Virus record (IMG/VR): IMGVR_UViG_3300021961_008712
Coordinates: 105,751-169,750 of that record
Length of the DNA: 64,000 nt
Strand: one strand, 5' to 3'
Source of the DNA: a virus
Shown: positions 1 to 64,000 of the stretch, piece by piece
How positions within the stretch are numbered: the first letter of the stretch is position 1
Layout of the letters: every line of letters starts with the position of its first letter
Notes under the pieces: model-generated
What the model was told of the DNA's origin: nothing
Databases searched by the model: none
Seen by the model: only the letters and a program-made list of their open reading frames with translations
Made by a program: the position numbers and the translations under genes

Positions 1-516
1 GCCAACACATTAGATGAACTTGCTGATGTAAATGATTACAATGCATCTACTATTACTGACGGTTACAGGTTAGCATGGGATAGTGGTAGTCAAGAATGGG
101 CACCAGCACCTAGTAGTACGTTTAAAGGTACAACTCGATTATTTATTTCAACTACCAGAAGTAATAGTTCAACATTTTTCTTCAATTCAATTACCCGTAC
201 AGCAACCGATTCTCCATCACCAGTTGCAGATAGTGCTTTCTTACTTACATCAGCTTTACTTAGTAAAGTTACTATTTACTTAAGAAATGATGCCGCATCA
301 GCAAATGCATGTACAGTGGAGGTATTCAAGAATGCAGATGGAGCAGGTTTTGCATCTGCTTCATCAATTGCTACTGATTCAGGTACGTTAAATACCGATG
401 TAATAACTACATTTAGTTTTACTGGATTATCTTTAGCACAATTTGATTCTATACACATCAAAGTTACGCCTACTATAGCAGGTGGACAATACTACGGTAT
501 AGTAATTATTGAGTAA
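1..516 (+). CDS. 5'-partial virion/tail-fibre-like protein (C-terminal part)
   Basis: Frame 1 is open from base 1 to TAA at 516, longer than the track ORF 316..516. It begins ANTLDELADVND...DGYRLAWDSGSQEWAP, a repeat type typical of phage fibre proteins, and is Ser/Thr-rich. Confidence 0.6.
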   Translation, partial: ANTLDELADVNDYNASTITDGYRLAWDSGSQEWAPAPSSTFKGTTRLFISTTRSNSSTFFFNSITRTATDSPSPVADSAFLLTSALLSKVTIYLRNDAASANACTVEVFKNADGAGFASASSIATDSGTLNTDVITTFSFTGLSLAQFDSIHIKVTPTIAGGQYYGIVIIE

Positions 517-519
517 AAA

Positions 520-549
520 GTTGCATATGAAATAAAAAGTTCTTATATT
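520..549 (+). promoter_or_regulatory. Class I promoter GTTG-N16-TTCTTATATT for the que operon
   Basis: Member of a ~21-copy fixed-spacing motif found upstream of gene starts. Confidence 0.75.
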
Positions 550-567
550 ATTATAATAGAAGACAAC

Positions 568-595
568 AGTGTCGTAGCACCACTTTAAAAACACA
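568..595 (+). ncRNA. preQ1-I riboswitch-like aptamer, copy 1
   Basis: AGUG-UCGUAGCAC-CACU-UUAAAAACAC: short P1, UCG..G..C loop and A-rich tail, lying between a promoter and the first ATG of the queD/queE operon. Confidence 0.7.
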
Positions 596-598
596 TTT

Positions 599-850
599 AT
601 GAAAACAGAAGAACAAAGGTTATTAGACGAACTCTACGATGTAGAGACAAGAAGAGTATCTAAAATTAAAGATCTCTCCACCTCACCCACACTTGAAGAT
701 TATCCCGACGCAAAAAAACATCAAATTGTGTCGTTTATTAAATCAGGAATTCGTATATTAGGATATATACTTATTCCTTTTGATTTATTTTGGGCAGCAG
801 GAATATTAGTATTATCAGAAGTTGTTGGAATATTAGAAGAGTTGGTATGA
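599..850 (+). CDS. Hypothetical membrane protein, first gene of que operon
   Basis: ORF with a hydrophobic C-terminal half. Confidence 0.7.
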   Translation: MKTEEQRLLDELYDVETRRVSKIKDLSTSPTLEDYPDAKKHQIVSFIKSGIRILGYILIPFDLFWAAGILVLSEVVGILEELV

Positions 851-1011
851 TAGAGGTAGTTAAGCACACTTTAGGAATTTGCGGAGAGCATTGGCATCCT
901 AGTGCACTTACAGTATTAGCTAGCAGTCCATTATTTGTAGCTACAGTTAACTACATTAAATGTAAATGCGGCGGATTGTTTAATCATAAAAAAAGTTGTA
1001 ATAATGAGTAA
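847..1011 (+). CDS. Small hypothetical protein (Cys/His-rich)
   Basis: ATGA overlap with the upstream stop gives a start at 847 rather than 790. Confidence 0.55.
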   Translation: MIEVVKHTLGICGEHWHPSALTVLASSPLFVATVNYIKCKCGGLFNHKKSCNNE

Positions 1012-1474
1012 ATTTCAATCAACAAAAGTATTTGATGGATTTAGTACCTGCTTTAGACAATGGAAAGCAGAAGATACTCATTGTAGGTTTCTACATGGGT
1101 ATGGAGTTTCAATTAAAATTTGGTTCGAAGGTGAATTAGATGAAAGAAACTGGGTATGGGACTTTGGCGGTATGAAAAGAGCTAAAGGTAAAATAGACGG
1201 TTTATCTCCTAAAGAATGGTTTGAGTATATGTTTGACCATACTGTTATTGTAGCAGAAGATGATCCGCAATTAGGAAATTATTTCAGAAAAATGGACCGT
1301 AACGGTACAATCCAACTGCGTGAAGTACCTGCTACTGGAGCAGAGAAGTTTGCCGAATTTGTGTACTCAAAAGTTAATCCTTTTATTGAGGAAGAAACTA
1401 ACGGTAGAGTAACTATTACTAAAGTAGAATTCAGAGAACACGATAAAAATTCAGCTATTTATGTCCCTAGGTAG
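1004..1474 (+). CDS. queD: 6-carboxy-5,6,7,8-tetrahydropterin synthase (PTPS/QueD family)
   Basis: HCRFLHGY, DFGG, FDHT and E-F-A motifs. Adjacent to queE. Confidence 0.9.
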   Translation: MSKFQSTKVFDGFSTCFRQWKAEDTHCRFLHGYGVSIKIWFEGELDERNWVWDFGGMKRAKGKIDGLSPKEWFEYMFDHTVIVAEDDPQLGNYFRKMDRNGTIQLREVPATGAEKFAEFVYSKVNPFIEEETNGRVTITKVEFREHDKNSAIYVPR

Positions 1475-2237
1475 AATAGAAGATTATAATAAAGTACTAC
1501 CCATCGTTGAACTTTATACTGCAGTACAATCTGAAGGTTCTAGACAAGGTTATCCGACTATTGTCATAAGAACAACAGGATGTACTCATAGATGCTACTT
1601 TGGAGAAGGTGGCTGGTGTGATAGCTGGTATACTTCTATTCACCCAGAAAAAGGTAGATATACCTTTAATGATATCATAGATATGTACGATAAAAATCCT
1701 CATATCTCAGAAATGATGTTAACCGGTGGTTCTCCTTCAATGCACGGCAAATTAGTAAACGAATTAACACACCTAGCACATGAAAGAGGTATTTTTATCA
1801 CTATGGAGAACGAAGGTAGTCATTACCTTGAGACCGATTATCCTATTGATCTCCTGTCTATTAGCCCTAAGTTCTCTAATAGTGTTCCTATTATTGGCGT
1901 ATCCACACCTCAAGGTGGTATAGTAGATGATAGAATGGTTAAACAGCATAATAAGTATAGATTAAATTTAGACGCTATTAGAAAGTCAATTGCGTATCAT
2001 AAGGACTACCATATTAAACCGGTATTAGATAAAGACTTAACTATATACAGCGAGGTTAGGCAGTTTTTAGATAGCCTAAATATTCCTAATGAAAAAGTCT
2101 GGATGATGCCAGCTGGAGATACAAGAGTTGCATTATTTGAAACTTATCCTGTAGTTATGGATTTTTGTAGAGATGAAGGTTACAGATTTACAGGAAGAGC
2201 ACACATAATGGCATTTGATACACAACGAGAAGTATGA
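1461..2237 (+). CDS. queE: 7-carboxy-7-deazaguanine synthase (radical SAM)
   Basis: E..T.VQSEG, RTTGCTHRC...WCDS, LTGGSP and SISPK motifs. Confidence 0.92.
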   Translation: MSLGRIEDYNKVLPIVELYTAVQSEGSRQGYPTIVIRTTGCTHRCYFGEGGWCDSWYTSIHPEKGRYTFNDIIDMYDKNPHISEMMLTGGSPSMHGKLVNELTHLAHERGIFITMENEGSHYLETDYPIDLLSISPKFSNSVPIIGVSTPQGGIVDDRMVKQHNKYRLNLDAIRKSIAYHKDYHIKPVLDKDLTIYSEVRQFLDSLNIPNEKVWMMPAGDTRVALFETYPVVMDFCRDEGYRFTGRAHIMAFDTQREV

Positions 2238-2488
2238 GTTTTATTATAGGATCAAAATGTATTGGTACTAAAGATGGAGCCTGTATTGCAGTCTGTCCAG
2301 TAGACTGTATTGCAGAAGGAGAAGAATCTATGTACATTAATCCTGAAGTATGCATTGACTGTGGTGCATGTGTCCCGGAATGCCCTGTAGAAGCTATATT
2401 TGATACAGAAGAACAAGCAATCGCAGCCGGAGAATTAGAAGCAGTAAAAAAGAATTATCAATTTTATGGTTTAACATACAAACAATGA
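2234..2488 (+). CDS. fdx: Dicluster-type 4Fe-4S ferredoxin
   Basis: C...CIAVCPVDCI and CIDCGACVPECPVEAI. Confidence 0.92.
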   Translation: MSFIIGSKCIGTKDGACIAVCPVDCIAEGEESMYINPEVCIDCGACVPECPVEAIFDTEEQAIAAGELEAVKKNYQFYGLTYKQ

Positions 2489-2676
2489 CAGCAGAAGAAT
2501 TTGTTATTTGGTTTAGAGGTTTTGTCAACGGTGCTCACCACTTTAATATTACTCCACAGCAATGGGAGTACTTAAAGGAAAAACTAGATGAAGTAGAAAG
2601 TAAAAATACTCTAGCAGATTACACTGCCGGTAATTGGTTTATTAATAACACATGGGAGAAAACAAAATCTACTTAA
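2485..2676 (+). CDS. Hypothetical protein
   Basis: ORF overlapping both neighbours. Confidence 0.6.
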   Translation: MTAEEFVIWFRGFVNGAHHFNITPQQWEYLKEKLDEVESKNTLADYTAGNWFINNTWEKTKST

Positions 2677-3056
2677 CTTGGGAGGATGTCTATGAGCTAT
2701 TAGACAAAATTCATGAACAAACAAAAGGAGAAATCAAATATGTAACCGGTATTCCTAGAGGAGGAATTCTTTTAGCAGTACTTTATTCACATAGATTTAA
2801 TGTACAGTACTTTGAATTTAAAAGTAATCATTATCATGATTTGTTAATTATAGACGATATAGCTGATACAGGAGATACTTTTTTAAACTTAAAAGAAGAC
2901 ATAAAACTACCAAAAACAGCAGCACTTCATTATAAATCCACTTCTAAATTTAAACCTGATTTCTTCGGTAAGGAAGTACCAGGAGATTTCGGTTGGATAG
3001 TCTACCCTTGGGAAAAAAAAGATTCAAAACCAATTCAAGACTATTTGGATAATTGA
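2652..3056 (+). CDS. Type I phosphoribosyltransferase (xanthine/guanine PRT-like)
   Basis: GIPRGG, PRPP-binding LIIDDIADTGDT and C-terminal WIVYPWE. Confidence 0.88.
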   Translation: MGENKIYLTWEDVYELLDKIHEQTKGEIKYVTGIPRGGILLAVLYSHRFNVQYFEFKSNHYHDLLIIDDIADTGDTFLNLKEDIKLPKTAALHYKSTSKFKPDFFGKEVPGDFGWIVYPWEKKDSKPIQDYLDN

Positions 3057-3073
3057 GCAAAAATTCGTATATT
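3044..3073 (+). promoter_or_regulatory. Class I promoter TTTG-N16-TTCGTATATT for folE
   Basis: Fixed-spacing motif copy. Confidence 0.75.
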
Positions 3074-3084
3074 AAGATATAGAT

Positions 3085-3116
3085 AATGTGTCGCAGTACC
3101 ACTTTAAAAACAAAAA
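3085..3116 (+). ncRNA. preQ1-I riboswitch-like aptamer, copy 2
   Basis: AAUGUG-UCGCAGUAC-CACUUU-AAAAACAAAAA directly upstream of the folE ATG. The loop differs from the T. tengcongensis preQ1-I loop UCGCAGUAAC by one A. Confidence 0.72.
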
Positions 3117-3120
3117 ATTA

Positions 3121-3792
3121 ATGAATAACATTGAATTAGAATTAGTAAAAGAAGGATTTGCAAATGGTGTAGCCCCTGGGTTTCCTCTTACAGAAGTACA
3201 GAAAAGTGAAATGATTGAAGAAGCAGCATATGCTTATGGAAAGTTTCTAGATGCTTTAGGATGTGACTGGAGAAATGACCCTAACTCAGCTGATACTCCT
3301 CGTAGAGTAGCTAAAGCATATGTAAGAGATTTATGGAGAGGACGTTATGATGCAATGACTGAAATTACAGCATTCCCTTCTGATGGGTACAACGGTATCG
3401 TACAGGAGTCAAATATACCGGTGACGTCAATGTGTAGCCACCACCACCAAACAATAGGTGGTCGTGTGAGTATTGCCTATGTACCGTCTGAGAATGGTAA
3501 AGTAGTAGGTCTGTCTAAACTCAACCGTATCGTCGAACACTTTGGACGAAGAGGTGCTATACAAGAGCAACTTACTGTAGCCATTCATAATGCAATCGAT
3601 AAGATTTGTGAAGGTAACCTTGGAGTAGCTGTAATGATTGATGCAACTCATAACTGTGTAAGTTGTAGAGGAGTTAAGCACCAAGGAGCTTCAATGCAGA
3701 CAGCTAAACTATCAGGTTGCTTTCTTAACGAAGATTCTGCAAGAGCTGAGTTTTATAAAAACATAGAATTAGCAGGTAAATGTAGATATTAG
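3121..3792 (+). CDS. folE: GTP cyclohydrolase I
   Basis: TPRRVAK, SMCSHH, GLSKLNR, IQEQLT and HNCVSCRG. The ATG at 3121 is preferred over the GTG at 3088, which lies inside the aptamer. Confidence 0.95.
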   Translation: MNNIELELVKEGFANGVAPGFPLTEVQKSEMIEEAAYAYGKFLDALGCDWRNDPNSADTPRRVAKAYVRDLWRGRYDAMTEITAFPSDGYNGIVQESNIPVTSMCSHHHQTIGGRVSIAYVPSENGKVVGLSKLNRIVEHFGRRGAIQEQLTVAIHNAIDKICEGNLGVAVMIDATHNCVSCRGVKHQGASMQTAKLSGCFLNEDSARAEFYKNIELAGKCRY

Positions 3793-3801
3793 GAGTATAT
3801 T

Positions 3802-4527
3802 ATGTTTGAATGGATAAAAGAAAAATATGCGCACCTTGATAAAGACACTGTTCGCTTTAGAGCCGGAAGCCCAAACCCTATTATAAGGTTTGAAAATTTT
3901 CTTCCGGAAACAGAAGCATACAAACTCTATTATGAAAGCCAAAGTATACCAAATGTATACTGGAAAACTTTTGATAGAAATGGAAGTCATATGAAGGAGT
4001 TAAATAAAGTTGAACTTATGCCTATAGCATTCAATATTATTAACTACCTGAATAGCGGACCATTTTTAACTTACTTAGAGACATTAACAGGTATCGAAAG
4101 ACTTATCCCAGATCCCCATTTAATAGGAGCAGGATACAGTAAGAGCTTTAATGGTGATACCTTAAAGATACATACAGATTTTAACTGGAATAACGAATTA
4201 AGCCTTCATCGAGCATTAAGTTTAATAATCTATATTACACCAGAATGGAAGGCTGAATATGGAGGAGCATTGAGCTTTCTCGACAGAGATAGACAGCAAG
4301 AAATTTTTAAAGCTGATTGTTTATTTAATACAGCGTTAATTTGGAGACATGGTAAATATGCTTTTCATGGATACCCAGATCCAATTCAATGTCCATCTCA
4401 TTTGTCGAGAAATACTTTGAGACTGTTTTATTTTGTAAGTACCTCAGAACACAACCCAGATGATCCACCACACCGTAGTTTATACTGGTATGATGAAAAA
4501 TTAAATGAACCTATAGATTTAAAATAA
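3802..4527 (+). CDS. 2OG-Fe(II) oxygenase
   Basis: HTD...HG...R facial triad and W..EYGG motif. Confidence 0.85.
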   Translation: MFEWIKEKYAHLDKDTVRFRAGSPNPIIRFENFLPETEAYKLYYESQSIPNVYWKTFDRNGSHMKELNKVELMPIAFNIINYLNSGPFLTYLETLTGIERLIPDPHLIGAGYSKSFNGDTLKIHTDFNWNNELSLHRALSLIIYITPEWKAEYGGALSFLDRDRQQEIFKADCLFNTALIWRHGKYAFHGYPDPIQCPSHLSRNTLRLFYFVSTSEHNPDDPPHRSLYWYDEKLNEPIDLK

Positions 4528-4528
4528 A

Positions 4529-5698
4529 ATGATTTACGTAAATTTTGGAAAGAACTCGAGTGAAGACCATAAATGGTATTGGGCAGATAAAGGAGCTAAA
4601 GAATATACAGAATGGACCTCTGCTGACAAAAACCCTATTTTCTATTATGATAGACATGATTTAGCTATGAGAAATCTCGAGTTTAGAGACTTTGTTACAG
4701 AAGAAATGTGGGAACATTTTAGAACTAACGAAGAAGCTCTAATAGTAATTAATTTTGCTGATGATTATATTAACTCAGCAGACTTAGATAGATTTGCCTC
4801 TGATATCAAGCTTAGAAATGTAGATAGTTCTAGAGTTATTTTTGTATTGATGGATCAAAATTTCATTGAGTTTGTAGTTAATGGACTAGCAGCTAGAGGA
4901 ATAAATAATATTTCAGCTGATTACATTAATATTCTCATGAAAAGGGTACCTCCTAGGTATAATGATGAAGCAATAAAGACTCATAAATTCTCAATATTTA
5001 GTAGAAATTATTGGGATTGGAGGTTTGATATTTATTTAGAACTTCTTAAAAGAGGAGTATTAGCAAATACTAATTTCTCTTTTCATAATTACAATCCTTA
5101 TACAAATGAATTATACGATGAGGAAAGACTAAAAGCTGATGCGATTAAAAAGGGACACGTAATAACCCAAGAAGTAGAAGAATTTATTAAAGGTGTACCC
5201 TACGATTTGGGGAGCAGAAGTAACAAATTCTCTGATGTTATTTACGAAGCATTAAACACATCAGACTACCATATAGTTGTTGAATCTCATTTTGATCCTT
5301 TTTTAGGAATAAATTATGAGTTTGCTAAAAAAGACTATAATGAATTAACAATCTCTCCTGGATTTATCACAGAAAAAGTATGGAAACCTATTGCGTGTAA
5401 AAGACCGTTTTTTATTGCAGCAACTCCATTTATTTTGAGAGATTTGAAAAAGTTAGGATATAAAACTTTCGGAGAATTTATTGATGAATCCTATGATGAA
5501 ATCGTAGATGATAAACAAAGATTACTTGCTCTAACTTCTGAAATTGAACGCATAAATAATCTTCCAACCGAAGAGTATAATCAGCTTCTAGCTTCTTTGC
5601 AAAATATAGTAGAGTATAACCATAGTGTATATATTAACCAGTGGGAAAATGTAAATTTTACTAAGTACCCTTTTCTACATGGAATAGTTGTACTTTAA
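4529..5698 (+). CDS. Glycosyltransferase-like phage protein
   Basis: C-terminal ITEKVWKPI..KRPF..LKKLGYKTF..IDESYD motif typical of phage GT-B/fucosyltransferase-like proteins. Confidence 0.55.
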   Translation: MIYVNFGKNSSEDHKWYWADKGAKEYTEWTSADKNPIFYYDRHDLAMRNLEFRDFVTEEMWEHFRTNEEALIVINFADDYINSADLDRFASDIKLRNVDSSRVIFVLMDQNFIEFVVNGLAARGINNISADYINILMKRVPPRYNDEAIKTHKFSIFSRNYWDWRFDIYLELLKRGVLANTNFSFHNYNPYTNELYDEERLKADAIKKGHVITQEVEEFIKGVPYDLGSRSNKFSDVIYEALNTSDYHIVVESHFDPFLGINYEFAKKDYNELTISPGFITEKVWKPIACKRPFFIAATPFILRDLKKLGYKTFGEFIDESYDEIVDDKQRLLALTSEIERINNLPTEEYNQLLASLQNIVEYNHSVYINQWENVNFTKYPFLHGIVVL

Positions 5699-5716
5699 AA
5701 TTATTTTTATTATATT
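5687..5716 (+). promoter_or_regulatory. Class I promoter GTTG-N16-TTATTATATT
   Basis: Motif copy 7 nt upstream of ATG 5723. Confidence 0.6.
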
Positions 5717-5722
5717 ATAGAT

Positions 5723-6121
5723 ATGGAAATAGATATTAGACCTTGGGGTAGATATGAAGTGTTGCTAGATGCTGAATATACTAAAGTAAAGTTGATTACT
5801 GTAGAACCTCAAAAAAAACTATCGTACCAATCTCATGAAAAGAGACAGGAATATTGGACTGTTGTTCAAGGTACCTTAACTGTAATTCTTGACGATAAAA
5901 CTATTTCTGTACCTACCGGTGATTCTATTCACATTCCTTTAGGCTCTAAACATAGAGCTTGGAATAAGACAGAAACTCCTGTTCAATTTGTAGAAGTACA
6001 AACAGGAACTTATTTTGGAGAAGATGATATCGTAAGATATGAAGATGATTTTGGAAGAGCCGAGTTAGAACATTTAAGAGATGGAAATTATATTGGCGGA
6101 TTAACAATGCCTAAAAGATAA
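5723..6121 (+). CDS. Mannose-6-phosphate isomerase type II cupin domain
   Basis: RPWGRY, LSYQSH..RQEYW and EVQTG.YFGEDDIVRYED. Confidence 0.9.
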   Translation: MEIDIRPWGRYEVLLDAEYTKVKLITVEPQKKLSYQSHEKRQEYWTVVQGTLTVILDDKTISVPTGDSIHIPLGSKHRAWNKTETPVQFVEVQTGTYFGEDDIVRYEDDFGRAELEHLRDGNYIGGLTMPKR

Positions 6122-6125
6122 AAAA

Positions 6126-6659
6126 ATGGGTAAACAACTAACATTATTTACAGAAGAAGAAATGGGACCTTGTAGCAAGCATGATAACGAGTATGTACCC
6201 TTTGTTTCAGAAGTAGAAGAATTCAATGCCATATTTGGCAAACCTAATAACTATGAACCAACAATCCCAGCAAAAGCCGAGTGGGAGTTCGTATATAACT
6301 TTATACTCGAAGAATTGGAAGAATATAGACAAGCTTGCGAAGACGGAAACATCGTGGAAGTTTTGGATGCTTTGTGTGATATTACTTATGTTTCCCTTGG
6401 GAACGGTGTTATGTTACACGGCCTTAAGGATAAGATATGGCCAGCGTATCAAGAGGTTCAAGCGAGTAATCTTAGTAAAGCTTGCTCTACTGAAGAAGAA
6501 GCCGCACAGACTGTCACCGTACGAGCTAAAGAACAGGGTGAGCCTTGTCATTATGAAAAAGTTAATGGGAAGTTCATTGTCTACAGAACAAGAGATAGAA
6601 AAGTAATGAAATCAGTTAATTACTTTAGACCAGATTTAACTAAGTACTTTAATGGTTAA
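6126..6659 (+). CDS. MazG-like/PRA-PH nucleoside triphosphate pyrophosphohydrolase
   Basis: EELEE..EVLDALCDITYV and EVQASNLSK motifs. N-terminal QLTLF. Confidence 0.85.
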   Translation: MGKQLTLFTEEEMGPCSKHDNEYVPFVSEVEEFNAIFGKPNNYEPTIPAKAEWEFVYNFILEELEEYRQACEDGNIVEVLDALCDITYVSLGNGVMLHGLKDKIWPAYQEVQASNLSKACSTEEEAAQTVTVRAKEQGEPCHYEKVNGKFIVYRTRDRKVMKSVNYFRPDLTKYFNG

Positions 6660-6852
6660 TTTAGAAGATCATATAGTAGTAATTGAAGGTAAAAAGTACG
6701 TACCTTATGAACTTGCTGTAGAAGCTTATACTCAAAAGCATGAGTATGAAGAAAATCAAGCTAAATTTGATGCAGCAATGAAATTAATAGAGACCTCAGT
6801 TCAAGATCTTTCACAAGCTTTAAACATCAGTAAACTAACAGGTGAAGAATAA
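6652..6852 (+). CDS. Hypothetical protein
   Basis: ORF coupled to neighbours. Confidence 0.6.
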   Translation: MVNLEDHIVVIEGKKYVPYELAVEAYTQKHEYEENQAKFDAAMKLIETSVQDLSQALNISKLTGEE

Positions 6853-7393
6853 ACCTATATTAATTTTTGGAGATAGTTTTAGTTCCAACTGGGGCAAAGA
6901 TTCAAGAAGAAGTTGGGTAGATATTATTTCGAAGAAATTTGATGTTGTTAATGTCGCGGAAGCAGGAGTAGGAGAATATAAAATTTTTTCTCAAATAAAG
7001 TCGTTAGATCTGAATAATTTTTCGTATATTATAGGTAATCATACGTCACATTCTCGTGTGCATTCTAGACAGTCAATTCACAATACCGTAATACATGGTA
7101 ATTGTGATTTACTTTATCTAGACAGTATGCACTTAAAAGAAGCAAGATGGTTTTTTGAAAATGTGTATGATGATGATTATTTTAAATTTACTTATGAACT
7201 AATAAGGGATAAGATTAATAGTAAATTACAAGGTTATAGAAGGTTTATTTTTGACCCTTTTTATTCAGAATATAAAGACTCAGTAAGTTTTGTAAATAAG
7301 TGGAAATTTGATTCTAATAATAAAAATCACTTTGATGCAAAAACGAATATTGAGATAGCAGAATTAATAAAAAATAAAATAGTTTATGGTTAG
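6842..7393 (+). CDS. SGNH/GDSL hydrolase-like protein
   Basis: IFGDSFS, NVAEAG and C-terminal NH. Confidence 0.7.
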   Translation: MKNKPILIFGDSFSSNWGKDSRRSWVDIISKKFDVVNVAEAGVGEYKIFSQIKSLDLNNFSYIIGNHTSHSRVHSRQSIHNTVIHGNCDLLYLDSMHLKEARWFFENVYDDDYFKFTYELIRDKINSKLQGYRRFIFDPFYSEYKDSVSFVNKWKFDSNNKNHFDAKTNIEIAELIKNKIVYG

Positions 7394-8207
7394 AATAGCT
7401 CACGAGAGTCCTAAAAGCATCTTTGATACTGTACAGAAGTTTACAGATTACGATTATGCATTAGTTCATCTATTTGAAGAAGATGAAGAGTACTTAAATA
7501 TGTTTAAAAAAGCTGTAAGTAGAGGGAGAGAAGTAATTCTCGATAACTCTATTTTTGAGTTAGAAGAAGCTTTTGATGCAGATAGATTTGCATACTGGAT
7601 TAAAGAATTGAGACCTACTTGGTATATTGTTCCGGATGCATTAGAGGATTCTAAGCGAACTATGAATCAAATGGCTGAATGGAATATGAAATACTCAAAC
7701 GTTCCAGGTAAGAAAATTGGAGTTGTTCAGGGTAAGACATATGAGCAAATTAAAGCTTGCTACATCTTTATGGATGAAATCGCAAAGGTAGACATGATTG
7801 CTATCTCTTTTGACTATTCGTATTATACTGAATCTGTCCCTCATCCTAACAAATACGTAAGTTGGATGCTTGGGAGAGTTAAACTACTCGGAGACTTAAT
7901 GAGAGACGGTGTGATAAACGAGAAGAAGCCTCATCACCTATTAGGATGTGGATTACCTCAAGAATTCCAATACTATAAACACTCAGACTATAATTGGCTG
8001 TATTCCTTAGATACCTCTAATCCGGTAGTACACGGTATTAAGGGTATAGAGTATAAAGACCAAGGACTTTGGAGTAAAGAATCGCAGAAACTATTTGAGA
8101 TGATTAATAGTGAAGTAAGTATGGATCAACTTCATCTCATTAAGTATAATATTCAAAAATTTAGATGGTTTACAAATGGGCAGACGGACGTGGATAGCAT
8201 TTTTTAG
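7386..8207 (+). CDS. dpdA: DpdA-like 7-deazaguanine transglycosylase (TGT fold)
   Basis: ILDNS.FE, IVPD, GVVQG, HLLG and SLDTS match the TGT/DpdA barrel. Located inside the que cluster, with no TGT Zn-binding C-terminus. Confidence 0.75.
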   Translation: MVRIAHESPKSIFDTVQKFTDYDYALVHLFEEDEEYLNMFKKAVSRGREVILDNSIFELEEAFDADRFAYWIKELRPTWYIVPDALEDSKRTMNQMAEWNMKYSNVPGKKIGVVQGKTYEQIKACYIFMDEIAKVDMIAISFDYSYYTESVPHPNKYVSWMLGRVKLLGDLMRDGVINEKKPHHLLGCGLPQEFQYYKHSDYNWLYSLDTSNPVVHGIKGIEYKDQGLWSKESQKLFEMINSEVSMDQLHLIKYNIQKFRWFTNGQTDVDSIF

Positions 8208-8718
8208 TCAGACAGGCGGAGAAATTGCTGACCTATCAGAAAAGCTTGGATTTTGGCCTGATAGAATTATTACAAATGAAAGACCAGATCATCTCAGAAC
8301 TGTAGATCCTAGAATTGAGAAAAGAGGGTACTTTACTTTTAGTAATAAACCAGACCTAGAAGAATATGAAGATCTTCTGGTTTACTTTCCTGGAGCATTA
8401 ATAACTCTTCACGGTTGGTTGAGAATTATGCCTTCTGAAATCTGTGAGAAATTTAGCGTGTTTAATGGGCATCCTGGCTTAATAACATTATATCCAGAAC
8501 TTAAAGGTAAGGATCCTCAAATTAGAGCGTATGAAGGAAAGTATGAAAAAATAGGAGCTGTTTTACATAAAGTTACAGCAGGTGTAGATGAAGGTCCTAT
8601 AATTGCGGAAGATTATTTTCTTAACGAAGGGTTGGAGCTTAACGATATTTTTCGTAAATTAAAAGATATCAGTTTATTTATGTGGTTTGTATACTTAACA
8701 ACGGTTTTAAATGATTAA
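8176..8718 (+). CDS. PurN-like formyltransferase, probable preQ1 formyltransferase (DpdN-like)
   Basis: FSQTG, LHGWLRI, NGHPG and HKVTAGVDEGPII formyltransferase motifs. Overlaps dpdA. Confidence 0.8.
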   Translation: MGRRTWIAFFSQTGGEIADLSEKLGFWPDRIITNERPDHLRTVDPRIEKRGYFTFSNKPDLEEYEDLLVYFPGALITLHGWLRIMPSEICEKFSVFNGHPGLITLYPELKGKDPQIRAYEGKYEKIGAVLHKVTAGVDEGPIIAEDYFLNEGLELNDIFRKLKDISLFMWFVYLTTVLND

Positions 8719-8893
8719 ATGTATGGATAAAGAATTTTATTTAGTAAGAAAAAACGAAAGCAATGCATTTCAAAGATTAATGACGTTCTTTTTAGAACAA
8801 AATAAAAAATATGGTGCTGATTTCGGAGTAGCAGGAATGTACAATACTTTAAATAGGTTTTATGATAAAAAGAATAGCATTAGTAGGGGCTAG
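8711..8893 (+). CDS. Small hypothetical protein
   Basis: ORF overlapping both neighbours. A class I motif at 8631-8660 lies upstream. Confidence 0.4.
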   Translation: MIKCMDKEFYLVRKNESNAFQRLMTFFLEQNKKYGADFGVAGMYNTLNRFYDKKNSISRG

Positions 8894-9383
8894 TAGTACA
8901 GGTAAGACTACTGTCTATGAACTACTTAAAAATAAATTACCTAAATATGAATTCGTAAACGAATCTACTAGAACTGTAGGTAGTTACGGATTTCCTATTA
9001 ATGAAGAAGGTACTGATGCTACTCAACTGGCTATAAGTAGTTTTCATTTAGAAGCTTTACTGCAACCTTATAATCTAGTATTGGATAGGTGTTATATGGA
9101 TTTACTCGTATATTCTAAGTTTATGGATAAATTATCTGTAAAGACATATAACTATATTGAAGATATTTGGAATAGAGTTAAAGGTGAATATACTCACTAT
9201 ATCTACTTTCCTATTGAGTTCGAATCAGTAGATGACGGAGTAAGAAGTGTTAACGAAGAATGGAGAACTAAAATTGATGATGAATTTAAAGCTGTACTAG
9301 AAGGAGTTAGACAGCCTTACTTAACCGTTACTGGTTCTCCTATGCAAAGAGTTGAACAAATATTAAAATTTATAAATGTATAG
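8862..9383 (+). CDS. P-loop nucleotide kinase (AAA_28/dNMP kinase-like)
   Basis: GASSTGKTT, LDR..D..Y and DDGVR. Confidence 0.8.
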   Translation: MIKRIALVGASSTGKTTVYELLKNKLPKYEFVNESTRTVGSYGFPINEEGTDATQLAISSFHLEALLQPYNLVLDRCYMDLLVYSKFMDKLSVKTYNYIEDIWNRVKGEYTHYIYFPIEFESVDDGVRSVNEEWRTKIDDEFKAVLEGVRQPYLTVTGSPMQRVEQILKFINV

Positions 9384-9741
9384 ATACGAAGCAAAACTAG
9401 TCAGAGTAGTAGATGGAGATACTGCCGACGTAATGATCGATCTTGGCTTTGACGTTTGGACTAAAGCTAGATTAAGATTTAATGGAGTAGATACTTGGGA
9501 AAGTAGAACCCGAAATTTAGAAGAAAAAGAAAAAGGTTTACTTGCTAAAGAATTTACTGAATCCTACCTAACACGTAATGATGGAAAATTTCAGATTCAA
9601 TCATTTGGAGTAGGTAAGTACGGTAGAGTGTTAGCAGATATATACATTAAGGGTGAGGAAAAATCTCTAAATCAACTACTAATAGAAAATGGTCATGCGT
9701 ATTTTTACGATGGCGGTACAAAACAAATTTTTAAAGGTTAA
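9376..9741 (+). CDS. Thermonuclease (SNase-like)
   Basis: RVVDGDT, RFNGVDTWE, GKYGRVLA and LIENGHA. Confidence 0.9.
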   Translation: MYRYEAKLVRVVDGDTADVMIDLGFDVWTKARLRFNGVDTWESRTRNLEEKEKGLLAKEFTESYLTRNDGKFQIQSFGVGKYGRVLADIYIKGEEKSLNQLLIENGHAYFYDGGTKQIFKG

Positions 9742-9743
9742 TT

Positions 9744-10652
9744 ATGGAAGAAGTAAAGAATTATCAAGACGTTGTAGCAATTGCATCTAAACACTTAGGT
9801 AAGGTAGGCGGTGATGGGTATAAGGATACTTATGATCCTTCACTACTAGTTAAAATTCCTCGTATCTTAAATAGAGAAGGATATGGTCTTTCCGGAAAAG
9901 AATTTGTAGGAGTTGATGTATGGAATGCTTACGAAGTATCAGCTATTACTACTAAAGGTCAACCTGTTGCTGGTATGCTTAAAATCGTATGTCCCGCGAA
10001 TTCGGAATTTCACGTAGAATCTAAGTCTATAAAATTGTATTTAAACTCTTTTAATATGACGCAGATTGGTAGTACTGCTGCTGACTGTATTACCGGTATT
10101 GAAGCTAGAGTAGAGAGAGACTTAAGAGAACTTTTAGAAGCAGACGTTACAGCAAGATTCTTTACCTCAGAAATGGAATTTGAAAGTCTAACTTTCCAGG
10201 GATACGATCCTTTAGATCAAATAACTAACTTAGATGCTATAGACTTTACAGCCTTTAAATCTGATGCTTCTCAACTAGATGTTGAAGAGCATTCATCTAG
10301 TACCGAAATAAAGTACTCCTCTAATTTACTTAGATCAAATTGTAGAGTTACTAATCAACCGGATTGGGGTGATGTGTTTATTCGAATGGAGGGTAAAAAT
10401 ATTCCCACACCAGAATCAGTAGCTAAGTATATTGTTTCTCATAGAACAGTTAGTCACTTCCATGAGGAGATATGTGAAATGATTTTTAAACATTTGATGG
10501 ATGCTTGTAACCCTGATCAGTTAATGGTGGCTTGTTTATATACTCGAAGAGGAGGTATTGATATTAATCCTATTAGAGCTACACACTCATTATATATACC
10601 GGACTTCTTTACTGAGCCTCTATTTACTATTAAGAAGACCCTTAGACAATAA
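9744..10652 (+). CDS. queF: NADPH-dependent preQ0 reductase, bimodular type
   Basis: ESKSIKLYLNSF QueF motif, RSNCRVTNQPDWG, FHEE and YTRRGGIDINP. Confidence 0.93.
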   Translation: MEEVKNYQDVVAIASKHLGKVGGDGYKDTYDPSLLVKIPRILNREGYGLSGKEFVGVDVWNAYEVSAITTKGQPVAGMLKIVCPANSEFHVESKSIKLYLNSFNMTQIGSTAADCITGIEARVERDLRELLEADVTARFFTSEMEFESLTFQGYDPLDQITNLDAIDFTAFKSDASQLDVEEHSSSTEIKYSSNLLRSNCRVTNQPDWGDVFIRMEGKNIPTPESVAKYIVSHRTVSHFHEEICEMIFKHLMDACNPDQLMVACLYTRRGGIDINPIRATHSLYIPDFFTEPLFTIKKTLRQ

Positions 10653-10662
10653 ATTTAACAGT

Positions 10663-10923
10663 ATGCCAGAAGTACTTATAGAAGAAGAAAAGCAACTAAT
10701 TGCAACTAGAGTACCACCCGGTGATAACTGGGAATTAGTAATCGATCCAGGAACTACTATTGAGGGTTTGGTTATGGCTTTAACTATGTACATGCGTAAA
10801 ACTAAGTTTAAAGGTCATTATAGATTAGAACCCTTAGAAGGTAAACTCTACATAATCAAACAAGAAGAAATCATAGTAGAAGAACCAGAACCAATGCTAT
10901 TCGACTTATATGGTGAATTCTAA
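10663..10923 (+). CDS. Hypothetical protein
   Basis: ATG at 10663 follows the queF stop. Confidence 0.65.
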   Translation: MPEVLIEEEKQLIATRVPPGDNWELVIDPGTTIEGLVMALTMYMRKTKFKGHYRLEPLEGKLYIIKQEEIIVEEPEPMLFDLYGEF

Positions 10924-11492
10924 TGTCCAGACTTTTAAAAAAATATTCTCTCAAGTATCAGTATCTCAAATTAGAGCATGAGGATACAAAAGAATACTTT
11001 TCTACATTAGAAGTTAAGTGGAAAGAAATCTTTGGAAAATATTTTAGTCAAATAAAAACTGAGATCTGGATTAATGAAGAAACAGGTGAAATAAGAGATA
11101 CCCCTCCAGGAGAGGAAGAACCAAAAGTAGCTAAACCAGATAAACTGAAAAAACTATATAGAAAAGCATCTACAAAAGCACACCCAGATAAAGGAGGAAC
11201 AGAAGAGGAATTTGACCGTATAAAATCTTGTTACGAAAATAATGACTTTTTAGGATTACTTTCCTATGCTTCTGAAAAAAATATCAATGTAGAAGTAGAT
11301 GATGAAGATGAAGAGCTTCTCAAAGCCAGTGTATTTGGATTAGAAAAAAGAATACAGACAATTGAAGCATCGCTCATTTGGAATTTTTTTAAAGGTAATA
11401 ACCGTATGAAGGTTAGAGTTATTAGACAGCTCGAACACCAGCACAATATAAAAATAGACGAAAAAGAAATACTAAATCAGTTGGAATCTTGA
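10923..11492 (+). CDS. J-domain (DnaJ-like) protein
   Basis: KKLYRK...HPDKGG..EEF..I...YE. Confidence 0.8.
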   Translation: MSRLLKKYSLKYQYLKLEHEDTKEYFSTLEVKWKEIFGKYFSQIKTEIWINEETGEIRDTPPGEEEPKVAKPDKLKKLYRKASTKAHPDKGGTEEEFDRIKSCYENNDFLGLLSYASEKNINVEVDDEDEELLKASVFGLEKRIQTIEASLIWNFFKGNNRMKVRVIRQLEHQHNIKIDEKEILNQLES

Positions 11493-11509
11493 ATAAAAGT
11501 TCGTATATT
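11480..11509 (+). promoter_or_regulatory. Class I promoter GTTG-N16-TTCGTATATT
   Basis: Exact consensus copy upstream of HNH-polA. Confidence 0.8.
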
Positions 11510-11530
11510 TAAGTATTAATTAGAAAGGTT

Positions 11531-11899
11531 ATGTGTAAAGTTACATGGTGTAACACCCCTATAGAAGAAGAAGCTCATTTTGCCACCAAATACTGTAAAG
11601 TTCATAGACAGTATCAAACTTACGGTAAAAATGCTCCAGTCCGTCCTTGGTTATTTTATAAAACGGAAAAAATAGTGGCAGGTAACTTAAAATGTGAGTG
11701 TTGCGGTTACGATCCAACTCAATTTTACGATAGAGATTTAAAAGAATTAAGTGGCTTATTTGATGTAGATCACATAAATTCTAATATTAAACATACTGAT
11801 GAAGGAGAACAACCTTCTAACTATCAGCTTGTTTGTAAACATTGTCATATACTCAAATCATATGACGAAGGAGATTTTATAAGAAAAGATTTTAGATAA
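11531..11899 (+). CDS. HNH endonuclease
   Basis: CECCG, DVDHIN and NYQLVCKHCH. Confidence 0.85.
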   Translation: MCKVTWCNTPIEEEAHFATKYCKVHRQYQTYGKNAPVRPWLFYKTEKIVAGNLKCECCGYDPTQFYDRDLKELSGLFDVDHINSNIKHTDEGEQPSNYQLVCKHCHILKSYDEGDFIRKDFR

Positions 11900-14224
11900 A
11901 TGCAATTAGAAAAAAAGTACTACACAGTCCAAGATAGCGAAACTTTAAAGCTACTATTCCAGCATATTCAAGATTCAGATGTTATAGCAGTCGATACGGA
12001 GACTACCGGACTTAATCCTAGGAAAGATAAAATTGTAGGTTGGTCTGTATCTGGAGAAGAAGGTATAGGTTTCTATCTTCCTACCTTAGTCTGGAACTTT
12101 CAGAAAGATGAATTAGAACTGCAGACTATTGATGATACTTCTACTGAAGTAATTTCTAAAAATTTACTAAAAGCACTGATTGGAAAAAAGCTAGTATTTC
12201 ACAACGCTTCTTTCGACGTTCAGTTTATTAATAACTATTTTGGTATTAACTTACTACCTAGTGTTTGGGTTGATACTGGATTACTTGTTCATACAGTCTA
12301 TGAAGAAGGAGCCTTCGGGTTTGGTAGTCCTTTCGGACTAAAATCTATTGCTATCATGAATCAGGAAGCTCTTGGCCTGAATGTGCAAGAAGCAGCTAAC
12401 CAAGAGCAGTTGGAACTGAAAGAAAGTATTAAGAAAAATGGTGGTTCTGTCACTAAAGAAAGTTTTGAAATTTATAAAGCTGATCTGGATATTCTTAGCA
12501 AGTATGCTTCAGCTGATACTGATCTTACCCTTCGTATTTGTAATCTTTATTTGGGTAAGCTTAGAGACGAAGGTTTGGAAGAATTCTTCTTCAACGAGGA
12601 AGTAATGCCAATCTACCGTGAGGTAACTGTACCTATGGAAGCTTACGGTGTAGATCTTGATATGGAGTTATTAGCTAAAACTTATGCTGAGATTACCGAG
12701 GATCAAGAAAAGAATAAAGAGATTGTAATGAAGTCTCTATTAGCTCTTCCGGAAGTTAAACAGTGGGTAGTAGATACTGCTATGACTAACTACCCTGTAT
12801 CCCATAAAGGTAATTGGGCTCAAAAATTAGTTGAGAGATACTCTCTACCTTTACCTAAATCAGAGAAAACAGGCAAGTATACCCTTACTCAAAAAGCTAT
12901 AGAAGAGTTAGAAGACTCTCCTCAAAAACAGTTTCTTCTTACCGGTGAAAACCATTATATTAGTGAAGTAGAGCAAGCTAGAATTTCTATGAGTCTATGG
13001 AAAGAGCAAAATGATGGAGAATATCTCAATATTCAATCTAAAGCTCACTTAGGTGAAATAGTATTTAAATACATGGGTATTAAACCTAAAGTATCTGGTG
13101 CTAATACCAAGTCTGGTAGAGATAAGTTTGATATGGATATGGTAGAAGAGCTAGCTAAAGAGTATCCTTGGGCAGAAAATCTTCGTATCTACAATAAGCT
13201 CTTAAAAATAAAGTCTACTTATATTGAACGTTTTGTTAACGGTAATGAGGACGGTAAATACTACTTCTACTTTAAGCAGAACGGTACTGTATCAGGTCGA
13301 TATGGATCAGATGCACAACAGCTTCCTAAACCACTTGAACCAGGTGAAGATGCTCCTGTAATAGAGAAGTATGTTAATATTGTTAGAGCATTCCTGATTG
13401 CAGGTAAGGGTAGAAAAGTAATTGATTGTGATTATGAATCTCTAGAACCTCACTGCTTTGCCTCAGTATCCGGTGATGAAAAACTACAAGAGATTTTTAA
13501 CAATAATTACGACTTCTATTCGTATGTAGCAATACAGACTGAAAAACTTGAAGGTGTCTCTGCTGATAAATCTGCTCCTAACTACTTAAAGAAGCTAGAC
13601 CCAGTTAAAAGAAATAAAGCTAAAGCTTATTCGTTAGGGGTTGCATACGGTATGGAAGCTTATGCTCTCAAAATGACGTTAGATGTTGATCAGAAAACTG
13701 CTGAAGGATTAATTAAAGGTTACTTGGATGGGTTTCCTGGTCTTGCTAAATGGAGAGAAAATTCTAGACGCCAAGTTAAGGATGAAGGATATATTAAAAA
13801 CTATGTAGGACGCGTTCGACACTTACCTAGAGTGAAGCAAATTTACTCTAAGTTTGGTGATAGAATGATGGACTGGAGATTTAGAAAAGAACTAGAGCTA
13901 CAATACGGTAAAGATCAAGTAATGCAAGCATATCGAGACTATCGAAACGGACTTAATAACTGCTTAAACTTTCAGTTGCAGTCTCTTGCCGCTGCGGTTG
14001 TTAACCGTGCTGCTCTTGCTATAAACAGAAAAGCAAAAGAACTAGGAGTAGATGCTTGTGTACAAGCTCAGGTACATGACCAGTTGGTTATTAACGTTAG
14101 AGAAGATCAAGCAGAAATGTTTGCTCCTTATGTTAAAGATCTAATGGAAAGTACCACACAGCTTCCTGGAGTTACTTTGAAAGCACCACCTGAAATTTCA
14201 ATTAACTGGAGAGATGGACACTAA
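11900..14224 (+). CDS. polA: Family A DNA polymerase (3'-5' exonuclease + polymerase)
   Basis: DTETTG, HNASFD, YASAD, GTVSGR, motif A DYESLE, motif B KAYSLGVAYG and motif C QVHDQ. Confidence 0.95.
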   Translation: MQLEKKYYTVQDSETLKLLFQHIQDSDVIAVDTETTGLNPRKDKIVGWSVSGEEGIGFYLPTLVWNFQKDELELQTIDDTSTEVISKNLLKALIGKKLVFHNASFDVQFINNYFGINLLPSVWVDTGLLVHTVYEEGAFGFGSPFGLKSIAIMNQEALGLNVQEAANQEQLELKESIKKNGGSVTKESFEIYKADLDILSKYASADTDLTLRICNLYLGKLRDEGLEEFFFNEEVMPIYREVTVPMEAYGVDLDMELLAKTYAEITEDQEKNKEIVMKSLLALPEVKQWVVDTAMTNYPVSHKGNWAQKLVERYSLPLPKSEKTGKYTLTQKAIEELEDSPQKQFLLTGENHYISEVEQARISMSLWKEQNDGEYLNIQSKAHLGEIVFKYMGIKPKVSGANTKSGRDKFDMDMVEELAKEYPWAENLRIYNKLLKIKSTYIERFVNGNEDGKYYFYFKQNGTVSGRYGSDAQQLPKPLEPGEDAPVIEKYVNIVRAFLIAGKGRKVIDCDYESLEPHCFASVSGDEKLQEIFNNNYDFYSYVAIQTEKLEGVSADKSAPNYLKKLDPVKRNKAKAYSLGVAYGMEAYALKMTLDVDQKTAEGLIKGYLDGFPGLAKWRENSRRQVKDEGYIKNYVGRVRHLPRVKQIYSKFGDRMMDWRFRKELELQYGKDQVMQAYRDYRNGLNNCLNFQLQSLAAAVVNRAALAINRKAKELGVDACVQAQVHDQLVINVREDQAEMFAPYVKDLMESTTQLPGVTLKAPPEISINWRDGH

Positions 14225-14720
14225 TAAAATATTGATCATAGCAAATATAAGATGTGGAGGAACTACTCTCTTAAGATCACTTGCTTCAAATTATAAATGT
14301 CCTGCAATTTTTGAACCTACTAAGTTAGAAGATTTTGGTAATCATGTAGTAGTTAAAGCAAACGCAGCACAGCATAAAGTCGAAGACCTACTAACCTATT
14401 CAGAGAAGTTTGATAGTGTAATTCTTCTTGATCGAAAAAATAAAGAAGAACAAATTCAATCTGCTACTTGGATGTTTCATCATAATACTTCTAATGTTAA
14501 ATGGAAGTGGAATAAGAAATTAGAAGGAACTCCTGCTAATGAAAAAGCAATTTATGAAGTAGGAGTACATACAGAAAATTTAGGAATCATTAGCGAGAAG
14601 CTAGGTATTGAAATTACATATTATGAGGACATCTATTTTGGAGAAGTATTAGTTAATGGATTTATTCCTCAAATAAGTAAGAAATTGAGACAAGAAGATA
14701 CAAAAAAAATAATAATATAG
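14214..14720 (+). CDS. Sulfotransferase-like P-loop protein
   Basis: IIANIRCGGTTL, FEP, DRKN...QS and YYED. Paralog of 44859. Confidence 0.65.
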   Translation: MDTNKILIIANIRCGGTTLLRSLASNYKCPAIFEPTKLEDFGNHVVVKANAAQHKVEDLLTYSEKFDSVILLDRKNKEEQIQSATWMFHHNTSNVKWKWNKKLEGTPANEKAIYEVGVHTENLGIISEKLGIEITYYEDIYFGEVLVNGFIPQISKKLRQEDTKKIII

Positions 14721-14757
14721 TTGGATAAAATAGTTAAAAACCCTATATTTATTAATA

Positions 14758-15267
14758 TAGAAATCGACCCCAGAGCGCTTTCTTATGTTTAACCCGACGA
14801 TCTTAGGACGTCACAAATTTTAAATGATATGAGTACATTATTTTATGAACGTAATCCGTTCGACATTTTAGTTAGGAATTTTTTCCAAGAAGCCGGGGCT
14901 TACAGACCTCTGGCAGAATCCAAATTACCCCACCCAGTAGATATTTACGAGAGAGACAACGGTCTAGGACTAGATATAGCTTGTACAGGGATCTCAAAAG
15001 AAGATATCGAAATTCTAATTGAGGGTAATATAATCAGAGTAAATTACGATAAACCGAAAGACGAAGATCAAGGCGAATTTATACATAAAGGTATCGCTAA
15101 AAGATCTTTTAATTTAGGTTGGAAGATTGATAGTAGGTTTGACTTAAATAAAGCAACAGCTGAGTTTAAGAATGGCTTACTTCAAATTATTATTCCTTTT
15201 GCTAAAGGATCAGAGCCAAAAACTTTGAAAATTAGCTAAATTTTATTGCTCTGGGGTTTGATTTCTA
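14758..15267. repeat. Long-range inverted repeat bracketing hsp20 (arms 14758-14776 and 15248-15267)
   Basis: TAGAAATCGACCCCAGAGC versus GCTCTGGGGTTTGATTTCTA: 10 bp plus 8 bp perfect complementarity joined by one G-U and a 1-nt bulge. Confidence 0.85.
14829..15239 (+). CDS. hsp20: Small heat shock protein Hsp20
   Basis: PVDIYE, G..KEDI.I, HKGIAKRSF and A.FKNGLL.I. Confidence 0.93.
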   Translation: MSTLFYERNPFDILVRNFFQEAGAYRPLAESKLPHPVDIYERDNGLGLDIACTGISKEDIEILIEGNIIRVNYDKPKDEDQGEFIHKGIAKRSFNLGWKIDSRFDLNKATAEFKNGLLQIIIPFAKGSEPKTLKIS

Positions 15268-15304
15268 AATTAAAGTTCTTATATTAATATAAATAAAAAG
15301 TTTT

Positions 15305-15613
15305 ATGGATAAAAAGTTATTACCGTCAAATGACAGATTGTTAATTCGCCCTATAGATGAAGGCGAAAAAACGTACGGAAATATTGTAATTCCCGATATG
15401 GGAAAAGAAAAGCCGGAGATGGGAGAGGTCCTCGCCACAGGCAAAGGCAGACTATCAGAGTTTGGCCATTTTATTCCAGTTAATCATAAAGTAGGTGATA
15501 TTGTACTAATACCTAAAATTGGTACTCTAAGAATCGATTTTGAGGGAGAGGAATACTTTATAGCACAAGATAGAGAAATTTTAGCAGTTGTAAGAACCAC
15601 AGAAGATGAATAA
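15305..15613 (+). CDS. groES: Co-chaperonin GroES
   Basis: PSNDRLLI, GEVLATGKG, KVGDIVL and REILAVV. Confidence 0.93.
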   Translation: MDKKLLPSNDRLLIRPIDEGEKTYGNIVIPDMGKEKPEMGEVLATGKGRLSEFGHFIPVNHKVGDIVLIPKIGTLRIDFEGEEYFIAQDREILAVVRTTEDE

Positions 15614-17261
15614 AGAATTAGTTTTTAATCACGAAGCAAGACAGCAACTCTCACAAGGAGTAGAAAAATTAGCAAAGACTGTCGTTTGCACACTTGGACC
15701 TGCCGGTAGAAATGTAATTATTGAGCAGGAAGCAGGTAACCCTACTTCTACTAAAGACGGTGTTACTGTAGCTAAATCTATTAACTTAAAACATCCAGTA
15801 GAAGATATCGGAGCTCAGTTAGTAAAGCAGGCATCTATTAAGACAGGTGATCAAGCTGGAGACGGTACTACTACCTCTACCTTACTAGCAAGAGAAATTT
15901 TTCAAAAAGGTTTAGGTACCATTGGAAATAATAATGCAGTAGAAGTAAAAAAAGGAATTGAATTTGCTACTAAAACAGCAGTAGAATATTTACAAAAGAC
16001 ATCTAAAGATATAACGGACGAAGAGCAGCTAAAACAAGTCGCTACTATTTCAGCTAATAACGATAATGAAGTTGGTGAGTTAATTTCCGCTGCCATGGAT
16101 AAAGTAGGGCAAGATGGAGTCGTTACTATTGAGGAATCAAAAACAGGAGAGACCTACCTTGAAACGGTAGAAGGAATGCAATTTAGCAGAGGTTATAAGT
16201 CTCCTTATTTTGTTACTGACAATGGCTCTATGACAGCTGTTCTTCGTGATCCGTTAATCTTAATTACAGATAAAAGATTAAACGCAGTAAAAGAATTACT
16301 TCCTATCCTAGAAGCAGTCTCTCAACAGAACAAGTCACTATTAGTTATTGCAGATGATATTGATGGAGAGGCATTATCTACTATGGTAGTTAATAAGATG
16401 AGAGGTATTTTACCTGTAGTAGCAGTAAAAGCTCCTGACTTTGGAGATAGAAAAAAAGCTTCTTTAGAAGATATTGCAATCTTGACCGGAGGAACAGTAG
16501 TATCGGATCAAAAAGGTATGAGACTAGATAAGTTTCAACCCGAATGGTTAGGTAAAGCCGGTAAGGTTACTGTAACTAAAGATAAGACTACTATTATTGA
16601 TGCTAAAGGAAAAGATGTTGATATTGAAGAAAGAATTATTGATATCAAAAATCAAATCGATGATTCTAATTCCCCTTTTGAAAAAGAAAATTTACAAGAT
16701 AGATTAGGCAAGCTTGTAGGTGGTGTGGCCGTAGTACATGTCGGTGGTTATACAGAAGTAGAGTTAAAAGAGAAAAAAGATAGAGTAGATGATGCTCTCC
16801 ACGCCACCAGAGCTGCTTTAGAAGAAGGTATTCTTCCTGGAGGAGGAGTAGCGTTACTAAATGCAAGTACCTACCTACTTAATTTAAAAAAGAAAGGTGA
16901 ATTCAAAACAAAGACAGCTAGTGAGCAAGTAGGTATTCAAATACTTACAGAGGCTATTCAAGCTCCCTTTACTCAGATTTTGTACAATGCCGGTAAACAG
17001 AGAGAAGAAGTAGAAGATATTCAGAAACTAATTAACTCTAAAACAAAAGATGATTGGTACGGTTATAATTCGAGAAAAGAAGAGTATGCTGATATGTTTA
17101 AAGAAGGTATTATAGACCCAACTAAGGTTACGCGTCTAGCTTTGGAGAATGCAGTTTCTGTTGCTGGTACAATGTTAATTACTGAAGCAGTAGTATCAGT
17201 TGAGAGAGATGAAGAAAATACTAAGAAACAACCAGACGCACAACAAATGCTATTAGGATAA
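15606..17261 (+). CDS. groEL: Chaperonin GroEL
   Basis: TLGPAGRNV, TKDGVTVAK, AGDGTTT and GIIDPTKV. No GGM tail. Confidence 0.97.
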   Translation: MNKELVFNHEARQQLSQGVEKLAKTVVCTLGPAGRNVIIEQEAGNPTSTKDGVTVAKSINLKHPVEDIGAQLVKQASIKTGDQAGDGTTTSTLLAREIFQKGLGTIGNNNAVEVKKGIEFATKTAVEYLQKTSKDITDEEQLKQVATISANNDNEVGELISAAMDKVGQDGVVTIEESKTGETYLETVEGMQFSRGYKSPYFVTDNGSMTAVLRDPLILITDKRLNAVKELLPILEAVSQQNKSLLVIADDIDGEALSTMVVNKMRGILPVVAVKAPDFGDRKKASLEDIAILTGGTVVSDQKGMRLDKFQPEWLGKAGKVTVTKDKTTIIDAKGKDVDIEERIIDIKNQIDDSNSPFEKENLQDRLGKLVGGVAVVHVGGYTEVELKEKKDRVDDALHATRAALEEGILPGGGVALLNASTYLLNLKKKGEFKTKTASEQVGIQILTEAIQAPFTQILYNAGKQREEVEDIQKLINSKTKDDWYGYNSRKEEYADMFKEGIIDPTKVTRLALENAVSVAGTMLITEAVVSVERDEENTKKQPDAQQMLLG

Positions 17262-18013
17262 TGAAATACAGTTTTATAGTAGATTGGCTTAAGGAGTATA
17301 GTACTTCTAATAATGATAGAAACTTTGTAGTAGGTGTATCGGGCGGTATTGACTCCGCCCTTACTTCTACCCTCTGCGCTGAAACCGGTATTACAACTTA
17401 TGTTGTTTCAATGCCAATTAAACAAGGACATAGAGAAGTTCAACTAGCGGAGGACCATATTGAATGGTTAGTAAACAAATATCCAAATGTTATTCCGTTA
17501 AAATACGAATTAGACAAAGTGTATGAGCAATTTACATCTCTATTCGAAAACGTAAATGATTTAGCAAACGCTAATTCTAGATCAAGAATTCGAATGACCA
17601 CACTTTACCATATTGCTCAAGTTACCCATTCACTAGTAGTAGGAACTGGTAATAAAGTAGAAGACTTTGGAATTGGATTTTTTACCAAATATGGCGATGG
17701 CGGCGTAGATATCTCACCCATAGCTGATCTAATGAAATCAGAAGTTAAAGAAGCAGCTTGTGAGTATCAATTACTATTAGATATTATAGATGCTAAGCCT
17801 ACTGATGGTTTATGGGATGATAGCCGAACCGATGAAGATCAAATTGGTGCTACTTATGATGAATTAGAATGGGCTATGACATTTGGAGGTAAAAAAACAG
17901 GACTAAAAAAAAGACAAAAAGAAGTACTTAATATCTTCTACGGACTCCAGATTCAAAATAAACATAAAATGAATCCTATTCCTATCTGTCTAAAACCACA
18001 AGATGTTAAGTAA
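17261..18013 (+). CDS. nadE: NH3-dependent NAD+ synthetase
   Basis: GVSGGIDS, N.RSRIRM, GTGNKVE..GFFTKYGDGG and PTDGLW..RTDEDQIG. Confidence 0.93.
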   Translation: MKYSFIVDWLKEYSTSNNDRNFVVGVSGGIDSALTSTLCAETGITTYVVSMPIKQGHREVQLAEDHIEWLVNKYPNVIPLKYELDKVYEQFTSLFENVNDLANANSRSRIRMTTLYHIAQVTHSLVVGTGNKVEDFGIGFFTKYGDGGVDISPIADLMKSEVKEAACEYQLLLDIIDAKPTDGLWDDSRTDEDQIGATYDELEWAMTFGGKKTGLKKRQKEVLNIFYGLQIQNKHKMNPIPICLKPQDVK

Positions 18014-18494
18014 GAGAGAATTAATACTTATTCTTTTTGTTGCAGTAGCAGTCTTAGTTAGACTACTACCCCATCCGCCTAATTTTACACCCGTTACTGC
18101 ACTTGCTATTTTTGGTGCAACAACGTTTAATAATAAAGCTTTAGGAACTATATTACCATTAATAGCATTAGGTATATCCGATATATTTCTAGGGTTTAGT
18201 ACAATTACATTTTGGGTCTACGGATCTTTTATTCTTATTAGTTTGCTATCTATATACTGGAAAGAGGTTAAATTACAATATGTTTTACTAAGTTCCTCAG
18301 TATTTTTTATAGTAACAAATTTTGGAGTATGGATTTTAGGTTACCCTAAATCATTAGAAGGATTGGTCTTATGTTATACATTAGCAATACCATTTTTTCT
18401 AAATTCGGTACTAGGAGATTTATTTTTCACCTACGTACTTAAATACAGTTTCAAAACAGTAGAATCTAAATTAAAATTAAAATTATGTCATTAA
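18003..18494 (+). CDS. DUF6580-like membrane protein (putative transporter component)
   Basis: RLLPHPPNFTP, FFIVTNFGVW, CY..AIPFF and multiple TM helices. Confidence 0.75.
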   Translation: MLSKRELILILFVAVAVLVRLLPHPPNFTPVTALAIFGATTFNNKALGTILPLIALGISDIFLGFSTITFWVYGSFILISLLSIYWKEVKLQYVLLSSSVFFIVTNFGVWILGYPKSLEGLVLCYTLAIPFFLNSVLGDLFFTYVLKYSFKTVESKLKLKLCH

Positions 18495-18658
18495 AACAAG
18501 AATTATTTGAACAAATTGCAACACAGTTTGCAATCCTAGAGGAAAACAACAACGGTAGTACTAAAGCTTCTCAAGCAAGAGCTAGAAAAGCAGCAGGCGA
18601 ACTTAAAAAATTAATTACTCCTTACAAAAAAGCCAATATGGACGAAGCCAAAGGCTAA
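18485..18658 (+). CDS. Histone H1-like (Hc1-type) small basic protein, not in ORF track
   Basis: 57 aa MSLKQELFEQI...KASQARARKAAGELKKLITPYKK. KA...RARK..ELKK is the Hc1-type motif. Confidence 0.75.
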   Translation: MSLKQELFEQIATQFAILEENNNGSTKASQARARKAAGELKKLITPYKKANMDEAKG

Positions 18659-18660
18659 GA

Positions 18661-19623
18661 ATGAAAACCGTATTATTACATAAGATGTGTGCCGGCCTTG
18701 GAGAAGTTTTCCATAGTTGGTACACTCTTATTAATATAGCAAGAGTCCAAAAGCAAAAAGGACACCATATTGAATTAATTATAGATTACTCACACCAGCT
18801 TGATAGATACTTTCCTCCCGGAACGTTAGATCTATTCTTTGATCTTGATAAACTTCAGAGAGATTACTTTGATGAAATTATAATTTCCGAAACACCAGTT
18901 GAGTTAGATAACCCTACTATGAATTGGGGGAATAATTGGATGTTAAAAACAGAAGATGAAACAGGTCTATCAGAATTTTATTTACTTAGTGCTGAAGCTT
19001 TAGTTAGAGAAGGTAGACGTACAGCTGTATTTCCTGAAATTACTACTGAGTTTGCTAGGAACTATGTAGATAATATCATTAAGGTACATAATTTAGAAAT
19101 TAACCAAGCTCACCATATTAGATTAATAGACGGATATGAAAGAGAACAAGAAGTTTCTAAAATCGTAGACTTAGTTCTTCCTAACCTAGAAGATAACGAC
19201 ATAGTATTAAGTAATAGCTCTATAGTTAAAAAAGCTGTTAAAGAAAGAAGCGATAAAAAATTACTCTCTATACACAACCCTGTAGAAGGAATACTCAGTA
19301 ATCATTTTACAATACTCCCTAGAGAAGTGCCTAAAGACCTTCAATTTGTTAAAACTCTTTATACCTACTTGGATATGATAGTTCTTACAAAAGGAAAACA
19401 TTTTCATAAGTATACAATTTATGATGACAATTTCTGGTCTTCATTCTTATTTTATACAGCATTAAAACAACCTAACTATACAGAACACCAAATCTCTAAG
19501 GATCTCATACAAGGTACTTGGATTAATAGTCATCTTGCAGATAGTAGTTATTTAGGTGCTTTAGAGAAAGAGCTGCAGGGGCGCTTTTCTCTCTCTCGAC
19601 GAAGTCGCCACGCGCGAATTTAA
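18661..19623 (+). CDS. Putative O-fucosyltransferase/NodZ-like glycosyltransferase
   Basis: AGLGE, HIRL.D, DM.VL and SSF pattern. Confidence 0.5.
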   Translation: MKTVLLHKMCAGLGEVFHSWYTLINIARVQKQKGHHIELIIDYSHQLDRYFPPGTLDLFFDLDKLQRDYFDEIIISETPVELDNPTMNWGNNWMLKTEDETGLSEFYLLSAEALVREGRRTAVFPEITTEFARNYVDNIIKVHNLEINQAHHIRLIDGYEREQEVSKIVDLVLPNLEDNDIVLSNSSIVKKAVKERSDKKLLSIHNPVEGILSNHFTILPREVPKDLQFVKTLYTYLDMIVLTKGKHFHKYTIYDDNFWSSFLFYTALKQPNYTEHQISKDLIQGTWINSHLADSSYLGALEKELQGRFSLSRRSRHARI

Positions 19624-19631
19624 TAAAAGTT

Positions 19632-20213
19632 ATGAATAGATTACTTACTTTTGGATGTAGTTTAACAGAGGGTATTGGACTTGCCAATAAAGACACTCAG
19701 GTATGGGGTCGATTAGTTAGTGATCAACTTAATCTTGATCACGAAAATCAAGGTGAAGGTGGTAGTAGTAACAAGTATATTGCACATAAGATTCTAAACT
19801 TTAATTTTGATCCTAGCGATACTGTCATAGTGTTATGGTCATACCTCCATAGATATTGCGTAATTCAAGATGATTTAACAACAGTTGATTTTCTACCAGT
19901 AAATAAAGATGCTCGGTCAAAGAGGTTTTACAGAGAGTACTTCAGTGAATATGATTCGACCTTTATGAATATGGTATTCATCAACTACACATACAATTAC
20001 TTGAATAGCAAGAACATTAACTTTTACTTTGGATTTACCACTACACCATTAATTAGTCTAGTAGAAAATAGTAAGAGAGTCTTCCCGTTTGTTTACGATG
20101 CATATTACAACAAGTACCCAAAAGGACTTGATAACTTACACATGGGGGAAGAAGGCAATAAAGCATTCGCCAATAAAGTCACAACTTACCTCTTACCAAA
20201 ACAAATTATTTAA
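19632..20213 (+). CDS. SGNH/GDSL hydrolase-like protein
   Basis: TFGCSLTEG, NQG.GGSSN and D.LH. Confidence 0.75.
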   Translation: MNRLLTFGCSLTEGIGLANKDTQVWGRLVSDQLNLDHENQGEGGSSNKYIAHKILNFNFDPSDTVIVLWSYLHRYCVIQDDLTTVDFLPVNKDARSKRFYREYFSEYDSTFMNMVFINYTYNYLNSKNINFYFGFTTTPLISLVENSKRVFPFVYDAYYNKYPKGLDNLHMGEEGNKAFANKVTTYLLPKQII

Positions 20214-20217
20214 AATA

Positions 20218-20247
20218 GTTGTTTATGAACAGAATATTTCGTATATT
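20218..20247 (+). promoter_or_regulatory. Class I promoter GTTG-N16-TTCGTATATT
   Basis: Exact consensus copy. Confidence 0.8.
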
Positions 20248-20315
20248 GAAATAATAAATGGATAACCTCAAAAAAATCAAGTTCATATTTTTCGAAGAAA
20301 GTTGGAATCACGACA

Positions 20316-20504
20316 ATGGGAAAGAGCAAGAAGAACAAGCGAGACCTAATCGGAGACGAGAAGTACACAATGGGGGAGCTAAGCCAATTAGCCCGCCGCA
20401 AGATGATGCAAAAGAATCACGGAGATGATTCAAAATATAACCGTAAACAAACTAAACGTAATGTTTGGAAAACCTACGACGACGAGGAGGACGATGACTA
20501 TTAG
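20316..20504 (+). CDS. Small basic hypothetical protein with acidic tail
   Basis: ORF downstream of a promoter. Confidence 0.55.
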   Translation: MGKSKKNKRDLIGDEKYTMGELSQLARRKMMQKNHGDDSKYNRKQTKRNVWKTYDDEEDDDY

Positions 20505-20587
20505 ATGAAAGCTTTTGAGAGAGATACAAGGTTAGTACATGCACATAACCCTACAGGAATATTAGTTAAACTTTTAACAAAACAATT

Positions 20588-20788
20588 ATGTCAGACACAG
20601 TCAAAAAATGGCACGAAATGCAGGAGGACTTACAAGAAAATGCTAGTGCGTTTGCGTACCAATTGCAGAAGAGCCAACCTACTAAAGAGGAAGTAGTTAG
20701 AAAAAAAGCGTTTACCCTTCTTTGTAACTACGATGAAGAGGTAATAAGACTTGCCGTTAAAATTCTAGACGGTATAGGAGCAGAGTAA
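20588..20788 (+). CDS. Hypothetical protein
   Basis: ORF with an A-rich initiation region. Confidence 0.6.
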   Translation: MSDTVKKWHEMQEDLQENASAFAYQLQKSQPTKEEVVRKKAFTLLCNYDEEVIRLAVKILDGIGAE

Positions 20789-20789
20789 T

Positions 20790-21311
20790 ATGAATAAAGA
20801 GGAAGTCGTACAATTAAGACTACTTGCGGAAGAGCATAGGAGGCTTCCTAGGAAGGACCACTACGATATGAAGTGGGTGACCGAAGAAAACTTTCCGGAA
20901 TATCGCGAGGATCTTGAGACAGTCATACAACTGTTACACGCACAATTAGACTGGGATGGAATCCCGGACTGGGAAGATTTAACGCAAAGGTTTGCCGCAA
21001 AGTCATTCTGTCTTCTTTTCTACTATAATAATAAATGTATAGGATGGAATTGGATTAATGAAAGCCTAACATATGATTGGAAGACTACCGTTCAACCTTT
21101 AGAAGAAGGAGCATTTTACGGCGGTGGTTTCTTTGTATCAAATCTTGTAGACAGACCTGCTGATGCTGGACTAAGTAACTATAATATGGTCTTTGCAGAA
21201 TTATTTGACGCAGGGTACAAAGTAGCTTACGGATACTGTGATGCTTGGAACCGTGTTGCATTAAAAGTAAATTATGCAAACGGAGTCAAAAAATTTGACT
21301 TTATAAAATAG
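20790..21311 (+). CDS. GNAT-like acyltransferase fold protein
   Basis: CIGWNW, FFVS..R..GL and YCD.WN..AL pattern. Confidence 0.5.
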   Translation: MNKEEVVQLRLLAEEHRRLPRKDHYDMKWVTEENFPEYREDLETVIQLLHAQLDWDGIPDWEDLTQRFAAKSFCLLFYYNNKCIGWNWINESLTYDWKTTVQPLEEGAFYGGGFFVSNLVDRPADAGLSNYNMVFAELFDAGYKVAYGYCDAWNRVALKVNYANGVKKFDFIK

Positions 21312-21962
21312 ATGATATACTGTACATTGATCTACGGAAAACAATGGCATGAAAAATTTGCGTCAAATATAGTTAGAGAGGCACAAACTCACGATATTTA
21401 TATTTTGACAGACCATCCAGAATATTTTTCCGAATGTTCAAATGTCACAGAATACACAAGACCTGTTTTTAGTTATTATGAGAAGTTAAACTGGGTTTTA
21501 GCTTTAACTAAACAACTAAAACAGAGAGTTACATACGTAGATGCTAATTGGATTTTCAACTTAACAGATTCTATTAATATAGAGGAAGACCTAATTTATA
21601 CACATAGATTCTCAGAGATATCTAGACTCAGGATTACACCTAAAGATAGAGATAAATTAAGAGACCTTTTTGTAGAAGCAGAGTATCCTTGGCAAGATAA
21701 TGAGTATATATCAGAAAAGGTAATATCTATTCCTTATCTTCCTAAATTAATAGACAAAATAATTGAGGATATAAAATATCTTCAACCTTCTTTTGAAAAT
21801 GTCTTTGATGACAAATCAAACGTTGGTAAAAAAATTAAAAGATATACTGAATTCGGTATTGGGTTTTTGGAAGGAGCAGCATTAACTGCGGTTGCAAATC
21901 GATACAATATAAAGTACAATTGCAAAAAAAATTTAATTAGAAGAAAGGACCTACTAATGTAG
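21312..21962 (+). CDS. Glycosyltransferase-like hypothetical protein
   Basis: YILTD.P.YF, FSY.EKL and YVDA (DxD-like). Confidence 0.45.
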   Translation: MIYCTLIYGKQWHEKFASNIVREAQTHDIYILTDHPEYFSECSNVTEYTRPVFSYYEKLNWVLALTKQLKQRVTYVDANWIFNLTDSINIEEDLIYTHRFSEISRLRITPKDRDKLRDLFVEAEYPWQDNEYISEKVISIPYLPKLIDKIIEDIKYLQPSFENVFDDKSNVGKKIKRYTEFGIGFLEGAALTAVANRYNIKYNCKKNLIRRKDLLM

Positions 21963-21984
21963 GGCCGTAAAGGATAAACGTAGA

Positions 21985-21991
21985 TATTTAT
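21985..21991 (+). promoter_or_regulatory. Class II (candidate late) promoter core TATTTAT
   Basis: Recurs in intergenic gaps (14746, 24147, 24804, 30195, 34946, 39123, 50202, 52076). Confidence 0.5.
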
Positions 21992-22020
21992 TAACATAAG
22001 ACAATTTAATAAACTTAATT

Positions 22021-23430
22021 ATGAAAGGAACACTAATATCTTTCGATTTTGTAAAGGACTCAAACGGGGATTTAAAGTTCCTGGAAATGAATACTGACAC
22101 AACCATTTCCCAGCCGGACTTGGATAATCACATTTCCTGGACTTCTCTAATAGACGTTATGTCCAGTTCTAACAGCACGACATTAGATATAATTTACAAA
22201 CCCGAGATTCACAACCATATTGTGGCAAGTTTAGAAGCAGCTGTTCAAGCATCTGCTCCGTTTATTACTACAGTTAATAAACACCAAGAAGATCTTCACT
22301 CAAATTTCCCTACAGCTGTTGAAGATTCAGCTGAGAAGTTTATTTTGAGAATGGCTTATGATGATAACGCTATCATCGACTCGTACTACTGTAAAGAAGC
22401 AGATAAAGCTGTTAGACTTTTTACAGAATATAATTCTGCTAGCTTAGCAGTAAATTACTTCTACAGCGGTAGTGACGCTGAAATTAACAATCTTCTAGAA
22501 GTTAACAACCCAGCTTGGTACCCAGATGTAGTAATAAAAAAGAAACAAGGTGTTCTTGATAACCTAGAGTTTATTAAAGTCTTAGATGCTGCAGGATGGG
22601 AAGAAGTTAAAACTACTTATAAAGAAGACTATATAATCGAAAATTACCACGTTTCACCAGAAGCTGAAGCAGATGGAGTTGTTCAATCTTTCCGTCACTT
22701 ATGTGTTGCATTTGGAGGAGGATTAGAACAGGCTCACCTAGGTACATTTATTCAATGTGCTCAATTTAGTACTCCTGATAATTTAACAACTGAAGGAGCA
22801 ACTTCTTATTTGCTTCCTAAGAAACATTACTACGAATATTCTACTAGTACACCAAAAGAGAAAAGCAGATTACATGGTGTATACTTTACAGATAGATTTA
22901 TGTCAGGCTCAGGAGAGCCAATCGAAAGTGAAGACATTACTGCAGGTACTGTAATGAAGTCTTACTATATTCCAACTATTCCAGATACAGATGATCCTAC
23001 TAAGTATTCTTCTTGGTCTCATAGTGGAAAAGTACTTCCTGCAGGATCACAAGCTACTTCATCTTTAGCTGCATCTCAGCCTTTATTCTTCCAAGATAAG
23101 CAAGGTGTGGTATTCGAATTGAAGCCATCAGGTAGTACAAGTCCTGTATATTTAGGAATGAATGCTGCTGTTATTACATATAACACAGGATCAGATTCTT
23201 ATGCTTTCAGAAGCGTTGTTAACTTAAATTCTGACAAAGATTTCTTATTTGACTTAAATGGAAGTTTAGTTCCTATTGAGTATAATAACTTTGTAGTACT
23301 TAATCAGCCTACAGGTAGCTTCATCGTAGCAGATACTGAACCTTTCGATTTGCTTGTTGTTGATACAGATGCTGATCCAGATATCATTGCAGTAGCAATC
23401 CACAACGCAAAAATTGAACCACCTAAATAA
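22021..23430 (+). CDS. Circularly permuted ATP-grasp-like domain fused to a degenerate Hint domain
   Basis: N-terminal DFVKDSNGDLKFLEMNT, PDVVIKK and YIIENY. C-terminal G.PIESEDITAGTVMKSY ... ADTEPFDLLVV...IHN. Confidence 0.6.
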   Translation: MKGTLISFDFVKDSNGDLKFLEMNTDTTISQPDLDNHISWTSLIDVMSSSNSTTLDIIYKPEIHNHIVASLEAAVQASAPFITTVNKHQEDLHSNFPTAVEDSAEKFILRMAYDDNAIIDSYYCKEADKAVRLFTEYNSASLAVNYFYSGSDAEINNLLEVNNPAWYPDVVIKKKQGVLDNLEFIKVLDAAGWEEVKTTYKEDYIIENYHVSPEAEADGVVQSFRHLCVAFGGGLEQAHLGTFIQCAQFSTPDNLTTEGATSYLLPKKHYYEYSTSTPKEKSRLHGVYFTDRFMSGSGEPIESEDITAGTVMKSYYIPTIPDTDDPTKYSSWSHSGKVLPAGSQATSSLAASQPLFFQDKQGVVFELKPSGSTSPVYLGMNAAVITYNTGSDSYAFRSVVNLNSDKDFLFDLNGSLVPIEYNNFVVLNQPTGSFIVADTEPFDLLVVDTDADPDIIAVAIHNAKIEPPK

Positions 23431-23438
23431 TAGTAGAT

Positions 23439-23597
23439 ATGAATAAGCCAATTGCACCAGAATTAATTTATAGAAAAAAGTCTACTGCAGCTCCATTGAC
23501 TTCTAATCCTCGTACTCCTATTTACGGCGAAGTAGAGAAGATTAAAGAGACAGTGAACTTCATGCTTAAATCTATTGTACAGAAACACGCTGGATAA
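23439..23597 (+). CDS. 52-aa hypothetical peptide, not in ORF track
   Basis: MNKPIAPELIYRKKSTAAPLTSNPRTPIYGEVEKIKETVNFMLKSIVQKHAG fills the gap exactly. Confidence 0.65.
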   Translation: MNKPIAPELIYRKKSTAAPLTSNPRTPIYGEVEKIKETVNFMLKSIVQKHAG

Positions 23598-23627
23598 GTT
23601 GTAATTCTGATCTTTATTTCGTATATT
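23598..23627 (+). promoter_or_regulatory. Class I promoter GTTG-N16-TTCGTATATT
   Basis: Exact consensus copy. Confidence 0.8.
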
Positions 23628-23633
23628 TAATGT

Positions 23634-24128
23634 ATGGAAAAAGGTCAGAAACTATACAACCCAGTTCATTCTGAAGAGTGGTTAACTTCCTTTTTAAAGA
23701 AGCACTACTACAAAAAGCCTTATGATAGGTTTATGTGGTGGCGAAGTTATTCACCTAAAACTAAACCTCTACATAAGAGACAGCCTCTAGTAGATAAGAT
23801 TAAAAATGGGGACTACGACATGGGACCTTTTTCTTATGAACTTCAACTTGTAGAACATAAGCTAAACAAAACATATCAAGAGGTACATCCTGACATGGGA
23901 ATGTTTTTAGAAAAGGAATCCGTAAATCTTGCCAGACGTAAACGACTCTTTGATGACTTTACGAAAGATGAGAAGACAAAATTAGAAGCTATCTTTCACG
24001 ATTTTAAAATTGAATTCGGCATTTCTAGAGAACAAATTGAAAATGACTTTGACGATGGAAATTTCGATGACCTAATCGACTACTATTATTATTGTGAAAA
24101 AAAATATAATAAAAAGTTGTTTCGTTAA
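23634..24128 (+). CDS. Hypothetical protein
   Basis: ORF after a promoter. Confidence 0.7.
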   Translation: MEKGQKLYNPVHSEEWLTSFLKKHYYKKPYDRFMWWRSYSPKTKPLHKRQPLVDKIKNGDYDMGPFSYELQLVEHKLNKTYQEVHPDMGMFLEKESVNLARRKRLFDDFTKDEKTKLEAIFHDFKIEFGISREQIENDFDDGNFDDLIDYYYYCEKKYNKKLFR

Positions 24129-24185
24129 AAAAACATTCGTACATTATATTTATTAATAACAATATTGTTAACTTAAAATTAAATT

Positions 24186-24473
24186 ATGAAAACAATTGCA
24201 ATTATTTTACTTCTCACTGCAGTAGCTGGTGCCGTAGTATATTTCGGTACTAAATACTTCGGTTTAGCTAAGGATGAAGACAAAGACGGAATTCCAGACA
24301 AACTAGAAGACACTGCAAAGAAAGTAAATCAAGCAGCCCAAAGGGTGAAGAAAGAGTTTAATGATGCGAAAGCTCAAGCTCAAGGTAACCGTAAAAGAGG
24401 AAGAAAGCCAAGTCAGAAACCTAATCAAGGTGGAACAACAGCTCCAAAAAATAAAAACTATTACGGATCTTAA
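24186..24473 (+). CDS. Membrane-anchored protein with DxDxDG Ca-binding motif
   Basis: N-terminal TM helix, DEDKDGIPD and a basic tail. Confidence 0.7.
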   Translation: MKTIAIILLLTAVAGAVVYFGTKYFGLAKDEDKDGIPDKLEDTAKKVNQAAQRVKKEFNDAKAQAQGNRKRGRKPSQKPNQGGTTAPKNKNYYGS

Positions 24474-24487
24474 TTAATCGTAAGATT

Positions 24488-24709
24488 ATGAATCAAAACA
24501 TAAACGTAGATTTCAACCAAACCGTTCCAGTAACTTGTGAAGAATGTAGTTCGCCGTACTTTAAGCAGACTCTTGTTATTAGACAAATACCAGGGATCCT
24601 TGTTGGTCAAAAAGAAACTTCATACATCCCCATTCCCGTCTTCTCGTGTGATAAATGCGGACATGTCAATGAAGCATTCCAACCAAAGCAAGGAGCCTCC
24701 TTGGACTAA
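24488..24709 (+). CDS. Zinc-ribbon protein
   Basis: CEEC ... CDKCGH. Confidence 0.75.
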   Translation: MNQNINVDFNQTVPVTCEECSSPYFKQTLVIRQIPGILVGQKETSYIPIPVFSCDKCGHVNEAFQPKQGASLD

Positions 24710-24757
24710 GTATAATTACGCAGGTCTTCAAGACGAAATTTATGATTGAAACAAATT

Positions 24758-24782
24758 AAGGGACTTTATGTCCCTTTTTTTG
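24758..24782 (+). terminator. Rho-independent terminator
   Basis: AAGGGAC-TTTAT-GTCCCTT followed by a T run. Confidence 0.85.
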
Positions 24783-24928
24783 TGTGCTTTACGATACTAA
24801 GTATATTTATAAGTATACCCGAAAAGTGCGATAAACCGGCTGATTTCTACGGTAAAAGTACACACTAGTTATTCCCAACTTTTATACTAAAGAGTTTTAA
24901 AGTGTTTTAAACAAACTAGAATAACTAT

Positions 24929-25396
24929 ATGAGAAAATTACTAGTGTTACTATGTTTAGTTTTTAGTTCTAATAGTTTTGCTCAAGAACTAAACGTAGTA
25001 GACGTACAGAATCGAATACAAATAGGAGACCTGGCAGGTAATCGTGATCTGTCTTTTGGTGTTAAAAACGTATTGGAAGAAGTCATTCAGGATAAAGGCT
25101 ACGACCTCAATCCAAAATCCCCCAACACTCTAGAAGTAGAACTACTTTATTTTGATGTTCAAAAAGGATCATTGCAATTAGGTGCATATGGTAAGAACAT
25201 AGATGTATATCAAATCATAGCTAGAGGAACAGCAATTATAGACGGTAAATCAAAAACAGCTGTAGCTAAAGGCACAGCTAAATCTATATCTACATCTACC
25301 CTTATTTTAGATCAGGGAGGAAATTTCTCACAAGCTAACGTTTCCACAGCTATAAAAAAATTATGTGAAGACTTAATAAAAAATCTTAAACTATGA
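24929..25396 (+). CDS. Secreted CsgG/TolB-N-like alpha/beta protein
   Basis: Signal peptide ending SFAQ. GVKNVLEE..G ... STAIKK pattern resembles the 27961 product. Confidence 0.55.
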   Translation: MRKLLVLLCLVFSSNSFAQELNVVDVQNRIQIGDLAGNRDLSFGVKNVLEEVIQDKGYDLNPKSPNTLEVELLYFDVQKGSLQLGAYGKNIDVYQIIARGTAIIDGKSKTAVAKGTAKSISTSTLILDQGGNFSQANVSTAIKKLCEDLIKNLKL

Positions 25397-27069
25397 AAAC
25401 ACTTTTGTATCTACTTTATTTTTTATTTCCTATATCTGTTTTAGCACAGCAGGGATATGTAAGCCATAGCTATACTAATGCAGTACCGGAAGGAGGGTTT
25501 GTTGTAGGAGATACGCTTACAGTAAAAATAGAAATAATAGATAACAGTAGTAACATTACACCAGACCATACTATGTTGGACTTCCAGTGGAATAATAAAC
25601 TATTACAGTTTGTTGATATAACCTGGAATACTACTGAACTGCCCTCAGATGTTCAAAAGAACTGGTCTAATTGGACAGGGTACTCTTTTAATGAACTAAC
25701 TACTCACGAAGGCGTAGCAGTAGCATCAAGCGAATTATCCATTCAGTATGAACATGGATGGTTAAACAGAGGTGGTTCTTATTCTGATGCTAGCGACTGG
25801 ACAGTAGGTAGAATAACACTTCAATCTGCTAGTGATTTACCCCTTTCAACTCCACTTGCTGAATTTAGATTTATACTTAAAGATAGACAAGGTACTAACT
25901 ACGGAGATTATACTAATATTACGAACTTAAACTGGGCCAAAGTAGAGGATATAGCAGGGGGATCTGGACTATATGTAATTCATGCAGGTACTGAAAAGAT
26001 TAGTGTAAATAATGTAGGAGGAGTAGGCGCAGGAAATATAACAATAAACTTAAATTCTGCAGCAGCAGCATCACATGCTACAGACTTTACATATAAGATA
26101 TACCAGACAGATGCAAATAATAATGAAACAGTAGCAGCATCTGGAGACTTTGATGCAAACGGACAAATAATTACCAATACTTTAGTATTAGGAGAGACCT
26201 ATAATATTGACATTAAAGTAGATGATAATGCAACCTGGTTAAATGATGTTATGACAGTAACAGATGCATATCTAATATTTCAAGAAGCACTTTCTGTTGG
26301 AACAACACCAGGAGGTCAACAAAATGCATTTACAAAGAGTATTCAATACCTACTAGGAGAATTAAATAATTCTGGAAATGTAACATTTGAGGATTCTTAC
26401 ATTGCTTTAGCTCATATTAGCGGTGTAGAAACTAATAGCACTTGGTATACTTCTACTACTAATGGAGCTAAAAATATTTGGGGAGACACAGGACAATACG
26501 GTGTAAGTACAAATGAATACTACTTTGGTCAAAAGAAAGTATTTACTTTAGACGGTACTACTACTTTTAATTTTGGCCACGGTCTCGTAGGTGATGTGGA
26601 TTTTTCACATGGATTTGAACCAACAGCTGACGTACAAACTAACTCATCTGCTAAAAACTATGCTCCACAGACAATGCTATCTAGAGCTCAGAATCCTGTA
26701 ACAGCTAATTTAGATATAGTCTCTGAATTAGTAAACGGTAAAGTAGTTTTGACTATTAATTTAGCAGAAGCGGGAATAGTAGGTACACAGTTTGATATAA
26801 GATACGACAATACAGTTTTAACTTTCGAATCTGCTAATTTTGATACAGGAAATGAAATGACTAATTTTAGTAACCATAATGCTAATCTGTCTAAAATTTT
26901 CGTAGGCTCTTTGGATGGCACAGGAGAAAGTACTATTAAAACAGGTGCACCGTATAAGTTAGTTTTTGTACCTAATCAAGCATTACAGAATACTGCAGGA
27001 TTAGTAAGCTTCTTTTTCACAGAAGGAGTAAAAGGAGATGGAACAAAAGTAAAATTTAACATGCAATAA
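25393..27069 (+). CDS. Secreted cohesin/dockerin-like surface protein
   Basis: Signal peptide. Cohesin-like N-terminus (VGDTLTVKI..DFQWNNKLLQF) and C-terminus (GTQFDIRYDNTVLTFES). Dockerin-like pair TVTDAYLIFQ / GELNNSGNVTFEDSY. Confidence 0.65.
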   Translation: MKTLLYLLYFLFPISVLAQQGYVSHSYTNAVPEGGFVVGDTLTVKIEIIDNSSNITPDHTMLDFQWNNKLLQFVDITWNTTELPSDVQKNWSNWTGYSFNELTTHEGVAVASSELSIQYEHGWLNRGGSYSDASDWTVGRITLQSASDLPLSTPLAEFRFILKDRQGTNYGDYTNITNLNWAKVEDIAGGSGLYVIHAGTEKISVNNVGGVGAGNITINLNSAAAASHATDFTYKIYQTDANNNETVAASGDFDANGQIITNTLVLGETYNIDIKVDDNATWLNDVMTVTDAYLIFQEALSVGTTPGGQQNAFTKSIQYLLGELNNSGNVTFEDSYIALAHISGVETNSTWYTSTTNGAKNIWGDTGQYGVSTNEYYFGQKKVFTLDGTTTFNFGHGLVGDVDFSHGFEPTADVQTNSSAKNYAPQTMLSRAQNPVTANLDIVSELVNGKVVLTINLAEAGIVGTQFDIRYDNTVLTFESANFDTGNEMTNFSNHNANLSKIFVGSLDGTGESTIKTGAPYKLVFVPNQALQNTAGLVSFFFTEGVKGDGTKVKFNMQ

Positions 27070-27070
27070 T

Positions 27071-27439
27071 ATGAAAAAATTATCAATACTATTATTAATA
27101 TTAGTAGCAGGCTGTATAACAGATCCTATTGAAGACTTTAAGTACACTATTGAAACTCCCGAATCACTAATGATAGAAGATTTCAAAGGTATAAAATTAG
27201 AGTCCTATATAGTTACTGAAGAAGTTAGAATAAATGCTAAGCTACCCACGGCTGGTAAATATAGAATTAAGATAAGAAATTTTACTAGTACAGTAGTAAG
27301 TCAAGAAATCATAAACGGAGATGCAGGAGACAATATTCTGAATGTTTATGTTAGAACTTTAGAGCCAAGCTCTTATACAATAGAACTATTAACTGAAGAC
27401 AATCTTCTAGTTGGAAGATCTGCTTTCGCAATTAATTAA
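27071..27439 (+). CDS. Lipoprotein with T9SS-CTD-like Ig domain
   Basis: Lipobox LVAGC. Y.IKI.N....V......G.N.L.V....L...SY.IEL pattern. Confidence 0.6.
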   Translation: MKKLSILLLILVAGCITDPIEDFKYTIETPESLMIEDFKGIKLESYIVTEEVRINAKLPTAGKYRIKIRNFTSTVVSQEIINGDAGDNILNVYVRTLEPSSYTIELLTEDNLLVGRSAFAIN

Positions 27440-27443
27440 AAAG

Positions 27444-27722
27444 ATGGAAGAAAAATCAGAAGGCGGCTTTTTTAGCCAAATTAAAAACCAGGTAATAACT
27501 ACGGTTGGCGTTATTATAACTGCCGCTGGAGGATTGGTTGTTACTAACATGGAAACTATCTTTGGTGTTCAATCAGAACCAGAGAAAGTAGAAGTGGTAA
27601 ACGATAGTAAAAGCCCTATAAAGGAAAGCAGCAAAGATACTATCGTAGTTATTCAAAAAACAGAGAAGCCAGTTCTAGTGAAACCGGCTCCTCAGAAAAA
27701 AGAAAGAGAACTTGATTGGTAA
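27444..27722 (+). CDS. Membrane-anchored hypothetical protein
   Basis: One TM helix. ATG at 27444. Confidence 0.6.
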   Translation: MEEKSEGGFFSQIKNQVITTVGVIITAAGGLVVTNMETIFGVQSEPEKVEVVNDSKSPIKESSKDTIVVIQKTEKPVLVKPAPQKKERELDW

Positions 27723-27739
27723 CCTTTAATTTAACAACT

Positions 27740-27964
27740 ATGACACAAGCTATTAAATTCGTCACAACCCCTTTCATTGAAATATATGAAGAAATTTTCA
27801 AACAGCCAACTTTAGGCTTAAAAATCTTACAAAGTCTTATATTCCTCTGGGTAACAGGATTATTTTTACTCTTTGTTGTCGGATGGACAACATTAGTAGT
27901 CGCTATGATTATTGGTAAAGCTGATTTTAGTAACGCTACGTTTGGGGTATTTGATTACCTGTGA
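27740..27964 (+). CDS. Small membrane protein
   Basis: Long hydrophobic segment. Confidence 0.6.
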   Translation: MTQAIKFVTTPFIEIYEEIFKQPTLGLKILQSLIFLWVTGLFLLFVVGWTTLVVAMIIGKADFSNATFGVFDYL

Positions 27965-28683
27965 TTAAATACATTACTACAGTACTGCTTGCGGTATTAT
28001 CCTGTAGTAGTACTTTTGCCCAAGTTGTCGGGAAAACAACAACGGAGTCTTATCAATCTGACTTTGAAAAAAAAGCCTCAATATATTCAATACCAGAATA
28101 CAATGGTGAACCCGTTCCTGTTGCTCTCCTAGACATAGGTGTATCAGAAGAAGTTTTAAATCAGTACCCAGAACTTAGAGACGGTAGAGTAGGTCTTGGA
28201 CTTACTAATATTACTGTTGCATTCTTAGATGAAACCTTTAGATTCGAATTTGTAGAAACTAGAGAAGAAATCAAAGATAGAATGGTAACGCAGTATAAGG
28301 CATCTCAAAAAGGGTTTACTGCAAACCAAACTAATATAGTTGGTAAAATTACATTAGCTAAATACTTCTGCTATGTAGAGGTATATGACTACTCTGTATC
28401 TGAAGATGAAACTGTAAACTTAAAAGACGGTATAGAAAATACTTTAGTAACAAGATTAGGACTACAAGTTCGTATGGTTGATGCTGAAACAGGATTATAT
28501 ATGACTGGTTCAGGATTAGGAGATGCGATTACTAAGAGAGAACTGACATTCTTAAACGATTCCAATTTAGATGAAGTACAATTTAACTCTTCATCAGTAG
28601 GTGTTGCTACTAGAAAAGCTCTAGAAACAGCAGTAGCTAAAATTGTAAAAAGAATGATTCAGAAGAAAGTCTTTGATCATTAA
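27961..28683 (+). CDS. csgG: CsgG/HfaB family protein
   Basis: Signal peptide, GLG...L..T.RF.FVE.R, LQVRMVDAETG..G.G and G.A.RKALE. Confidence 0.7.
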   Translation: MIKYITTVLLAVLSCSSTFAQVVGKTTTESYQSDFEKKASIYSIPEYNGEPVPVALLDIGVSEEVLNQYPELRDGRVGLGLTNITVAFLDETFRFEFVETREEIKDRMVTQYKASQKGFTANQTNIVGKITLAKYFCYVEVYDYSVSEDETVNLKDGIENTLVTRLGLQVRMVDAETGLYMTGSGLGDAITKRELTFLNDSNLDEVQFNSSSVGVATRKALETAVAKIVKRMIQKKVFDH

Positions 28684-28688
28684 TTGTT

Positions 28689-30191
28689 ATGAGAAGGTTA
28701 CTACTCGTTTTATTATTTGCTGCAATAGGTACGGGCAAGAGCTATTCACAGGCTCTTGTCCAAACCTACGTAGATAGATGTACAGGACAAGTACACGTTT
28801 TTTCTGTACCTATGACCGGTCAAACAGTAGTAGCTTTTTATAATAAATCCAGAACTTTTACTGCTCAAGAATTTACTGACGGTACCTTACAGGCATGGTT
28901 AGAACAAACCTATCAGTGGTGGTCTGCATTATCTCCTTGTTCTACAAATCAAGCTAACACTACAACAACTCAACAAACCACAACACAGGCAACTAGTCAA
29001 GCAACAACCGCAGCAACTAATGCTACTCAAAATACTACAACAAATGCAACAACAGGATCAACAAACACAAACAGTACAGCAACCACTGGAGGAACTTCCT
29101 CAGGGGACACCAGTTCCGGAAGTACAGGAAGCGGAACTGAAAGTGGGTCTTCTAACTCGAATTCGGGTTCAAGCTCTTCAGATACAGGTGGTACTTCTGG
29201 AGATGGTAATAGCGGGGATGGAGGTTCATCCGGAGACGGAGGAGGCTCTAGCGGAGAAGAAGGCTCTGGTGGAGGAGAAGAAACTAAAAATGAAGAATCT
29301 AATGAACAAAAGTCTGAAGAAAGCTCTGAAGAAAGCTCTGAAGAAAAAGAAGAAGTAGAAAAAGAAGAGAGTTCAGAAGAAGAAGAAGAAAAGAAAGAAG
29401 AATCATCGGAAGACTCCTCAGAAGAAGAAGAAAAGAAAGAAGAAAAGAAAAAGAAATTAGCTCCTCCAGTCATAGCTGCTAACTTAGTAACAATGTCCAT
29501 GCTTGATGGTACTTTATCTCAAGCAGCATCTTTTGGGTATTCTCAATCATCTCTTACAGGTCTAGATACCTATAACGTAAATGGAATGTTATGGTCAAAC
29601 CTTCAACAATACAGTATCAACCTATCTAAAAGCCATGTATTTTTCAACTATGATAAACCGAGAGAAGTTAAAATTAAAAATGCTTTTGGAGAAGAAGAAA
29701 TTTTAGGAACAGTACTTGAAAGAGGTTCTATTCTCAAGGTTCAATCTATATCTGCAGGATACATGAAAATGTTTACTACTGATATCATAACAGTAGGAAT
29801 TAGTGATGTATTCTTAGGACAAAAAGATAACTTCTGGAAAGGTTTTGCAGGAGGATGGGCATTTACTGGAATGGTAATGTTCATGGATGAAGTTAACCCC
29901 TTATTTACATCAGCTATAACAGTGTTTGGTACTAAACCATTCATTGTACCTTTCTACAAAAGACTAACCGTAGCACCAATGTTAGCATATTCAGCTACGC
30001 CCTTAACGGTGGATCTTAAAACTAGACAGGGATATTATGATATCAATGGCTCATATGTAATTGGTAGCAATTTTGACTTTAACCTTACTCAGAGATTTAA
30101 AGCTAATATAGGGTTTACTACAATTGGTTCAACTATTAAGGACGTTCCACTGAGCTGGGCTATTACGGTTGGCTCTAGATTCGCTTTTTAG
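28689..30191 (+). CDS. Outer-membrane beta-barrel-like protein with Thr/Gly-Ser/Glu low-complexity stalk
   Basis: Signal peptide, Cys pair, T/Q-rich then G/S-rich then E/K-rich linker, and an amphipathic C-terminus ending GSRFAF. Confidence 0.65.
   Translation: MRRLLLVLLFAAIGTGKSYSQALVQTYVDRCTGQVHVFSVPMTGQTVVAFYNKSRTFTAQEFTDGTLQAWLEQTYQWWSALSPCSTNQANTTTTQQTTTQATSQATTAATNATQNTTTNATTGSTNTNSTATTGGTSSGDTSSGSTGSGTESGSSNSNSGSSSSDTGGTSGDGNSGDGGSSGDGGGSSGEEGSGGGEETKNEESNEQKSEESSEESSEEKEEVEKEESSEEEEEKKEESSEDSSEEEEKKEEKKKKLAPPVIAANLVTMSMLDGTLSQAASFGYSQSSLTGLDTYNVNGMLWSNLQQYSINLSKSHVFFNYDKPREVKIKNAFGEEEILGTVLERGSILKVQSISAGYMKMFTTDIITVGISDVFLGQKDNFWKGFAGGWAFTGMVMFMDEVNPLFTSAITVFGTKPFIVPFYKRLTVAPMLAYSATPLTVDLKTRQGYYDINGSYVIGSNFDFNLTQRFKANIGFTTIGSTIKDVPLSWAITVGSRFAF
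29313..29347 (+). repeat. 12-bp tandem repeat (TCTGAAGAAAGC, ~3 copies) within CDS
   Basis: Directly visible. Encodes SEES repeats. Confidence 0.8.
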
Positions 30192-30236
30192 AACTATTTA
30201 TATTAAAGTAAGTTTCACTAATTAAATTCGTTACAT

Positions 30237-30500
30237 ATGTTAAAACGTATAAAAACTTCAATTAGAAACATTATGGCATTTAAAGAAATTTTTAAAGACA
30301 ATAACGACTACAACGAAAAAACCGTAATCGGTTTTATGTCGTTCGCAATAATGGTAATTTTTGCCTTTGCAGATATTATCACAGGTTTTGTTGGTAAAGA
30401 TTTAGTAGTACAAGAATTTATTTATAATTCCTTTACTATTATTACTTTAGGTAGCTTTGGTATTGCTGGATTAGAAAAATTTGCAGGTAAAAAAGAATAA
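30237..30500 (+). CDS. Putative holin
   Basis: Two TM helices, basic C-terminus, directly upstream of the endolysin. Alternative start at 30273. Confidence 0.6.
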   Translation: MLKRIKTSIRNIMAFKEIFKDNNDYNEKTVIGFMSFAIMVIFAFADIITGFVGKDLVVQEFIYNSFTIITLGSFGIAGLEKFAGKKE

Positions 30501-30512
30501 ACTAAACTAACT

Positions 30513-31436
30513 ATGTTGTTAAAAATTGGCTCAAAAGGAGAACTTGTAAAGGACGTACAAGAGGTAGTTGGTGTTACAGCCGATGGTCACTTTGGTCCTG
30601 GTACGGAAGCTGCAGTAAAAAAATGGCAAGCAGCTAATGGATTGACTGCCGATGGATTAGTAGGAAGGGGAACGTTAGGTAAAATGGGCTTAGCCGATAC
30701 TGATGCCTCATTAGCCGTAGAAGCTTCAACTAAACCTACTGGAAACTATACTAAAAATAAGTACACTACATCAAACGGATTAGAAGTAGTAGAGTATTTT
30801 ATGCCTAGTGATGAATATTTACCTGGCCCAGTAAAACCTGAGTGGGTATTTTTACACCATACTGCCGGATGGCATAACCCTTACCAGACAGTTAAAGCTT
30901 GGGATGCTGATACTATTGGAAAAATAGCTACTGAGTTTGTAATGGGTGGACCGTCAGTTAAAGGAAATGATGATCAATACGACGGAGAAATGGTACAAGC
31001 ATTTCCGGCTGGCAATTGGGGCTACCATTTAGGTAAAAACGGTTCTCAAACTATGCATAAAAATTCTGTAGGTATAGAAGTATGTAACTTTGGATACGTA
31101 GTTAATGGAAAGACATATGCTGGAGCATCTGTTGATTCTTCACAGATAGTTAAATTAGCTAAACCTTTCCGCGGACATACAGATTGGCATAGATACTCAG
31201 ATAAGCAAATAGAGGTATTGCAAAAATGGATACTTTGGATTGCAGAAAGAGACAGCATAGATGTACGAGCAGGACTTCCTGCTTTGATTAAAAAGAATGG
31301 AGCAGACGCTTTTGAATTCAACGAAGATGCTTATTATGGAAAAGTAAAAGGTCTGTGGACTCATACTAATACACGTAAAGATAAAGTAGACATGTTCCCT
31401 CAACAGGAATTAATGGACATGTTAGTTGGATTGTAA
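30513..31436 (+). CDS. Endolysin: PG-binding domain + N-acetylmuramoyl-L-alanine amidase
   Basis: ADGHFGPGT..AVKKWQ..GL.ADGLVG, LHHTAG, SVGIEVCN and THT..RKDK.D. Confidence 0.9.
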   Translation: MLLKIGSKGELVKDVQEVVGVTADGHFGPGTEAAVKKWQAANGLTADGLVGRGTLGKMGLADTDASLAVEASTKPTGNYTKNKYTTSNGLEVVEYFMPSDEYLPGPVKPEWVFLHHTAGWHNPYQTVKAWDADTIGKIATEFVMGGPSVKGNDDQYDGEMVQAFPAGNWGYHLGKNGSQTMHKNSVGIEVCNFGYVVNGKTYAGASVDSSQIVKLAKPFRGHTDWHRYSDKQIEVLQKWILWIAERDSIDVRAGLPALIKKNGADAFEFNEDAYYGKVKGLWTHTNTRKDKVDMFPQQELMDMLVGL

Positions 31437-31460
31437 AAGATTTATTACTATATTAATTAT

Positions 31461-31829
31461 ATGAAGAACAAAGGTATATTAGGATACATGCTGTTCATGG
31501 TACTTGGTATCGTGGTAGCATGGTTGTATTTTAACCAAACTAAGATAGATATTGATATTGAGTCTTATGAAACTCAAATTAATATACTCCGAGAAGAGGT
31601 TGACTCCCTATCCGCTAAGAATGATAGCTTACAAATAGAAGCTGTATCGTTAAAAGGAAAACTAAACGAATACGATACGAAAATTAAAACTCTTAATACT
31701 AGAATATATGTTATCAAACAAGAAACTCAAGTTAAGCTTGATGCTATTGATCAGTTTGGTGATGACGAGCTCGAGCGCTTTTTCGCAGAACGCTACGCTG
31801 CCGACTCAATCGCTAACGGACAGCAGTAA
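31461..31829 (+). CDS. Membrane-anchored coiled-coil protein (i-spanin-like)
   Basis: N-terminal TM helix plus coiled coil, after the endolysin. Confidence 0.6.
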   Translation: MKNKGILGYMLFMVLGIVVAWLYFNQTKIDIDIESYETQINILREEVDSLSAKNDSLQIEAVSLKGKLNEYDTKIKTLNTRIYVIKQETQVKLDAIDQFGDDELERFFAERYAADSIANGQQ

Positions 31830-32157
31830 AATACAGCTCACAAAGCCTATTGCTAGATTAGTGATAAAGGACTTGGTGAAGTATGACGGTACATTATTGC
31901 AGCTACAAACATTGCAGCAAATTATAGAAGAAACTAATAGTAAGTTACTTACTCAATCTGATTTAGTTACAAATCTAGAGTTTCAAATTGTAAATTACAA
32001 TTCGCAAATCAGAGCATTAGACGATCAAATTAGATTAGAAGTTCAATTGAGACAAGAGTTTGAAAAAGTACTTAAGCGGGAGAAAAGGAAGTCAGCTATT
32101 TATAAAGTAACATCTATCGTAGGTGCTACAGCTACTCTCTTACTTCTAGTAAAATGA
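31708..32157 (+). CDS. Secreted coiled-coil protein (spanin partner-like)
   Basis: Signal peptide, coiled coil and C-terminal hydrophobic tail. Overlaps the previous ORF by 122 nt. Confidence 0.55.
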   Translation: MLSNKKLKLSLMLLISLVMTSSSAFSQNATLPTQSLTDSSKIQLTKPIARLVIKDLVKYDGTLLQLQTLQQIIEETNSKLLTQSDLVTNLEFQIVNYNSQIRALDDQIRLEVQLRQEFEKVLKREKRKSAIYKVTSIVGATATLLLLVK

Positions 32158-33269
32158 TTAAAAGATTAAAAGCAAACATTTTTCCATCGATAATAGCTCT
32201 TTCAGCATTATCGGTCTCTTTATCTGCAGCATTTTATTCTGTTAGTGGACTATCAAAACTATTTGCCGGAGCTAGCTTTGAAGTAATAATAATGGCTGCC
32301 TCTTTAGAAGTAGCTAAATTAGTTATTGCATCCCTACTATACCAGTATTGGGACACGTTGAATAAACTTCTCAGAACGTATCTTACTGTATCTGCTGCAG
32401 TATTAGTATTGATTACTAGTATGGGTATATATGGATTTTTGAGTGCGGCATATCAAGAATCATACTCTAAACTTAATGTCAGTTTAAACGAAATTTCGTT
32501 TCTTGAAAGTAAAGCTAAATTCTATGAGGATGATGTTATAAGATACGATGCTGAGCTTGAAAGAATATCTAACAATATAGGTACTTTATCATCTGCTAAA
32601 TCTCAACAAATTCAATATACTGATGCAGATGGAACAGTTAGAAACACTGTATCAACTGCAGAACTAAGACTAGCACAGTCTCGTATTGCAACTGAAGAGG
32701 TAAACAGACAAGAAGTAAACAAAAAGCGAACGATTGCTGCTGATAGTCTACAGAAGTATAGAGTTGAAATATTAGAACTTCAAAACAATTCAGAACTTGC
32801 CGCAGAGTTAGGCCCACTGCAATACCTTTCCGGACTTACCGGAGCTCCAATGGATAAAATTATTAATATTTTACTGTTGGTTATAATATTTGTATTTGAT
32901 CCTTTAGCTATATCATTGGTAGTAGCAGCAAACTTTGCATTTGATCAAGCCAATAAAAAGAACCTCTATAATGAGTATGAAGATGAAATAGAGCCTGATT
33001 TATGGGATGATGAGCCATGGGAAGATGATTTACCAGATGAAGCTAACGGTAACGAAGGAGAACATTATGATATAGATATTAATGATGTAGAACTTAAAGT
33101 TAGCGATGATTGGCAAATTCGTAATGAAGATGATACAGAAATTACTGAAAAAAAAGTAAAAAGAGTTTTACAGAAGACACCTACTAGAAAAAGAGTTGAA
33201 TTTACTGACGGCTCAGAAGGGTGGGTTAATAAAGCAGATGAAAATGACAACAAAATTACTTACTTCTAG
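32154..33269 (+). CDS. Multi-TM coiled-coil membrane protein with acidic tail
   Basis: Three N-terminal TM helices, coiled coil and IIFVFDPLAI TM helix. Confidence 0.75.
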   Translation: MIKRLKANIFPSIIALSALSVSLSAAFYSVSGLSKLFAGASFEVIIMAASLEVAKLVIASLLYQYWDTLNKLLRTYLTVSAAVLVLITSMGIYGFLSAAYQESYSKLNVSLNEISFLESKAKFYEDDVIRYDAELERISNNIGTLSSAKSQQIQYTDADGTVRNTVSTAELRLAQSRIATEEVNRQEVNKKRTIAADSLQKYRVEILELQNNSELAAELGPLQYLSGLTGAPMDKIINILLLVIIFVFDPLAISLVVAANFAFDQANKKNLYNEYEDEIEPDLWDDEPWEDDLPDEANGNEGEHYDIDINDVELKVSDDWQIRNEDDTEITEKKVKRVLQKTPTRKRVEFTDGSEGWVNKADENDNKITYF

Positions 33270-33328
33270 TAGGTTTATAACAAGTTTGTTCGTATATTAA
33301 ATTTTAAGTTATAATAAAAAGGTAAATA

Positions 33329-33547
33329 ATGGCACAGTTTAGAGTTATTCGTATGCTCGAAAAGACCTTCGAAGCACAGAAAGAAAGGGCGCTACTCACT
33401 TTAGAACTTCTTACCGAACATCCCGCAGGTATAGGAGATCACTCTACTCAAGATTTTTATAATAATGCAGAAGAAGCAATTAAAGCGTTGGCAGAAGCCG
33501 ATGACGTTTTACAAGCAATTTCTAATTACTTCGGAGACAATGTCTGA
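33329..33547 (+). CDS. Hypothetical protein (PAGIGDH motif)
   Basis: ORF after a class I motif at 33269-33298. Confidence 0.7.
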   Translation: MAQFRVIRMLEKTFEAQKERALLTLELLTEHPAGIGDHSTQDFYNNAEEAIKALAEADDVLQAISNYFGDNV

Positions 33548-33926
33548 TAGAGAAATTATGAATGCAAAGAGGGGCATACCAGGTAAGTACCCTACAGCAG
33601 TAGAAACGTTAAAAAACGAATATCCAACAATCTATAATGGATATAAACAGATTATTGATGAACAGTTTGAACTGTTTGCTAAAAAGCATTTAGACTACGG
33701 TATGGGAAATATCTCAGCTGGTACTGAGCTATCTAACGCTCAAGAAAAAGAGTTTGCTATGACAGGTTTATGGTATAGACTTTCAGATAAGATCAATAGA
33801 TGGAAGAATATGATCATAACGAATAGAGGTCCACAAAACGAATCTCTTTTAGATACTTTTCAAGACATTACAAACTACGGAATTATTGCTCAATTAGTAC
33901 ATAAGGGCATGTGGAAGAAAGACTAA
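33540..33926 (+). CDS. DUF1599 / nucleotide-modification-associated domain protein
   Basis: FAKKHLDYG..NI, RLSDKINR and ESLLDTFQDITNYGII. Confidence 0.8.
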   Translation: MSDREIMNAKRGIPGKYPTAVETLKNEYPTIYNGYKQIIDEQFELFAKKHLDYGMGNISAGTELSNAQEKEFAMTGLWYRLSDKINRWKNMIITNRGPQNESLLDTFQDITNYGIIAQLVHKGMWKKD

Positions 33927-34020
33927 GTTCTGGTTGGAATTCTGCTAAAAATTTCGTATCTTATGTGTAAGATTAAGTGCTAGGGCTATATCAAGCGTTG
34001 GCTAGTATAAACTAATATTA

Positions 34021-34941
34021 ATGGTTATGGCCAAAAAATTATCGGGTAAAGTAAAAGAAGTTTGGGAAAGTAAGATTAAACAAACTCCTTCTCAATACAC
34101 CCATATTTCATATAGCTCTCTTAGTACATATAGTAAATGTCCTAAACTATGGGAACTTCAATACCTTCGCAATGTTGTTCCCTTCACTCAGTCTATCTAT
34201 ACCTGTTTTGGTACTGCAATGCATGAAACTATTCAAGAATGGTTAACTGTAATGTACCACGAATCAGTTAAAGCCGCTAATGCTATAGATTTAGATAAGT
34301 TACTATATGCTAATATGGTCAAAGCATATAAGATTGGAAAAGCTCAAATGGGACACGAACACTTTTCGTCAGCAGATGAGCTTAATCAATTCTTTATAGA
34401 CGGTAAACATATACTTGACTTCTTAAAAAAGAAACGCTCAGCATACTTCAGTAGTAAAACTATGATGCTTGCAGGTGTAGAGACCTTACTATATCAAGAG
34501 TTACGTCCTGGTGTAGCATTCAAAGGACTTGTAGATTTAGTATTCTATAATCCTAATAGTGATTCATGGACTATTATGGATATTAAAACCTCTACAATGG
34601 GCTGGCGTGATAATCAGAAGAAAAATCCTAATGTAACAGCACAAGTTATTCTTTATAAGGAGTTCTTTTCTAAGCAATTCGATATAGATAAATCTAAGAT
34701 AGACGTTCAGTACTTTATAGTAAAACGTAGAGTTCCTGCAGAAGCTGATTTCCCTGCCATGACCAAACGTGTACAGGAATTCTCTCCTGCTGCAGGTCCT
34801 AGAAAGTCTAAGCAAGTACTAGACTTACTGAATAAGTTTATTGATGACGTAGTTGCTGATGATGGTTCCTTTATAGATAAAGAATATAAATGTAATAATC
34901 CATTAGGAAAATGTTCTGATTGTAGCCCTTTTTTAAATTAA
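34021..34941 (+). CDS. PD-(D/E)XK Cas4/RecB-like exonuclease
   Basis: ISYSSL.TY.KCP, FGTAMHE, GLVDLV, IMDIKTS, Q..LY and C-terminal Cys cluster. Confidence 0.88.
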   Translation: MVMAKKLSGKVKEVWESKIKQTPSQYTHISYSSLSTYSKCPKLWELQYLRNVVPFTQSIYTCFGTAMHETIQEWLTVMYHESVKAANAIDLDKLLYANMVKAYKIGKAQMGHEHFSSADELNQFFIDGKHILDFLKKKRSAYFSSKTMMLAGVETLLYQELRPGVAFKGLVDLVFYNPNSDSWTIMDIKTSTMGWRDNQKKNPNVTAQVILYKEFFSKQFDIDKSKIDVQYFIVKRRVPAEADFPAMTKRVQEFSPAAGPRKSKQVLDLLNKFIDDVVADDGSFIDKEYKCNNPLGKCSDCSPFLN

Positions 34942-34945
34942 AGAC

Positions 34946-34961
34946 TATTTATATATAAATA
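34946..34961. promoter_or_regulatory. Perfect 16-bp palindrome TATTTATATATAAATA containing the class II core
   Basis: Directly visible upstream of 34979. Confidence 0.5.
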
Positions 34962-34978
34962 TATAAGTATATATAGTT

Positions 34979-35176
34979 ATGAAAGAAGAGAAACTTACAT
35001 CAGTAAAAATTACACAGCCATTATTTGACGAGTTTAAAATGGCATCCTTACAGAACAACTTTTCGTTTAAAAAGCTTGCAGATAGAGCAATTTTTCTTTA
35101 TCTTACTAATAAGGAATTCCGTGAATTAATTCATAAACAAACAAATTTAAAATTAAAAGTTACGAATGAAAGATAA
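34979..35176 (+). CDS. Ribbon-helix-helix-like small DNA-binding protein
   Basis: LTSVKI beta-strand followed by two helices (LFDEFK; FKKLADRAIFLY). Confidence 0.55.
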   Translation: MKEEKLTSVKITQPLFDEFKMASLQNNFSFKKLADRAIFLYLTNKEFRELIHKQTNLKLKVTNER

Positions 35177-36608
35177 GTTTTTACCTTTACCGAAAAACGA
35201 GCGTAAAAAAATCTTACTGCTGTGTGATGATATAAGAATGCATTCTGGTATCGGTACAATGGCAAGAGAATTTGTGCTTGGTACAGCACACCATTTCAAC
35301 TGGTTTAATGTTGGAGCAGCAATTAAACACGGAGATAAAGGTAAAGTATTAGACCTTTCAGAAGACATTAACAAGACATTAGGAATGACTGATGCAGATG
35401 TTAGGGTTCTTCCTTATGATGGGTATGGTGATCCAATGCTTATACGTACGCTTCTTAAGCAGGAAAAACCAGATGCTATTTTTATCTTTACAGATCCTAG
35501 ATACTGGGTATGGTTATTTGAAATAGAAAGAGAAGTTCGAACTCAAGTACCTATTATATGGTTAAATATTTGGGATGATTATCCCGCTCCTAATTACAAT
35601 AAACATTATTACGATTCAGTTGATGCTTTATTAGCAATCTCTCAACAAACTCAAGTAATTAATGAATTAGTATTAAAAGAAAAAATAGATACAAAAATCT
35701 CAGAATATATTCCTCACGGTATTAATCATGAACTTTTCAAACCTATTGAGGATAAGAATTCAAAAGAGTTTTTAGATTTTAAGAATGGAGTACTACATAA
35801 TAAAGATTATGATTTTATAGTATTCTTCAATTCTAGAAACATTCATAGAAAAAGACCAGGAGACGTAATACTATCTTATAGAATGTTCTGTGATATGATA
35901 GGCAAAGAGAAAGCAGCTAAGTGTGCTCTTATAATGCATACGGCTTCTGTGGATCCTAACGGTACAGACTTAAATGCAGTCAAAGCAGCTATATGCCCTC
36001 CAGATTACGTAAACGTATATTTTTCTCAGAGCAAGATTAACCCTGCTCAAATGAATGGCCTATATAACTTAGCTGATTTAACTCTTCTCATTTCCTCTAA
36101 CGAAGGTTGGGGGCTATCATTAACTGAATCAATGATGGCAGGTACTATGATTGCAGCTAATGTAACAGGAGGAATGCAAGATCAAATGAGATTCGAAGAT
36201 GATAATGGTAACTGGGTTAAGCTATCTAAAGACTTTCCTTCTAACCATAGAGGTACGTATAAGAAGTGTGGTGCTTGGGCTGAGCCTATTTTTCCTAATA
36301 ACATTTCATTAGCAGGTTCTCCTCCTACACCGTATATTTTTGATGATAGATGCTCACCAGAAGACACTGCTAAAGCTATTTTAAATGTTTATGTATTATC
36401 TCCTGAAGAGAGAAACGAAAGAGGATTAAAAGGTAGAGAGTGGGCTATGTCTGAAGAAGCAGGCTTCACAGGAGAGAAAATGAGTAATAGAATTATTAAT
36501 GCTGTGGATAAAAGTATTGAATCGTTTGTACCTAGGTCTAATTTTGATTTAGTTATTGCCGATGAAAGACCCTCAGTAATGGTTGAACATAAATTAGCAG
36601 GTTATTGA
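35166..36608 (+). CDS. GT4 glycosyltransferase
   Basis: RNIHRKR, NEGWGLSLTESM and NVTGG. Confidence 0.88.
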   Translation: MKDKFLPLPKNERKKILLLCDDIRMHSGIGTMAREFVLGTAHHFNWFNVGAAIKHGDKGKVLDLSEDINKTLGMTDADVRVLPYDGYGDPMLIRTLLKQEKPDAIFIFTDPRYWVWLFEIEREVRTQVPIIWLNIWDDYPAPNYNKHYYDSVDALLAISQQTQVINELVLKEKIDTKISEYIPHGINHELFKPIEDKNSKEFLDFKNGVLHNKDYDFIVFFNSRNIHRKRPGDVILSYRMFCDMIGKEKAAKCALIMHTASVDPNGTDLNAVKAAICPPDYVNVYFSQSKINPAQMNGLYNLADLTLLISSNEGWGLSLTESMMAGTMIAANVTGGMQDQMRFEDDNGNWVKLSKDFPSNHRGTYKKCGAWAEPIFPNNISLAGSPPTPYIFDDRCSPEDTAKAILNVYVLSPEERNERGLKGREWAMSEEAGFTGEKMSNRIINAVDKSIESFVPRSNFDLVIADERPSVMVEHKLAGY

Positions 36609-36609
36609 T

Positions 36610-37902
36610 ATGAATAAAACAAGAATAACAGTCAGTTGTCCAATAGATACATATTCTGGATATGGAGCAAGATCAAGAGACCTAGTTAAAGCTATTCTTG
36701 CTACAGGCAAGTATGATGTTACGATTTTAAGCCAACGTTGGGGTAATACTAGATTTGGATATCTAAAAGACCATAATGAACAAGAATTACAGAGTTTAAT
36801 TATACCAAACCTATCCGCTCAACCTGAAGTATGGATCCAGATTACTGTTCCAAACGAGTTTCAGCCTGTTGGTAAATATAATATTGGTGTAACTGCAGGC
36901 ATAGAAACAACCTTATGTCATCATACATGGATTGAAGGATGTAATAGAATGAATCTAATTTTAACATCTTCTAATCACTCTATGAAGGTATTCCAAGAAG
37001 CTAAGATAGATATTTTAGACCCTAAAACAAATCAGAAAATTAAGGAACTTACATTAGAAAAACCTATTGAAGTATTATTAGAAGGAGTTGATACAACTAA
37101 ATATTTTCCAACTAAAGATTCCTCAACATCTGAAGTTGCTACTGCATTGGGTTCTATTAAAGAACAGTTCTGTTATTTAGCTGTAGGTCATTGGATGCAA
37201 GGAGACTTTGGACACGATAGAAAGAATATCGGCTATACAGTTAAATCGTTCCTAGAATCATTTAAAAATAAACAAGTTAAACCAGCATTAATTCTTAAAA
37301 CTAGCCAGGCTAACTCTTCAATATTAGATAGAGAAAGAATTTTAGACAAGATAGATGCAATTAAAAAAACAGTTAAAGGTACTTTACCTAATGTGTACTT
37401 ACTTCACGGAGAGATATCTGATGAAGATATGAATACTCTCTATAATCATCCTAAAGTAAAAGTGATGGTAAGCCACACTAAAGGTGAAGGGTATGGCAGG
37501 CCTTTAGCTGAATTTGCTGCAGTAGGGAAACCTATCATAGCATCAGGTTGGTCAGGACAAACAGACTTTTTACATAGAGAAGAGAGTATACTAATAGGAG
37601 GTCAATTAGAAAAACTGCACCCATCCTCAGTACAAAAAGATATACTACTAGCAGAGTCTATGTGGTTTACTCCTAGTGATGTAGATGTTAATAAGGCCTA
37701 TAAGCAGACGTATAAACACTATAAAGATTGTATAGCAGGTGCTAGAAAACAGAAAAGAAGAATTCTTGATGGATTTACTTTCGAAAAAATGCAACAAATT
37801 CTTGATGAGATTCTAGATAAAAATATTCCTGAATTTCCTAAAGAGATTAAGTTGACATTACCAAAATTAGATTTACCTAAATTAGAAAAAATAGATGGAT
37901 AA
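36610..37902 (+). CDS. GT4 glycosyltransferase
   Basis: YSGYG, DRKN and KGEGYGRPLAEF..GKPIIASGWSG. Confidence 0.88.
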   Translation: MNKTRITVSCPIDTYSGYGARSRDLVKAILATGKYDVTILSQRWGNTRFGYLKDHNEQELQSLIIPNLSAQPEVWIQITVPNEFQPVGKYNIGVTAGIETTLCHHTWIEGCNRMNLILTSSNHSMKVFQEAKIDILDPKTNQKIKELTLEKPIEVLLEGVDTTKYFPTKDSSTSEVATALGSIKEQFCYLAVGHWMQGDFGHDRKNIGYTVKSFLESFKNKQVKPALILKTSQANSSILDRERILDKIDAIKKTVKGTLPNVYLLHGEISDEDMNTLYNHPKVKVMVSHTKGEGYGRPLAEFAAVGKPIIASGWSGQTDFLHREESILIGGQLEKLHPSSVQKDILLAESMWFTPSDVDVNKAYKQTYKHYKDCIAGARKQKRRILDGFTFEKMQQILDEILDKNIPEFPKEIKLTLPKLDLPKLEKIDG

Positions 37903-38344
37903 ATTAGTTGACTGTACTAGATGTGGCGGCAATGCTTGCTATGAACAGGTTATTAATGAAGAAGTAACTACATGGATGTGTATGGGATGTGGATTTACCA
38001 CTTCTACAATACTTACAGAAGGAAGTGCCTTACATAATAACTTAATAGAAACCGCTCCAGAATTATATAAAGACCTATTAGTTGTAGATAAGAATAATAG
38101 AGTTTGGGCCCCTTCTACTATCACTATTCCAAAAAAAGGAATGGTATTTGCTGATGGTACCGAAAAAAGAAACTGGACTTGGACTGCTGTAAAAGCTGTA
38201 AAATTAACCAAAGAAGAGATTGATTCTAAAAAATACCCAGAAGGTAATGAATGGAGAATGGATATGCAAAATAAAAAATCCTTTAACTCTAATGACTTTA
38301 TGGACGCTATGGATCATATTGGATTCTTTCAAGTAGAGCTATGA
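37895..38344 (+). CDS. Zinc-finger hypothetical protein
   Basis: CTRCGG..C...CMGCG. Confidence 0.7.
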   Translation: MDKLVDCTRCGGNACYEQVINEEVTTWMCMGCGFTTSTILTEGSALHNNLIETAPELYKDLLVVDKNNRVWAPSTITIPKKGMVFADGTEKRNWTWTAVKAVKLTKEEIDSKKYPEGNEWRMDMQNKKSFNSNDFMDAMDHIGFFQVEL

Positions 38345-38964
38345 AAATAAGTTATGCAATAACTGTTTGTAATGAAAAGAAGGAAGTAAAGCGATTGGTG
38401 GACTTTCTTTTATTCTATAAACGTCCAATAGACGAAATAGTTGTATTGTATGACCAGAAAAACGGAGATGATGCAGTCATCAGAATGCTCACTAAGATGA
38501 ATAAGCTGCCTAACTTCCAAGTATGGAGAGGATTTTTTGATAATGACTTTGCTGCTTGGAAGAATAAGCTTAAAGATTACTGCAAAGGAGATTACATATT
38601 TCAGATAGATGCTGATGAAATACCTAACAAAGCTCTTATTAAAAATCTTCCTACTATATTGACATCAAACCCAGATAATGAAGTATACTTAGTACCTAGA
38701 GTAAATACAGTCAAAGGTCTAACACAAGAACATGTTGATCGATGGAGATGGAACGTAAGCGATAAAGGTTGGATAAATTGGCCAGACTATCAGTGGCGCA
38801 TTTGGAAAAATAAATCTGAGATAATTTGGAAGAATAGGGTACATGAAAAACTTGATGGTTTTAAAACATACTCCCTTTTTCCTGCTCAAGAAGAGTTAGC
38901 TTTATATCATCCAAAAGATATAGAACGTCAAGAAAAACAGAACGCTTATTACGATACATTATGA
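38341..38964 (+). CDS. GT2 glycosyltransferase
   Basis: ISYAITVCNE, IFQIDADE, WPDYQ.R and VHE. Confidence 0.88.
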   Translation: MKISYAITVCNEKKEVKRLVDFLLFYKRPIDEIVVLYDQKNGDDAVIRMLTKMNKLPNFQVWRGFFDNDFAAWKNKLKDYCKGDYIFQIDADEIPNKALIKNLPTILTSNPDNEVYLVPRVNTVKGLTQEHVDRWRWNVSDKGWINWPDYQWRIWKNKSEIIWKNRVHEKLDGFKTYSLFPAQEELALYHPKDIERQEKQNAYYDTL

Positions 38965-39119
38965 TTAAAATAGATGTTAAAATCGGCGATACTATTATGA
39001 CTGGTCGATTTAAAAATAAAAGAGTAAAAGTTAAAACTATTGAATACGATGAATTTGGTATGCCTATTATAAATGGTAGACCTGCATGTACTTTTAGATT
39101 AGTTCCAAACCCAAGATAG
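38961..39119 (+). CDS. 52-aa hypothetical protein, not in ORF track
   Basis: MIKIDVKIGDTIMTGRFKNKRVKVK...; ATGA overlap, fills the gap. Confidence 0.7.
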   Translation: MIKIDVKIGDTIMTGRFKNKRVKVKTIEYDEFGMPIINGRPACTFRLVPNPR

Positions 39120-39133
39120 CCATATTTATTATT

Positions 39134-39724
39134 ATGGAATATAAAGAAGCACTATCATTAGCAGACGGAGTAAAAGGTTCCTTGATCGAATTAGGATTCG
39201 GTAAAGGTAACAGCTTGAAAGAGTTCATAGGATATATGAATAATTTAGATATTAGTAAACGTAATATTTGGATATATGAATCTTTCGATGGATATAATAC
39301 TCCAACTGTAGAAGACAAGGGTGCATTTAAAAAAGGAGAATTTAAAAGACCTCCTCATCCTGCTTACGATATTCAGCATACAATCAATACAGAAGTAAAA
39401 CTAGTAAAAGGGTATATAGAAGAAACACTTCCAAAGAATTACGATAAAAGTCAAGTAGCTATTATACATTCACATTTGATTAGTTACTCAAGTACTTTGC
39501 ATGGATTAAATAGTTTCTCTAAGTACTTGATTCCTGGCGGCATTATTGTAGTTACTGACTATGAAGCTTTTCCTGGGACTAAACAAGCAGTTGATGAATT
39601 TATTGCCCAACATAACCCTCACTATAGATTAGTAGAAGCTAATAGTAATTTTGCACTAATTAAAAGGGTACCTGTTAAAGATTTTAAAACTAAAGTACAA
39701 AGATCGAGATCGTCTATGACTTAG
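39134..39724 (+). CDS. TylF/MycF-like O-methyltransferase (degenerate motifs)
   Basis: IELGFGKG, ESFDG, LVKG.IEETL and PGGIIVV.DY..FPG.KQAVDEF. The usual DxD reads HSH. Confidence 0.75.
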   Translation: MEYKEALSLADGVKGSLIELGFGKGNSLKEFIGYMNNLDISKRNIWIYESFDGYNTPTVEDKGAFKKGEFKRPPHPAYDIQHTINTEVKLVKGYIEETLPKNYDKSQVAIIHSHLISYSSTLHGLNSFSKYLIPGGIIVVTDYEAFPGTKQAVDEFIAQHNPHYRLVEANSNFALIKRVPVKDFKTKVQRSRSSMT

Positions 39725-39758
39725 TTGGTTATGACATAAATTTTTCGTATATTGTAAT

Positions 39759-40061
39759 ATGGTTATATATGTAGACATCGATGAAACTATTGCTGATTAT
39801 TTACCAGATCAGGATAGAAGAGCTTATGATAAAGCTACACCAATTCATATCAATATAGACAAGATAAACAAGCTCTATGACGAAGGTCATGAGATCACTT
39901 ACTGGACTGCAAGAGGTACTCTTTCCGGAATAGACTGGTATGATGTTACTAAAAAGCAGCTTGATGAGTGGGGATGTAAATATCATAATTTGATCACAGG
40001 TCAAAAGCCTGCATACGATTTATTAATTTGTGATAAAAGTAAACGAATAGAAGAGCTATAA
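39759..40061 (+). CDS. HAD-family phosphatase (capsule biosynthesis type)
   Basis: VDIDETI, WTARG and KP.YD..I.DK. Confidence 0.82.
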   Translation: MVIYVDIDETIADYLPDQDRRAYDKATPIHINIDKINKLYDEGHEITYWTARGTLSGIDWYDVTKKQLDEWGCKYHNLITGQKPAYDLLICDKSKRIEEL

Positions 40062-40378
40062 TGAGTCAGATTTATATTACTAAAAAGAAAAGATTTGATT
40101 CTTTAGCTGAGGGTCATATTAAGAATATAGATATACAGTACGTAACTAAAGGAGTAGAAGTAGTTGAAGTATATACAAAAGATCAAGTAGAGTTAGTACA
40201 GGAATACGATGAAGAGAAGGACTATGCTCTATATAAACCGATTGCTCCAGGACGAAAAGTTATCCTACGACCATATGAAATTTTAGTTCTATACCCAGAA
40301 GATTTACACATCCCAGGTTTAGCTCTAGACGAAGAAGAAGAAGTAGAAAAAGTAGTTATTAAAATACCATACAAATGA
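40061..40378 (+). CDS. YhcH/YjgK/YiaL (NanQ-like) cupin
   Basis: H...IDIQY...G.E, YD.EKD, PEDLHIP and KVVIKI. Confidence 0.75.
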   Translation: MSQIYITKKKRFDSLAEGHIKNIDIQYVTKGVEVVEVYTKDQVELVQEYDEEKDYALYKPIAPGRKVILRPYEILVLYPEDLHIPGLALDEEEEVEKVVIKIPYK

Positions 40379-41226
40379 AAAGAACCTACATTATAGGCGA
40401 GATTGGAATTAATCATCAAGGAGATATTAATATAGCAAAGAGGCTTATTGATATTGCCGCAGCATCTGGATGTGATGCTGTAAAATTTCAGAAAAGGAAC
40501 CCGGACGTTTGTGTGCCAGAGGCACAAAAGAACAAACCGAGAAGCTGGCAAGGAGTGGATATGACATATCTTGAGTACAAATACAAAGTCGAATTCGGCA
40601 AGGAAGAGTATGATGAGATTGATCGTTACTGCAAGCAACAAGGCATTGCCTGGTCAGCTTCTCCCTGGGATCTTGATTCTGTAGACTTTCTAGAACAGTA
40701 CAACTTACCATTCATCAAAATTCCCTCAGCTTCCTTAACCGACGATGCACTACTAACTGCATGTGTTAAAAGGTTTCCTAGAGTAATTTTCTCTACAGGT
40801 ATGTCGACTGAGGAGGAAATTGATCATGCAGTAGACACATTGAGAAAAGCTAAGTTCTACTTTAAAAAGACAGAACCAATAGGGCTACTTCATTGTAATT
40901 CTACTTACCCTGCCCCTATAAATGAATTGAATCTATCTGCTATTAAAACACTAGCTGATAAGTATCCTGATTTTGAAATAGGATACTCAGGTCATGAGTT
41001 TAGGTTAGGTACTTCCGTTGCTGCAGTTTACTTAGGAGCTTCAATTATAGAAAGACATATCACTTTAGATAGAACAATGGAAGGCTCAGATCACATGGCA
41101 TCTGTTGAACCTCAAGGATTATTTAAACTTGTATCTGGTATTAGAGAACTAGAACAAGCTTATGGTGATGGTATAATTAAAGTAACTGAATCAGAAAAAC
41201 CTGTAAGGGAAAAACTTAGAGGATAA
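40375..41226 (+). CDS. neuB: Nonulosonic acid (NeuB-family) synthase
   Basis: EIGINHQG, AVKFQKR, KIPSA, STGMS, LHCNSTYP, GYSGHE and IERHITLD. No C-terminal SAF domain. Confidence 0.93.
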   Translation: MKRTYIIGEIGINHQGDINIAKRLIDIAAASGCDAVKFQKRNPDVCVPEAQKNKPRSWQGVDMTYLEYKYKVEFGKEEYDEIDRYCKQQGIAWSASPWDLDSVDFLEQYNLPFIKIPSASLTDDALLTACVKRFPRVIFSTGMSTEEEIDHAVDTLRKAKFYFKKTEPIGLLHCNSTYPAPINELNLSAIKTLADKYPDFEIGYSGHEFRLGTSVAAVYLGASIIERHITLDRTMEGSDHMASVEPQGLFKLVSGIRELEQAYGDGIIKVTESEKPVREKLRG

Positions 41227-42311
41227 TGAATATTCTACATTTAGGAGTATTTGACAGGAACATTGGAGATAATATTGCTCTAGCTCATGTAGAATACTCT
41301 TTAAATAAGTACATAGGAGAGGTAGGAGTATATAAAGTTAATTTAGAATCATTCTGGAGACATGATAACTCTTTAGAATATACTAGAAGCGTCTATAACC
41401 AGTTTGTAGGTAAGATAGATGCTATACTAGTTGGAGGCGGAGGCCTGATAGAATACAGTGGTTATGAAAATAAGAAGAGCGGTTGGAAGTTGCCTTTTTG
41501 GCATGAGACTTTAAAGTTTATAAAAGTACCTATATACTACTATGGCTTGGGAGTCAATACCTTTAGAGGAGGAGAGGAATACTCTGAAGAGGCAAAAAAA
41601 GCATTAACAGACACTATAAATCATGCCACAGCTTTCTCAGTAAGAAACGATGGATCATATGAAAAGTTAGCTAACTGGATTAAACTAGATAAAAAAACTC
41701 TTTCTAAAGTTGAAGTCGTACCAGACCCAGGACTACTACATTTAGATGGATTTGGAATAGAAAGAAAGCAAACAGTTACTAACTTAGGCTTTCAACCAGC
41801 GATAAATGTTAACTCTGGTATTAATATACATCGTTTTGGAGAGAATGGATTATCTCAACTAATAAAGAGGTTTGAGAATACTCCTTCTTATCCTCATACT
41901 GCTAATGATTTTCTATTTGGTAAACCAGTAGTGCAGAGGTATGAATTTTTAAGACATTATAAATACTTTGACAAGTTTCATGAATTTTTATATCAATATC
42001 CTAAATCAGATTACGTAGTCTCTATGAGAGGTCACGGACAGATGATAACTATGGGAATGAACATACCTGGGATTTATTTGAGTTCACAAGATAAAGTTAG
42101 AGACTTCTCCTTACTTAATGGTTTTAAAGACTATGATGTAGATATGAGAGAGGAACATTGGCCTGAAATCCTTGAGGAATGTATTGCTAAAATGACAGAA
42201 CCTAATTCTAAATACCTAGAAAATTGGTACGATATTAGAGATGAATTTATTAATGATTGTCATAAAATAGATGAAAATTGGATTAAAAAACATTTTGATT
42301 CTATTGGATAA
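41226..42311 (+). CDS. Polysaccharide pyruvyl transferase family protein
   Basis: NIGD, VGGGGL, SVRN..S, VPDP and MRGH. Confidence 0.82.
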   Translation: MNILHLGVFDRNIGDNIALAHVEYSLNKYIGEVGVYKVNLESFWRHDNSLEYTRSVYNQFVGKIDAILVGGGGLIEYSGYENKKSGWKLPFWHETLKFIKVPIYYYGLGVNTFRGGEEYSEEAKKALTDTINHATAFSVRNDGSYEKLANWIKLDKKTLSKVEVVPDPGLLHLDGFGIERKQTVTNLGFQPAINVNSGINIHRFGENGLSQLIKRFENTPSYPHTANDFLFGKPVVQRYEFLRHYKYFDKFHEFLYQYPKSDYVVSMRGHGQMITMGMNIPGIYLSSQDKVRDFSLLNGFKDYDVDMREEHWPEILEECIAKMTEPNSKYLENWYDIRDEFINDCHKIDENWIKKHFDSIG

Positions 42312-42330
42312 TTTACTATATTAAGATAAT

Positions 42331-43035
42331 ATGAACTTTCAAAAAAAATATACAGACAGAGACATTTTAATCATCGGAGGTGGAACATCTACGTTAGATA
42401 GAAAATGGGAAAATATAATTGACGATAAGACTTTTATATGGACCTGTAATGATTTCTATTTGAATGATAGAGTATGTAAGCAGAACATTGACTTATATCA
42501 GCTTGCCTATACTACTGAGTTAGATAATCCAAAACTAATTAAAAAGTTAAAAGATAATAAACCGTTTGTATACTATGAGTTTGATCACTATAGACAAAAA
42601 TACAAAGAACCGGAATTCAAACAATTTGAATCAAATATTGGTTTTGGCGTACCAGGAATGAATATAGATATGGGAGAATGGTTTTATCGACCTGCACAGA
42701 AATCAGGAGCGGTTCTTAGATTAATTTTACTAGCACAAGTTACTAATGCTAAAAATATCTATTTTGTAGGCTATGACGGGTTTAATAAAAGTTTTTCTAA
42801 TAAGCATGCTTTTACTGGGCATGTAGGTCTGAAAGATACAGATCATAGAAGAGATTACGATGGTAATGAATTATCATATGTTAATGTTTTTGAAGATGCT
42901 TACAAACTATTAGCACATAATAAAGCATGTAAGAAATTACAAAACTTAGGAGAGGGATTAGATTATAATTTAGGTACAAGAATAAGTCAGCAATATTTTC
43001 CATTAAGACCAGAAGTATATGAAGCCATTAGATAG
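42331..43035 (+). CDS. Sialyltransferase/Maf-like glycosyltransferase
   Basis: IIGGGTS, CN, SG......A and IYFVGYD. Confidence 0.65.
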   Translation: MNFQKKYTDRDILIIGGGTSTLDRKWENIIDDKTFIWTCNDFYLNDRVCKQNIDLYQLAYTTELDNPKLIKKLKDNKPFVYYEFDHYRQKYKEPEFKQFESNIGFGVPGMNIDMGEWFYRPAQKSGAVLRLILLAQVTNAKNIYFVGYDGFNKSFSNKHAFTGHVGLKDTDHRRDYDGNELSYVNVFEDAYKLLAHNKACKKLQNLGEGLDYNLGTRISQQYFPLRPEVYEAIR

Positions 43036-43708
43036 CATAGCAATTATAGTACAATCAAGACTTAACAGTCAAAGAGTACCTCAGAAGATGATTAGACCTT
43101 TTGCAGGTACTACTTTATTTGATTTAGTTTTGTCAAAAGTTAAACAAGCTCTTCCTAGTAAACAAGAGCATATATGGGCTTCTGTTTATGAACCTGAGTT
43201 AGTAGATATTGCTAAAAGACAAGGAGTAAATGTATTTGGTAGAAGCAGGGCATCAGCCAACAACGATAATTCTCTACAGATGATTTACGAATGGCATGAT
43301 AAACTTCCTAGTGAATACAAATATGTAATGCTCGTTTCAGGATGTAACCCTCTTCTTAAACCAGAAACAATTAGAGATTTTTATAATAAGTTTAATGCTC
43401 AAGAGGAAGAGAACTTATTTGCAGTAATAGAAAAGAAACAATACTATTGGAATAAAGAAGGTGCTTTAGTTACTCCATGGCCAGAAGATCAGACGATTAT
43501 GAACACTAAAGCAGTAGAGCCAACATATGAAGCAGCTCATGTACTCTATGCATCTAGATTAGATATTATTAAGGATAATAGATTTATGGGTGACTTTCAA
43601 GCACCAGGTGGAATAAAGTTATTTACTATGCCAGAATTAGAAGCTTTTGATATTGACTATGAATGGCAATTTACAGTTGGAGAAAAACTATTTAAAGAGG
43701 GATTATGA
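43019..43708 (+). CDS. neuA: CMP-nonulosonate synthetase (cytidylyltransferase)
   Basis: Q.RLNSQRVPQK.IRPF.G, CNPLL and DIDYEWQF. Confidence 0.85.
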   Translation: MKPLDSIAIIVQSRLNSQRVPQKMIRPFAGTTLFDLVLSKVKQALPSKQEHIWASVYEPELVDIAKRQGVNVFGRSRASANNDNSLQMIYEWHDKLPSEYKYVMLVSGCNPLLKPETIRDFYNKFNAQEEENLFAVIEKKQYYWNKEGALVTPWPEDQTIMNTKAVEPTYEAAHVLYASRLDIIKDNRFMGDFQAPGGIKLFTMPELEAFDIDYEWQFTVGEKLFKEGL

Positions 43709-44166
43709 TTTATTGGTTTACAGGACAACCGGGAGCAGGTAAAAGCGTTTTAGCTAAGATGTTACATAAAATTAAACCTGATGCCTTTATGATAGATGGA
43801 GATGATATGAGAGCATTATTCTCTAATAAAGACTATTCTATTAAAGGAAGAGTAGAAAATGTCAGCACAGCTCAACGAATTGCACACTACCTTAATAATC
43901 AAGGTAAAGATGTAATTGTAGCGCTAGTTGCTCCTTACATAGATCAAAGAGAAGATTTCAAGATTCTAATGAATGATGAAATTATAGAAATATATGTACA
44001 TACTTCTGAAGCTAGAGAAAGAGACCATTTTAAAGCTATTGCATATATAGCTCCAGAAGGAAATTATATCGACATTGATACAACAGTCGATGAACCTGAA
44101 GAGAGTTTTAATAAATTATTATCCTTAATAGCAGCAAGATGGAAAAAAAGAATACCTACTTCGTAG
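43705..44166 (+). CDS. cysC: Adenylylsulfate kinase
   Basis: WFTGQPGAGKS, IDGD.MR, YS..GR..N and VAPY...RE. Confidence 0.9.
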   Translation: MIYWFTGQPGAGKSVLAKMLHKIKPDAFMIDGDDMRALFSNKDYSIKGRVENVSTAQRIAHYLNNQGKDVIVALVAPYIDQREDFKILMNDEIIEIYVHTSEARERDHFKAIAYIAPEGNYIDIDTTVDEPEESFNKLLSLIAARWKKRIPTS

Positions 44167-44522
44167 ATATAGATGGCACTATATTCTTCTACAGACAGTT
44201 TGATACATATCTAACTTCTGATGCTCAAGTTATCAAGAAGTCTAAATTATTTTTACAACAAGTAAGAGATGAAGGGCACACAATTGTACTAACAACAGCA
44301 CGGCCAAACGATTTAAGAATACACACAGAATACGAATTACAAATAAATAATATTCCGTACGACCATTTAGTAATGGGAATCGGAAGAGGAACCCGCTACT
44401 TAATTAACGACATAGACCCAAATACACCTAACCTAAAGAGAGCAATTGGAGTTAATATACTCAGAGACTCAGGCATAGCTCCAATCTCTCTCAAAGAACA
44501 CTATTATGAAGAAGAAATTTAG
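44139..44522 (+). CDS. HAD-family hydrolase
   Basis: VDIDGTI, LTTAR and RYLIND. Confidence 0.8.
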   Translation: MEKKNTYFVDIDGTIFFYRQFDTYLTSDAQVIKKSKLFLQQVRDEGHTIVLTTARPNDLRIHTEYELQINNIPYDHLVMGIGRGTRYLINDIDPNTPNLKRAIGVNILRDSGIAPISLKEHYYEEEI

Positions 44523-44862
44523 CCTTTATATCGGTAGATGGCAACCCTGGCATCCAGGACATAGATGGTTGATAGACCAAAGACTCAAAGAAGGAAAAAA
44601 TGTATGGATTGCAATTAGGGATGTTGAACCAAGTGAGAACCAACCATGGACTGCTCATGAAGTACTGATGAATTTAGAAAAAGAACTTATTGACCTAATT
44701 CAAGAAGGTAAAATATTTATTAGCATAGTACCTGATATAGAATCGGTTAACTATGGAAGAGGAGTAGGTTATGAAGTTATCGAACACATTCCTCCAGATA
44801 ATATTAAAGAAATCTCTGCCACTAAAATTAGAGAGCAGATGAGAAATGATGGAAAATTATGA
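44506..44862 (+). CDS. HxGH nucleotidyltransferase (cytidyltransferase-like)
   Basis: IGRWQPWHPGH, YGRGVGY and ISATKIR. Confidence 0.82.
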   Translation: MKKKFSLYIGRWQPWHPGHRWLIDQRLKEGKNVWIAIRDVEPSENQPWTAHEVLMNLEKELIDLIQEGKIFISIVPDIESVNYGRGVGYEVIEHIPPDNIKEISATKIREQMRNDGKL

Positions 44863-45413
44863 AAACATTAATTCTTGCTTTACCTAGAACTGGTTCTACT
44901 TCCTTGTTTAAGCAAATGGTCCACGAGACTAAGGCTTTAGGTATATTTAACCCTTATCAGAATAGTAATGATATTCAAACGGAAATTCCTTGGGATACTA
45001 ATATGCCGTTAATTGTAAAGCAGAATATTATTTACCCTCCTGAATTGGATATTAATGAGAAAGTAAAATTTTATATTGAATTTGCTTCCAAGTTTGACAA
45101 AGTAAGATATCTTTATAGAGAAGATATAGTAGCTCATGCAGAGAGTTTTGCATGGATGAACCAAGGCAACGAATACCATAGGTTCATGTCCGATAGGGAA
45201 GGCTTTACATCCGATGAAAAGTATATAATAAAGCGAGAGCAAATTTCTGAAGAACAAATGAATTGGGCTATAGGCCAGATCTATGCTAATGACTTAGTTT
45301 TAAGAAGGGTATGTGCTAATCTAGGAGGTAAGTTAGAAGCATATGAAGATTTATTTGACATTTGGGGCCCTGGTAGATATAGACAACTAAAAGAAGAGAG
45401 TAGATTAATTTAA
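44859..45413 (+). CDS. Sulfotransferase-like P-loop protein
   Basis: LALPRTGSTSL, FNP, R....ES and YEDLF. Confidence 0.65.
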   Translation: MKTLILALPRTGSTSLFKQMVHETKALGIFNPYQNSNDIQTEIPWDTNMPLIVKQNIIYPPELDINEKVKFYIEFASKFDKVRYLYREDIVAHAESFAWMNQGNEYHRFMSDREGFTSDEKYIIKREQISEEQMNWAIGQIYANDLVLRRVCANLGGKLEAYEDLFDIWGPGRYRQLKEESRLI

Positions 45414-45640
45414 TGGTTTCAGTTAAACGACACATACTTAAAACTATTACTTGGAGAATTATCGGTACAATAGATACGATGATTCTTTCCTGGATTATTA
45501 CAGGTTCACTTAAAATTGGAATGGCAATAGGAGGAGTAGAAGTAATAACAAAAATGGTTTTATATTATTTCCATGAAAGAGCATGGTACAGATTTAGCAG
45601 TTATGGAGTTGAAAAAAATAATACAGAAAACTCAAGATAG
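45413..45640 (+). CDS. DUF2061 membrane protein
   Basis: RH.LKTITWR..GT.DT and K..LYYFHERAW. Confidence 0.85.
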   Translation: MVSVKRHILKTITWRIIGTIDTMILSWIITGSLKIGMAIGGVEVITKMVLYYFHERAWYRFSSYGVEKNNTENSR

Positions 45641-46394
45641 TTACGAGAGAATAAACTTACTCAAAGATGTATTTAAAGGTGAGACTGTTTATATAGTTAC
45701 CCCTGGTCCTTCTCTCACTACTTTAGATAGAAATAAGTTAGTTGAAAAACTTAAAGGTAAACCTGTCTTGGCTTGTAAACAAGCCTATGATTATGTTAAA
45801 GAAGTAGCTACATTTCATTTAATGTCCTGCTACTCTTATCAACCATACGAATACTATTCAGATGATACGATTGTACATTGGCAGCTGACAGCAATGAATA
45901 TGCCTCACGAAATCAATCGAATTAATAATGAGTGGAAATCTCCTGCTGATATACTAATACCTTGTTATTCTACTCCTTGGGTAGATATGTACAATACTAC
46001 AGCATATAGTAGAAGATTTTCTCAGTTTGAAACTTACTCAACAGGAAAAATAATATGGGGTCCAGGTATAATGTATGAGTCTGGTTTTCCGCTAGCTATG
46101 CATCTAGGAGCTAAAGAAATAGTAACGATTGGTTGGGATATAGGAGATTTGTCTAAATTTGAAAATAACCCTAGACATAAGTTAGGAGATGATTTATGGA
46201 TCAAAGAACATGCTCAAAGTCTATATAAAACCCATGCCGGATCAGGACCCGATTATGAAGAATTGAAAGAGACTATAGACTCTACAAAAGAAATGTATGA
46301 TTACTTCTTGGAAAAACAAATTAAAGTTCGTATATTATCTAATACAAGCCCAGCAGATAGCAGATTTGAACGTGTTACTTTAGATGAATTATAA
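45603..46394 (+). CDS. Maf/sialyltransferase-like glycosyltransferase
   Basis: LKD.FKGE..YIV..GPSL and A.HLGAKEIVTIGWD. Confidence 0.7.
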   Translation: MELKKIIQKTQDSYERINLLKDVFKGETVYIVTPGPSLTTLDRNKLVEKLKGKPVLACKQAYDYVKEVATFHLMSCYSYQPYEYYSDDTIVHWQLTAMNMPHEINRINNEWKSPADILIPCYSTPWVDMYNTTAYSRRFSQFETYSTGKIIWGPGIMYESGFPLAMHLGAKEIVTIGWDIGDLSKFENNPRHKLGDDLWIKEHAQSLYKTHAGSGPDYEELKETIDSTKEMYDYFLEKQIKVRILSNTSPADSRFERVTLDEL

Positions 46395-47199
46395 ACTAGC
46401 AATATACATAAAGACTTTTAGTAGAGACTTTAATCGTCTTGAAGTACTTGTTCAATCTATTCACAAATACAACAAGAGTAACATACCAGTATTTATCTCC
46501 TGCCCCAGAGACCAATCGGGTTCTTTATTTTCATTTATCGGTAAGGAAAATTATACCTATATACCTGATGAATATATTTTTACTCCATTACATAACCTTT
46601 CTGGATGGGAAGACCAGATGCTAATAAAGCTTTATGCTCATAAAGCAATACCTGCATCTAATATTTTAATTCTAGATTCTGATTGTTATTTTATCAAAGA
46701 TTTTTATGAATCAGATTTTATAGCATATGACGATGTACCTTATACTATCATACACGAAAATAAACAAGTAGCAGAATATGAATCAGTATTAAAGAATGGA
46801 GTTTATAATGAGACTGGTTATGCTAAGGCTGTAAGAGCTTATAGACAAATATTTGGAGGTAAGTCAAATAAAATATACGACTACGGACCTAATCCTCACT
46901 TATGGTCTGCAAAAGTATTAAATCATTTTGAAGAGCATTACCTTAAAGCAAATAATTTAACTCTAGAAAACTTTTGCTTAGCAATGAAAGGTCAATTTAA
47001 TATTCATTTTAGAGAAACCTTAACATACGGAGAGTATTTGCTAGCTGCTAAACCTATCGATATTATTCCTTGCGGACCTTTCTTTAAAGTTTACCACTGG
47101 AAAGAGATGTGGAATTTCGAAAACGGAACAGGTTTAGAATTAGAAGAGAATATTAAACAAAATTACTTAGGAGTAATTAAACAGTCAAATTGGTCATGA
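46384..47199 (+). CDS. DUF6492-like glycosyltransferase
   Basis: KTF.RD, GW..Q..IKL and LDSD..FI. Confidence 0.65.
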   Translation: MNYKLAIYIKTFSRDFNRLEVLVQSIHKYNKSNIPVFISCPRDQSGSLFSFIGKENYTYIPDEYIFTPLHNLSGWEDQMLIKLYAHKAIPASNILILDSDCYFIKDFYESDFIAYDDVPYTIIHENKQVAEYESVLKNGVYNETGYAKAVRAYRQIFGGKSNKIYDYGPNPHLWSAKVLNHFEEHYLKANNLTLENFCLAMKGQFNIHFRETLTYGEYLLAAKPIDIIPCGPFFKVYHWKEMWNFENGTGLELEENIKQNYLGVIKQSNWS

Positions 47200-48080
47200 T
47201 ATTAATTCAAGTACATCATATGTGGTATGAAACTAACATGATACAGGAGTGTTGGGATTCAATTTTAGCAGCAAAGAAAGCAGCTCCAAAAGTAGATGTT
47301 AGAGTTAAGATTTGTCTAAATAAACAAACTTATATAGAAAAGCCTCAAGCAGGTTTTGATGTTGATGGTTTTTTTAGCAGACATTTAAATCATCCTCTGT
47401 TTAAGGATGCTAGTACTGAAATTACAATTAAGACAGATAAGCATCCATTCTATAACATAGCTGACTGGAGAAGAGAAGTATATGACCCAGAGGCTAAATA
47501 TACAGTTTGGGGTGAAACTGATACAATTGTACCTAGAGACTTATTTGCAATCCTAGATATGGTTGATATTAAAACCAGACACATATTAACTTTTGCCTCT
47601 AGGCCGATGTGGGACAACAGTTGGGATATAGTTACTCATGAAAGACTTCAAGGTTATTCTAAACCTTGTCAGTGTAAGGGGGAACATAAAGCTGATTGTA
47701 TTGAATTACTTGATGCTCCTCTAAAATATAAGGACCACATTACTCAAAAAGAGTTAGATAAGTTTAATGACGAATCAGGCGATATTAAAATACAACAAGT
47801 ACCTCATAAGATTGACGGAAGCTTAGTCTGTATTTCAGGTAATATGCAAACACCATTCATAGCTCCCGGTATGCACTTTGTTAGAGAGGATACTTGCTTA
47901 GAGCATTTCTGTAGAATTAATAATATACCTCAGTGCTGTATTACCTCTAGACTAAAAGGACATAACTACAAGCATCCAAACAAGAGAGTAGGAACAGATG
48001 CTACAAGAAATGATGAAGTATTTAGACAATATGCAGACGCTAGTATAGCTGCAATGAATAACTTTTTAACAGCATTATGA
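47196..48080 (+). CDS. Glycosyltransferase-like protein
   Basis: WGETD DxD-like motif. Located within the GT island. Confidence 0.55.
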   Translation: MILIQVHHMWYETNMIQECWDSILAAKKAAPKVDVRVKICLNKQTYIEKPQAGFDVDGFFSRHLNHPLFKDASTEITIKTDKHPFYNIADWRREVYDPEAKYTVWGETDTIVPRDLFAILDMVDIKTRHILTFASRPMWDNSWDIVTHERLQGYSKPCQCKGEHKADCIELLDAPLKYKDHITQKELDKFNDESGDIKIQQVPHKIDGSLVCISGNMQTPFIAPGMHFVREDTCLEHFCRINNIPQCCITSRLKGHNYKHPNKRVGTDATRNDEVFRQYADASIAAMNNFLTAL

Positions 48081-48913
48081 TAACACACTGTATTAGTACA
48101 TATAGAAACTTAAATTACCTAAAACTAGCTGTAGAATCGGTTAGAAAACATTCTTATTATAAAGATGCACCATTTATAATACACTCAGATGAATCTAATG
48201 ATGACGGGACTAACGAATGGCTGATAGAAAATAAAGATAAGTTTAACTTAACTCCTATCATTAAAGATCTTAACCCATCAGGGATAGGACCAGGAATGAA
48301 TATTTGTGCTGAACATGTAGAGACAGAATACATTAACTTTCTTCACTCAGACTTTTATGTCACTGAAAATTGGGACTTAGAACTAATGAAAATACATGAG
48401 CAGTTTCCAGATAAAAAACTTTGGGTTAATTCGTTTCGTATAGAACCGAATATGTTTGGTGACCGAGACAGGTGGGGTACTCACTTTGTTCCTAAAGAAG
48501 CTTTTGGAGCATATTATAATGATTTTCAAGCTGAGCTTCTATTAGGTTATGCCAAAGTAATAATAGACCTTAATAGAGATGTTACTATACCCAAAGGTGA
48601 AGGAGTATCTGGTCTGGTGAAGAAAAGCGTATGGGATGAGACAGGAGGAAATGATGATAGGTTTGCTCCTACTAGTTGGGACGACTACGACCTCTTTTGG
48701 AGAATGCTTCAGAATGGAGTAGAATTCATTATGCCAGTTAATTCTATTGTATGGCACTTTGGAGCTAGAGGTTCACATAGACTTGAAGAAAATAAAGGAA
48801 AGACTTCTGCAAGGCAAAAAAAGCATGAACAAATTAATGCTAGAAAGTTTTATGATAAATGGGGAGGATTCCCTGAGTTTGATACATACGGAATGATATG
48901 CGGCATACAGTAA
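48077..48913 (+). CDS. GT2 glycosyltransferase
   Basis: DGT.EW, FLHSD, GG.D.RF....DD.D and VWHF. Confidence 0.85.
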   Translation: MITHCISTYRNLNYLKLAVESVRKHSYYKDAPFIIHSDESNDDGTNEWLIENKDKFNLTPIIKDLNPSGIGPGMNICAEHVETEYINFLHSDFYVTENWDLELMKIHEQFPDKKLWVNSFRIEPNMFGDRDRWGTHFVPKEAFGAYYNDFQAELLLGYAKVIIDLNRDVTIPKGEGVSGLVKKSVWDETGGNDDRFAPTSWDDYDLFWRMLQNGVEFIMPVNSIVWHFGARGSHRLEENKGKTSARQKKHEQINARKFYDKWGGFPEFDTYGMICGIQ

Positions 48914-50046
48914 TAATACCTTCTCATAATACATTAGAGCACTTGAAGAATACTTACAAGAGCGTAATAAAGTATGGAAATGGAGCAAAGATGATCATCA
49001 TAGATGATGCTTCCACAGACGGTACTAAAGAGTGGCTAACAGAATACTTTCTCAATGATGTATACAATGATGTAGAAGTAATTATCTCAAAGCAGAGACG
49101 AGGACACACGTACTGGTACGATGAAGGAATGAGGAGAGCAGATACAGAAATAGTATCCATTCTACACTCAGACATGATAATTGGACCTAATTACTTTGAC
49201 AACATGCTCAAGCATCTTAAAAGAGGAAAAGTAGTTTGTGCTACCAGAATAGAACCGCCGATTCATCCTGCAGGTAGAGAGAAAATAGTTAGAAATTTTG
49301 GTGATGAAGCTAAAGATTTCTTGTGGGATACTTTTGAAAAATTTGTACTAAAAGAAAAAGAAGAGCAGAAAGATGTCACAACTCAAGGCATGTTTGCTCC
49401 ATGGATGCTTTATAAAGAAGATCATTTATCGATAGGAGGACATGATCAAAGATTTGCCCCTTATGGATACGAAGACTCAGATATATTCAATAGATGGATT
49501 TTAGCTGGATACGAAATGGTACAATCCAGAGATGCTCTTTGTTATCATATGACTTGCAGAGGTCATAGATGGAATGCAGGAGTAGGAATAGAGAATTCTG
49601 ATTATAGGTCTACGATGGATAGATGTAGAAGAGAATATATTCGTAAGTGGGGCGATTGGATTCATAATGATGAATATCAAATGCCTATAATTTATCCTAG
49701 ATATAACAGAGGTATAGTTCTTAAAAATGGAAATATAAACCTAGTCACTGAGCTTGAACCTTGGGCTGATACCCTATATACTGATTTTGCATTCGAAGAG
49801 TACATCGTATCAGAACAGGCAAAAACAGTAGTTAATTTAAAAGAAAAGGTATTACCGTTGGAGCATTCAAAAAATAACCATATATTTATAGAAGTAGACG
49901 GTAATAATATAACCCAACAGGATTTTATTTACATTCAACAGCTATCAGCAATACTCTCTAACAGTAAGCCAGCAGCTGGAGAGTTTAAGTTAGGCAATTT
50001 AAAGTTATTAATTATTAAATACCATGAAGAAAAAATACACAGTTGA
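48898..50046 (+). CDS. GT2 glycosyltransferase
   Basis: VIIPSHN, IIDDASTDGT, LHSD and GG.D.RF...EDSD. Confidence 0.88.
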   Translation: MRHTVIIPSHNTLEHLKNTYKSVIKYGNGAKMIIIDDASTDGTKEWLTEYFLNDVYNDVEVIISKQRRGHTYWYDEGMRRADTEIVSILHSDMIIGPNYFDNMLKHLKRGKVVCATRIEPPIHPAGREKIVRNFGDEAKDFLWDTFEKFVLKEKEEQKDVTTQGMFAPWMLYKEDHLSIGGHDQRFAPYGYEDSDIFNRWILAGYEMVQSRDALCYHMTCRGHRWNAGVGIENSDYRSTMDRCRREYIRKWGDWIHNDEYQMPIIYPRYNRGIVLKNGNINLVTELEPWADTLYTDFAFEEYIVSEQAKTVVNLKEKVLPLEHSKNNHIFIEVDGNNITQQDFIYIQQLSAILSNSKPAAGEFKLGNLKLLIIKYHEEKIHS

Positions 50047-50200
50047 GTTCACTTACTCCAATGGACAGAAAGAAGAAGTAGTTTTTGAAACAGACAATAT
50101 TAAGTGGAGTATGGATCAGTGGATCAGAAATAGAAGTATTGCTAAAAGAAAAATTATAGACGAAAACGCAACAGATAGTAAGCAGATGCTTTTCGGCTAG
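50024..50200 (+). CDS. 58-aa hypothetical protein, not in ORF track
   Basis: MKKKYTVEFTY...DSKQMLFG fills the gap. Confidence 0.65.
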   Translation: MKKKYTVEFTYSNGQKEEVVFETDNIKWSMDQWIRNRSIAKRKIIDENATDSKQMLFG

Positions 50201-50224
50201 CTATTTATTATAAATCAGTATTCG

Positions 50225-50596
50225 ATGAAAAAATTAGAAAATTATATTAAAAGTGTCATTTCAGAAGCAGCAAAAATTAATTTTGCCGGACACTCTTTCA
50301 TTTTGAAAGTAGATACGAATGAGGACCCTCAGAAAAAAGGAGTTAAGGTTCAATTTCTTCCTACTGAGTTTGGTTCTATCACGCCCACAGAACAGAATGA
50401 TATTGCTATTGAATTAGAAACTCGATTAGAAAAAGGCTTAGGTGAGTTTGATATGAGAGTTGAAAGAGATAGAAACTTAAAAGATAAGACAATTATAGGA
50501 TTCTTTATTTATATAGAATACTTCGATAGAATTATTAGAAAAGCTCTATCAGGTCAAAACCCAGGTCAGGTTGAAGCTGAACCAGAGGCAGTGTAG
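50225..50596 (+). CDS. Hypothetical protein
   Basis: ORF after TATTTAT at 50202. Confidence 0.7.
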   Translation: MKKLENYIKSVISEAAKINFAGHSFILKVDTNEDPQKKGVKVQFLPTEFGSITPTEQNDIAIELETRLEKGLGEFDMRVERDRNLKDKTIIGFFIYIEYFDRIIRKALSGQNPGQVEAEPEAV

Positions 50597-50624
50597 ATAT
50601 TTTACAACCTAAACGTAGAACATA

Positions 50625-51035
50625 ATGGCACCAAGAAAACCAATCCAGGCTTTGAGACAAGTTCTACATTCGATTCATAAAGTAGGTTATAGAATTAGAA
50701 GTGTTTCACCTGATAAAGAGAGTATGAACAAAGCGTCTTTTATTAGAATACTTACTAATCTTAAGAAGATTGAAGATAGGAGAGATTTCATGCAGGATGA
50801 AATCGGAATGGATATGACAATGTACGAAGAGACTTTCTTCCAAGTTATAGAAGATTTATTTAAAATAACATTTGGTAAAGAGCAATGCGCATTAATTCAA
50901 ATGTACCTTTACCAATTAGTACCTGATAAAGAATGGGACGGTACTATCACAATAGAAAAAGATAAAAAAGAACTTCAAGTTAACTTTAGAACACCAGAAG
51001 ATGTTTGGAAAGTTCTCAAAGAAATATCTTCATAA
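50625..51035 (+). CDS. Hypothetical protein
   Basis: ORF. Confidence 0.7.
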   Translation: MAPRKPIQALRQVLHSIHKVGYRIRSVSPDKESMNKASFIRILTNLKKIEDRRDFMQDEIGMDMTMYEETFFQVIEDLFKITFGKEQCALIQMYLYQLVPDKEWDGTITIEKDKKELQVNFRTPEDVWKVLKEISS

Positions 51036-51092
51036 ACAGTTGGAATTCTGATTCTTTTTTCTTATCTTTATGTTTAAATCAATAAAAGTTAT

Positions 51093-51440
51093 ATGAAGAC
51101 ACCTCTTACTATGATTCCTTGTCCCAAATGCGGTGAGGACTTTCCAGAACTTAGAAAAACTCAATACGGATACAATTTCTGTGTAAATTGTTCAGGTGTA
51201 GAGAAAAAAGTTGGAATTACCACAGTTGAAGGAACTGGAGATCATACTTACAACGATCTTATTATTATGGATGCTTCTAAAGCTAGACGAATAGCTGAAC
51301 TGGAAGCATACTATAAGGGCGACAAAAAAACCTTACTAGAAATGCAAAATTGGGATGAGGAAGATGATACAGCAGTATCACAATCCCTAAAAGAAAGTAT
51401 CAATAGAGTTCTTGATGATGAACTCGAAGATTACGATTAA
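51093..51440 (+). CDS. DksA/TraR-like C4 zinc-finger protein
   Basis: CPKCG..PE.R....CVNC. Class I motif at 51039-51068. Confidence 0.6.
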   Translation: MKTPLTMIPCPKCGEDFPELRKTQYGYNFCVNCSGVEKKVGITTVEGTGDHTYNDLIIMDASKARRIAELEAYYKGDKKTLLEMQNWDEEDDTAVSQSLKESINRVLDDELEDYD

Positions 51441-52072
51441 TGGCTAGACCCTCAAAAATTATACTGAAAGAAGATATAGAACGAGCTATGAAAAGAACCC
51501 GTTCTAATATGGCAGCAGCCAGATATCTTCGTGTGTCTTATGATCATTATAAGAAGTACGCTAAGATGTATAAGAACGATGAGGGAGTTAGTTTATTAGA
51601 AGCTCATAAAAATCAAGAAGGAAAAGGTATTCCTAAATTTGCTCTAAAAGGTAAAGATAAGATTCCTTTAATGGACCTATTGGAAGGTAGAGTTCCGATA
51701 GAACATTTCGATGCTCAGGATATCAAAAGAAGACTAATATTCGAAGGCATGATTGAAGAGAGATGTGCTTCCTGTGACTTTTCAGAAAGAAGAGTTACTG
51801 ATGCTAAAGTACCTGTTATTCTTAGCTTTAAAGATGGTAACAAAAAAAATTGGCATTTAGACAACCTTGAGTTTCTCTGCTATAATTGTTCATTTCTGTA
51901 TGCAGCATCGCCTATTGAAGAGAAACAAGCAGAGGCAATGGAAGACTACGTTAAAACACGTAATGATGAGCCTGATTGGGAGTTAGATGAGCATCATATA
52001 GCTCATTTAAAAGAATTAGGACTATACGACGAAGAAGATAACTCCGGTGAGGAGTATATTTCTAGATTGTAA
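51440..52072 (+). CDS. HTH + HNH-like zinc-binding protein
   Basis: SNMAAARYLRVS HTH, CASC and DGN..N....NL..LCYNC. Confidence 0.7.
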   Translation: MARPSKIILKEDIERAMKRTRSNMAAARYLRVSYDHYKKYAKMYKNDEGVSLLEAHKNQEGKGIPKFALKGKDKIPLMDLLEGRVPIEHFDAQDIKRRLIFEGMIEERCASCDFSERRVTDAKVPVILSFKDGNKKNWHLDNLEFLCYNCSFLYAASPIEEKQAEAMEDYVKTRNDEPDWELDEHHIAHLKELGLYDEEDNSGEEYISRL

Positions 52073-52086
52073 AACTATTTATTTAT

Positions 52087-52239
52087 ATGGCAAAGAAGAA
52101 AACTAACAAGCTTTCAACTTTCAAAAAACAAAAACCTCTTGAAAGAAAAGTGGCTGACCAGCTGGTTAAGACACATGAACGTAATGAAAAGTTACGTGAA
52201 AAGTCAATCTCTACAGACTTTTTAAAATTCTTTAATTAA
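52087..52239 (+). CDS. 50-aa basic protein, not in ORF track
   Basis: MAKKKTNKLSTFKKQKP...; preceded by TATTTAT. Confidence 0.6.
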   Translation: MAKKKTNKLSTFKKQKPLERKVADQLVKTHERNEKLREKSISTDFLKFFN

Positions 52240-52250
52240 AAACAACTATT

Positions 52251-52838
52251 ATGAAAAACTTATCCGTATTAGGAGGAGGAATGATTATCTTTGGATTAAT
52301 CGTCGCCTTTACACCAATATCAAGAAGTTTCAATAAAGTCGAAATACTTTCTTTTTTAGAACCAAGACCCGTTGAATTAATAGATATTGAAATAGAAGCA
52401 CCAGACATACTTGAAGACTACAGAAGTCATGATGCATTTCTAGAAGCAATAGGATTTAGAGAATCTGGCAATAGCTATACAGCTGTAAATAGATTTGGAT
52501 ACATGGGAAGATACCAGTTTGGTATGAAAACCCTCAGAGCATTAGGATATGAAGGAACTAGAGACGAATTTTTAGTTTCTCCTCACATTCAAGAGCATGC
52601 AATGCGAGAATTACTGTTGCATAATCAAAATAAACTTCGTAAATTAATAGAAGAGTATGATGGTGAAATAGTTCATGGAATAGAAATAACAGAATCAGGA
52701 ATATTAGCAGCAGCACATCTAGCCGGTGTTAGTAATGTTAAAAAGTTTTTTAACAAAGGAAAAGAATTCAGAGACGGTTTTGGAACTTCAATGACTTCTT
52801 ACATGGTTAAGTTTTCTGGTTATAACTTAGATTTATAA
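52251..52838 (+). CDS. Membrane-anchored lysozyme-like/lytic transglycosylase
   Basis: N-terminal TM helix, AIGFRESG.Y..VN..GY.GRYQFG and AAHL.G. Confidence 0.8.
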   Translation: MKNLSVLGGGMIIFGLIVAFTPISRSFNKVEILSFLEPRPVELIDIEIEAPDILEDYRSHDAFLEAIGFRESGNSYTAVNRFGYMGRYQFGMKTLRALGYEGTRDEFLVSPHIQEHAMRELLLHNQNKLRKLIEEYDGEIVHGIEITESGILAAAHLAGVSNVKKFFNKGKEFRDGFGTSMTSYMVKFSGYNLDL

Positions 52839-53588
52839 ATGGCAGTAAAAAAGATTATCTTCTTAGGGGATACATTTACAAGAGGTGATGGAGCTGAATG
52901 GCCCGGAATGTTTCCTAAATTAGGAGCATTACCAAATGATTTTAAACAGAACAATTGGCAGCTTAGACTTAGAAAAGAAGTAAATGACTTTAGTCAGCTA
53001 GCTAGAGATTTTAACGAATTTTATGGACCTAGGCTTGTTAAGAATAGTGAGTACGTAATAGAGACTAGAAAGGAAAACGGATGGACTAAAAGAGTAGCAG
53101 AACACTTTAAGGTTCCATTTAAAAACTATTCTAATAACTTTAAGTCTATAGGAGAATATCTTCCATTTTTAAATTACCACAGCGACGATGATTTAAAAGA
53201 TTGTTTAGTTGTAGGAGGTATTTTACCTATTTTCTCTGATCTAACGTTTAACCACTCTAATAAAAGTCAGTTAAAAAATATCACAATACCTTATTTTGCT
53301 TCACAGCTTCTTCTTATAAAAGAGTTTGTAGAAAATAGAGGAGGAATCTTTATTTACTTTCATACATTTGACTTTCCAGAAGAGCTATATAATCCAGAAT
53401 ATAATCCTTATTTACTTGAGCTTAGACCGTTATTATTACTAGACGGCCTTTTAGAGAATAATATTGGACAGTCTTTCAGGTATAGGAAATTTGATGGTAT
53501 TCATTACGACCTAGGTGGTCAAAAAGAAATAGCAAAAATTATTATAGATCAGTTGGAATCCTCAGAGTTTATTCATATATTTAGGTAA
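52839..53588 (+). CDS. SGNH-like protein (GDT variant)
   Basis: IFLGDTFT.G ... DGIHY. Confidence 0.6.
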   Translation: MAVKKIIFLGDTFTRGDGAEWPGMFPKLGALPNDFKQNNWQLRLRKEVNDFSQLARDFNEFYGPRLVKNSEYVIETRKENGWTKRVAEHFKVPFKNYSNNFKSIGEYLPFLNYHSDDDLKDCLVVGGILPIFSDLTFNHSNKSQLKNITIPYFASQLLLIKEFVENRGGIFIYFHTFDFPEELYNPEYNPYLLELRPLLLLDGLLENNIGQSFRYRKFDGIHYDLGGQKEIAKIIIDQLESSEFIHIFR

Positions 53589-53604
53589 GTTAAAATTAAA
53601 GGTT

Positions 53605-53928
53605 ATGGCAGAAAAAAGAGGACTAGAGCAACTTAATCTGATCAATGATTATAATATGGCTGGTTGCTTAGAGATTTATAACTCTGAGTTAGGAGGATGG
53701 TACAGGGTAACTTGTAAGGATTTTAGATCATTTAATGGGCCTAGACGAATTACCGAACCTGAATATGTAGAGCACGGTAATGTAAATGTTCCTATGGTAA
53801 CTTACGAATACTACGGTCCAGTCTTTGCTTGGGGTACTAATACAGTCGTAGAGTATTCCGACACAGGTTCATTAGAGAAGAGTGCAATTTGGGAACAAGC
53901 AAGAAAGATATCTAACCAAAGAGGTTAA
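53605..53928 (+). CDS. Hypothetical protein
   Basis: ORF after a class I motif at 53552-53581. Confidence 0.7.
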   Translation: MAEKRGLEQLNLINDYNMAGCLEIYNSELGGWYRVTCKDFRSFNGPRRITEPEYVEHGNVNVPMVTYEYYGPVFAWGTNTVVEYSDTGSLEKSAIWEQARKISNQRG

Positions 53929-54224
53929 TGAAAAAACTAAATTTTAATACTACAGAGGAATTTGAACAGCTATTCAATAAGAAAAATGAAGCAGTTACAG
54001 ATGCTATTGTTCAAGCAATAGAACTAGCTATTACGGAACGTAAAAGTACTGCTAAGGTATTTAGTATCACATTTGCTGATTATGACCTATGTTATGAGAT
54101 TTCACTTCCAAAAGTTGAATGGGTCGGATCTCTTGATTCTTGTTTAAATTTTTACCATGATAATAATTGTGTTGATAAAGCTATCGATACTTGGAAATTA
54201 AGAGAAGCAGCAAAAACATTATGA
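53928..54224 (+). CDS. Hypothetical protein
   Basis: ORF with TAATG coupling. Confidence 0.7.
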   Translation: MKKLNFNTTEEFEQLFNKKNEAVTDAIVQAIELAITERKSTAKVFSITFADYDLCYEISLPKVEWVGSLDSCLNFYHDNNCVDKAIDTWKLREAAKTL

Positions 54225-55426
54225 AAGTAGTTCAGAGTTATATTCCATTTAATAGTTTTCTACAACCAGAAGCAATTATAGAAAAAGAGTATGCTTACTT
54301 AGCTTTACTAAGCTCTCTTCAACTTAAAAAGCTTTATGGAAATGTAACATTGTATACATCTGAAAAGCTAGCCAACCTTTTTTCAAGTATGGACTTTCCG
54401 TATGAATATAATACTTCAATAGACGGAGAGAAAGCTAATTACTTTGCCGCTGCCAAGTTAAGAACGTTCATGGATCAAAAAGAACCATTCATCCATTATG
54501 ATTTAGATACATTAGTATTTGAAAAACCAGACATAGATAGTAAGAAATCTCCATTTATATTTTCTCATCCTGATATGCCCAACAATGGCTTTTGGAAAAA
54601 GGATAGAGTTATTCCTAAGTTAAAGCACAAAGCAATTAATGCTCTTGTACAGGATGTATGGTTTCATAACCTGATGGAATCGTATCTACTTGCATACTAC
54701 AATACCTCTTGGCTACCAGATGGCTATCCAAGTCACTTAATAGACCCTAACAATATTCCTAATATGAATATTATAGCGGTTAAAGATTATAAGACTTTTC
54801 AAGCTGCTACAAAGATAGCAATGGAAATTGCAGATAAGAACGAAAAGATTTTTCACAATAACTGGTTGGCTTCTAACTTTATAGAGCAGTTAACTATTCC
54901 GTTGTACTTAGAGGCTATGAGCAAAGAGTATAGACAAGCATTAGAAGACCATAAAAAGAAAGACCCTGCCGGTTCTCCATTTATGTTTGAACAAGACCCA
55001 TTCACGGTTCCAGCTCTAGGAACATCAGAAGAGGAAGTTAATAAACAACGCTTACAAATACCAGAATTTCCTTTTGTATTCCAGAACTTCTATGCATGTG
55101 GAGAATGTCTAGACTGGCATAAAAAAGTTACTGAAATTAATACAAAAGAAGATTTACTTAAGAACATAAACTTATCTAGAGTCAAATATGCCCATATAGG
55201 AGGAGCAAATAAAGTCTTTGCTTTGTGGCAGTCTATGATTATTCAAACTATTTTAGAAGAGTATGGCGAAGAGGTACTTTTCAAAGTTACTGAACATTAT
55301 AGAAAGATAGATGCTCTAAGTAATAAATCCTATCAACTTTCTGATGGAGAAAAAGCATATGAGAATCTGACAGGTAATCCACTCTTCACAAAAACTTTCA
55401 TGAACAAGAAAAAAAGTTTGTTCTAA
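54221..55426 (+). CDS. DUF6734-like (GT-like) protein
   Basis: MKVVQS, LS...L...YG.V.LYT, KL......EPFIH.D.D and IEQ. ATGA start at 54221. Confidence 0.65.
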   Translation: MKVVQSYIPFNSFLQPEAIIEKEYAYLALLSSLQLKKLYGNVTLYTSEKLANLFSSMDFPYEYNTSIDGEKANYFAAAKLRTFMDQKEPFIHYDLDTLVFEKPDIDSKKSPFIFSHPDMPNNGFWKKDRVIPKLKHKAINALVQDVWFHNLMESYLLAYYNTSWLPDGYPSHLIDPNNIPNMNIIAVKDYKTFQAATKIAMEIADKNEKIFHNNWLASNFIEQLTIPLYLEAMSKEYRQALEDHKKKDPAGSPFMFEQDPFTVPALGTSEEEVNKQRLQIPEFPFVFQNFYACGECLDWHKKVTEINTKEDLLKNINLSRVKYAHIGGANKVFALWQSMIIQTILEEYGEEVLFKVTEHYRKIDALSNKSYQLSDGEKAYENLTGNPLFTKTFMNKKKSLF

Positions 55427-55427
55427 A

Positions 55428-55457
55428 GTTGCCTGACTGCGTTTTTTTTCGTATATT
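55428..55457 (+). promoter_or_regulatory. Class I promoter GTTG-N16-TTCGTATATT
   Basis: Exact consensus copy. Confidence 0.8.
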
Positions 55458-55495
55458 TAAGTAAGTTAAAAGATCAATAATTAAAAATAAAAGTT

Positions 55496-56341
55496 ATGTC
55501 AAACGATGTTATGTTAAGTTTCGCCGATACTCAAAACTACATGAGTAAAGAACAATTAAGAGATGCCTGTCCATTAGCATTTGCTAGTAAACCTACTAAC
55601 CCTGATGTTAGCGGTAAGTATTTATTTGTAAATACTGAAACAATAGTAAATGACTTAGAAAAGCTAGGATGGCTACCAGTCCAGGCTGCTCAAAGGGCAA
55701 GTAGAGGTAAGTCTACTATCTTCTCTAAGCATATGATTGCCTTCCAAAATCCTGAGATTATGATCAAAGGTAAAGATGGAGATGATGCCTACCCTAGAAT
55801 TATTATGACAAACAGTCATGATGGTATGCAAGCATTTAAGTTTAGTGTTGGTATATTTCGATTAGTTTGTTCAAATGGTCTAGTAGTTGCTGATGAGCAG
55901 TTTAGCGATTTTAAAATCAAACATAAAGGATATACATTTGATGAACTTAGAACAGTAGTTAACCAAGCTGTTAACGATTTGCCTAACAAAGTTCAGGTAT
56001 TGAATGATATGAAAAATAGAATTCTTACCAGAGAAGAAAAAGAGCAATTAGCTATCGATGCTATGCTCATTAGAGCAGGTATTAAACCTAATAGCGATAA
56101 AGCTAAAGAGTTTAACTACGATGCTGAAACTATCGAAGATATTCTTGAGCCTAAAAGAACGGCTGACCAAGGAGATAATCTTTGGAAAGTATTCAACGTT
56201 ATCCAAGAGAAGATTACTCAAGGTGAGTTTCATGCTGCTCTAAAAGGAGCAAAAGTTAGAAAAGTTAGAAAGATCAAATCTTTTGAAAAGGATCTTAAGG
56301 TTAATAAGGAGCTATTCCAACTAGCTACTACTCTGATTTGA
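55496..56341 (+). CDS. DUF932/DUF945 family protein
   Basis: KH...F, NSHDG, G.FRLVCSNGL, HKG and LW..FN..QE. Confidence 0.88.
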   Translation: MSNDVMLSFADTQNYMSKEQLRDACPLAFASKPTNPDVSGKYLFVNTETIVNDLEKLGWLPVQAAQRASRGKSTIFSKHMIAFQNPEIMIKGKDGDDAYPRIIMTNSHDGMQAFKFSVGIFRLVCSNGLVVADEQFSDFKIKHKGYTFDELRTVVNQAVNDLPNKVQVLNDMKNRILTREEKEQLAIDAMLIRAGIKPNSDKAKEFNYDAETIEDILEPKRTADQGDNLWKVFNVIQEKITQGEFHAALKGAKVRKVRKIKSFEKDLKVNKELFQLATTLI

Positions 56342-56934
56342 AATTCAAAATTATAAACAGGCAGGCAGATGCTGCTAGAAAGCAGCATTCTGTCGAGCAG
56401 TTTAAGAAGCAAGGTATTGAAATAGAAGTTTTTAATAACATCGACTATCGATACCTGCTTCAAAACTCTCTAACAGCTCATCTATTCCGGAAAGCTGATT
56501 ATTGGGATCATGATTGTAATCAAGAAGGAGTAATGTCCTGTAACTTAGGACATATGATGCTTTGGTTAGAATGTTTTGCTACAAATGAACCTTATGCTAT
56601 ATTTGAAGACGACCTTTGGGCATTCGATCCTATTGATTTTGATTGGAACGAATTAGTTAAACAAGACTTCGATATACACATTATCAGTAAAGCATTTAGA
56701 TGCGATCAGTATATTATTAAACCGGAAGCAGCTAGAAGACTCTTTGATTGGTTTTTGATAAACGGATGGGAGAGAACTTTAGATTTTCATTTACAAGATT
56801 TTAAAGAAGATCCAAGCTTAGGTTTTAAAGTTACTCAAGGAGAGACATTATATTTCTCTCAAGATATTTTAAGAATACCCTCTCAACTTCAAAATATAGG
56901 AAGAGAGCCTTTAAATAAGCGACCATGGGAATAA
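56338..56934 (+). CDS. GT25 glycosyltransferase-like
   Basis: IN....RK, G..SC.LGH..LW, IFEDD and Y.I.P.AA..L. Confidence 0.75.
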   Translation: MKFKIINRQADAARKQHSVEQFKKQGIEIEVFNNIDYRYLLQNSLTAHLFRKADYWDHDCNQEGVMSCNLGHMMLWLECFATNEPYAIFEDDLWAFDPIDFDWNELVKQDFDIHIISKAFRCDQYIIKPEAARRLFDWFLINGWERTLDFHLQDFKEDPSLGFKVTQGETLYFSQDILRIPSQLQNIGREPLNKRPWE

Positions 56935-57437
56935 CATCCTATCAACAAGTACTTGCAGCATCACTTAACTGGGATAAAATTCTAGTATCAGGAGTACAGA
57001 GATCAGGTACTACTATAGCTGCATACACTCTTGCTAAGGCATTAGGGTACAGGTTTGTAGATGAGATAGAATTCCATGCTCATAATACTGAAGAGTTTGA
57101 CAATATAATGAACTCAGATGAAAAATGTGTAATTCAATGTCCTGCTCTACTACACTATATTAAGAAGTATCAAGATAGTGCTTTAGTAGTTATTATGGAT
57201 AGAGAAAAAGAAGATATTGTAGCTTCTATGATAAAGCACAACTGGTTTAATGATCATGGATTATTTGAATTTAGACAGTATTCTAATGACGAACTTACTG
57301 ACCCGTCTCAAATTATAGATATAAAATCTAGTTACTCTAAACAGTTAAAGCATATGAAGCTTAACTATAGTGACTTAAAAGAATCTGAGTACTTTATTTC
57401 AACTAGAAAAGACTGGCATATTAAACAAATTAAATAA
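56925..57437 (+). CDS. Sulfotransferase-like P-loop protein
   Basis: VSGVQRSGTT and R...DI.AS. Confidence 0.65.
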   Translation: MGITSYQQVLAASLNWDKILVSGVQRSGTTIAAYTLAKALGYRFVDEIEFHAHNTEEFDNIMNSDEKCVIQCPALLHYIKKYQDSALVVIMDREKEDIVASMIKHNWFNDHGLFEFRQYSNDELTDPSQIIDIKSSYSKQLKHMKLNYSDLKESEYFISTRKDWHIKQIK

Positions 57438-58663
57438 TGGAAATGAAAAGGTTATATTTTTTACTAACTCTTGCCTTACTAGGATGTGAGAAAGAGAACT
57501 TTCTGGAACCAATACTTCCAGTAACTACCGATTGTATTACCTGTTATGATAGGTTTATCAACTACAATCAACCATCATGGAAGCTAGACTTTCCTATGAT
57601 ACACAAAAAGTACTATCACTCAGTAACTCCTAATGGACCTGATTGGGGACCCCCTATAGATTTTCTAGTAGTAGACTATGATCATGATGGATATCTAGAC
57701 GCTGTAACCGGAGACTCAGACTACACAGCAGGATTTGCTGGTCAATCTACAAGACGTAAATTTAAATTCTTTAAAGGAGATGCTGATGGTAATCTAGTAT
57801 TAGATACTAGACCAGAGTATATGAACCATGTAGGTCCTAATTTTGGAGCAAGATCTTTTATAGGAGATTATAACCTAGACGGAAAACCAGATTTAGTATT
57901 CGTTGGTTCTGGACATGACGACCAAACCGGTCAATCAACAGAATCATGGAAAGATGCTCCTATAATTTTTATGAGTAATGCAGAAGGATTCTACGATAGA
58001 AGAACATACCCAGAAGCAGCAGGTTCATACCATCACGGCTCTTCAGCTGATATCGATAATGATGGAGATTTAGACATAGTACTTCCTAGATGGGCATTAA
58101 TGCGTAATAGAGGTGATGGTACTTTTGACGTTGAACCCTTCCCAATCGAAACTGAGGATGATCCTACAACTTTGGAACTAGCAGACTTAAACAGAGATGG
58201 AATCATAGAATTTATTTATGGTTCAGGAACAATGTATCAACCTCCAGGTGTATATAGACACCAATCCTGGATTGCTAATATTGGAGGACCTAAAAAGATT
58301 ATTCCTCATGTAGATAATTTTGGTATCTTTCTTGATGCTGATTTTATAGACTTAGACGGAGATGGTACTTTAGAAATATTAGTCGATAGAGCCACAGATC
58401 AGAACCACCCAAAAGGACATTGGAGAGGATGGTACATACAAGTACTAAAAGTTACTGACACTGAAGTCTTAGATGTTACTGATACGTACATAGAAGATAA
58501 TGAGTATGTCTGCGGAAACAACTGCGACCAGTTAGGTCAGACTTGGGTTCATTGGTTTAACATTTCCACAGATAAGTTTGGAGATACTTATTACTTTGCT
58601 GATGATGGAATATCTAAAGCTAGATGGAAGTTAGTCAATGGAAAATTTAAAAGAGTACTTTGA
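57437..58663 (+). CDS. FG-GAP/VCBS repeat lipoprotein
   Basis: Lipobox LLGC. Repeated DxD/NxDGxxD (DYDHDGYLD, DYNLDGKPD, DIDNDGDLD, DLNRDG, DLDGDG). Confidence 0.88.
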   Translation: MEMKRLYFLLTLALLGCEKENFLEPILPVTTDCITCYDRFINYNQPSWKLDFPMIHKKYYHSVTPNGPDWGPPIDFLVVDYDHDGYLDAVTGDSDYTAGFAGQSTRRKFKFFKGDADGNLVLDTRPEYMNHVGPNFGARSFIGDYNLDGKPDLVFVGSGHDDQTGQSTESWKDAPIIFMSNAEGFYDRRTYPEAAGSYHHGSSADIDNDGDLDIVLPRWALMRNRGDGTFDVEPFPIETEDDPTTLELADLNRDGIIEFIYGSGTMYQPPGVYRHQSWIANIGGPKKIIPHVDNFGIFLDADFIDLDGDGTLEILVDRATDQNHPKGHWRGWYIQVLKVTDTEVLDVTDTYIEDNEYVCGNNCDQLGQTWVHWFNISTDKFGDTYYFADDGISKARWKLVNGKFKRVL

Positions 58664-58705
58664 TCTTAAAATTATTTTTCGTATATTAAATTAAATAAAA
58701 AAGTT

Positions 58706-58894
58706 ATGATAGAATTATATTACGTACCTAGTACAAAAATTAATGCCAAGGTTGTTGATTTAGTAATCACCGGTTATAATATTCAAATAGATAATTATAA
58801 TTATGAAAGGTTATCTAGGAAACCAAAAGGGAGAGTAATTAAACGAAAGTTACAAAACGGTAACACAGGAGAAAGGATTTTAATTTATGCTTAG
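58706..58894 (+). CDS. Hypothetical protein
   Basis: ORF after a class I motif at ~58659-58687. Confidence 0.55.
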   Translation: MIELYYVPSTKINAKVVDLVITGYNIQIDNYNYERLSRKPKGRVIKRKLQNGNTGERILIYA

Positions 58895-59246
58895 AATTGG
58901 AGACCTAGGTCTAGGAATGCTGACTTTTTTTATAGCGCATTTCTTAACCTTTTACCAACTAAACGGACAGTTTTTAAAAACGTCTTGGTTTAGAGATAAT
59001 GAAATAGTAGTAGCATTGTGCGGAGCTATTCTATCGTTCTTCTACATATGGGGAACAAAATACACAGTACAAGGTATGGATGGATTGCTCTGGCCAGCTA
59101 GATTTATTGGCTTTAGTATAGGTATGTTACTATATGCTCTTTTAATTAATTACCATTTTAACGAAGGTATGAATGCAAAAACTTGGGTAAGTCTATCTCT
59201 TTGTGTACTTCTAATTTGTATTCAGGTATTCTGGAAAGTAAAATAA
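58887..59246 (+). CDS. Four-TM membrane protein (SMR/DMT-like)
   Basis: Four hydrophobic helices in ~120 aa. Confidence 0.65.
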   Translation: MLRIGDLGLGMLTFFIAHFLTFYQLNGQFLKTSWFRDNEIVVALCGAILSFFYIWGTKYTVQGMDGLLWPARFIGFSIGMLLYALLINYHFNEGMNAKTWVSLSLCVLLICIQVFWKVK

Positions 59247-59247
59247 T

Positions 59248-59928
59248 ATGGCAACACTGCATATTTTTGGAGATAGTTTTAGTAGATGCGATGGTACTTA
59301 TGATCCTGTATATATAGAAAATAAGAATAATCGACTTCTATGGCATGAGTATATTCAAAAAGAATTAGGTTATGAAAATAGGCTAGTGTATGCTGGACAA
59401 GGATGGAGTAATTCTGAGATCTTTATGACTTTACTTGAAAGTTTAGACAGAATGGAAAAAGGAGATTTAGTAATTGTAGGCCAGACATTTATGGAAAGAA
59501 CACCGTTTATTATTTCTACCCCAGACAGGATTAAAGATTCATGTCAAGAAGCTTGGTTAAATAGAGTAGGAGGAATTAATGTAGGAGTAGATCAAACATT
59601 CCCACAGTGGTTTCAGGATGAGTATGTGAAAGAGTTCTTGCACTACATGGGAGATGCATTTGTAAGCACCCAAGCCTATATAGCAAATGTTAAATTAAAA
59701 GCTCATAAAGGATGGTTTATGTATTACAAGCATAGATATGACCTACTAGGCAAACACCTTAGAAATTTAGGAATTAACTACCTATGGTGGTCTGTAGCAG
59801 ATGAAGCACCTAATTTTGAAACTATAAAATATGCCACAAAGGGAAAGAGTTTAGATGGACATTGGTCTTGGGATGGGCAATATAAATTTGGATTAAAACT
59901 TTTAAAACAGATTAAACCCTTACATTAA
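59248..59928 (+). CDS. SGNH/GDSL hydrolase-like protein
   Basis: IFGDSFS, AGQG.SN and DGHW. Confidence 0.75.
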   Translation: MATLHIFGDSFSRCDGTYDPVYIENKNNRLLWHEYIQKELGYENRLVYAGQGWSNSEIFMTLLESLDRMEKGDLVIVGQTFMERTPFIISTPDRIKDSCQEAWLNRVGGINVGVDQTFPQWFQDEYVKEFLHYMGDAFVSTQAYIANVKLKAHKGWFMYYKHRYDLLGKHLRNLGINYLWWSVADEAPNFETIKYATKGKSLDGHWSWDGQYKFGLKLLKQIKPLH

Positions 59929-59932
59929 CATA

Positions 59933-60154
59933 ATGAATATACTACAATCAATACAGCTTACTTTGCTTTATTTTGCAATAGGATATATTTGGATGTCCTT
60001 TATTGAATACACTGTTGTAGGCAAAGTACCGGGTAAAGCAGGAGAACCTTTTACAGCCAGGGATAGAGCATATCAAATTTGTCTTTGGCCTGTGAGTATG
60101 TTAATCTTTATTTACAATTTTATTAAATATATGTTAGAGGAATTATTTCTATGA
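59933..60154 (+). CDS. Small membrane protein
   Basis: Two hydrophobic segments. Confidence 0.6.
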   Translation: MNILQSIQLTLLYFAIGYIWMSFIEYTVVGKVPGKAGEPFTARDRAYQICLWPVSMLIFIYNFIKYMLEELFL

Positions 60155-60861
60155 ATGTACTAGTACTTGAAGAGATTATTAAGGTAACAGAACGCAACTG
60201 GAGGTTTATTTTTCAAGATCCATTGTATGATCAATTAAACTTTATACCCGGTCAGCTAATTCAGTTAGTAAGTAAACCCGGTAAAGAAGGATCAGTAATT
60301 AGAAACTACTCTGTTGCATCATGGCCTGACGGCACTAACAGGCTTGAACTTGTCATTACATACCTAGAAGGAGGAGCTATGTCAGAATACCTATTCGGAG
60401 AAGCTAAGGTAGGAGATGAATTTGTCTACAGAGGACCAATGGGTATATTTACTCTTCCTGATGATTTAACAGAAAGAGAAATTTATATGGTTAGCACAGG
60501 ATCTGGAGTATCTCCATTTAGGTCTATGATTAATCATATTGCCGAAAATAATATTCCTTTTAAAAAGATTAAATTATTTTTTGGTACTAGAACTCAAAAG
60601 GATTTACTCTATAGAGAAGAGTTTGAAGCATTAGAAAAACTACTTCCTAATTTTGAATATGTACCTTGCCTATCTCAGGAACTCTGGTCTGGTCATAACG
60701 GCTATGTACATACAGCTTACTTACCTGAACTTACTATTTTAGATGAAAAACCACTTTTTTATTTTTGTGGTTGGACAAAGATGATTGATGAGGGAAGAGA
60801 TTATTTAAGCTTGCTAGACTATAAAATGAAAGAGGATATTAGAGTAGAAATTTTTGGATAA
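60151..60861 (+). CDS. FAD/NAD(P)-binding ferredoxin reductase-type oxidoreductase
   Basis: F.PGQ, RNYSVAS, G.MSEYL, GPMG.F, TGSGVSPF.SM, YFCG and E.FG. Confidence 0.9.
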   Translation: MNVLVLEEIIKVTERNWRFIFQDPLYDQLNFIPGQLIQLVSKPGKEGSVIRNYSVASWPDGTNRLELVITYLEGGAMSEYLFGEAKVGDEFVYRGPMGIFTLPDDLTEREIYMVSTGSGVSPFRSMINHIAENNIPFKKIKLFFGTRTQKDLLYREEFEALEKLLPNFEYVPCLSQELWSGHNGYVHTAYLPELTILDEKPLFYFCGWTKMIDEGRDYLSLLDYKMKEDIRVEIFG

Positions 60862-61388
60862 TGAAACAAGAACTTATTTTATTTTCAAAAGAAGATTGTG
60901 ATTGGCTTTTGACTAAGGCTGGAGAATATGAACAAAGTGGTGTTGCATATGCTCCTACTAAAGAAGATGCACTAACTAGAAAAGGTAAAATCAACGAAAA
61001 AGACAGAATATCATATCAATGTGATATGGGACAGCCAACAGGAGAACTCTATGACCTGCTTGTTGACAGATTAAAGCCTTTCGATATTGCTCATTTAGAG
61101 AACTCTTTTATAGGATTTGTTAGATACTTTAAAGGAGGATTTTTTACTAAGCATGTAGACGGTCCTGAAAGGGCTGCTACTGTAATTATTCAATTGAGTG
61201 AATCAGACGATTATACTGGAGGTAATTTAGTAGTTAGAGATAAAATTGTTGGTAGAGAAAAAGGTAACACAGTTATATTTGATACTCAAACAACCCACGA
61301 ACTTACAGAAGTGTTTTCCGGAACAAGAGACGCTCTGGTAATCTGGGTAGACAGAAATAGCATTCAGAAAAAGAGAACAATACTATGA
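60861..61388 (+). CDS. 2OG-Fe(II) oxygenase
   Basis: RY..G.FF.KHVD, Y.GG.L and HE...V..G.R..LV.W. Confidence 0.88.
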   Translation: MKQELILFSKEDCDWLLTKAGEYEQSGVAYAPTKEDALTRKGKINEKDRISYQCDMGQPTGELYDLLVDRLKPFDIAHLENSFIGFVRYFKGGFFTKHVDGPERAATVIIQLSESDDYTGGNLVVRDKIVGREKGNTVIFDTQTTHELTEVFSGTRDALVIWVDRNSIQKKRTIL

Positions 61389-61834
61389 TAACCTGGGAAG
61401 AATATTTCAGGAATATAGCCAATACAGTTAAGACTAAGTCAAAAGATATCAATACTCAGATTGGAGCTGTAATTGTAGGAGTAGATAATGAAATAGTTTC
61501 TACAGGCTATAATTCCTTCCCTAGAGGCTTAGATGATAATGCAGCTCATCGTCAAGAAAAGCCTGAAAAATATTTCTGGTTTGAACACGCAGAACGAAAT
61601 GCAATCTATAATGCTGCTAGGATAGGAGCATCTACTAAAGGAACTACAATGTACTTATCAAACTGGTTTCCTTGTGCAGATTGTGCTAGAGGAATTATCA
61701 ATGCCGGCATTACACAGCTATTTTGTGAAAAACCCGAAGATAGTAGAAAGTCCTCTTCTTATATAGAATCATTTAAACGTAGCAAGGAAATGCTAATAGA
61801 AGCAGGAGTAAAGTTAACTTTTTACAAAAAATAG
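61385..61834 (+). CDS. dCMP deaminase
   Basis: S.D..TQ.GAVIV, GYN, HAERNAI and PCADCAR.II.AGI. Confidence 0.92.
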   Translation: MITWEEYFRNIANTVKTKSKDINTQIGAVIVGVDNEIVSTGYNSFPRGLDDNAAHRQEKPEKYFWFEHAERNAIYNAARIGASTKGTTMYLSNWFPCADCARGIINAGITQLFCEKPEDSRKSSSYIESFKRSKEMLIEAGVKLTFYKK

Positions 61835-61863
61835 TTGCCTCCCTGCGTAATTGTTCGTATATT
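61834..61863 (+). promoter_or_regulatory. Class I promoter GTTG-N16-TTCGTATATT
   Basis: Exact consensus copy, supporting a start at 61889. Confidence 0.8.
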
Positions 61864-61888
61864 TAGTTATATAAAAAGAATAAAGGTT

Positions 61889-62620
61889 ATGACAAAAGCA
61901 CAAATCGTTGATATCAAGATCAACAAATTAGAAACACAGCTTGAACAAGCTAATGAGGTTCGTCAAGAGTTTGAAAAAGCTCGAGGAGATAAGTACTTTG
62001 AAATTATTCAGAAGTATTTTGGAGGAGAGTTTTCTCTTGAAGATGTTTACATTAAACATAATTGGGGTACCTCTTATGAAGTTCTTCGTCCTAAAGAAGG
62101 ATATAGTTACGATAAAGAATTAATGACTATTCGTATTGATGATAGTTGGAAGACTAGTGAATTTGAAGAAATTAAGACTTCTATGTACTCAACTAGTGAA
62201 AATGGAGTTTGGGAATTAGAAAGACTTATCACCTGTGGTGAAGTAGCTAAAGTTATTCTTGATTTTAGTGACGATATTATTGCAGAGTTCAATACTGTTC
62301 GTGATGAATTTAAAACAAGCATTTCAGAGTCTAGCTCTAATGTATGGAAACTAGAACGAGATATCAAACAACTTACAGAAGATAAAAATCAGTTCGAACT
62401 AGAACGAAAAATGGATCTTCTTGAAACTACCGGTATAGAGTTTTCTAAGCCTGTCAATCTAGATGTTAGATGGGACTGGACTGTACGAAACATCAATAAA
62501 GCTAGAATTATTGCTAAGACTAAATCTGGCAAATCAGCATCTTTAACTCTTGAAACTATTCATGGTGAAGTTAAAGTTGAAAATGTAAGGATAGATAAAA
62601 TTAATTCAATATTAGTATAA
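61889..62620 (+). CDS. Hypothetical coiled-coil protein
   Basis: ATG at 61889 lies downstream of the promoter. Confidence 0.7.
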   Translation: MTKAQIVDIKINKLETQLEQANEVRQEFEKARGDKYFEIIQKYFGGEFSLEDVYIKHNWGTSYEVLRPKEGYSYDKELMTIRIDDSWKTSEFEEIKTSMYSTSENGVWELERLITCGEVAKVILDFSDDIIAEFNTVRDEFKTSISESSSNVWKLERDIKQLTEDKNQFELERKMDLLETTGIEFSKPVNLDVRWDWTVRNINKARIIAKTKSGKSASLTLETIHGEVKVENVRIDKINSILV

Positions 62621-62637
62621 TTGTTCATAACCTGGAA

Positions 62638-62653
62638 GGGGGCTTCGGCCCCT
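62638..62653 (+). other. GC hairpin with cUUCGg tetraloop just before the tRNA cluster
   Basis: GGGGC-TTCG-GCCCC with no U tract, so more likely a stability/processing hairpin than a terminator. Confidence 0.55.
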
Positions 62654-62661
62654 AACCAAAT

Positions 62662-62747
62662 GCCTCGGTGGTGGAATAGGTAGACACGCCGGACTTAAAA
62701 TCCTGTGGGCTGTAGAGCCCGTGCCGGTTCGACCCCGGCCCGAGGTA
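62662..62747 (+). tRNA. tRNA-Leu(UAA)
   Basis: Acceptor GCCTCGG/CCGAGGT, anticodon loop CTTAAAA, long variable arm and T-arm GCCGG-TTCGACC-CCGGC. Confidence 0.92.
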
Positions 62748-62764
62748 CTAAAAAAATAAAAGAC

Positions 62765-63028
62765 ATGACATTTAAAAATTTAAGTTTTACCGACCATCCA
62801 GTTATACCTGGAGCAATTCAAGCAGCTATTATTTGTAATAATGGCAAAAGAATTAGCATTGTAGCTGGAACTAATTTATACAGTCATAGTAAAGGCGGAA
62901 TAAGAGCTGCTGTTGATAATCCAGAAGAAGTGATTAGCTTCGAGGTCCTTGTAGAGGGTGAGGAAGATGTGAGAGGTTTTCAAAGTAGGCAAGATATAGA
63001 TAATATACTTGCTGTGAATAATCTCTAG
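62765..63028 (+). CDS. Hypothetical protein within tRNA cluster
   Basis: ATG at 62765 after tRNA-Leu. The track start at 62705 lies inside the tRNA. Confidence 0.65.
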   Translation: MTFKNLSFTDHPVIPGAIQAAIICNNGKRISIVAGTNLYSHSKGGIRAAVDNPEEVISFEVLVEGEEDVRGFQSRQDIDNILAVNNL

Positions 63029-63035
63029 AAAACAG

Positions 63036-63109
63036 GGACCAGTAGCTCAGCTGGATAGAGCATCTGCCTTCTAAGCAGACGGTCGCAGGTTCGAGTCCTG
63101 CCTGGTTCA
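63036..63109 (+). tRNA. tRNA-Arg(UCU)
   Basis: GGACCAG/CTGGTTC acceptor, TCTGC-CTTCTAA-GCAGA anticodon arm and canonical D/T arms. Confidence 0.95.
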
Positions 63110-63114
63110 CACAT

Positions 63115-63186
63115 TGATCTATGGTGTAATTGGCAACACGACAGATTTTGGTTCTGTAATTTAAGGTTCGAGTCCTTATAGATCAA
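63115..63186 (+). tRNA. tRNA-Gln(UUG)
   Basis: TGATCTA/TAGATCA acceptor, ACAGA-TTTTGGT-TCTGT and TAAGG-TTCGAGT-CCTTA. Confidence 0.93.
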
Positions 63187-63189
63187 CAC

Positions 63190-63266
63190 CCGGACGTATC
63201 CCCTCGGTCTTATACGCCGCAGAAAGGGTAATTGGTCACATGTGGGTTCAACCCCCACCGTCCGGA
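63190..63266 (+). ncRNA. tRNA-like RNA lacking a 5' D-arm, UAU anticodon-like loop
   Basis: 7-bp acceptor CCGGACG/CGTCCGG, T-arm GTGGG-TTCAACC-CCCAC and CGGT-CTTATAC-GCCG arm. D-loop-like TAATTGGT lies 3' of the anticodon arm. Confidence 0.75.
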
Positions 63267-63278
63267 CCCGTGATATAC

Positions 63279-63421
63279 TGTAAGGTGTTGAAATTGGCAG
63301 ACATGCCCTCCTGTCTCGGGGGTGAGGAACATCTGATAAACAAAGGATAATGGGTTGACCACAATGCATGCAATGTCCTTTGGCTAAAGACCTCGTGGTG
63401 GTTCGAATCCATCCCTTACAG
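63279..63421 (+). ncRNA. 143-nt tRNA-like RNA, GUC anticodon, 74-nt structured variable region
   Basis: TGTAAGG/CCTTACA acceptor, Leu-type D loop, CCCTC-CTGTCTC-GGGGG and T-arm GGTGG-TTCGAAT-CCATC. Confidence 0.78.
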
Positions 63422-63525
63422 CCTAGTAAATTAAACAGTAAAAATGTTGTATCTTATCAGTTTTTTTCTTATCTTATTGATATTAACTAAGCTTCCTAGA
63501 GGCTATAAAATTAAAAGGTTTTAGT

Positions 63526-64000
63526 ATGCAAACATTTCTACCCTATAGAAATTTTAAAAAATCTCTCGAATGTTTAGACGATAAACGTCTAGGAAAACAG
63601 AGAGTTGAAACATTTCAGATATTAAATAATCTGTTAGGACGTCCAAAAAAGGACGGTACTCCATATAAAGGCTGGACTAATCATCCTTGTTGTGTAATGT
63701 GGAGAGGCTACGAAGATGCTCTTAAGTTATATCTTAATGAGAGTATTAACGTCTGGATAGCTAGAGGTAAGAATAATACAATGGCATATGAAGAGTTTGA
63801 TGTATTTAGAATTAAGATGCCTTGGTGGTTGGGTAACGAAACCTTTCATTCCTCTCACAGAGCTAACCTTCTTAGAAAGGATCCAGAATACTATAGTCAG
63901 TTTGGTTGGACTGAAGATCCTGCTGATCCCTATGTCTGGCATGATAAAGATAACAAATGGTACAAACAACATGTAGGTATCCCTAAGAGGGAATATTTTA
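63526..64000 (+). CDS. 3'-partial MSMEG_6728/pyrimidine-dimer DNA glycosylase-like protein, not in ORF track
   Basis: MQTFLPY...LD.KRLGKQRVE..QI, GW.NHP...MWRGY..AL and PWWLG..FH.SHR.NLLRKDP.YY. Open to the window end, with a class I motif at 63446-63475. Confidence 0.85.
   Translation, partial: MQTFLPYRNFKKSLECLDDKRLGKQRVETFQILNNLLGRPKKDGTPYKGWTNHPCCVMWRGYEDALKLYLNESINVWIARGKNNTMAYEEFDVFRIKMPWWLGNETFHSSHRANLLRKDPEYYSQFGWTEDPADPYVWHDKDNKWYKQHVGIPKREYF

Follow-up and report, generated by a model that had tools for sequence, protein, structure and literature searches.

A leader element of ~28 nt stands twice in the window (the whole 64,000-nt stretch of phage DNA analyzed here), each time directly before genes of the 7-deazaguanine pathway. 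Sequence comparison makes it probable that these elements are cis-acting ~28-nt 5'-UTR RNAs that fold into an H-type pseudoknot, like that of the class I, type II preQ1 riboswitch, and give feedback control. We read the element as a phage-specific, shortened preQ1-I variant that would work without a Shine-Dalgarno sequence. On balance, we also favor the fuller picture of a phage-restricted, preQ1-sensing pseudoknot of ~28 nt, below the minimal natural aptamers solved, which would serve the giant Flavobacteriia phages as a Shine-Dalgarno-free OFF switch, folding an A-rich leader and providing feedback on the pathway by which every G of their DNA is exchanged. The earlier note's proposal of preQ1-I-like aptamers in 7-deazaguanine gene leaders is supported by a conserved, gene-restricted family, and by covariation in P1 and the pseudoknot.

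Two copies of the element in the window

Across the 170-kb phage genome, the motif GTGTCG[Y]AG[Y]ACCACTTTAAAAACA is present just two times, at window positions 569-593 and 3088-3112. A search with the 25-mer consensus, allowing up to 3 mismatches, returned two matches in the window (versus 0.00 expected from shuffles), and no third copy was found in the whole 169,750-bp genome even with 6 mismatches allowed. Both copies are intergenic: copy 1 lies in an 82-nt gap between an ORF end at 516 and the ATG at 599, and copy 2 in a 64-nt gap between the phosphoribosyltransferase stop at 3056 and the folE ATG at 3121. The distance to the start is 7 nt for copy 1 (orf83-queD-queE operon) and 10 nt for copy 2 (folE). 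Each copy follows a promoter-like box; the arrangement described in the earlier note—two copies, each after a promoter motif and before the start codons of the queD/queE operon and folE—is thus confirmed in the sequence. This box, C[T/G]TATATT, is recurrent in the genome: ~25 occurrences precede + strand genes, 11-60 nt from the ATG, and transcription may start there. The features are as follows, with the basis of each in brackets where noted:

542..549, +: promoter-like box CTTATATT, upstream of copy 1 (recurrent box)
568..595, +: copy 1, aptamer-like element (sequence, family model, family covariation of P1 and P2)
568-571, +: copy 1 P1 5' strand (AGUG)
U572 and C573, +: copy 1 L1, followed by G574
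575-577, +: copy 1 P2 5' strand (UAG)
578-579, +: copy 1 L2
C580, +: copy 1 specificity C
581-584, +: copy 1 P1 3' strand (CACU)
585-591, +: copy 1 L3 (UUAAAAA)
C592 through A595, +: copy 1 P2 3' strand, pairs C592-G577 and A595-U575
599..3056, +: operon led by copy 1 (ORFs, Pfam)
599-850, +: orf83, conserved small ORF of unknown function
847-1011, +: small ORF
1004-1474, +: queD (Pfam match PTPS in the operon)
1461-2237, +: queE (Pfam match Radical_SAM in the operon)
2234-2488, +: ferredoxin (Pfam match Fer4 in the operon)
2485-2676, +: orf63
2652-3056, +: phosphoribosyltransferase (Pfam match Pribosyltran in the operon)
3066..3073, +: promoter-like box CGTATATT, upstream of copy 2 (recurrent box)
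3087..3114, +: copy 2, weakened element (sequence, family model)
G3088-C3102, U3089-A3101 and G3090-C3100, +: copy 2 P1 pairs
C3099, +: copy 2 specificity C
3121..10652, +: gene string led by copy 2 (Pfam)
3121-3792, +: folE (Pfam)
Between folE and the DpdA-like gene, +: 2OG-Fe(II) oxygenase, cupin and MazG-like genes of the copy 2 string (Pfam)
7386-8207, +: DpdA-like gene (named from the annotated immuto homologue)
8176-8718, +: formyltransferase (Pfam)
Between formyltransferase and QueF, +: P-loop kinase and nuclease genes of the copy 2 string (Pfam)
9744-10652, +: bimodular QueF (Pfam)

There is no copy of the element at queC.

The two copies differ in quality. Copy 1 scores 64.8 bits against the family model, R1, and copy 2 scores 46.2 bits. 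P1 of copy 2 is only 3 bp long because the outer U3087/U3103 is mismatched, placing it among the few family members with an unpaired outer P1 pair. In P2, G3096-C3111 is paired and the second pair, C3094/A3114, is mismatched—the sole C.A case at this position in the family alignment. Window copy 2 is a degraded, weakened outlier, a point on which the earlier note's account of two aptamers needs correcting. The caveats of that note were right: P1 comprises 4 bp in copy 1 but 3 in copy 2, with a loop of 9 nt versus 10 in T. tengcongensis (Tte). The element is absent before folE in the two nearest FolE relatives (89% identity: L004, L005); the 191-kb contig of L005 carries it before queD (L233).

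Distribution across phages and associated genes

Well over 100 related phage contigs share the ~28-base leader. When all viral contigs were scanned for an exact 23-mer, blind to gene content, 68 stretches were returned; wherever such a copy has enough DNA downstream of it, the orf83-queD-queE operon, queD, queE or folE follows. The gene order of the copy 1 operon stands behind the element in dozens of contigs, with orf83 nearly always the first cistron. In one contig the element precedes folE2 (PF02649); FolE2 is non-homologous to FolE and does the same job. Within five other large phage genomes, R1 finds one or two copies each, ~2.3 kb apart. QueF is encoded in all seven element-bearing phages searched (this genome, immuto and the five large relatives). 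The earlier note had named occurrence before unrelated genes in relatives as evidence against its reading; among family members with enough flank, only deazaguanine genes follow the element. C30 lies 6-9 or 12-13 nt from the AUG across the family, and the intervening sequence contains neither a Shine-Dalgarno-like sequence nor a terminator.

These associations bear on whether the element is a structured leader that senses nothing and instead enhances translation, or marks the mRNA for stability or processing, in two highly expressed operons. A-rich leaders do favor initiation in Bacteroidia, as reported in PMC6847099, and energy models predict no stable structure. However, deazaguanine genes are the only carriers among ~250 genes per genome, and the presence of the element before both folE and folE2 indicates that it follows enzymatic function rather than expression class. 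An enhancer would also have no need of covarying pairs and an invariant 9-nt loop. We regard a non-sensing leader as very unlikely.

Among cultured phages, immuto, whose DNA is fully fdPreQ1 (PMC10516641), carries the element before folE, at 32357-32403 of MW353175. It is missing in Vibrio phage VH7D, Cellulophaga phage phiST and Chryseobacterium phage MA9V-3; phiST produces 7-deazaguanine without queC or queF (PMC10516641). BLASTN of a 47-mer against GenBank phages gave no match.

Searches of cellular genomes returned no counterpart in 151 sampled Bacteroidia genomes, where R1 matched A-rich tails only and RF00522, the Rfam PreQ1 model, had no match. Scanning 185,579 bacterial and archaeal genomes with a degenerate pattern yielded 23 stretches, close to the chance expectation. 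One of these cellular matches (L165) is a phage contig binned into a metagenome-assembled genome. A look-alike conserved in Ruminococcaceae falls within a 560-aa ORF, in antisense orientation, and a Lysobacter look-alike is without a complementary stem; RF00522 never exceeded 17 bits in the five look-alike genomes tested. Three viral pattern matches were also set aside as chance: L192, inside structural genes; L210, at an ORF 3' end before a terminator; and L224, judged by its sequence identity to L210 rather than by its own context. Alignment A3 includes L224 as one row with an unpaired outer pair.

Helix covariation, pocket nucleotides and model searches

The earlier note had proposed looking for conservation and covariation in related phages; the family is conserved, P1 covaries, and a pseudoknot pair shows signs of covariation. 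P1 (4 bp) is 99% paired across the family, with compensatory changes at two pairs: the outer (AU 66, UA 14, GC 11) and an inner one (UA 76, AU 19). Its covariation score was reached by none of 500 shuffles, and RNAalifold independently predicts the same helix. P2 consists of two pairs only, with an L2 of 2 nt. The second pair, in the Tte C9-G33 register, is formed in 74 of 96 rows (UA 45, UG 15, CG 11, GC 3): C variants face G in 11 of 12 cases, G variants face C in all three, and other registers lack covariation. It is unpaired in about a quarter, mostly folE-class copies, window copy 2 included. Several covarying states are each confined to one clade, so independent events are few: by our count, about 4-5 in P1 and about 2 in P2. 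Together these changes support a P1 helix of 4 bp and, less firmly, a pseudoknot pair in the register of Tte C9-G33. Folding of single sequences yields no significant stability, a result that has no bearing either way on a ligand-dependent pseudoknot; by itself, the P1 hairpin is marginally stable, as expected of a ligand-dependent fold.

Could the inverted repeat GNG..CNC instead be a DNA operator, through which a transcription factor represses the adjacent promoter? A short inverted repeat is indeed present, 15-25 bp downstream of the promoter-like box. However, the half-sites span only 3-4 bp, the orientation relative to the gene is constant and the distance to the AUG constrained, and conservation is higher in the asymmetric loop and tail than in the repeat itself. 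Furthermore, where distinct combinations of two copies came from one fetched locus, the stems differ in 10 of 12, and both stay complementary except at the outer pair in two combinations. Different complementary stems within one genome argue against a single sequence-specific DNA-binding protein, and we consider a DNA operator highly improbable.

Class I alpha-mode recognition uses (i) a floor G-C pair, (ii) U6, (iii) a specificity C preceded by A, (iv) an A before C30, and (v) a C7.G11-C30 ceiling (PMC11625349). All class I, type II pocket nucleotides are present in the element and are invariant or nearly so: closing G-C, U6, C7, G11, the C of 'AC', and A29-C30. The closing G-C of P1 (the pocket floor, acting with U6; roles per PMC11625349) is invariant in 95 of 95 distinct rows, as is the following U. 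The specificity C and its preceding A are invariant (alignments A1 and A3; C580 and C3099 in the window), as is the A run of L3. C7 is conserved in at least 90%, and the G-C30 pair is in register in 84 of 95, the remainder being shifted by L3 length. At some positions, the invariance owes something to how the set was assembled, since pattern searches supplied a portion of it; the subset ascertained through FolE does not carry that bias. The variable positions fall at Tte L2 and distal L3. The earlier note's mapping onto Tte preQ1-I, including the ligand-pairing C at 580 and 3099, holds.

The overall likeness to class I, type II riboswitches (T. tengcongensis, B. subtilis; PMC11625349) extends to the H-type pseudoknot, the closing G-C floor followed by U and C, the AG whose G pairs with the C after the A run, the 'AC' before the P1 3' strand, the A-rich L3, a probable second P2 pair in the C9-G33 register, and the association with preQ1-making genes. 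From G5 to C16, window copy 2 is the same as Tte minus one A. The element differs in that P1 has 4 bp (5 in solved structures), the loop 9 nt (10-12; Tte 10) and L3 7 nt, the core spans ~28 nt (33-34), P2 is without a Shine-Dalgarno sequence, and the carriers are phages rather than cells.

The Infernal check with RF00522 suggested in the earlier note came out negative, which places the variant outside the current Rfam model. At the gathering score (39 bits), RF00522 has no match at the elements; at E<=10 it has none in 2.6 kb, in 66 nt, or in five related loci; and across the whole genome it gives three weak matches, all away from the elements. Reciprocally, R1 is blind to two genuine clostridial preQ1-I aptamers, giving a genuine aptamer 13.6 bits from the tail alone. 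Neither model recognizes the other family, so the element lies outside RF00522 as modelled. The two are alike in consensus P1 (aGuG...CaCu) and tail (AUAAAAAAC), whereas RF00522 has 14 positions separating its annotated P1 strands and anticipates CUAAGG as the tail. Without cross-model scores, the preQ1-I homology is argued from architecture and key nucleotides.

A short hairpin with a single-stranded A-rich tract beside the AUG is typical of phage translational operators. The element has this layout, overlapping the initiation region of phage mRNA as the operators of T4 RegA, gp43 and gp32 do, and it could be the RNA operator of a phage-encoded translational repressor (a pathway enzyme or small protein, in the manner of RegA or gp43), with a superficial resemblance to preQ1-I. 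The lack of an RF00522 score and the position of orf83, conserved and of unknown function, right behind the element would fit. Such an operator leaves unexplained the one-for-one match of invariant unpaired nucleotides with a small-molecule pocket, unlike the protein-bound T4 sites, and the tail-loop covariation in the Tte pseudoknot register; no candidate protein was found. We judge a repressor operator unlikely.

Proposed mechanism, ligand and significance

For the preferred preQ1-I-like riboswitch, we infer that the element is transcribed, what its ligand is, OFF polarity, feedback repression and ribosome-site occlusion. The predicted fold comprises a 4-bp P1 with an invariant closing G-C, a 9-nt loop with U, C, AG and the 'AC' specificity cytosine, an A-rich L3, and a short P2 made of the G-C30 pair and one covarying pair. 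Free preQ1, possibly preQ0, would pair with the specificity C and lock the pseudoknot, whose end lies 3-10 nt upstream of the AUG. According to PMC6847099, Bacteroidia mRNAs are without Shine-Dalgarno sequences and initiation is tuned by mRNA structure; the hosts of this phage group thus make no use of such sequences. The folded RNA would bury the A-rich, unstructured leader needed by these Shine-Dalgarno-blind ribosomes; translation of the first pathway enzymes would drop, giving feedback control over the base that replaces G in phage DNA.

There is a small chance that the preQ1-I architecture is tuned to another 7-deazaguanine, such as preQ0, CDG or the formylated preQ1 base. Known class I aptamers bind preQ0 too (PMC11625349), the shortened L2 and P1 could reshape the pocket, and fdPreQ1 is the end product in the DNA of the cultured relative. 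Against this, all preQ1-reading residues are retained, the floor G with its O6 contact to the aminomethyl group among them, and the encoded QueF in all seven element-bearing phages searched also points away from another ligand.

Phages are reported to carry riboswitches only very rarely (PMC5473149). The c-di-GMP-I riboswitch of C. difficile prophages and the glutamine riboswitch of cyanophages are, as the element would be, metabolite-sensing leaders in viral genomes; however, each is an ordinary representative of a cellular class, found in a handful of genomes (PMC5473149), whereas the element is widespread, phage-restricted, and placed before genes with which the virus makes its own DNA base. 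In the 2023 paper defining the fdPreQ1 DNA of immuto, neither a riboswitch nor regulation is mentioned (PMC10516641), and a full-text literature search found no paper tying a preQ1 riboswitch to phage deazaguanine genes.

The cultured phage-host pair of immuto and Flavobacterium sp. LMO8 makes the preQ1-riboswitch reading directly testable. If validated, the element would be a widespread viral riboswitch, and the first over a DNA-hypermodification pathway. It would show translation under natural riboswitch control in a lineage that makes no use of Shine-Dalgarno sequences—the preQ1 review (PMC11625349) names control without such sequences as a future challenge—and structural and synthetic studies would gain an aptamer of unusually small size. 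A virus that governs its own DNA chemistry through a metabolite-sensing RNA would likewise be a rare case.

Element copies and gene strings in the window

The nearest GenBank relatives of this virus are the Flavobacterium phages vB_FspM_immuto, with a nucleotide identity of only 78%, in the DpdA gene. Two sites, 569–593 and 3088–3112, carry the motif GTGTCG[Y]AG[Y]ACCACTTTAAAAACA, with no occurrence expected by chance; no third copy was found in the whole 169,750-bp genome with up to 6 mismatches allowed. Copy 1 lies in an 82-nt gap ahead of a string of overlapping ORFs, and copy 2 in a 64-nt gap ahead of a second gene string.

Gene strings behind the two element copies (positions where defined)
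Copy 1, 599–850: orf83, first ORF
Copy 1: 54-aa ORF, after orf83
Copy 1: queD (PTPS)
Copy 1: queE (radical SAM)
Copy 1: ferredoxin
Copy 1: orf63
Copy 1, 2652–3056: phosphoribosyltransferase, within the operon behind copy 1, interleaved with que genes
Copy 2: folE (GTP cyclohydrolase I), first gene
Copy 2: 2OG oxygenase
Copy 2: cupin
Copy 2, 6126–6659: MazG-like pyrophosphohydrolase, interleaved with que genes
Copy 2: DpdA homologue
Copy 2: formyltransferase
Copy 2, 8862–9383: P-loop kinase, interleaved with que genes
Copy 2: bimodular QueF

A queC gene is found 4.5 kb upstream of the window, and the whole-genome motif search gave no element copy for it. Together with the two strings it completes a phage-encoded route to preQ1, to which is added the formyltransferase, in immuto the mark of fdPreQ1-type DNA. 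The queC leader (whole-genome positions ~101,115–101,150; L186:1437–1470) reads as a GC-rich hairpin, AGCGU/ACGCU, directly after the upstream stop codon and followed by an A-rich stretch. In most contigs the element is followed first by orf83 (38–80% identity), whose 83-aa product has a hydrophobic helix at its C terminus and matches nothing in Pfam or PHROG. Three tRNA genes lie at 62662–63186 (Rfam 51–71 bits).

A box, C[T/G]TATATT, is found at 542–549 and 3066–3073, with the element copies 15–25 nt downstream. Genome-wide, the (A/T-rich)TT-C[G/T]TATATT box precedes + strand genes at ~25 sites, 11–60 nt from the gene and sometimes only 11–16 nt from the ATG. It is likely a promoter element, of the phage itself or of its host, in which case the leaders of some genes would be just a few nucleotides long. 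Judged by box position, the elements most likely lie inside 5' UTRs.

Distribution and gene context of the family

All IMG/VR contigs were scanned for an exact 23-mer, regardless of gene content, which gave 68 stretches; a looser pattern scan of viral contigs gave at least 120. Combined with FolE-based loci, a further source of members, these comprise >110 distinct sequence contexts; by the locus list, well over 100 contigs carry the element. Three pattern matches (loci L192, L210 and L224) were due to chance. In the cultured phage immuto, the element before folE scores 50.7 bits with R1, the family model built from the phage elements. R1 gives just 1–2 copies, ~2.3 kb apart, in each of five other large element-bearing genomes (116–177 kb), all five of which encode QueF.

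The tie to 7-deazaguanine genes claimed in the earlier note has held up: copies ahead of unrelated genes were looked for and none was found. All instances with enough downstream DNA precede the orf83-queD-queE operon, queD/queE directly, folE, or a lipoprotein-like ORF heading the same operon. At locus L119, a second, GAG-stem copy precedes folE2 (PF02649; L119:8334–8942) instead of folE. FolE2 is non-homologous to FolE and catalyses the same first pathway step; the element thus tracks enzymatic function rather than one particular gene. In locus L201 (minus strand), the regulated operon begins with a 197-aa lipoprotein-like ORF and has a thioredoxin-like gene ahead of queD, and the element's P2 pair takes the G-C form.

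No counterpart was found in 151 sampled Bacteroidia genomes, in Vibrio phage VH7D, or in phiST, whose 7-deazaguanine is made with neither queC nor queF (PMC10516641); a bacterial pattern scan gave only chance matches and one mis-binned phage contig. Phage genomes are reported to carry riboswitches only rarely (PMC5473149). A full-text literature search found no report of this element, and neither 'riboswitch' nor 'regulat' occurs in the text of PMC10516641.

Covariation in P1 and P2

P1 consists of N-G-N-G paired with C-N-C-N, and is 99% paired across 95 distinct sequences (outer pair AU 66, UA 14, GC 11; second inner pair UA 76, AU 19). In 500 shuffles the covariation score never came up to the observed value, pairing collapses in slid registers, and RNAalifold, unaided, predicts the identical four pairs. 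There are five fully complementary stem haplotypes. Where one fetched locus holds two copies, their stems differ in 10 of the 12 distinct combinations, and both stay complementary save for the outer pair in two combinations. A single DNA-binding protein seems hard to reconcile with such stems, since they differ within one locus while remaining complementary.

In the pseudoknot, the C at the end of the A-run stands opposite the loop G. The equivalent of C9 in the T. tengcongensis (Tte) aptamer, two nt upstream of the loop G, covaries with the third nt after that C (74 of 96 paired: UA 45, UG 15, CG 11, GC 3): C variants face G in 11 of 12 cases, and G variants face C in 3/3. Adjoining registers display no covariation, and the covarying register is that of the C9-G33 pair in the Tte structure. 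Because each of these states is limited to a few clades, the number of independent events is modest: roughly 4–5 for P1 and 2 for P2.

In window copy 2 the outer P1 pair is mismatched (U.U), as is the second P2 pair (C.A), and the score with R1 is 46 bits against 65 bits for copy 1. The two closest FolE relatives have no element before folE (one of their contigs keeps the element before queD). Taken together, these observations suggest that copy 2 may be a weaker or decaying switch.

Likeness to type II preQ1-I aptamers and a proposed model of control

In class I (alpha-mode) recognition, a conserved G-C pair closes P1 as the pocket floor, U6 lies in L1, a specificity cytosine (preceded by A in type II) stands directly before the P1 3' strand, an L3 adenine adjoins the conserved C, and C7.G11-C30 forms the ceiling (PMC11625349). 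These positions are invariant or >90% conserved in the phage family; variation falls on one position mapping to L2 and on two at the start of L3. Over the span G5 to C16, copy 2 differs from Tte by a single missing A. Unlike known type II aptamers, the phage element combines a 4-bp P1, a 9-nt loop and a 7-nt L3, and it lacks the Shine-Dalgarno sequence or terminator of the known class. Its core is ~28 nt, whereas known aptamers, at 33–34 nt, are already among the smallest known folds (PMC11625349).

The Rfam PreQ1 model (RF00522), with which the earlier note proposed checking its riboswitch reading in Infernal, never scored the element, because spacing and tail differ from the consensus aGuG[14]CaCuAUAAAAAACUAAGg. 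R1, for its part, did not recognise two genuine clostridial preQ1-I aptamers. Given this mutual non-recognition we keep the element out of RF00522, and regard it as a new variant, most likely working like a type II preQ1-I aptamer. Upstream of folE in locus L047 (near 3940–4000) lies a divergent relative missed by both models. Its GGUG/CACC stem is extensible to 6 pairs, its loop, UCGUAGUUC, has 'UC' where the family has 'AC' ahead of the 3' strand, and its L3, rich in A/U, is longer and terminates in AAAAC. This relative may form a bridge to type I aptamers.

C30 lies 6–9 nt upstream of the AUG in elements of the queD class and 12–13 nt upstream in those of the folE class. The P1 hairpin by itself is marginal, being the minimum-energy structure only in its GGAG/CUCC form (-3.9 kcal/mol). 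At 562–573, GACA...UGUC could form a 4-bp hairpin using the P1 5' strand plus U572 and C573, and copy 1 has this hairpin as its minimum-energy fold; many leaders of the queD class, though not all, contain the GAC. The hairpin may be a competing anti-aptamer fold. Bacteroidia mRNAs are without Shine-Dalgarno sequences, and mRNA structure and the nucleotides upstream of the start tune initiation (PMC6847099). In the best-supported model, whose polarity and ligand we infer, ligand would lock the fold and so make the A-rich, single-stranded leader unavailable to the ribosome; translation of the first enzymes of the pathway would thereby be repressed.

What the first reader, a model, noticed from the sequence alone, without database searches (positions are those of the whole stretch)
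1004..10652. Formyl-preQ1 (fdPreQ1-type) DNA hypermodification cluster with a possible nucleotide-level route
Seen: queD, queE, folE, bimodular queF and a TGT-fold DpdA-like gene overlapping a PurN-like formyltransferase. Also present are a purine PRTase (2652), a MazG-like NTP pyrophosphohydrolase (6126) and a P-loop nucleotide kinase (8862). Established (from memory): FolE-QueD-QueE-QueC-QueF give preQ1, and DpdA plus the formyltransferase DpdN give 7-(formylaminomethyl)-7-deazaguanine in Flavobacterium Immuto-type phage DNA. Inference: PRTase or DpdA could make the modified nucleotide, the kinase could phosphorylate it and MazG could deplete dGTP. That would give pre-replicative, near-complete G replacement rather than post-replicative base exchange.
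Basis: partly seen in the sequence, partly recalled or inferred. Interest (0 to 1): 0.72.

Follow-up and report, generated by a model that had tools for sequence, protein, structure and literature searches.

The report
Phage guanine-replacement (formyl-preQ1) gene cluster
This phage carries the known gene set that replaces every guanine in its DNA with a formylated 7-deazaguanine, and its conserved neighbour genes suggest the swap may be made on free nucleotides before replication rather than on finished DNA, as currently published.

Summary
Window 1004-10652 encodes QueD, QueE, FolE, bimodular QueF, a DpdA3-family TGT-fold protein overlapping a PurN-like formyltransferase (DpdN), a purine PRTase, a MazG and a small P-loop kinase. 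QueC lies 4 kb upstream of the window. The cluster is syntenic with Flavobacterium phage immuto (DpdA3 75.6% identical), whose DNA has all G replaced by fdPreQ1 (Cui 2023). It is therefore a new member of a known system.

The mechanism is open. The literature calls DpdA3 post-replicative. I found that DpdA3 sits beside a kinase of the deoxynucleoside/thymidylate-kinase fold:
- in 18 of 18 GenBank DpdA3 phages;
- in 102 of 118 metagenomic loci;
- in 17 of 31 deep lineages.

It also often sits beside a dNTP pyrophosphohydrolase of varying fold (MazG, HD, NUDIX, dUTPase-like). Four DpdA1 control phages have a sliding-clamp gene there instead and no kinase. Half of the MazG homologues start with a QLxLF clamp-binding-like motif. 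This favours a T4-like nucleotide-pool route (about 0.5) over DNA-level exchange (about 0.35). The PRTase is not universal and more likely recycles guanine.

The scan flagged this stretch before only in overlapping windows of the same genome, not on other DNA.

The parts
567..595 (+). Conserved leader element 1 (candidate preQ1-sensing RNA) just before ORF 599-850, upstream of queD/queE
   Evidence: The same ~28-nt motif occurs 41 times in related loci. It is always on the sense strand and 4-12 nt before an ATG of folE, queD, queE or a small leader ORF. AGTG..CACT versus GGTG..CACC is a compensatory change. Rfam gives no PreQ1 match.
1004..1474 (+). QueD (6-carboxytetrahydropterin synthase)
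   Evidence: PF01242, E 6.6e-14. 70% identical to immuto QueD.
1461..2237 (+). QueE (radical-SAM 7-carboxy-7-deazaguanine synthase)
   Evidence: TIGR03365, E 2.6e-14, below the curated cut-off. 72% identical to immuto QueE.
2234..2488 (+). 2x[4Fe-4S] ferredoxin, probably the electron donor for QueE (inference)
   Evidence: PF00037/PF13237. Present in 27 related ORF sets directly after queE.
2652..3056 (+). Small 6-oxopurine phosphoribosyltransferase; proposed to recycle released guanine
   Evidence: PF00156. PDB relatives are S. solfataricus GpT-1/2, P. horikoshii purine PRTase and E. coli XGPRT. Homologues occur in immuto and phiST-group phages but not in CP220.
3086..3120 (+). Conserved leader element 2, directly before folE
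   Evidence: Rfam finds only DUF805 RNA at 11.7 bits, E 4.
3121..3792 (+). FolE (GTP cyclohydrolase I); start revised from GTG 3088 to in-frame ATG 3121
   Evidence: PF01227, E 1.1e-43. In relatives the leader element precedes the ATG.
3802..6121 (+). Accessory insert: 2OG-Fe(II) oxygenase (3802-4527), unknown 389 aa (4529-5698), cupin (5723-6121). Not part of the conserved core.
   Evidence: Pfam hits. The oxygenase and the 389-aa gene are absent from essentially all of the related loci first fetched (L005-L084); the 389-aa gene has a single weak match (36%, L031). A relative of the 389-aa protein is fused to a cupin.
6126..6659 (+). MazG-like (d)NTP pyrophosphohydrolase with N-terminal QLTLF motif (nt 6135-6149)
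   Evidence: PF01503 and phrog_671. QLxLF is found in 28 of 57 unique homologues and in 0 of 3169 background ORFs.
6842..7393 (+). Unknown 183-aa ORF inserted before dpdA3; unique to this phage among the loci compared
   Evidence: No Pfam, PHROG or NCBIfam hit. No match in related loci. Atlas neighbours are viral hypotheticals.
7386..8207 (+). DpdA3-family minimal TGT-fold transglycosylase
   Evidence: 75.6% identical to immuto DpdA and 42% to CP220 gp056. The family HMM scores 404 bits here, 279 for CP220, 78 for phiST and under 5 for DpdA1 proteins and TGT. AF2 pLDDT 96.4; Foldseek top hits are TGT at E 1e-7.
8176..8718 (+). DpdN, PurN-like formyltransferase; overlaps dpdA3 by 32 nt
   Evidence: PF00551. 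The N, H and D catalytic residues align with E. coli PurN. DpdA3-DpdN fusion proteins exist (P0050, P0097).
8862..9383 (+). Small P-loop kinase of the dNK/TMPK/NRK fold
   Evidence: PF13521. AF2 pLDDT 94.8. Foldseek hits are the NadR ribosylnicotinamide kinase domain, deoxyadenosine, deoxyguanosine and deoxycytidine kinases, and thymidylate kinases. It lies beside DpdA3 in most lineages.
9376..9741 (+). Staphylococcal-nuclease homologue (accessory; possibly host DNA breakdown)
   Evidence: PF00565, E 1.1e-10. Present in 19 related ORF sets.
9744..10652 (+). Bimodular QueF (preQ0 to preQ1 reductase)
   Evidence: PF14819 plus PF14489; TIGR03138, E 1.7e-73.
11900..14224 (+). Family A DNA polymerase; conserved downstream neighbour of the module
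   Evidence: 68-87% identical in related loci. Annotated in immuto as DNA polymerase family A.

Best explanation
This is the guanine-replacement module of an immuto-like phage of Flavobacteriia.

Shown by homology: FolE, QueD, QueE, QueC (just upstream of the window) and QueF make the free base preQ1 from GTP. A DpdA3-family minimal TGT-fold enzyme exchanges guanine for preQ1. The PurN-like DpdN formylates the aminomethyl group. The phage DNA therefore carries 7-(formylamino)methyl-7-deazaguanine in place of G.

Inferred: the exchange happens in the deoxynucleotide pool, following T4 hydroxymethyl-C logic.
1. MazG, possibly held on the sliding clamp through its QLTLF motif, splits dGTP to dGMP. 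This keeps dGTP away from the polymerase.
2. DpdA3 swaps the base on dGMP (or on deoxyguanosine).
3. DpdN formylates the product.
4. The adjacent dNK/TMPK-fold kinase rephosphorylates the modified monomer, which host kinases would not accept.
5. Host NDK and the phage family A polymerase finish the job.
6. The PRTase returns released guanine to GMP, and so to GTP, the substrate of FolE.

A conserved leader RNA before folE and the queD operon may sense free preQ1.
For: Module identity:
- Synteny and 46-77% protein identity with immuto.
- Immuto DNA is fully fdPreQ1-substituted (PMC10516641).
- DpdA3 has a TGT fold and belongs to the DpdA3 family by HMM.
- DpdN keeps the PurN catalytic N, H and D and is fused to DpdA3 in other phages.

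Kinase linkage, favouring a pool-level route:
- The kinase lies beside DpdA3 in CP220 (HD+AAA_33 fusion, DpdA3, AAA_28 kinase) and in phiST (MazG, DpdL, AAA_18 kinase, DpdA3).
- A metagenomic contig has NUDIX, DpdA3 and AAA_28 with 4-nt gene overlaps.
- L217 has NUDIX, dUTPase, DpdA3, GNAT, kinase.
- Counts: 102 of 118 loci and 17 of 31 lineages clustered at 60% identity. All 18 GenBank phage records with DpdA3 hold the kinase.
- The kinase fold matches small-molecule (deoxy)nucleoside and nucleotide kinases, not a ParB-like ATPase.

Other support:
- dNTP pyrophosphohydrolases of at least five families recur next to DpdA3.
- The controls 9g, Iggy, BcepGomr and Dp-1 (DpdA1, partial replacement) have no kinase there. 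They have a sliding-clamp gene instead.
- The MazG QLxLF motif is in 28 of 57 homologues and 0 of 3169 background ORFs.
- From the literature: DpdA3 alone did not work in E. coli, and free ADG nucleoside was seen in CP220-infected cells.
Against: - Every characterised TGT or DpdA enzyme acts on a polynucleotide. No activity on mononucleotides is known, and none was tested here.
- The authors who defined DpdA3 conclude that insertion is post-replicative.
- dNTP pyrophosphatases and dUTPases are common in phage replication modules. BcepGomr and Dp-1 also have one within about 4 kb.
- The kinase family also occurs in 52+ Streptomyces phages without DpdA3.
- 14 of 31 DpdA3 lineages showed no recognisable kinase within 3 kb, although many of those loci are short.
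- Immuto's own MazG lacks the QLxLF motif.
- The substrate specificities of MazG, the kinase and the PRTase are unknown.
Confidence: 0.5

Rival explanations
1. The module and end product are the same, but the published mechanism holds. The phage replicates with dGTP, and DpdA3 then exchanges every G for preQ1 directly in DNA. DpdN formylates either in DNA or on the free base. The kinase, MazG and PRTase are accessory: they salvage the released guanine back to GTP and carry out general pool sanitation. Alternatively, the P-loop protein supplies the ATP-dependent help that bacterial DpdA gets from DpdB.
For: - All known TGT/DpdA enzymes work on polymers, and Cui 2023 proposes this mechanism.
- Bacterial DpdA needs an ATPase partner (PMC10164549), so a conserved NTPase neighbour is not by itself evidence for a nucleotide route.
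- The preQ1 exchange is effectively irreversible in TGTs (established knowledge), so 100% conversion is conceivable.
- A PRTase fits guanine salvage in this model too.
Against: - The partner has a dNK/TMPK/NRK small-molecule kinase fold, not a ParB-like fold.
- This model gives no role to a dGTP-destroying enzyme, still less a clamp-tethered one.
- DpdA1 phages, which do act on DNA, lack the kinase and keep dpdA next to the clamp gene.
- Every other known complete base replacement in phages is pre-replicative (established knowledge: T4 hmC, SPO1 hmU, S-2L Z).
Confidence: 0.35
2. A ribonucleotide route. The PRTase couples preQ1 (or formyl-preQ1) to PRPP. The kinase makes the diphosphate. The phage ribonucleotide reductase makes the deoxy form, and NDK makes the dNTP. 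DpdA3 only mops up residual G.
For: - The PRTase sits inside the que operon next to folE/queE in several lineages and, in phiST, beside a dNMP-kinase-like gene and the RNR.
- All four reference phages encode an RNR.
- From memory: PRTases act on 7-deazaguanines in toyocamycin and tubercidin biosynthesis (ToyH, TubE).
Against: - CP220 reaches 100% replacement without any PF00156 PRTase.
- A subclade of immuto-like loci lacks the PRTase within 10 kb.
- DpdA3, not the PRTase, is the universal component.
- The PRTase resembles ordinary 6-oxopurine salvage enzymes.
Confidence: 0.08
3. The genes serve RNA rather than DNA. The phage boosts queuosine precursor supply, or modifies tRNA (its own or the host's), and its DNA keeps normal G.
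For: The phage encodes tRNAs, and TGT-fold enzymes classically act on tRNA.
Against: - The closest cultured relative, with the same gene set, has no dG in its DNA.
- DpdN and the kinase have no role in queuosine synthesis.
- The module lies in the replication region, between the RNR and the DNA polymerase.
Confidence: 0.02

Closest known systems
[quoted passage not shown] 2023, PMC10516641)
   Same: Same gene order: QueD, QueE, PRTase, FolE, MazG, DpdA3, DpdN, kinase, QueF, PolA. Protein identities are 46-77%. The predicted product is the same.
   Different: - This phage has extra genes inside the cluster: ferredoxin, 2OG oxygenase, 389-aa unknown, cupin, 183-aa unknown and SNase.
- dpdA3 and dpdN overlap here, whereas immuto has a small ORF between them.
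- Its MazG carries an N-terminal QLTLF motif that immuto lacks.
- DNA identity is only about 77%, and only over dpdA3.
Campylobacter phage CP220 (dADG) and Cellulophaga phage phiST (dDG), the other DpdA3 phages
   Same: A DpdA3 (42% and about 25% identity) is flanked by a small P-loop kinase and a dNTP-hydrolase-type gene. G replacement is complete.
   Different: - They have no QueF and no DpdN, so the side chains differ.
- CP220 uses an HD-kinase fusion instead of MazG and has no PRTase.
- phiST has DpdL and an AAA_18-type kinase upstream of dpdA3.
T4 hydroxymethylcytosine pathway (gp56 dCTPase, gp42 dCMP hydroxymethylase, gp1 dNMP kinase) and the S-2L/Z-genome pathway (MazZ, DatZ, PurZ). Works-like comparison from established knowledge.
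   Same: The same three-part logic is proposed: destroy the canonical dNTP to its monophosphate, modify the monophosphate, then rephosphorylate it with a dedicated kinase. Two DpdA3 neighbours hit Pfam dGTP_diPhyd_N, the MazZ-type family.
   Different: There is no homology in the modifying step. Here it would be a base exchange by a TGT-fold enzyme, which has never been shown on a mononucleotide. No enzyme specificities were tested.
Bacterial Dpd system (DpdA/DpdB/DpdC) and phage DpdA1/DpdA2
   Same: TGT-fold enzyme, use of 7-deazaguanine bases made by the queuosine pathway, and an anti-restriction role.
   Different: - DpdA3 is not detectably similar in sequence to DpdA1.
- There is no ParB-like DpdB partner.
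- The neighbour is a nucleoside/nucleotide-kinase-fold protein rather than a clamp gene.
- Replacement is complete rather than 0.1-30%.

Membership tests
DpdA3 subfamily of DNA-guanine transglycosylases (Cui 2023) | Sequence relationship to the named members (immuto gp206, CP220 gp056, phiST CGPG_00065) and not to DpdA1 or TGT | tested here: met
   75.6% and 42% identity. The family HMM scores 404 bits for the window protein, 388 for immuto, 279 for CP220 and 78 for phiST, against under 5 bits for 9g, Iggy and BcepGomr DpdA and for E. coli TGT.
DpdA3 subfamily of DNA-guanine transglycosylases (Cui 2023) | TGT-like (beta/alpha)8 fold | tested here: met
   AF2 pLDDT 96.4, pTM 0.92. The 50 best Foldseek PDB hits are all TGT, at E 1e-7 to 1e-6 and TMq 0.59-0.66.
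DpdA3 subfamily of DNA-guanine transglycosylases (Cui 2023) | Catalytic aspartates equivalent to the TGT general acid and nucleophile | tested here: inconclusive
   D53 (LDNS), D84 (PD) and D209 (DTSNP) are at least 90% conserved, and their motifs resemble the TGT DSGG, FDEC and DMFD motifs. However, hhalign to E. coli TGT gave only 13.7% probability over the central part, and no residue-level superposition was available.
DpdA3 subfamily of DNA-guanine transglycosylases (Cui 2023) | Complete replacement of G in virion DNA; substrate is DNA | not testable with these tools
   Needs LC-MS of virion DNA and enzyme assays. Whether the substrate is DNA or a nucleotide is the open question.
DpdN preQ1/dPreQ1 formyltransferase | Formyl_trans_N domain with the PurN catalytic Asn, His and Asp, co-encoded with DpdA and FolE-QueF | tested here: met
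   PF00551, E 1.9e-8. The NGHPG and VDxG motifs align with PurN N106, H108 and D144. 52% identical to immuto DpdN. Fusions to DpdA3 exist.
preQ1 biosynthesis pathway (FolE, QueD, QueE, QueC, QueF) | All five enzymes are encoded | tested here: met
   Four are in the window. QueC is at G000:C1:101164-101973, outside the window (PF06508, E 1e-38).
Pre-replicative base-replacement systems (T4 hmC type) | A dNTP pyrophosphohydrolase for the canonical nucleotide, plus a dedicated kinase for the modified monophosphate | tested here: inconclusive
   Both enzyme types are present and conserved next to DpdA3. Their specificity for dGTP and for the modified dNMP cannot be read from sequence.
Pre-replicative base-replacement systems (T4 hmC type) | The modifying enzyme acts on the mononucleotide | not testable with these tools
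   Requires an assay of DpdA3 with dGMP, dG or dGTP versus DNA.
Bacterial DpdA/DpdB-type DNA modification | ParB-like ATPase partner (DpdB) | tested here: not met
   The conserved partner has a dNK/TMPK/NRK kinase fold. No ParB-like gene lies in the cluster.
preQ1-I riboswitch (Rfam RF00522), for the two leader elements | Match to the Rfam covariance model | tested here: not met
   There is no PreQ1 hit at gathering threshold or at E up to 10, even on 66-nt stretches. The element is nonetheless strongly conserved and correctly placed.

The most novel reading that the evidence does not exclude
DpdA3 is not a DNA transglycosylase. It is a deoxynucleotide (dGMP or deoxyguanosine):7-deazaguanine base-exchange enzyme. 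It forms the core of a conserved three-step pre-replicative pathway: a dGTP pyrophosphohydrolase (in many phages tethered to the sliding clamp), then base exchange with optional acylation, then a dedicated kinase. This would be the first TGT-fold enzyme acting on a monomer. [quoted passage not shown]
Probability: 0.45. Interest if true: 0.85.

Novelty: new member of a known kind. Interest (0 to 1): 0.6.

Why it matters
The cluster itself is an uncultured relative of a system described in 2023, so its presence is not new.

What matters is how three phage groups manage to replace every G. The literature moved from 'modified dGTP' (2019) to 'post-replicative DpdA3' (2023) without any enzyme assay, and DpdA3 failed to work when expressed in E. 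coli.

The conserved operon found here (dNTPase, DpdA3, kinase), its absence from DpdA1 phages, and the clamp-binding-like motif on MazG give a concrete and cheap experiment: DpdA3 with dGMP and preQ1. That experiment could establish a new enzyme activity and a route to enzymatic synthesis of 7-deaza-dNTPs.

Related loci also point to an undescribed acetylated variant.

Tried and rejected
- **PDB sequence searches.** DpdA3, MazG and the kinase gave nothing significant. Fold searches were needed instead.
- **hhalign of the DpdA3 family against E. coli TGT.** Probability was only 13.7%, too weak to map catalytic residues.
- **Net charge, pI and the CxCxxC zinc motif, DpdA3 versus DpdA1.** Not discriminating. 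Both are acidic and both lack the motif. I therefore dropped the argument that DpdA3 lacks the nucleic-acid-binding zinc subdomain.
- **Rfam search for preQ1 riboswitches.** Negative four times.
- **Reaching distant DpdA3 loci.**
  - P0091 as a seed returned no loci, and alignment A2 had no stretch conserved enough to search with.
  - The CP220 and phiST seeds returned only a few loci: 5 and 4.
  - A degenerate KPHHLLGC DNA pattern worked instead.
- **PRTase as the universal entry point.** Rejected, because CP220 has none.
- **The kinase as exclusive to deazaguanine phages.** Rejected, because Streptomyces BE-cluster phages carry it next to an FkbM-type methyltransferase.
- **The DpdN N-terminal loop (FSQxGxE) compared with the PurN phosphate loop (SGNGSN).** Similar in shape but with a conserved Glu. 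It gives no conclusion about a phosphate-bearing substrate.

Full report
**What is there.**
The window is the last 64 kb of a 169,750-bp IMG/VR virus record that CheckV rates complete. Genes run on the + strand throughout, at about 34% G+C. Between 1004 and 10652 the ORFs and family searches give, in order:
- QueD, QueE, a 2x[4Fe-4S] ferredoxin and a 63-aa ORF;
- a 134-aa purine-type PRTase and FolE;
- a 2OG-Fe(II) oxygenase, a 389-aa unknown and a cupin;
- a MazG-like pyrophosphohydrolase, a 66-aa ORF and a 183-aa unknown;
- a 273-aa protein with no Pfam hit (phrog_19058) and a PurN-like formyltransferase that overlaps it by 32 nt;
- an AAA_28 P-loop kinase, a staphylococcal-nuclease homologue and a bimodular QueF.

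A family A DNA polymerase follows at 11900.

QueC is missing from the span. It lies about 3.8 kb before the window start, after the RNR genes and before a carbamoyltransferase.

**What it is.**
[quoted passage not shown] It is 42% identical to an unannotated protein of Campylobacter phages of the CP220 group.
- The immuto region is syntenic: QueD, QueE, PRTase, FolE, 'hydrolase' (MazG), DpdA, formyltransferase, 'thymidylate kinase', QueF, then PolA.
- Cui et al. 2023 (PMC10516641) showed that immuto DNA contains no dG and 345,000 fdPreQ1 per 10^6 nucleotides. They named the transglycosylase subfamily DpdA3 and the formyltransferase DpdN.
- An HMM of the family scores the window protein at 404 bits, immuto at 388, CP220 at 279 and phiST CGPG_00065 at 78. 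DpdA1 proteins and E. coli TGT score below 5 bits.
- The AlphaFold model is very confident (pLDDT 96.4). Its best 50 PDB matches are all tRNA-guanine transglycosylases, so the 'TGT fold' claim is now a tool result.
- DpdN keeps the PurN Asn, His and Asp. In at least two other phage lineages it is fused to the C-terminus of DpdA3, which matches the overlapping genes here.

The cluster is therefore a new, uncultured member of the known immuto-type fdPreQ1 system. Near-complete replacement is expected, by analogy with a measured relative.

**The open part: where the base is exchanged.**
[quoted passage not shown] They also report that DpdA3 could not be made to work in E. coli. They cite free ADG nucleoside in CP220-infected cells. 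The 2019 papers had proposed a modified dGTP. I found no later paper on DpdA3 in the held library.

**The kinase travels with DpdA3.**
- In CP220, dpdA3 is preceded by an HD-phosphohydrolase fused to an AAA_33 kinase domain, and followed by an AAA_28 kinase.
- In phiST the order is MazG, DpdL, an AAA_18 P-loop protein (the 'unknown' CGPG_00066), then DpdA3.
- A metagenomic contig has NUDIX, DpdA3 and AAA_28 with 4-nt overlaps between genes.
- I gathered 204 DpdA3 loci from IMG/VR. Among loci with at least 2 kb on both sides, 102 of 118 have a kinase of this family within 3 kb. So do 17 of 31 clusters at 60% identity, most often as DpdA3-DpdN-kinase-QueF.
- In GenBank phages, the CP220-type kinase is found in exactly the 18 records that hold DpdA3, plus Streptomyces BE-cluster phages.
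- The kinase model (pLDDT 94.8) matches the NadR ribosylnicotinamide kinase domain, deoxyadenosine, deoxyguanosine and deoxycytidine kinases, and thymidylate kinases. It is a small-molecule kinase, unlike the ParB-like ATPase DpdB that bacterial DpdA needs (PMC10164549).

**A dNTP-hydrolysing gene of changing fold recurs beside DpdA3.**
- MazG in immuto-like phages, phiST, L201 and L113.
- HD in CP220.
- NUDIX in P0091 and L217.
- dUTPase or DCD-like genes in L201, L217 and L109, and dUTPase_2 in L169.
- Two neighbours match the MazZ-type family dGTP_diPhyd_N.

This is weaker evidence, because such genes are common in phages.

**Controls.**
Four DpdA1 phages with partial modification (9g, Iggy, BcepGomr, Dp-1) have no small P-loop kinase within 4.5 kb. 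In all four, dpdA sits next to the sliding-clamp and polymerase genes.

**The MazG N-terminus.**
It reads MGKQLTLF. A QLxLF motif at the extreme N-terminus, followed by a variable acidic linker, occurs in 28 of 57 distinct homologues. It occurs in none of 3169 other ORFs in the first 45 residues. It matches the bacterial beta-clamp-binding consensus (from memory). If that reading is right, a dNTP-destroying enzyme sits at the replisome. That makes sense for excluding dGTP and makes little sense in a purely post-replicative model.

**The PRTase.**
It is not universal. It is absent from CP220 and from a subclade of immuto-like loci. It resembles ordinary 6-oxopurine salvage enzymes. I read it as recycling the guanine released by DpdA3 into GMP and then GTP, the pathway's own precursor. 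This fits either model.

**Weighing.**
- The neighbourhood evidence, the kinase fold, the DpdA1 contrast and the general rule that complete base replacement in phages is pre-replicative favour a T4-like route. In that route dGTP goes to dGMP (MazG), the base is exchanged on the monomer (DpdA3), the product is formylated (DpdN), rephosphorylated (kinase) and polymerised.
- Against this, no TGT-fold enzyme is known to use a monomer, no specificity is known for any of these enzymes, and the kinase also occurs without DpdA3.
- I put the pool route at about 0.5, DNA-level exchange at about 0.35, the PRTase/RNR route at about 0.08 and an RNA-only role at about 0.02.
- Arguments from charge and from the missing zinc motif were dropped because DpdA1 shares both features.

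**Other things seen.**
- *Leader element.* A 28-nt element stands 4-12 nt before the start codons of folE and of the first ORF of the queD operon. It occurs twice here (567-595 and 3086-3120) and 41 times in related loci, with one compensatory pair. It moves the folE start to ATG 3121. By eye it resembles a preQ1-I aptamer, but Rfam does not call it.
- *Possible acetyl variant.* In locus L217 a GNAT acetyltransferase occupies the DpdN position, which suggests an acetylated preQ1 base in other phages.
- *Accessory genes.* The 2OG oxygenase, the 389-aa protein (with cupin-fused relatives) and the 183-aa ORF are not conserved with the module. They look like accessory inserts.

**Verdict.**
The fdPreQ1 assignment is supported and already known from a relative. 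The nucleotide-level route is unproven, but it is now backed by specific, testable comparative evidence. Earlier notes of this scan on overlapping windows of the same genome raised the same idea, the clamp motif and the leader elements. I tested the last two partly, and they held except for the Rfam membership.

Noticed in passing
window 567-595 and 3086-3120: Two copies of a conserved leader element, (A/G)GTGTCG(T/C)AG(C/T)ACCAC..TAAAAACA, lie just before the start codons of a small ORF ahead of queD/queE and of folE. There are 41 occurrences in related phage loci, always on the sense strand and just upstream of que/folE starts, with AGTG/CACT versus GGTG/CACC covariation. It is a candidate preQ1-sensing RNA, but Rfam gives no PreQ1 match.
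   Followed up: partly
window 6135-6149 (MazG residues 4-8): An N-terminal QLTLF matches the beta-clamp-binding consensus. QLxLF is conserved in 28 of 57 MazG homologues of this clade and absent from the first 45 residues of 3169 other ORFs. Immuto's own MazG lacks it.
   Followed up: partly
L217:1979-5402 (IMG/VR contig): The operon is NUDIX, dUTPase, DpdA3, GNAT acetyltransferase, kinase, x, QueF. A GNAT replaces DpdN in the same slot. This suggests an N-acetyl-aminomethyl-7-deazaguanine DNA base, which is not among the eight derivatives described.
   Followed up: partly
window 3088 vs 3121: The longest folE ORF starts at GTG 3088 and would swallow the conserved leader element. The in-frame ATG at 3121 is the likely start (223 aa).
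   Followed up: yes
L103:13165-16392 (G000:C1:101164-104391, upstream of the window): QueC is followed by a weak sulfotransferase-like ORF and a 552-aa NodU/CmcH-type carbamoyltransferase. Whether these modify DNA, nucleotides or something else is unknown.
   Followed up: no
window 3802-6121: A 2OG-Fe(II) oxygenase, a 389-aa protein of a Pfam-less viral family, and a cupin are inserted between folE and mazG. One relative of the 389-aa protein is fused to a cupin, so those two probably work together. The oxygenase and the 389-aa gene are not conserved with the deazaguanine module; cupin homologues do occur in some related loci.
   Followed up: partly
L085:5207-6618 (Streptomyces phage Karimac): In Streptomyces BE-cluster phages the same kinase family overlaps an FkbM-type methyltransferase gene and lies near a MazG. 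This may be another pairing of a small-molecule-modifying enzyme with a kinase, in phages whose DNA chemistry I do not know.
   Followed up: no
L090, L234, L235, L236 (phages 9g, Iggy, BcepGomr, Dp-1): In all four DpdA1 phages sampled, dpdA lies within three genes of the sliding-clamp gene and the DNA polymerase. This linkage fits action on DNA at the replisome and contrasts with DpdA3.
   Followed up: partly
window 62662-63186: Three tRNA genes (Rfam tRNA, 51-71 bits).
   Followed up: no

Follow-up and report, generated by a model that had tools for sequence, protein, structure and literature searches.

A tRNA-like RNA with an oversized variable arm

The final 64 kb of a 169,750-bp virus record (here termed the window, i.e., the whole stretch of DNA that was analyzed) carries a same-strand tRNA cluster that ends, after a second odd tRNA-like gene, in an RNA with a Leu-type body, a GUC anticodon-like triplet, and a very large variable arm. 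This combination raises the question of what the gene is: a working tRNA, an interrupted tRNA, or an RNA with another role. The element reads as a complete tRNA-like cloverleaf of 143 nt at positions 63279 to 63421 (+), from U1 to the discriminator G73 (Table 1), with boundaries set from the family alignment. C74 is present at 63422, and the full CCA is not encoded in the DNA. Folded alone, the window RNA gave a z score of -2.78.

TABLE 1 Features of the giant-armed RNA and of the tRNA cluster that it ends
Feature	Position in window	Strand	Comment
Promoter-like site	62592-62621		Upstream of tRNA-Leu
tRNA-Leu(UAA)	62662-62748	+	Upstream same-strand cluster
tRNA-Arg(UCU)	63036-63110	+	Upstream same-strand cluster
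tRNA-Gln(UUG)	63115-63187	+	Upstream same-strand cluster
Second odd tRNA-like gene	63191-63267	+	Neighbor, not part of the giant-armed RNA
Acceptor stem	63279-63285 with 63414-63420	+	7 bp; 100% paired, 5/7 pairs changed on both sides
U8 G9 between acceptor and D arm		+	Sequence reading
D arm, class II type	63288-63304	+	3-bp stem, 11-nt loop with G18 G19
Anticodon-like arm	63306-63322	+	5-bp stem plus G26-U44 pair; helix covaries
Anticodon-like loop CUGUCUC	63311-63317	+	GUC, U37, C38
Variable region	63323-63396	+	74 nt; one U before the helix-closed domain, GU after
Variable-arm domain, helix-closed	63324-63394	+	71 nt; helices 4-6 of the model covary
Arm closing helix, GAGG/CCUC	63324-63327 with 63391-63394	+	4 bp; covaries
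Arm 3-bp helix	63332-63334 with 63388-63390	+	Covaries; preceded by A-rich 5' bulge
Arm conserved internal loop	63335-63340 opposite 63383-63387	+	Letters kept in long and short members
Arm 9-bp helix	63341-63349 with 63374-63382	+	Covaries; capped by 24-nt tip
Tip motif GGUUGACCAC	63353-63362	+	10 nt; from alignments, only in long (type A) members
Perfect 8-nt palindrome UGCAUGCA	63365-63372	+	A residues on flanks; candidate RNA-RNA pairing site
T arm	63397-63413	+	5 bp, loop UUCGAAU; helix covaries
Discriminator G	63421	+	Sequence reading

The initial annotation had described a 143-nt RNA with a Leu-type body, a GUC anticodon, and a 74-nt folded variable domain, and this description was confirmed, with every main helix covarying across homologs. 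The pyrimidine that it placed at position 37 is U37 of the loop CUGUCUC. Its 7-bp acceptor stem stood, whereas the possible extra C-G pair did not, since family members have C, U, or A at position -1. Likewise, the GAGG/CCTC closure and the 9-bp helix proposed for the variable domain both covary, whereas the inner mini-hairpins of the tip (helices 7-10 of the model) had no covariation support among 27 homologs. Pair 10-25 of the D stem is a U-U mismatch in the window copy; in the covariation analysis of the 27 homologs, A-U, U-A, G-C, and C-G pairs were all observed in the D-arm helix.

The body is that of class II tRNA-Leu (RF00005), with the same 7-bp acceptor, 3-bp D stem, long D loop with G18 G19, and 5-bp T stem with the loop UUCGAAU. 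The extra arm of the phage's own tRNA-Leu leaves the body at the same point and is likewise preceded by U and followed by GU as linkers. In contrast, the arms of class II tRNAs measure approximately 13 to 20 nt, compared with 71 nt and conserved internal-loop letters in the giant-armed RNA; the discriminator of tRNA-Leu is A rather than G, and the giant-armed RNA has the loop CUGUCUC with U37.

Standard annotation tools overlooked this gene. ARAGORN with default settings reported only three ordinary tRNAs in the window and did not call the tRNA-like RNA, and searches with Rfam 15, including RF00005, yielded no match at the RNA at the gathering score or at E ≤ 10. The matches returned elsewhere at E ≤ 10 were real tRNAs and chance fragments only; a YrlA match in the region was rejected as a chance match to real tRNAs. 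Literature searches found no published description of the RNA family, which, as far as our look-ups show, is uncatalogued and outside Rfam 15. The consequence for annotation is a gene family that is absent from Rfam and missed by tRNA finders.

Viral homologs and covariation

Three BLAST queries against GenBank phages found no cultured carrier phage and returned one homolog, from the uncultured 636-kb record LR756504 (74% identity), which differs from the window RNA by compensatory changes in several stems. Pattern scans of IMG/VR yielded seven distinct copies, from which a covariance model (R1) was built. Within viral loci, R1 scored family members at 82 to 170 bits (167.8 bits for the window copy) and ordinary class II tRNAs at no more than 49 bits, the best nonfamily matches being tRNA-Leu (43 to 49 bits), followed by tRNA-Tyr (37 to 40 bits) and tRNA-Ser (25 to 27 bits). 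The model identified approximately 35 copies in uncultured phages with sizes of 65 to 636 kb, and a stricter pattern identified the RNA in more than 119 metagenome contigs, which is a lower bound.

Among 27 viral members, 93.3% of the cells in the alignment of paired positions were paired, and 31 of the 46 pairs showed double-sided changes. None of 500 shuffled controls was as good, and sliding the partner strands reduced pairing to 39 to 52%. Covariation supports the four cloverleaf stems (acceptor, D, anticodon, and T) as well as the closing, 3-bp, and 9-bp helices of the arm. The loop (C/U)UGUCUC also turned up in members retrieved with a search pattern that ignored the anticodon loop, which shows that its conservation is not an artifact of the search. 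Members of the family share a class II body, UCUC at positions 35 to 38, G73-C74, the 4-bp and 3-bp arm helices, and a GAUAAA/CUAA internal loop, and the window copy has all of these features. With hundreds of copies now found and the helices of the insert covarying, the earlier proposal of a tRNA-scaffolded functional RNA is supported. We are highly confident that the RNA represents a real, conserved, host-derived family that is unrelated to preQ1.

Distribution in Bacteroidota and a separate phage lineage

With the stricter pattern, the RNA was found in at least 120 GTDB species genomes, all belonging to Bacteroidota among the matches listed. These include members of Cyclobacteriaceae, Cytophagaceae, Flammeovirgaceae, Saprospiraceae, and some Chitinophagales (e.g., the genera Aquirufa, Ohtaekwangia, and Sporocytophaga). 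When genomes were sampled with R1 (E ≤ 1e-15), 104 of 151 Cytophagales genomes (the order of Aquirufa) were positive, each with one to six copies of 98 to 175 nt. R1 also detected the RNA in all five genomes of one small GTDB order and in about 16 of 151 genomes of a phylum-wide sample. Standard annotation thus leaves this RNA unseen in approximately two-thirds of the sampled Cytophagales genomes and in phages of 65 to 636 kb.

Bacterial copies stand alone as genes and are followed by terminators of their own. An Lrp/AsnC-family regulator gene preceding sufB and sufC is the divergent neighbor in 93 of the 120 bacterial loci listed; other neighbors encode an acyl-CoA synthetase, a peroxiredoxin, and PGI. 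We take the Lrp/AsnC-sufB/sufC neighborhood as what may be synteny, not as functional evidence. Short paralogs of about 110 to 125 nt also occur in bacteria, often in tandem with the long form; in Cyclobacteriaceae, for example, a long type A copy adjoins a paralog of about 118 nt with the loop CGAUCUC. Tandem arrays of four to six copies with a spacing of about 200 nt were observed in Flammeovirga pacifica (L234), in a Sporocytophaga metagenome-assembled genome (L268), and at loci G251 and G329. The strain F. pacifica WPAGA1 has five tandem copies, and Aquirufa species have a single copy.

In a tree of 180 distinct core sequences, no bacterial rows occur in the clades that contain the viral copies and the majority of the metagenome copies; the window RNA belongs to one such clade of 16 rows. 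Phages carry their own lineage of this RNA. Judged from these sequences, the window RNA is most likely a phage-borne copy of a conserved Bacteroidota tRNA-derived RNA. Its preservation in independent phage lineages suggests that it is important during infection.

The anticodon-like loop and tRNA-Asp

The GUC triplet invites comparison with tRNA-Asp. Each of five host genomes also encodes a class I tRNA-Asp with the loop CUGUCAC, G1-C72, and G10; these genes were located by their loop pattern, as BLAST with a phage tRNA-Asp query missed them. Similarly, three phage loci with large tRNA sets (L081, L118, and L119) encode a normal tRNA-Asp(GTC) besides the giant-armed RNA. Because an ordinary tRNA-Asp coexists with it in hosts and in some phages, the giant-armed RNA is not the working tRNA-Asp. 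Nor does it combine a class I body and a 4- to 5-nt variable loop with being the sole GUC tRNA. It shares with the host tRNA-Asp(GUC) the letters C32 U33 G34 U35 C36 and C38, the G2-C71 pair, and G73, but the host tRNA is of class I and has G1-C72, G10, and A37, compared with U1-A72 and U37 in the giant-armed RNA.

The identity set of Escherichia coli AspRS comprises G73, G2-C71, G10, G34, U35, C36, and C38. Six of these seven elements are conserved in type A copies, the exception being position 10 (A, U, or G); U1-A72, G2-C71, G73, and C74 are invariant in these copies. The loop is less constant when the whole family is considered. Short bacterial paralogs have the loops CGAUCUC, CGGUCUC, and CGUUCUC, further members have UUGUCUC, CUUUCUC, and UCGUCUC, and one short variant has a UUC (Glu-type) loop. 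The only loop letters fixed across the family are U35, C36, U37, and C38, whereas positions 32 to 34 vary, including U33 and G34. As far as our look-ups show, loop variation that leaves only positions 35 to 38 fixed appears to be new. The idea that the loop pairs with the D loop or the arm was dropped after visual inspection, because the variants do not covary.

These letters bear on whether the RNA decodes. A working, perhaps mischarging, decoder would be charged by SerRS or AspRS and read GAC/GAU, like the allo-tRNAs. The complete cloverleaf, the 7-nt loop with U33 in the window copy, and the position in a tRNA cluster fit this explanation, and a long arm with G73 is a SerRS signature, which makes serine charging a live alternative. 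Allo-tRNAs share the long variable arm, G73, and nonserine anticodons, and UAU and GUC are two of their three predominant anticodons (PMC5389517). Their geometry differs, however: allo-tRNAs have 8/4 or 9/3 acceptor/T stems and a long D stem capped by a tetraloop, and they occur in Clostridia, Proteobacteria, and Acidobacteria (PMC5389517; Mukai et al. 2017), whereas the giant-armed RNA has a 7/5 geometry, with an eighth pair not conserved in the covariation analysis, a Leu-type D arm, and an arm several times longer, and is found in Bacteroidota and their phages. At position 37, which is a purine in decoders, U is invariant, and G33 or C33 in paralogs breaks the U-turn, so the combination of U33 and a purine at position 37 that marks decoding tRNAs is absent. 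SerRS ignores the anticodon, which leaves the invariant letters 35 to 38 unexplained, and the conserved unpaired letters of the arm go beyond what a mere SerRS handle needs. With a normal tRNA-Asp also present in the five hosts checked and in three phages, we regard a decoding role as unlikely.

Arm core and phage-specific palindromes

All members have in common an arm core consisting of the 4-bp closing helix, an A-rich 5' bulge, the 3-bp helix, and an internal loop whose two strands read GAUAAA and CUAA. UAA and GAU of this loop adjoin the 3-bp helix and are arranged as in the UAA/GAN motif, which mediates long-range contacts (PMC2615604), and the loop is larger than the canonical motif. An internal loop of the UAA/GAN type is thus a candidate assignment, which we offer as a lead.

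The tip distinguishes the phage copies. In these, a perfect palindrome without a spacer, flanked by A residues, almost invariably fills the sequence that separates the tip motif from the 3' strand of the 9-bp helix, and the palindrome differs between lineages. Perfect palindromes of at least 6 nt occur in 16 of 19 distinct phage tips (16% in shuffled sequences) and in 10 of 67 bacterial tips (24% in shuffled sequences). Twelve different palindromes were observed among phage copies, always with a self-complementary central dinucleotide; besides that of the window, they include UGCCGGCA, UGUACA, AAUUAAUU, GCGCGC, GCAUGC, GCUAGC, GUGCAC, and GUUGCAAC, and those of 10 to 12 nt include ACUGUGCACAGU. 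Two pairs of near-identical RNAs differ by a double change at the center of the palindrome (GCAUGC in L068 versus GCGCGC in L024, and UGCAUGCA in the window versus UGCCGGCA in L006). A few phage copies (L118 and L119) have an ordinary hairpin or no palindrome. As far as our look-ups show, a palindrome pattern confined to the phage copies appears to be new.

Because adjacent letters cannot pair within a chain and palindromes of 6 to 8 nt cannot form hairpins, selection for pairing between two RNA copies is the simplest reading of this pattern; the longer palindromes could also fold as hairpins. In RNAcofold homodimer predictions, the minimum-energy structures were domain-swapped duplexes, and this was equally the case for controls in which the palindrome had been destroyed. 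The dimerization initiation site of HIV-1 is a purine-flanked kissing loop with a 6-nt self-complementary sequence, GCGCGC or GUGCAC. The same two hexamers occur, flanked by A residues, at the tips of phage copies. The settings differ: the HIV-1 sequence lies in a 9-nt hairpin loop, and the palindrome of the proposed phage RNA dimer lies in a tip of 24 nt beside a conserved motif. In bacterial copies from Flammeovirga (L234:3689-4631), the tip consists of a 4-bp hairpin with a 9-nt loop that holds the palindrome AUGCAU between purines; judged by eye, its layout is like that of a retroviral kissing loop.

Proposed function

Overall, the reading that we favor, and to which we give an even chance of being right as a whole, is a processed Asp-type tRNA-like RNA that does not decode and whose arm is a handle for a partner, with the phage version probably dimerizing. 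Most likely, the RNA would be cotranscribed with the phage tRNA cluster, excised by tRNA-processing enzymes, and CCA-tailed like its neighbors. Such processing is suggested by acceptor and T arms that are intact, by conservation of G73-C74, and by the absence of a promoter or terminator belonging to the RNA itself; no terminator-like site was found after the RNA in the window. The retention of G73, G2-C71, G34, U35, C36, and C38 leads us to propose that the RNA probably docks on AspRS, where it may be charged. U37, the loss of U33 or G34 in paralogs, and the coexisting normal tRNA-Asp suggest a role other than ordinary decoding. The 71-nt arm would then be a folded handle that probably binds a partner. 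In phages, the self-complementary tip would allow two copies to pair into a symmetric dimer. We suggest, tentatively and from sequence features, that such a dimer, to which each copy would contribute an acceptor end and an Asp-type loop, could bridge the two subunits of a dimeric enzyme that binds tRNA, such as AspRS, or of a different host factor, which it would hold or redirect in the course of infection; this is a doubtful possibility. If true, it would be a rare natural RNA dimer on a tRNA scaffold, and a phage tip that changes yet stays self-complementary offers a simple, testable hypothesis. The RNA unites a tRNA body, aspartate-tRNA recognition letters, and a large folded domain, and a function for it would add to the short list of tRNA-derived RNAs that act outside decoding.

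RNAs with partly comparable features are known. T4 encodes stable RNAs of similar size, as the initial annotation had noted: rnaC (species 1; 139 nt) and rnaD (species 2; 119 nt) are small stable RNAs of no assigned function at the downstream end of the T4 tRNA cluster, and rnaC ends in a T-arm-like hairpin. Homology with them was rejected, as neither matched R1 (which matched only tRNA-Leu and tRNA-Gln in T4 [L018]) and no such armed cloverleaf is visible in their sequences. The YrlA/Y RNA-like family (RF02553; PMC4201824) is another noncoding RNA of bacteria and phages that reuses tRNA architecture. In YrlA, however, the tRNA-like module is internal and has no anticodon arm, and the RNA ends form a Ro-binding stem, whereas the ends of the giant-armed RNA form an acceptor stem.

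Alternative functions

In line with the nuclease decoy raised in the initial annotation, the phage copies might instead serve as decoys for, or cleavage-resistant stand-ins against, tRNA-cleaving host defenses, with anticodon nucleases and systems of the Septu/retron-Eco7 type, which act on class II variable loops, as candidates. Some known defenses cleave class II tRNA-Tyr in its variable loop and are countered by phage tRNAs in which this loop differs (PMC13096335). The separate clades and phage-specific tip of the phage copies would suit such a role, as would a window phage that has only three tRNAs but two odd tRNA-like genes. A pure phage decoy nevertheless leaves unexplained that the RNA is primarily a core host gene in Cytophagales, and no linked nuclease gene was found in the phage or host neighborhoods examined; we consider this explanation improbable.

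Another role outside the ribosome would be that of a carrier for tRNA-dependent amino acid chemistry, e.g., charging with Asp by AspRS followed by amidation by GatCAB. GatCAB reads U1-A72, which is invariant here together with the Asp identity letters, and the variant with the UUC loop and the divergent Lrp/AsnC-family neighbor are compatible with such chemistry. With that regulator at the head of a sufB/sufC operon, the link may reflect synteny alone, and phages have no clear reason to need a carrier of this kind; we regard this role as very unlikely.

The initial annotation had proposed that, in a phage that makes preQ1, a UGU-loop RNA could be a TGT substrate or a decoy that limits the loss of preQ1 to host tRNA. 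U33-G34-U35 does stand in a 7-nt loop in the window copy and in all type A members, and the window phage has QueC. The proposal is not supported by the distribution of the RNA, which is a chromosomal gene family of Bacteroidota, or by that of QueC, which was found in 2 of 24 carrier phage records and in 1 of 5 near-complete virus records and was also absent from the 636-kb GenBank record (completeness unrated). Paralogs that keep the arm and U35-C38 have lost U33 or G34, which TGT needs. Flavobacterium phage immuto, a cultured relative (the PolA of the window phage has 68% identity to that of immuto) that produces a modified base, does not carry the giant-armed RNA; the weak R1 match in its genome is an ordinary tRNA-Ser only. 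A link between the RNA and 7-deazaguanine genes was rejected from the distribution of QueC in carriers, and a preQ1-related role is highly improbable. As far as our look-ups show, this explicit test of the RNA against QueC appears to be new.

Finally, the view that the gene is an ordinary tRNA-Asp with an intron or mobile insert removed after transcription, which the intact cloverleaf outside the insert and inconsistent calls of 3 of 27 members as intron-bearing tRNAs by ARAGORN with its intron option might favor, has next to no likelihood on sequence grounds: the insert lies in the variable region and not at 37/38 (as the initial annotation had correctly noted), its removal would not yield a class I tRNA-Asp since the body is of class II, no intron or ribozyme family matched even at E ≤ 10, covariation supports its helices, conservation of its loop letters extends from bacteria through to phages of 636 kb, and even the short members retain a long arm built on this core loop.

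Variant copies and neighboring genes in phages

Two phage copies are damaged: L014:2909-3048 (-) is without the acceptor 5' strand and the D arm, and L138:3807-3930 (-) has an internal deletion running from the D arm as far as the anticodon stem. Both are identical to L004 in their 3' parts and lie inside phage tRNA clusters. These copies indicate that the gene decays in some phages; an origin as integration-site half-copies was rejected on inspection of the loci and a listing of their ORFs (open reading frames), as they look like deletions inside phage tRNA clusters instead. Two other copies, L081:1342-1511 (-) and L119:6180-6353 (-), have an extra D-loop insert of approximately 20 to 26 nt besides the giant variable arm. 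R1 also gave overlong tRNA-like matches (97 to 158 nt; 28 to 41 bits) in phage contigs L037 (1957-2059, 10173-10279, 10394-10516, and 10650-10807), L051 (7215-7351), and L042 (9733-9829), which may be further tRNA-derived RNAs with inserts. ARAGORN with default settings called no tRNA at the L037 and L051 sites.

Across the phage loci, no conserved protein neighbor was found outside one closely related subclade, in which the RNA is accompanied by genes for ThyX and PhoH and by unnamed ORFs. The second odd tRNA-like gene of the window combines a T arm with an acceptor stem of 7 perfect base pairs and is without a 5' D arm; its long arm ends in the loop CUUAUAC (UAU anticodon, A37), and the D-loop-like sequence AAUUGG stands in place of the variable loop. 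It shows 81 to 83% identity to an unannotated spot in approximately 77 Streptomyces phages, immediately 3' of a gene for a nucleotidyltransferase that weakly matches RlaP. A 184-kb phage contig (L015) carries both the giant-armed RNA and a counterpart of this gene. Between tRNA-Leu and tRNA-Arg, the window encodes an 87-amino-acid ORF (62765-63028 [+]) with no Pfam match, and a gene for a pyrimidine-dimer DNA glycosylase lies downstream of the giant-armed RNA (63526-63999). In LR756504, an ORF rich in paired cysteines (L001:975-1497 [+]) ends a few bases before the RNA; judged by eye, it resembles an HNH-type endonuclease, and such genes are frequent in phage tRNA clusters.
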